Source of the DNA: Elusimicrobiota bacterium
GTDB taxonomy: Bacteria > Elusimicrobiota > Elusimicrobia > UBA1565
Assembly (NCBI GenBank): GCA_043819795.1
Contig: JBDREN010000073.1
Location: 1-12,170 of the forward strand
Direction: 5' to 3'
DNA: 12,170 nt
Shown: in pieces, positions 1 through 12,170 of the stretch
How the letters are laid out: every line of letters starts with the position of its first letter
How positions within the stretch are numbered: the first letter of the stretch is position 1
Position numbers and translations under genes: made by a program
The notes under the pieces: model-generated
Database searches by the model: none
What the model was told of the DNA's origin: nothing
What the model saw: only the letters and a program-made list of their open reading frames with translations

Positions 1-56
1 TGCCTATCGCGCCGGGGTAAAAACGGTATGGATTCCGCGACGCGCCGTCAACACCC

Positions 57-83
57 GCCCCCCGGGGCGCGCCCCCGGGGGGC
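57..83. terminator. GC-rich hairpin just downstream of the minus-strand PLD gene; possible terminator or RNA-stabilising stem
   Basis: GCCCCCCGGGG-cgcgc-CCCCGGGGGGC forms an 11-bp stem 27 nt past the stop codon at 111. There is no good U-tract, so the terminator role is uncertain. Confidence 0.4.
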
Positions 84-110
84 CGGTTCTCTTCCGCAGC
101 AGCCTCGTCG

Positions 111-1709
111 TCAGTCCGCCGCGGAGTAGCCTTCCACGCCGTCTTTGACGTGCCGGCATAGGAGGGTCGCCCGGACCATGGCGTCCAGGCGGGCCTGAAG
201 GTCCTCGCCCGAGGCGCCCGCGATCCCGCCCAACTGCTCGGCGGTGCGGAACTTCCCTTTATAGAGTGACTCCATGATCCCGCGGTTCTTCTCGTCGGCC
301 AGCAGCTCGAGGATGTCCTTGCGCAGGGCCCGGCCCTGGGGCCCGGTCACCACCTGGGGACCGCCGGTCACGGGCTCCGGGACGGGACCCTCCGCCTTGA
401 GCGCCGCCCAGATCGAGTCGTACTCCGCGAGGAACCGGTCGATGACGTCGGCGTGGCCCTTGTAGGCGCGCTCGAATACCATCAGGTTCTCGAAGTTGCG
501 CTCCTCGGCGGACTCCGACCAGTTATAGCTGCCCGTGGCCAGCACGTCCTTGTTGACGATCATGAGCTTGTGATGCAGCAGCAGGCTGCGATAGTGGGAG
601 AGCGCGGCCTCGCCCGCCTCCTCGTCGAAGCCGTAGGCGGTGGAGCGCCACTTGTAGCGGACCTCCATGTTCTTGAGCCCCTCGATCCGGATCCGCTCCT
701 CGAGCCACGGACCCATGAGGCCTATCCGCCCCTCGGTGACGGCGAGCATGCTCTGGTCCAGGAGTATCCGGAAGCGGGCGCCCTTGCGCATCTGCGCGTA
801 CCGGACCAGGGTGTCGGCCAGCTCCCGGTGCGTGAAGCTGAACATGGCCAAGTCCACGCTGCCTCCGCGCCATCCCACCGCCTTGATCAGCCTCTCCAGC
901 TCCTCGTCGATCCGGTATAACCTGTCTTCGGTCAGGGGCTCGCCGTTGAAGATCACCCGCACCCCGCCGGACACGGGATCGGCGGGGACGTACATCTCGC
1001 TCGCGCAGCGCTCTTGCGCGCAGGTGCCGTACTCGTTCCATAGGCGGGCGAACTCCTCCTGGAACTGGCGGGCCACGGCCGGCCGGTCCCGGAAGAAGAT
1101 GCGGTTCTCGGCGTAGACCTGATCCGAGCCCTCGGACACATTGGCGCTGCCCGCGAAAGACTCGTAGGGGACCTTGGACTCCGGACCGTAGAACACGCCG
1201 AACTTCTCGTGCATGGTCCCGTGGATGATCTTGCCGTTTGCGAGCTCGCGGACGCGGCCGCGGTCCTCCATGGCGGTCTTCGTGATGAGCTTGATCTGGA
1301 AATCGAACGGGAGTCCGTCCCGCTTCGCTTTGCGCCGCGCCACGGCGACGCGCTCGATGAGAGCCTTGCGGGAATCCGCACTCCATTCGGCGCCGGCGTC
1401 CAAGATCAGCTTCACGGCGACGTCCCGATCCGCGGCGGCCCGGATGAGCGCGTCCATCGTGTCCATGGTGCCCATAGCGTACATGCAGAGCTTGATGGCC
1501 CCGCCGTCTTCGGTGCGCTCGATCATGTCCTGAAGGGCGTTGGCCAGGGTCGCCTTGACCTCGCGTCCGTCGGGCAAAGTCAGGGCGCGCTCGTTGTTGC
1601 CGGGGCTGAAGCCTCCGTCCGGCGCGAAATAGACCTCGATGGGACCGCCGAAGGCGGCGGTCCAGACGAAAGGCGCGAAAGCCAGCGCGAGCGCGAATGG
1701 GCGAAACAT
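111..1709 (-). CDS. Exported phospholipase D/Nuc-superfamily protein with two PLD domains and a C-terminal winged-helix-like segment (532 aa)
   Basis: Two HxK motifs, each followed by GSxN: MHEKFGVFY...GSANVS and LHHKLMIVNKD...TGSYNWSESAEERNFEN. Typical PLD elements IEVYFAP, IKLCMYAM, VDLAMFSFT and RILLD are present. Start moved from 1793 to ATG 1709 because it has a GGGAGG RBS, is followed by a signal-peptide-like MFRPFALALAFAPFVWTAAFG, and has an extended -10 just upstream. Confidence 0.85.
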   Translation of the reverse strand: MFRPFALALAFAPFVWTAAFGGPIEVYFAPDGGFSPGNNERALTLPDGREVKATLANALQDMIERTEDGGAIKLCMYAMGTMDTMDALIRAAADRDVAVKLILDAGAEWSADSRKALIERVAVARRKAKRDGLPFDFQIKLITKTAMEDRGRVRELANGKIIHGTMHEKFGVFYGPESKVPYESFAGSANVSEGSDQVYAENRIFFRDRPAVARQFQEEFARLWNEYGTCAQERCASEMYVPADPVSGGVRVIFNGEPLTEDRLYRIDEELERLIKAVGWRGGSVDLAMFSFTHRELADTLVRYAQMRKGARFRILLDQSMLAVTEGRIGLMGPWLEERIRIEGLKNMEVRYKWRSTAYGFDEEAGEAALSHYRSLLLHHKLMIVNKDVLATGSYNWSESAEERNFENLMVFERAYKGHADVIDRFLAEYDSIWAALKAEGPVPEPVTGGPQVVTGPQGRALRKDILELLADEKNRGIMESLYKGKFRTAEQLGGIAGASGEDLQARLDAMVRATLLCRHVKDGVEGYSAAD

Positions 1710-1744
1710 GCCGGGGCCCTCCCGTTGCGGGATGTGTTGCCGGC

Positions 1745-1753
1745 ATTGTATCA
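1745..1753 (-). promoter_or_regulatory. Extended -10 promoter element (TGnTACAAT) for the PLD gene
   Basis: The reverse complement of attgtatca is TGATACAAT, about 35 nt upstream of ATG 1709. Confidence 0.55.
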
Positions 1754-1828
1754 GATGGGAAGCCGCACTCCCCATGCCGCCTCCGGCGACCATCGAGGCG
1801 CTCTACCGTCGCGAAAAAAGTGCCTCTG

Positions 1829-1876
1829 ACATACGTATGTTTCCCTGCTCCGGCGACAGCAAACATACAGACATAC
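1829..1876. promoter_or_regulatory. Cluster of ACATAC motifs; putative operator between divergent genes
   Basis: Perfect 12-bp palindrome ACATACGTATGT (1829-1840) plus ACATAC at 1863-1868 and 1871-1876. AT-rich relative to the flanks. Confidence 0.4.
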
Positions 1877-1927
1877 CTCCCGCTTCCCCGCACCCAAGAG
1901 CCGAAGTCGGACAGCTATTGGAAACGG

Positions 1928-1957
1928 TTGAAATGCCTCTCGGATTAGGTCTACAAT
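1928..1957 (+). promoter_or_regulatory. sigma70-like promoter for the LamG gene
   Basis: TTGAAA (1928-1933), 18-nt spacer, TACAAT (1952-1957). Confidence 0.6.
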
Positions 1958-2027
1958 GGTGTTGTTCGAAGGTCGCGGAATCTCACCTCGCCATCCCAGC
2001 CAGCGACCCGCCGGAAGGGAGGAATCA

Positions 2028-3122
2028 ATGCTCAAGAAGACAATGCCGGCACGCGCGCTTGGCCCGCTCGGCTGCGTTGCGATCGCCATGAGCTTTGCCT
2101 TTGTGACGGCTCAGACAGCGAGCGCGCAGATGACGTGTCCCAGCGGCATGGTGAACTATTGGACGTTCGACGACGGGACGATCGAGGGAAACACCGCTTA
2201 CGATGTGGTCGGAGGGAACCACGCCACGATCACCGGGGCGATATCGGATTCGGGGCGCGTGGGTGGAGCGTTGAGCTTCGACGGCAACGACCATGCGCTC
2301 ACCAACAGCGACATAAGCATAACGGGGAATCAGCCCAGGACCATGGAATTCTGGGCGAAGACGGATAATCTGACATCGACGCCCATCACCCAGCCGGTCC
2401 TCTGGTGGGGAGGCCTATCCACCGCGCGCCTGAACTTGATCACCTTCGGGAATTCGGGGAATACCGCCTTCTCCACGGCGATCTTCTTCGGCTTCTACCG
2501 CGACGTGTTGGGCGAAACGGCACTCCTTCCCGACGAGTGGACTCACGTGGCGGTGACGTACGATGGGACCCATATCAGGATATACATCAACGGGGTTTCG
2601 GGAGCCGCAAGCCCGCAAGCGCTCAACACCACCGCGAGCAGGATGACCATGGGCTACTACCCCGGCTGGCCCAGCTACTACATAGGCGAAGTCGACGAGA
2701 TAGCGATCTACGACAGGGCCCTGACAGCGGCCGAGATCCAAGGCCACTATCAGAGCGGCCTCATGGGCTACGGATACTGCATGCCGGACACCGACGGTGA
2801 CGGGATCGGCGACGACTTCGACGCGTGCGCCGCCACCCCGCCGGGAGAAGAGCTCGTCCGCGGATGCTCCGCCAGCCAGATGTCCGGCTCCGACGACGCG
2901 GACGGCGACGGAGCGACCGACGATGCCGACGCCTGCCCGGGCACGGACCCGGAACTGGAGCCGTACAGGCCCATCGCCGAAGGCTGCTCCTGCTACCAGA
3001 TCCTGGAGATGAAGCCCGGCGCGGACAAGGGCGAGATGAAGAACGGCTGCTCCAACGGGACCTTGGGCGGCTTCCTTAATCGGAAGGGCTGGGCCAAAGA
3101 CATCCCGCGACCGGGTCAATAG
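2028..3122 (+). CDS. Secreted LamG-like jellyroll (Laminin_G_3/pentraxin-like) protein with TSP3-like Ca-binding repeats and a Cys-containing tail (364 aa)
   Basis: GGAGG RBS before ATG 2028 and a signal peptide ending ...AQTASA. LamG motifs: YWTFDDG, GGALSFDG, TMEFW, WTHVAVTYDG..IYING, GEVDEIAIYDRALTAAEI. DTDGDGIGDDFDAC and DADGDGATDDADAC repeats. Tail GCSCYQILEMKPG..KGEMKNGCS. Confidence 0.85.
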   Translation: MLKKTMPARALGPLGCVAIAMSFAFVTAQTASAQMTCPSGMVNYWTFDDGTIEGNTAYDVVGGNHATITGAISDSGRVGGALSFDGNDHALTNSDISITGNQPRTMEFWAKTDNLTSTPITQPVLWWGGLSTARLNLITFGNSGNTAFSTAIFFGFYRDVLGETALLPDEWTHVAVTYDGTHIRIYINGVSGAASPQALNTTASRMTMGYYPGWPSYYIGEVDEIAIYDRALTAAEIQGHYQSGLMGYGYCMPDTDGDGIGDDFDACAATPPGEELVRGCSASQMSGSDDADGDGATDDADACPGTDPELEPYRPIAEGCSCYQILEMKPGADKGEMKNGCSNGTLGGFLNRKGWAKDIPRPGQ

Positions 3123-3153
3123 CCGAAGGATCCAGCGAGAAGACGTAGAGACA

Positions 3154-3190
3154 CGGCCCCCGACGCTAAAGCCTCGGGGGCCGCGCTTTT
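3154..3190 (+). terminator. Probable rho-independent terminator after the LamG gene
   Basis: Stem CGGCCCCCGA / TCGGGGGCCG (3154-3163 / 3174-3183) followed by cgcTTTT. Confidence 0.6.
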
Positions 3191-3325
3191 GCGCTGACGG
3201 CTTCACTTGGGGGAAGGGTGGCCAGCGCCATATGGATGGCGCGCAGAATCCTGACATCCACCCTGAAGATTCGGGAAGCATGCTTGCTCCAAGGCCCGCC
3301 TCAAAGGGAATATCCCCGTCGAGCA

Positions 3326-3607
3326 AACGGCTCCGGCCGCGACGCGGACCAGGACGGATGCGTGGACTCCGTGGATGACCTCGGGGCCACGATCGAAGCT
3401 TTGGAGCTGCCCGCGGGAACGCCCTCCTCGATCACAGAGAAGGCCGACAACGCCGCGGCCGCGGCGGAAAGAGGCAACTCCAATGCCGCGCGGAACGTCC
3501 TGGGGGCGTTCATCAACCGGATCGAGGCCCAGCGCGGCAAGAAGATCAGCGATGAGGAGGCTCAACTCCTCATCGACTTCGCCTTGAACGCGATCGGTGG
3601 GCTATAG
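3326..3607 (+). pseudogene. Orphan C-terminal fragment of a secreted protein: TSP3-like motif plus FIMAH-like helical tail (within ORF 3218..3607)
   Basis: NGSGRDADQDGCVDSVDDL...AARNVLGAFINRIEAQRGKKISDEEAQLLIDFA resembles C-terminal helical tails of extracellular proteins. The first ~35 codons of the 3218 ORF look non-coding, with no signal peptide. Confidence 0.55.
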
Positions 3608-3708
3608 AATCCGTCGCCGCGGCGTCAGGGTGCAACGGCAGTCCTGACACACAAAAAAGAGTCTGATTATACCAATACTATTTCGTATTCGGTGTCGGGT
3701 GGATGTCA

Positions 3709-3739
3709 TTGACTTGTCAGCGAAATGGGGTTATACAAT
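3709..3739 (+). promoter_or_regulatory. Putative sigma70 promoter for the collagen-like gene
   Basis: TTGACT (3709-3714), then TATACA at 17 nt or TACAAT at 19 nt spacing, within an AT-rich intergenic stretch. Confidence 0.45.
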
Positions 3740-3837
3740 CAGCAGAACAGGGTGGCCGAGGCCTTTGCCTTGACCGGCCGGATTTCTTTTTGCGCAGTGT
3801 TGACATTGAGCGATCAGTCCCATCGGATGGAGGAGAC

Positions 3838-5892
3838 ATGAACGGATCCATGAAGACTCTAATGATCCTCGGGGCCGCGATGGCCCTGGCAACGGCGAGC
3901 GCGACGGCCGGGTCGAACAAGGCCGAAGAGCATCCCGTCCAACTTGTGATCACGAAAGCGGCGGCGGACTTGGAGGCGGCCACACCCAAGCTGATCATCG
4001 AAGGCAGGAACTTCGGGAGCGATCCCCAGGTTCTGATGGGGAGGGGGGCGGGAGTTCTCGATGAGCTGCAGATCGCCTACTCCACCGACGACTGGATCGA
4101 GGCCGCGCTCGCGACAACCGAGCCCGGCACGTATCTGCTCATCGTCAACTCGGGCAACGGCGCCACCCAGACCTTCGCCACGGACGTTACGATCGGCGCG
4201 GTCGGGCCCGAAGGTCCCCAAGGACCGAAGGGGGACGAAGGCGACAAGGGCGACCAGGGAGATACCGGGCCGACGGGACCTCAAGGTCCCCAGGGAGAGC
4301 AGGGCGAGATAGGGCCGATGGGACCGGATGGGCCACACGGTGAGCAGGGCGATATCGGCGACACGGGCCCGCAGGGCGACAAAGGAGACCAAGGCGACAA
4401 GGGCGACCAGGGAGACACCGGGCCGATAGGACCGCAAGGCGCCAAGGGTGACACGGGAGATGCGGGACCCGCTGGAGCGGACGGCGCCAAGGGCGACACG
4501 GGAGATTCAGGACCCGCTGGAGCGGACGGCGCCAAAGGGGACACCGGTGACACGGGTCCCGCGGGAGCGGACGGAGCGCCGGGCCCGAAGGGCGACACCG
4601 GCGACACCGGACCGGCGGGGCCCGAGGGCGACTCATTCTGGACGCTGAACGGAGAGGACGTCTATCGGGACGCCGGCAAGCTCGGCATCGGGACGGCGAG
4701 CCCGGGGGGGGTCGCGCATTTCAGGTCGGCGGGCTACATAAATCCCGTCATCATCGAAGCCGCGTCGAACAGCGCCGCGCTGGATTTCCTGGAATCCGCC
4801 AGGAACCAGAGGTGGAGGCTTCAGATCCCCGGTGGAAGCTCCGCGGGCTACAGACTCGACAGCATGGAATACTGGGATGTGACCCACAACGCATCCCGGT
4901 TTATCGTCCGTGACGACGGGAACGTCTTCATGGGCCACAGCGGCGGCAACGTCGGGATCGGCACGACGAGCCCGGCAGCGAAGCTGGACGTGGCCGGCAC
5001 GGTGAAGGCGAACGCGTTCGTCGGCGACGGCTCGGGGCTGACGAACCTGCCGACGGGGGGCGGCTCGAGCCCGTGGACGGTGGGTTCGGGGCTGATCCAC
5101 TACGACGGCGGCAGGGTCGGCGTCGGGACGGCGAGCCCGGGCGGGATCGCGCATTTCAAGTCGGAAGGCTTCATCAACCCCGTCATCATCGAGGCCGCGT
5201 CGGACAGCCCCGCGCTGGACTTCGTGGAATCCGCCAGGAACCAGAGGTGGAGGATCCAGATCCCCGGCGGATGGTCCGCGGCCTACAGGCTCGACGGCAT
5301 GGAATACTGGGACGTTACCAACAACGTATCTCGGTTCATCGTCCGTAACGACGGGGACGTCTTCATGGGCCACAGCGGCGGCAACGTCGGCATCGGGACG
5401 ACCACCCCCGGAGCCAAGCTCGAGGTGGCGGGCCAGGTCAGGATAACCGGCGGATCACCCGGAGACGGCAAGGTTTTGACCTCGGACGCGAGCGGCACAG
5501 CAGCCTGGGAAACGTTGCCTGAAGCGATCAGCGGGATCCCGGAGGGATTCACGAAGACGGCCGGCGTGATCCACACCGGGAGACAGCCTCGGGCCATCCA
5601 CAAGGACGCGGGGAGATACTGCGCCACGTTGAGCGCGCACATATGCGAAGCCGTCGAATACAGCCGGGCCGGCCTGGGCTGGTACGACAACTCGAACCCC
5701 ATGGCCAGCGACCACTTGTTCTGGGCGGGCTCCACCGCCTGGAACGCCGTGGCCAACTGCGTGGAATACTCATGCACGGTCGGAGCGACCGTGGAGGCAG
5801 GGAGTCACGACGGCAATTCATACCAGCTCGGGCCGCTGAATCCCTGCTCGACCAGGTGCGACAGAACGCTGTACTACCACTGCTGCAAGTAG
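3838..5892 (+). CDS. Secreted collagen-like fibre/adhesin: signal peptide, Ig/IPT-like domain, collagen triple helix, two GIGT-repeat modules, Cys-rich tip (684 aa)
   Basis: GGAGGAG RBS before ATG 3838. Signal peptide MKTLMILGAAMALATASATA. LIIEGRNFG..P.V and PGTYLLIV are Ig/IPT-like. 49 uninterrupted Gly-X-Y triplets. GNVGIGTTSPAAKLDVAG and GKVLTSDASGTAAW fibre motifs. C-terminus has 8 Cys and ends YYHCCK. Confidence 0.85.
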   Translation: MNGSMKTLMILGAAMALATASATAGSNKAEEHPVQLVITKAAADLEAATPKLIIEGRNFGSDPQVLMGRGAGVLDELQIAYSTDDWIEAALATTEPGTYLLIVNSGNGATQTFATDVTIGAVGPEGPQGPKGDEGDKGDQGDTGPTGPQGPQGEQGEIGPMGPDGPHGEQGDIGDTGPQGDKGDQGDKGDQGDTGPIGPQGAKGDTGDAGPAGADGAKGDTGDSGPAGADGAKGDTGDTGPAGADGAPGPKGDTGDTGPAGPEGDSFWTLNGEDVYRDAGKLGIGTASPGGVAHFRSAGYINPVIIEAASNSAALDFLESARNQRWRLQIPGGSSAGYRLDSMEYWDVTHNASRFIVRDDGNVFMGHSGGNVGIGTTSPAAKLDVAGTVKANAFVGDGSGLTNLPTGGGSSPWTVGSGLIHYDGGRVGVGTASPGGIAHFKSEGFINPVIIEAASDSPALDFVESARNQRWRIQIPGGWSAAYRLDGMEYWDVTNNVSRFIVRNDGDVFMGHSGGNVGIGTTTPGAKLEVAGQVRITGGSPGDGKVLTSDASGTAAWETLPEAISGIPEGFTKTAGVIHTGRQPRAIHKDAGRYCATLSAHICEAVEYSRAGLGWYDNSNPMASDHLFWAGSTAWNAVANCVEYSCTVGATVEAGSHDGNSYQLGPLNPCSTRCDRTLYYHCCK
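4195..4635 (+). repeat. Collagen Gly-X-Y repeat region (49 triplets), including three tandem 45-bp units (GAKGDTGD[A/S/T]GPAGAD) at 4438-4572
   Basis: Direct translation from GAV GPE GPQ to GPA GPE GDS. Confidence 0.95.
4639..5433 (+). repeat. Intragenic duplication: 360-nt units at 4639-4998 and 5074-5433 (offset 435 nt)
   Basis: Colinear without gaps. GTASPGG.AHF.S.G.INPVIIEAAS..ESARNQRWR.QIPGG...MEYWDVT...VFMGHSGGNVGIGTT appears in both copies, with high DNA identity. Confidence 0.95.
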
Positions 5893-5956
5893 GACGTTGA
5901 GTTTGTTGAGTAAATCTTCGGCCCGGTCGCCGGGTCGTGGAAGAATTCAATGCCTG

Positions 5957-6027
5957 ACTCGGTACCGGGCACCTTTATTGAGTAACTCTTACTCGGTGCC
6001 TGGCACCTTTATCGAGTAACTTCTCGG
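5957..6027. repeat. Tandem 34-bp-period palindromic (REP-like) repeat between convergent genes
   Basis: ACTCGGTACCGGGCACCTTTATTGAGTAACT (5957-5987) and ACTCGGTGCCTGGCACCTTTATCGAGTAACT (5991-6021), then a partial TCTCGG. Internal palindromes GGTGCC-T-GGCACC and TTACTCG/CGAGTAA. Confidence 0.8.
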
Positions 6028-6034
6028 CTGGGTC

Positions 6035-6892
6035 TTACTGGTAGAAGTAGAGGGTTACCGCGTAGAGGCTCTCGCCGGCCGCGCCTCCGGACAACTCGGA
6101 GACCTTGGAGCCGATCATGCCCTTGCCCCGCGAGACGAGGAACTCCGTCCGCTCCGCGAGCCTCTCCTGCGCGCGCTCCATCGTCCCGGCGTAGCGGGTG
6201 ACCATCCCGATCTCGCGGCCGATATAGACCATCATCCATGTCTCCGGCTTCTGGATGATGGCGACGCCCGCGTCCTCAAGGACGTCGAAGTGGATATCGC
6301 CGCCCGGCCTCAGGACCCGCACCTGGGTCTCGGACTCCTGCATCTTCTCGGCCGTGGTCAGGTAGTAGATGGAGTAGGTGGGCAGAAGGGAATCGACGTC
6401 CACGATGTAGGAGGCGAGGATCCTTAGGCCCGCTTCCCCCATCTTTCCTACGACCATGTCCCGGTTGGCGCGCAGGGCCTGCTCGTCTTTGGGGGGGAAC
6501 TGCTTGGGCTCCGCCATGAATTCGCGGATGATCGTCCCGTTCCCGGTCTCGTAAGGGATGATGTAGAGGGCGATGTCCTCGCGGAGCTCCGGCTTGCCGA
6601 CCTTGATGCCGGCCGCGGACAAGATCGAGGTCCAGCGAGCCAACGCCTGCCGGTACTCGTCTTGGTTTTCCGCGCGCCCGACCAAAGAGCTGTCCCCGCA
6701 CCTGGGCAGGAGATGAACGCTTTCCACCCTGTCGTGCGGAGCCCCGTCGAAGACCGGGACATCCGCGGCGGCCTCCCGGACCTGCGCGGCTCCGGCGAAC
6801 AGAAAAACGGTCGACCCCAGAAGCCGCGAAGATCCCGCCCAAGCCGCGTTCGCCGTCATCATGGAGACAATCAGGATCGAAATCATTTTCAT
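6035..6892 (-). CDS. Hypothetical exported protein (285 aa)
   Basis: GGAGG RBS at 6904-6908 (minus strand), signal peptide MKMISILIVSMMTANAAWA, coding-like composition. No family recognised. Confidence 0.75.
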   Translation of the reverse strand: MKMISILIVSMMTANAAWAGSSRLLGSTVFLFAGAAQVREAAADVPVFDGAPHDRVESVHLLPRCGDSSLVGRAENQDEYRQALARWTSILSAAGIKVGKPELREDIALYIIPYETGNGTIIREFMAEPKQFPPKDEQALRANRDMVVGKMGEAGLRILASYIVDVDSLLPTYSIYYLTTAEKMQESETQVRVLRPGGDIHFDVLEDAGVAIIQKPETWMMVYIGREIGMVTRYAGTMERAQERLAERTEFLVSRGKGMIGSKVSELSGGAAGESLYAVTLYFYQ

Positions 6893-6924
6893 GGATAAAC
6901 CCGCCTCCGCGGACCAGCATGTAT

Positions 6925-6933
6925 ATTATAGCA
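6925..6933 (-). promoter_or_regulatory. Extended -10 promoter (TGCTATAAT) for the 6892 gene
   Basis: The reverse complement of attatagca is TGCTATAAT, a perfect TGnTATAAT, 32 nt upstream of the start codon. Confidence 0.65.
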
Positions 6934-6984
6934 TGGCCGGTGCGATTCCTCGGACCGGATTAAGAAATCTCCCTCAAAAACCCC

Positions 6985-6990
6985 TATAAT
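6985..6990 (+). promoter_or_regulatory. -10 element (TATAAT) for the KamA-like cluster
   Basis: Perfect TATAAT 53 nt upstream of ATG 7044. The -35 is weak. AAGGAG RBS at 7032-7037. Confidence 0.55.
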
Positions 6991-7043
6991 GGATTAACGC
7001 TCCATGGCCCGCCGGGCCGGGAGCCCAAGGCAAGGAGATATCT

Positions 7044-9647
7044 ATGACGCGATACGGATCACCCCTGGAAGTGAAGTTCGCGCGCTCCAAGGAGCGCCAG
7101 ACGGTCGATCTCGGCAGGCTCCGGGACCGCATCGTGGATTTCCTCGAATACTACTGCCATGAGCCGCTCGTGGAAGGCTCCTTCGTCGAGCGCGTCGGCG
7201 GCGAGGACGGCCAGGCCCGTTTCGGAGCCCTGCTGCGCGAGAGCGGCTTCCCCGAGGACTCGCACGGGTTCTTCGCCGAGCTCATCGGGCGCCTGGAGTC
7301 CGCCGGCTGCCGGGACCACAAGCCGGTCGTCATCGGCGGCCTCACGCTCCCGTACCGGCTGCTGCTGGCGGCGATGGAGGAGCTGCTGCCCGGGACGGAG
7401 TGCAAGGCGGTCAAGAAGCTCTCCCAGCTCGAGGAGCTGGCGAACATCGCCGTGCCGGCCAAAGAGAAGCGGGCCCTCCAGGACGTCCTGGACCTCTATC
7501 CGGTCCGCCTGTCCATGCACGCGATCCGGCAGATGCGCCTTTCGCCCGCGGTGGCCGCGCAGTACCTGCCCTTCGCCGCCGAGCTGGACGCGTCGGGCGA
7601 GGTGCACACCTGGGTGGGGCAGTTCTACCGGGGCATCATGGAGCAGATGTATCAGAACCGGGTCATCCTGCTCATGAACATGAGCTGCCCCGTGTACTGC
7701 CGCTTCTGCTTCCGCAAGCACAAGGAGTGCCGCAACCAGAAGTCCCCGACCAAGCTGCACGTCAAGGCGGACCTCGCCTATCTGGCCCAGAACCCGGCGG
7801 TCACCGAGGTCGTGCTCACCGGCGGGGATCCCTTCATGAACAAGGCGACCCTGATGTTCGCCGTGGACGAGCTGGCCAAGATCCCCCACATCAAGACTTT
7901 GCGTCTGGCCACCCGCTCGTTCTCCTACTATCCGGACCTGTTCTACGCCGACAACTCCTTCTGGCTCAACTACCTGATCCGCAAGAACCTGGAGCTCCAG
8001 CAGAAGGGCAAGCGCCTCGAGGCCGCGACCCATTTCGTCCACCCCGACGAGGTGTCGGTCCAGACGTTGGAGCTCGTCTCCCGCCTGGTCGCGGAAGGCG
8101 TGCCGGTGTACGTGCAGACGCCCTTCGTGAGCGAGTGCAACGACTCCGGGCGGGAGATGGTGGAGCTCTTCAACATGCTGCGCGGCGCGGGAGCCGAGCT
8201 GCACTACATCTTCATGCCCACGAGCCCCATCCGGGGCAACTGCGTGTACTGGTCCCCCATCTCGCGCGGCCTAGAAGCGGGGCGTTACCTGCGGGCGCAT
8301 CTCTCCGACCGGGCCGTCCCGCACCTCACCACCGCGACGCGCATCGGGAAGGTGGACTGGAACACCAGCGGCTGGATCGTGGAGCCGGCCAAGGAGAAGC
8401 CGGGCTTCGTATGGATCCGGACGCCGTACACCAAGGACTATTTCGAGTCGTTCACGCCCATCCTCCAGCTCTCGGACGCCGTGCGCGCCAACAGCGAGGG
8501 GACGATGGACGCCATGTTCTTCTCGGAGATCGGCGACGACCGGCTCGTGGCGGGCCCCCGGGGGCTGACCTCCTCCCCGCAGGCCTACGAGAACAAGATC
8601 GCCCGCACCAAGGAGACGGTCCGTACCTCCCTGGAGGCGCTCCAGGCCAAGCTGCTCGACGACCAGCGCGACCCCAAGACGATCGTCAAGGCCGACGCCT
8701 GGCCGACCGCCTCCAGGCAGCACAAGACCCGCGTCGAGATCGACTGCGGCGCGCCGGACGACGGCGTCGAGGCCTCGCTGAAATACGTCGCGGAGCAGAA
8801 AGCCGTGACCGACGTCGTCCTGTCCCGACGCAACGATATCACCGCGTCGTTCTCTCGGACAGCCGAGATCATCGGCCGGCTCCAGCGCATACCCCACGTG
8901 CGGGCGATCCGCCTCCGGAGCTTCGCGCTCAACCTCGCTCCCCAGGCCTACTCGCGGGCGTTCTTGAGCAGGCTGACGGGCCTCAATAAGCTCACGGCCG
9001 TCGACCCGAAGCGGCTGGAGATCGAGACGTGCTTCCTGCACTCATCGGAGTTCCAGCCGGAGCACTCCCGGATCGTGGACACGCTACGCTTGCGCGGGGT
9101 GACGGTGTACAACAACACCCCGCTGCTCGGCTACGTCAACGACAACGAGGAGGAGATGCTGCGCGTCGCGCACGGCCTCCGGGACCTCGGCATCGAGTTC
9201 ACGAACGTCTACGTGGCCGGCCTGCCGGTGCAGGCCGACTGGAACCGGCGATACCCCATCGAGCTCAACAGCGTGCTCGACATCGGCAGCCGCATCCGGA
9301 AGCACGGCAGCGGGCGGGAGGTCCCCCGCTACCTCGTCGGCACGGCGCTCGGCGAGGTGGACTTCTCCATCGCCCCCCGCATCTTCGAGCCCGCGGAGGG
9401 CGGCCGGGTCCTCGTGCGCATGCTGCCGCACGACCTGGCGTATTTCCGGGCCATGGATCCGGACTTCCGGTGGCCGGACGACGTGCGCCAGGACGGCGAG
9501 GGGCATCCGCGCGTGCCCGTGGCCGGGATATCCCTGCGGAACCAGGAGTTCTTGTTCCGCCCTCTCAGCGGGAAGGCCCCAAGCGGCGAGGGCGCGGCGG
9601 CGCAAGCCCCGGCCCGGACCCGAGGGAAGCCCACGCCCCCCAGATGA
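7044..9647 (+). CDS. Tandem two-domain KamA-family (lysine 2,3-aminomutase-like) radical SAM protein (867 aa)
   Basis: Domain 1: YQNRVILL, CPVYCRFCFRK (Cys at 7686-7709), VTEVVLTGGDP, IPHIKTLRLATR, THFVHPDEV, VYVQTP..CND, VPHLTTATRIGK. Domain 2 (about 8715-9560) repeats these: HKTRVEI, VTDVVLS, IPHVRAIRLRS, TCFLHSSEF, VYNNTPLLGYVND, VPRYLVGTALGE, but has no CxxxCxxC. Confidence 0.85.
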   Translation: MTRYGSPLEVKFARSKERQTVDLGRLRDRIVDFLEYYCHEPLVEGSFVERVGGEDGQARFGALLRESGFPEDSHGFFAELIGRLESAGCRDHKPVVIGGLTLPYRLLLAAMEELLPGTECKAVKKLSQLEELANIAVPAKEKRALQDVLDLYPVRLSMHAIRQMRLSPAVAAQYLPFAAELDASGEVHTWVGQFYRGIMEQMYQNRVILLMNMSCPVYCRFCFRKHKECRNQKSPTKLHVKADLAYLAQNPAVTEVVLTGGDPFMNKATLMFAVDELAKIPHIKTLRLATRSFSYYPDLFYADNSFWLNYLIRKNLELQQKGKRLEAATHFVHPDEVSVQTLELVSRLVAEGVPVYVQTPFVSECNDSGREMVELFNMLRGAGAELHYIFMPTSPIRGNCVYWSPISRGLEAGRYLRAHLSDRAVPHLTTATRIGKVDWNTSGWIVEPAKEKPGFVWIRTPYTKDYFESFTPILQLSDAVRANSEGTMDAMFFSEIGDDRLVAGPRGLTSSPQAYENKIARTKETVRTSLEALQAKLLDDQRDPKTIVKADAWPTASRQHKTRVEIDCGAPDDGVEASLKYVAEQKAVTDVVLSRRNDITASFSRTAEIIGRLQRIPHVRAIRLRSFALNLAPQAYSRAFLSRLTGLNKLTAVDPKRLEIETCFLHSSEFQPEHSRIVDTLRLRGVTVYNNTPLLGYVNDNEEEMLRVAHGLRDLGIEFTNVYVAGLPVQADWNRRYPIELNSVLDIGSRIRKHGSGREVPRYLVGTALGEVDFSIAPRIFEPAEGGRVLVRMLPHDLAYFRAMDPDFRWPDDVRQDGEGHPRVPVAGISLRNQEFLFRPLSGKAPSGEGAAAQAPARTRGKPTPPR

Positions 9648-11236
9648 GCGCGGGCCCGGGCCGCTTCTTCTTCGATAACGGGCCCATCCATCCCTGCGAG
9701 GGCCAGCCGCTCCGGGACGGGGCGCTGGGCGTGCAGGACGGGCTCATCTCCTACGTCGGGCCGCGCCAAGAGGCCGATCCCGCCTTGATCGAAGGGGCCG
9801 AGAGGATCGACTTGGACGGCAGGGCCCTGTTCCCCGGCTTCTGCGACTCCCACGTCCACTTCCTGCTCGCGGCCGAGATGCTCGACTACGTGGACTGCCG
9901 GGACGTCTCCGACGTCCGGACGATCCAGGACCGCGTCGGGGAGAAATGCCGCAAGACCGGCGAGGGGGAATGGGTGCTCGGCCGCGGGTGGGAGAAGCGC
10001 CTGCTCTTCCCGGACGGACATCCCTCCCCGGAGATGCTCGACGAGGCATCCCGCGAGCATCCGGTCCTGCTCATGAGCAAGGACGCGCATTCGGTCTGGC
10101 TGAACTCCCGAGCGCTGCGCCGCGCCCTCTCCGGGGGGGACCTGCCCGCGGCCTGCGTGGTCGATGAGCGCGGCGGCAAGCGCACCGGGCTCATCCTGGA
10201 GGAGGCGGAGGCCGTCAAGAACCTGCTGGTCCCCCGGCCTTCGGACGAGAAGAAGATCCGCCTGGCCGAAGGGATGCTGAAGGCGTTCTACTCCCATGGG
10301 ATCACGACGGTGCACAATATCGAACCCCCGGAGGGGTTCTCGCTGTGGAAGCGCTACGCCGAGGAGCATCCCGGCGTCCTCCGGATGGTCTGGAACTTCG
10401 TGTTCCCGTCGCCCGAAGCTCTGCGGGAGGGAAGGTCTCTCTTCCAGGAAGGCGTGCCCGGCCGCCTGGCCACGGGCGGGGCCAAGCTCTTCCTGGACGG
10501 CAGCTTCGGCTCGCTCAGCGCCGCCGTATCCGAGCCCTACGTCGGGACCTCAGAGCGCGGGCTGTTGAACTTCGAACGCGAGGCGCTCATGGAATGGCTT
10601 CGGACGCTGCGCGAGCTGGGCTTGAGCGGCCTCTTCCATGCCATCGGCGACCGGGCCACGGATCAGATCCTCTCGTGCCTCACCGAGCTCGATCGGCCCG
10701 CCGGATGCCGGCATCGCCTGGAGCATGTCCAGCTCCTTTCGCCGGACATCCTCGCCAAGCACGACTTCCGGAGGCTGATCTTCTCGGTGCAGCCGTCGCA
10801 CATGTGGGACGACCGCGGGATACTGGAGCGCAACATGGCCGAGAACTTCCGCGAGCGCTACGCCTACGTCTACCGCACCATCTCGGAGCGGGGGGGGACT
10901 TTGCTGATGGGCTCCGACGCCCCCGTCGAGGACATCAACCCCTGGAAGGGCATCCAGGCCGCGGTGACCCGGCTGGGAGACGCCGAAACGCCGCCCTGGA
11001 ACCCGGCGGAGGCGCTGACCCTGGAGGAGGCCATCGCCTGCCATACCCGGCATCCTTCCCGGGCGGTCCATCCCGGCTTCTCCGCCGGCGTCTTGAAGCC
11101 CGGGATGAAGGCGGACTTGGCTGTATTCAACAACGATCCGTACCGGGTCGCGGCCGACGATCCCGCCCGCCTGTGGAAGTCCTTGAAGACCGAGATGACC
11201 TTCGTGGACGGCCGGCTCGTCTATTCCTCGGGCTGA
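9644..11236 (+). CDS. Amidohydrolase family 3 (YtcJ/NfdA-like) metal-dependent amidohydrolase (530 aa)
   Basis: IDLDGRALFPGFCDSHVH, WVLGRGW, DAHSVWLNSRAL, GITTVH, KLFLDGSFGS, HAIGDRA, RHRLEHVQL, SVQPSH, GSDAPVE, ADLAV, TFVDGRLVY. ATG 9644 overlaps the upstream TGA (ATGA). The 9029 start in the ORF track is an artefactual extension. Confidence 0.9.
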   Translation: MSAGPGRFFFDNGPIHPCEGQPLRDGALGVQDGLISYVGPRQEADPALIEGAERIDLDGRALFPGFCDSHVHFLLAAEMLDYVDCRDVSDVRTIQDRVGEKCRKTGEGEWVLGRGWEKRLLFPDGHPSPEMLDEASREHPVLLMSKDAHSVWLNSRALRRALSGGDLPAACVVDERGGKRTGLILEEAEAVKNLLVPRPSDEKKIRLAEGMLKAFYSHGITTVHNIEPPEGFSLWKRYAEEHPGVLRMVWNFVFPSPEALREGRSLFQEGVPGRLATGGAKLFLDGSFGSLSAAVSEPYVGTSERGLLNFEREALMEWLRTLRELGLSGLFHAIGDRATDQILSCLTELDRPAGCRHRLEHVQLLSPDILAKHDFRRLIFSVQPSHMWDDRGILERNMAENFRERYAYVYRTISERGGTLLMGSDAPVEDINPWKGIQAAVTRLGDAETPPWNPAEALTLEEAIACHTRHPSRAVHPGFSAGVLKPGMKADLAVFNNDPYRVAADDPARLWKSLKTEMTFVDGRLVYSSG

Positions 11237-11333
11237 AGGACCGCGCCGGCGCCCAAGCTTGGTCCGGGCCCGGATCGTCCCGGGGCGCCGCGTCGGCATT
11301 TTGTACAATCGCCCCGCGAAGGCGGCAAGCGAC

Positions 11334-12170
11334 ATGCCCGACACTATCGAGAATCTCGGCGACAGCCTGGTGCAGCACGGCGCGCACAGCGACCGGGTGT
11401 ATCTCATGAGGCTCGACAAGGCCGACCTGCCGGGCATCGTCGAGCGGATTGACGCCCTGGCCCAAGAGCGCGGCTACTCCAAAATATTCGTCAAGGTCCC
11501 GGCCGCGGCCGGCGACGCCTTCCGGGGCCGGGGATACGAGGTCGAGGCGACCATCCCCGCCTTCTTCAACGGCGAGGAGGACGCCCTGTTCATGGCCCGC
11601 TACCCGGACCCGAAACGGAAGGAGGGGGCTCCGCGCCAGAAGATCGAGGAGGTGCTGGCCGCCTGCCGCGCGCGCGGCGGCGCGGAGGCCCCGCCCGCGC
11701 TCGATCCCGGCCTGAAGGCCGCCCATCTCGAGCCACGGCACGCCGACGAGGTCGCCGCGCTCTACAGGAAGGTGTTCGACACCTACCCCTTCCCCATCCA
11801 CGACCCCGCCTACATCGCCAAGACTATGGGCGAGGGCTTCGCCTATTTCGGGGTGTATGACGGCCAGAGGCTCGTGGCCGCCTCGTCGGCGGAGATGGAC
11901 CTGGCCGGCGCCTACTCCGAGATGACCGACTTCGCCACGCTCCCGGAATGCCGCGGCAAGGGACTGGCAACGATCCTCCTGGGGCTCATGGAGGATTTCG
12001 TGCGCCCAAAGGGCGTGCGGACCGCATTCACCATCGCGCGCGCGGTGTCCTTCGGGATGAACATCGCGTTCGCCCGCGTGGGCTATTCCTTCGGGGGCAC
12101 TCTTTGGAACAACACCAACATCTCCGGAAACATCGAGAGCATGAACATCTGGCACAAGCGCCTCGACCGG
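11334..12170 (+). CDS. ablB: Putative beta-lysine N-acetyltransferase (AblB/YodP-type GNAT); 3'-partial, 279 codons with no stop in the window
   Basis: Manual translation: MPDTIENLGDSLVQHGAHSDRVYLMRL...GYSKIFVKVP...GYEVEATIPAFFNGEEDALFMARY...LYRKVFDTYPFPIHDPAYIAKTM...SSAEMD...SEMTDFATLPECRGKGLA...TAFTIARAVSFGMNIAFARVGYSFGGTLWNNTNISGNIESMNIWHKRL. These are hallmark AblB/YodP motifs. Confidence 0.9.
   Translation, partial: MPDTIENLGDSLVQHGAHSDRVYLMRLDKADLPGIVERIDALAQERGYSKIFVKVPAAAGDAFRGRGYEVEATIPAFFNGEEDALFMARYPDPKRKEGAPRQKIEEVLAACRARGGAEAPPALDPGLKAAHLEPRHADEVAALYRKVFDTYPFPIHDPAYIAKTMGEGFAYFGVYDGQRLVAASSAEMDLAGAYSEMTDFATLPECRGKGLATILLGLMEDFVRPKGVRTAFTIARAVSFGMNIAFARVGYSFGGTLWNNTNISGNIESMNIWHKRLDR

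Follow-up and report, generated by a model that had tools for sequence, protein, structure and literature searches.

What does an ablB gene do behind a gene for a metal amidohydrolase and a gene for an 867-residue aminomutase-like protein? The three genes close the window, that is, the whole 12,170-nt stretch of DNA analysed here, which is the entire contig C73 of an Elusimicrobiota genome. Methanogens, methane-oxidising archaea and many anaerobic bacteria use N-acetyl-beta-lysine as a major osmolyte. According to the accessible text of PMC11337218 and of PMC3543383 (citing Pfluger et al. 2003), the AblA/AblB (kamA-ablB) operon makes N-epsilon-acetyl-beta-lysine (NeABL) in methanogens and ANME archaea. 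The words 'amidohydrolase' and 'deacetylase' do not occur in the accessible text of PMC11337218.

Layout and products of the three genes

All three genes lie on the + strand, with the ATGA overlap and the 97-nt gap that an earlier note on this DNA had described. The tandem KamA gene (7044–9647, 867 aa), recognised by ORF layout and KamA-family profile matches, ends in a TGA (9645–9647) overlapped by the ATG (9644) of the next gene. This second gene (9644–11236, 530 aa) encodes a YtcJ-type protein of the Amidohydro_3 family. Past the spacer (11237–11333, +), ablB, a gene of the beta-lysine N-epsilon-acetyltransferase family, starts with ATG at 11334 and runs to 12170, with 279 of its 282 codons in the window. 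The last 141 nt of C73 match the end of contig C151 without a difference when the latter is reverse-complemented; C151 is 47.7 kb long and belongs to the same bin. Read through this overlap, AblB has 282 residues; the window is short by the final three codons and the stop.

The upstream intergenic region (6893–7043, +), presumed from the ORF layout to be the promoter region, is common to the tandem gene and a divergent gene for a 285-aa signal-peptide protein, which has no Pfam match and belongs to no known family. No sigma-70 consensus or sigma-70-like site was found by promoter scan, this region included, and terminator-like sites in the window stood at background level. The spacer contains a G+C-rich palindrome (inverted repeat 11247–11290) with no T-run on its 3' side and no terminator-like site in the promoter/terminator scan. 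An Rfam scan of the whole window gave no match at E ≤ 1, and therefore no riboswitch was seen. In blastn against the genome, the C-terminal tail of the tandem protein, the spacer and the upstream region matched only themselves and are therefore not genomic repeats. A search for sequencing runs listed two DNA runs, both with a small share, and no RNA dataset.

The 530-aa protein matches PF07969 with an E value of 2.1e-69 (235.7 bits against a gathering cut-off of 29.7). Residues H70 and H72 (HxH), K281, H332, H361 and D425 do not vary among 21 orthologues; by superfamily analogy we take them to be metal ligands, and the enzyme appears to retain the full putative binuclear-metal set (HxH, Lys, His, His, Asp). 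It has 22 close relatives at 41–52% identity, after which identity falls to 35% or less. Four orthologous amidohydrolases agree with tandem-KamA homologues in the length of the longest contig (16316, 55198, 7397 and 7075), which we treat as no more than a hint. In four of four other genomes tested, its best match was the copy in the cluster, and the module-linked amidohydrolases are each other's closest copies there. A metagenome scan with the amidohydrolase alignment served as negative control only: the matches listed were distant YtcJ-like paralogues at 28–33% identity, and the tandem gene or ablB was present in 0 of the 80 loci around them. The third gene product had been called AblB, and it scored 328 bits against TIGR03827 (GNAT_ablB; cut-off 205.1) over model positions 2–266 of 266, with an Acetyltransf_1 match in Pfam (E 6.8e-08). 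It is a member of this family by score, and epsilon-acetylation of beta-lysine is its putative activity.

The tandem KamA protein and its predicted pocket

The earlier note had read the 867-aa protein as a double-domain aminomutase-like enzyme, and our searches bear this out. KamA-family profiles matched in two separate stretches, at 7644–8330 (110.7 bits) and 8757–9338 (55.9 bits) with TIGR00238 in the genome scan. Half 1 (residues ~120–500; 7401–8543, +), delimited by the invariant columns of a 25-sequence alignment and by phmmer to 2A5H, is an intact KamA-like core; half 2 (residues ~560–830; 8721–9533, +), delimited by its TIGR00238 match and by BLASTP against half 1, is a degenerate one. 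The halves share 31% identity over 238 aa (E 3e-27, BLASTP). From N to C terminus, the chain comprises an N-terminal domain (~1–118), the intact core, a linker helix, the degenerate core and a 25-aa tail of low confidence. The protein is thus an internal duplication, whose one chain contains an intact and a degenerate KamA core.

Half 1 carries the Cys triad (CxxxCxxC; Cys215/219/222, at 7686–7709), Arg224, TGGDP (259–263) and Lys436 (8349–8351), of which the three Cys and T259-G-G-D-P263 show no variation among the 25 family sequences aligned. In half 2 the triad is gone, SRRND stands in place of GGDP, and Glu stands in place of Lys436. The whole protein scored 163.5 bits against TIGR00238, under the cut-off of 199.2, and 159.5 bits against the AblA equivalog TIGR03820, far under the cut-off of 525.4. 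An AlphaFold model (pLDDT 86.5, pTM 0.89) had Clostridium subterminale lysine 2,3-aminomutase (LAM, 2A5H) as its top fold match (VIA-align Z 19.4, rmsd 2.8 Å over 346 residues; next entry 9.8). Consistently, Foldseek returned 2a5h_A (E 5e-18, TMt 0.69), and 2A5H was the only solved structure matched by sequence (phmmer, E 5.9e-20), with C125/129/132 aligned to C215/219/222 and R134 to R224. The tandem protein therefore shares with LAM the Cys triad, GGDP and the Arg after the third Cys. It differs in fusing two copies, the second without cofactor residues, in its extra N-terminal domain of ~118 aa, in a 21-aa insert past the candidate PLP lysine, and in the LAM_C domain, which was not detected by Pfam. 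The family is large and unnamed, with members of 820–860 aa in many phyla; in a literature search that covered few subscription journals, we found neither a tandem nor a duplicated KamA enzyme described.

A further difference from LAM concerns the substrate pocket. In 2A5H, D293 and D330 are the two Asp that bind the epsilon-ammonium group of lysine. Their equivalents in the alignment are T/S and A/T in all 25 tandem family members (T393/S394 at the D293 site of the window protein, A431 and a flanking Thr at the D330 site), whereas canonical AblAs in the same alignment kept both Asp (5/5). The pocket is accordingly predicted, from alignment to one crystal structure, to lack both epsilon-ammonium Asp and to keep the carboxylate-binding Arg. 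Because both Asp are replaced by Thr, Ser or Ala, the predicted substrate is an uncharged, N-epsilon-acetylated lysine-type compound that would undergo an alpha/beta amino shift. The PLP lysine is ambiguous. We favour K436 as the candidate on the ground that the live half keeps it in all 25 sequences and the dead half has Glu there; MAFFT, in conflict with this, places LAM K337 (the PLP lysine, after the last barrel strand) opposite the invariant R459, past the 21-aa insert.

The intact Fe-S, SAM and carboxylate-binding residues would also suit the explanation of the earlier note, in which the tandem enzyme itself is the aminomutase that feeds AblB, with lysine or some other diamino acid as its substrate; the product would be acetylated by AblB and deacylated again by the amidohydrolase when it is unneeded. 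The loss of both distal-ammonium Asp throughout the family argues against it, and the genomic evidence below cuts both ways.

Linkage to ablB, transporters and canonical AblA

The check that the earlier note had proposed, whether homologues of the tandem gene have Amidohydro_3 and ablB as neighbours, gave a positive outcome in other lineages. Of 80 loci, 9 had ablB next to the tandem gene; in 8 of these it lay immediately upstream in the same orientation, and in 1 it was convergent. An Amidohydro_3 homologue was present within 8 kb in 33 loci, and 8 loci had it immediately or almost immediately downstream. The exact order tandem gene, amidohydrolase, ablB occurred in the window only. Directly 3' of the tandem gene, 43 of the 80 loci had a gene for an M23-fold protein with HxxxD and HxH intact, a position occupied by the amidohydrolase in the window and in one other locus (L011). 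In a 201-genome class sample, ablB was present in 20 of 46 tandem-positive and 6 of 155 tandem-negative genomes, so that by these raw counts the odds of ablB are ~19 times higher in the former; the two genes lay within 10 kb of each other in 11 of the 20 genomes carrying both. Collectively, these data support the conclusion that the three genes are functionally tied and form a conserved module of several lineages.

Chance adjacency of the three genes, or a contig foreign to the genome, might be suspected since, of 201 genomes sampled from the phylum to which the window belongs, a single one, the window genome itself, had the tandem gene. We regard this as very improbable. The ATGA coupling and the recurrent linkage in unrelated lineages speak against it, and the linkage counts come close to refuting chance. 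Moreover, the module has a G+C content of 0.67–0.68 (genome mean 0.668), in tetranucleotide usage it sits closer to the genome mean than do 96% of 5-kb pieces drawn at random, and the contig overlaps C151 of the same bin. Recent transfer or mis-binning was set aside on this match in composition.

Other neighbours point to uptake and to osmolytes, and we count them in favour of the turnover scheme proposed below. A PotABCD-like importer and an IclR gene occurred in at least 29 loci of the tandem gene; in one locus (L021), the gene's neighbour encodes an OpuAC binding protein. In three of three extended Desulfobacterales loci, AblB, an aminotransferase, Amidohydro_3, a ProRac-like gene, the PotABCD-like importer and IclR formed a set transcribed in divergent orientation to the tandem gene and to an M23-like gene. 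Alternatively, the tandem enzyme could serve the uptake and catabolism of an imported nitrogen compound other than NeABL, with AblB and the amidohydrolase as a protect-deprotect pair resembling B. subtilis kamA-yodP. The Desulfobacterales cluster core fits this proposal, being made up of IclR, the importer, the proline-racemase-family enzyme, Amidohydro_3, the tandem gene and the M23-like hydrolase, with ablB and the aminotransferase at the far end. The cluster also occurred without ablB in five scanned carriers (G225, G226, G227, G231 and G250), and ablB was found in 0 of 8 genomes of a divergent, low-scoring subclade of the tandem family. Similarly, ablB was not seen in 26 of the 46 tandem-positive genomes of the class sample, and the core job of the tandem enzyme may therefore not involve NeABL. 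However, no importer, regulator, aminotransferase or ProRac-like gene lies beside the module in the window, several lineages link the tandem gene to canonical ablA-ablB osmolyte operons with Na+/solute symporters, and the raised odds of ablB weigh the same way. We hold uptake and catabolism to be possible, at about one chance in four.

The relation to canonical AblA bears on who supplies AblB. The window genome encodes a canonical AblA on contig C23 (TIGR03820, 722 bits). The search beyond position 12170 that had been suggested found no canonical ablA adjoining the module's ablB, which is flanked by the amidohydrolase gene, with the tandem gene and genes for secreted proteins further 5', and across the C151 overlap by a gene for a NosD-like (beta-helix) protein. 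The module thus resembles the abl operon in joining a TIGR03827-scoring AblB with a KamA-fold radical SAM gene in a genome that encodes canonical AblA. It differs in that the partner is the low-scoring tandem protein without the lysine-binding Asp, a metal amidohydrolase gene lies between the two genes, and canonical AblA is unlinked. Elsewhere, canonical ablA, ablB and the tandem gene share one operon or cluster (L068, MarR-ablA-ablB-tandem; L009, ablA-SSF-ablB-tandem; and L046). The 867-aa enzyme thus does not simply take AblA's place, as first proposed, given the C23 copy, these shared loci and the missing Asp pair. In two same-family relatives (G072 and G182), an SSF gene, a 328-aa ORF of no known kind and an AblB-like gene were present, and the tandem gene and AblA were absent in the stretch inspected; this arrangement is uninformative on function.

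Supply of AblB by the tandem enzyme draws support from the eight loci with ablB directly upstream on the same strand and from the Desulfobacteria-type genomes. Of 22 such genomes having the tandem gene and ablB, in none did an AblA exceed the TIGR03820 cut-off, and in 9 there was no KamA match at E ≤ 1e-60. The AblBs of these clusters also form their own clade (SH-aLRT 95), and their specificity could therefore be shifted. Against this, canonical AblA is present in the window genome and in 10 of 10 tandem- and ablB-carrying genomes flagged outside the Desulfobacteria-type set (one titled delta proteobacterium), and in L068 and L009, where AblA is in the same operon, a second source would be redundant. 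Additionally, 7 of the 22 genomes have an unlinked LAM-like paralogue (430–490 bits), with both Asp kept in the 3 inspected, and the window AblB groups in the tree with AblBs that adjoin canonical ablA. Supply by the tandem enzyme is therefore rather unlikely in our view, yet a serious contender.

Proposed role in osmolyte turnover

As our preferred reading we propose, with a probability of roughly 0.35, that the module is attached to the NeABL system and serves osmolyte turnover, not replacement of synthesis. AblA (C23) and AblB would make NeABL; the tandem enzyme would interconvert NeABL and N-epsilon-acetyl-L-lysine by an alpha/beta amino shift on the acetylated substrate; and the amidohydrolase, coupled to it in translation, would next deacetylate the product to lysine and acetate. 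The dead half of the tandem enzyme may be a stand-in for the second subunit of the LAM dimer. This turnover scheme needs regulation that separates ablB from the turnover genes within one operon, and none was found. The original idea of osmolyte synthesis plus recycling survives in this preferred reading, with the tandem enzyme placed in recycling or remodelling. A different N-acyl-beta-amino acid is a possible product.

The B. subtilis kamA operon presumably contains the AblB-like YodP and the deacetylase-like YodQ. The module resembles it in bringing together an aminomutase, an AblB-type acetyltransferase and a deacylase-type hydrolase, which an aminotransferase joins in the Desulfobacterales version. 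It differs in that the KamA of B. subtilis is a canonical single-core enzyme, and the hydrolase of that region belongs, we assume, to another superfamily than Amidohydro_3. The accessible text of PMC6522883 describes B. subtilis KamA and YodT as SigE-dependent and the role of KamA as unknown. In the ectoine cycle, a compatible solute is broken down again by its own producer once salinity drops, with an N-acetyl-amino-acid deacetylase step (accessible text of PMC7192451); the parallel is an analogy only, the enzymes being unrelated and the solute different.

N-epsilon-acetyl-alpha-lysine and N-epsilon-acetyl-beta-lysine are both known osmolytes. Tentatively, and with less assurance than for turnover in general, we suggest that the tandem KamA may be an N-epsilon-acetyl-lysine 2,3-aminomutase, a pseudo-heterodimer with a single active site that would interconvert the two and would be the first radical SAM/PLP aminomutase to act on an N-acylated amino acid. 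Paired with a deacetylase of its own, which would be Amidohydro_3 in the window and an M23-fold zinc enzyme in other loci, it would constitute the missing catabolic and salvage route for acetyl-beta-lysine in anaerobes. No description of an acetyl-beta-lysine deacetylase was found in the literature searched, which included few subscription journals, and the accessible text of the acetyl-beta-lysine papers found covers synthesis, with nothing on removal or reuse.

Radical SAM enzymologists would find the enzyme of interest in its own right, as nature has here joined a live and a dead LAM core in one chain and, by prediction, re-lined the substrate pocket. Owing to its genomic tie to ablB and its pairing with a hydrolase, this widespread unnamed family is a concrete and testable candidate for the missing route by which NeABL may be removed or salvaged.

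Organization of the three-gene module

Positions 7044–12170 are filled by three plus-strand genes, which constitute a real, translationally coupled module. The first (7044–9647) encodes an 867-aa tandem KamA-like protein, and its TGA is overlapped by the ATG at 9644 of the second, a 530-aa Amidohydro_3 gene (9644–11236), confirming the ATGA overlap reported in the earlier note. The spacer that follows (11237–11333) measures 97 nt, again as described there, and contains a palindrome at 11247–11290; the third gene, ablB, begins at 11334 and is cut off by the contig end at 12170. A search of sequencing runs listed no RNA run.

The window is one complete contig (C73, 12,170 nt) of a 4.99-Mb assembly in 241 contigs. 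Its last 141 nt (12030–12170) match, exactly and in reverse complement, the terminal sequence of contig C151 (locus L008), the sole match among the other contigs. The overlap resembles an assembler k-mer overlap, and the two contigs are probably adjacent. Read across it, AblB has a full length of 282 aa, ending three codons past the window. A canonical ablA beside ablB just outside the window, a possibility raised earlier, was not found there: the first gene after AblB on C151 encodes a NosD/beta-helix secreted protein, followed by an unknown 466-aa ORF and an FG-GAP/TSP3/FIMAH protein. Upstream of the module lie a divergent gene for a 285-aa signal-peptide protein without known family and, further on, genes for collagen-like, laminin-G/TSP3 and PLD-like proteins. 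With secreted-type and PLD-like genes upstream and a NosD-like gene downstream, the module comprises just these three genes, and ablA flanks it on neither side.

Several features of the upstream region were also noted. The Laminin_G_3/TSP3 ORF (1956–3122, plus strand) is followed in a different frame by a 129-aa ORF with a FIMAH domain (3218–3607, plus strand); since TSP3 and FIMAH are joined in one 934-aa protein on C151, the two ORFs may represent a single gene interrupted by a frameshift or assembly error. The gene for the 729-aa collagen-triple-helix protein (3703–5892, plus strand) contains an array with units in multiples of 9 nt (4231–4626) and two 300-nt copies that are 88% alike (4669–4968 and 5104–5403). 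Two tandem 34-nt copies, 88% alike, lie between this gene and the 285-aa ORF (5954–6021).

A live/dead tandem KamA fold and its partners

Two separate stretches of the 867-aa protein match KamA-family models (110.7 and 55.9 bits), and the protein falls under all family cut-offs (TIGR00238, 163.5 vs 199.2; AblA model, 159.5 vs 525.4). It has a 118-aa N-terminal domain, and its two halves are 31% identical across 238 residues (E 3e-27). Half 1 carries CPVYCRFC (C215/C219/C222), TGGDP and Lys436, which is invariant; in half 2 the Cys motif, GGDP and the lysine are all missing, with SRRND in place of GGDP and Glu in place of Lys436. The AlphaFold model is confident (pLDDT 86.5, pTM 0.89) and has only one strong structural relative, lysine 2,3-aminomutase (LAM; 2A5H, Foldseek E 5e-18), to which a VIA alignment gave Z 19.4 and an rmsd of 2.8 Å over 346 residues (next entry, 9.8). 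The protein is thus a tandem KamA fold with one live and one dead half. Residues 842–867 (9567–9647) form an Ala/Pro/Gly/Arg-rich C-terminal tail that is absent from homologues, has pLDDT <50 and showed no repeat elsewhere in the genome; the amidohydrolase start sits at the end of the tail-coding stretch.

A phmmer comparison aligned C125/C129/C132 of 2A5H with C215/C219/C222 and R134 with R224, and the live-half cofactor residues are invariant across a 25-sequence family alignment. LAM D293 and D330, which hold the epsilon-ammonium of lysine, align with T393/S394 and A431, respectively. No acidic residue occupies these positions in any of the 25 family members; both aspartates are kept in all five canonical AblAs aligned with them. 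The candidate PLP-binding residue differs by approach, being K436 by conservation logic and R459 by MAFFT alignment. Since the carboxylate Arg is preserved along with the residues for Fe-S and SAM, and a Lys candidate exists, the protein is still predicted to be a PLP/SAM aminomutase. Its substrate would, judging from the replaced aspartates, have an uncharged side chain, and N-epsilon-acetylated lysine would be the simplest fit, given the ablB and deacylase-type partners.

The third gene product is AblB by a match over the full length of the curated model (TIGR03827, 328 bits vs a cut-off of 205.1), and the second is a YtcJ-type Amidohydro_3 protein (E 2.1e-69). Only 22 close relatives of the latter were found (41–52% identity), beyond which similarity is ≤35%; H70, H72, K281, H332, H361 and D425 are invariant among the closest 21.

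Recurrence and gene linkage of the tandem family

Of the 8,000 candidates scored in a protein search, 984 were relatives. Nearly all of the best 120 measure 820–867 aa, with 48–69% identity and at least 92% query cover, and their source annotations go no further than 'radical SAM protein', 'KamA family protein' or an automatic 'lysine 2,3-aminomutase'. Hosts include Desulfobacterota, Planctomycetota, Aminicenantes, KSB1, Acidobacteriota, Calditrichota, Sumerlaeota and others. Within the phylum of the window the family was found in none of 200 other sampled genomes (1/201 with this one), and AblB in 12 of the 201. Despite this rarity, mis-binning or recent arrival of the module was set aside, as the module is typical of the genome in both G+C and tetranucleotide composition. 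Two KamA-like paralogues below all curated cut-offs occur in the same assembly, one of 738 aa beside a ThiF-family gene (C121; L002:853–3069) and one of 483 aa beside a pseudouridine synthase gene (C11; L003:1189–2640, minus strand). The closest relatives, two genomes from the same family as the window's genome (loci L188/L189), carry AblB-like genes only ~30% identical to the window AblB, preceded by an SSF symporter and a 328-aa ORF without known family; the stretch read contained neither AblA nor a tandem gene.

Co-occurrence of the three families, the check proposed in the earlier note, was borne out in a survey of 80 genomic homologue loci with flanks of up to 8 kb each side. ablB was present in nine loci (eight directly upstream on the same strand, one convergent) and an Amidohydro_3 homologue in 33, in eight of them immediately downstream of the tandem gene or nearly so. 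Five loci (L015, L031, L042, L044 and L072) hold the whole trio in another order, ablB, tandem gene and convergent amidohydrolase, and three-way linkage thus recurs in several lineages. Clustering of all ORFs further placed a 221-aa M23-fold protein with conserved HxxxD and HxH motifs (HLGLD, HTH) directly after the tandem gene in 43/80 loci. A hydrolase gene always adjoins the tandem gene. The M23/LytM-fold protein lacks an evident signal peptide and resembles a zinc hydrolase of the cytoplasm; no homologue was found in the window's genome. A divergent IclR regulator occurs in 29 loci; after it come a PotABCD-like importer, a proline-racemase-family enzyme and an amidohydrolase, and all three such loci that were extended continue with a class I/II aminotransferase and AblB (295–302 bits). 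The cluster-linked copy was the best match of the window amidohydrolase in 4/4 other genomes (152–192 bits vs 55–146 for the runner-up), and 80 control metagenome loci (660 kb) centred on distant YtcJ-like paralogues contained neither tandem gene nor ablB.

At the genome level, ablB scored above cut-off in 33 of 50 genomes carrying the tandem gene. A class sample of 201 genomes around one carrier, itself included by construction, held the tandem gene in 46, ablB in 26 and both in 20; ablB thus occurred in 20/46 tandem-positive vs 6/155 tandem-negative genomes (odds ratio ~19, uncorrected for relatedness). The two lay within 10 kb in 11 of the 20, 533 kb apart in one and on different contigs in eight. 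A lower-scoring subclade (eight genomes, ~785–870 bits) had ablB in 0/8. Half of the tandem carriers lack ablB, which speaks for a reading that we consider unlikely: breakdown of a different imported compound, to which AblB is an accessory.

Relation to canonical AblA and proposed function

The earlier note placed the 867-aa protein in AblA's position. This does not hold, at least not simply: both LAM aspartates are missing, a canonical AblA (TIGR03820, 722 bits, LAM_C domain present) is encoded on contig C23, with no ablB beside it, and ablA, ablB and the tandem gene occur together elsewhere. The orders include MarR-ablA-ablB-tandem (L068), ablA-Na+/solute symporter-ablB-tandem (L009) and tandem-M23 convergent with MarR-ablA-ablB (L046); in L062 ablA is directly upstream of the tandem gene. 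An SSF gene lies between canonical ablA and ablB in several lineages (L009, L093, L094, L096 and L097).

Canonical AblA was sought in 38 genomes at the TIGR03820 cut-off. All 10 carriers from other loci have it, usually beside ablB; their titles read Bradymonadales, KSB1, Acidobacteriota/Acidobacteria, Calditrichota, Sumerlaeota, one 'delta proteobacterium' and three others. ablA adjoined ablB in three of six ablB-positive, tandem-negative genomes. One genome (G202, contig C1) has two ablA-ablB pairs with identical scores 24.5 kb apart (61289–63393 and 85850–87954), either a duplication or an assembly repeat. None of 22 Desulfobacteria-type genomes with tandem gene and ablB exceeded the cut-off; nine had no match at E ≤ 1e-60 and seven had a 430–490-bit paralogue. 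The three such paralogues read share 49–51% identity with this genome's AblA and retain both aspartates. The many Desulfobacterales carriers showing no canonical AblA are the main support for the earlier proposal that the tandem enzyme feeds AblB, which we also consider unlikely.

In a tree of AblBs from all fetched AblB-bearing loci, none dropped (28 rows, quick search, SH-aLRT only), the nine AblBs from Desulfobacterales clusters group in a single clade (SH-aLRT 95), which may merely reflect organism relationships. The window AblB pairs with that of L046 (SH-aLRT 94), among ablA-associated AblBs.

The two-enzyme synthesis of acetyl-beta-lysine and its usual operon are described in PMC11337218 and PMC3543383, and the role of B. 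subtilis KamA is stated as unknown in PMC6522883. Full-text literature searches covering few subscription journals turned up neither an account of the tandem enzyme nor one of how acetyl-beta-lysine is broken down.

We tentatively favor, at roughly one chance in three, a role in osmolyte turnover. Acetyl-beta-lysine made by AblA and AblB would be turned back into N-epsilon-acetyl-alpha-lysine by the tandem enzyme, with the amidohydrolase then splitting that product into lysine and acetate; in Desulfobacterales, the same chemistry may be applied to an imported solute.
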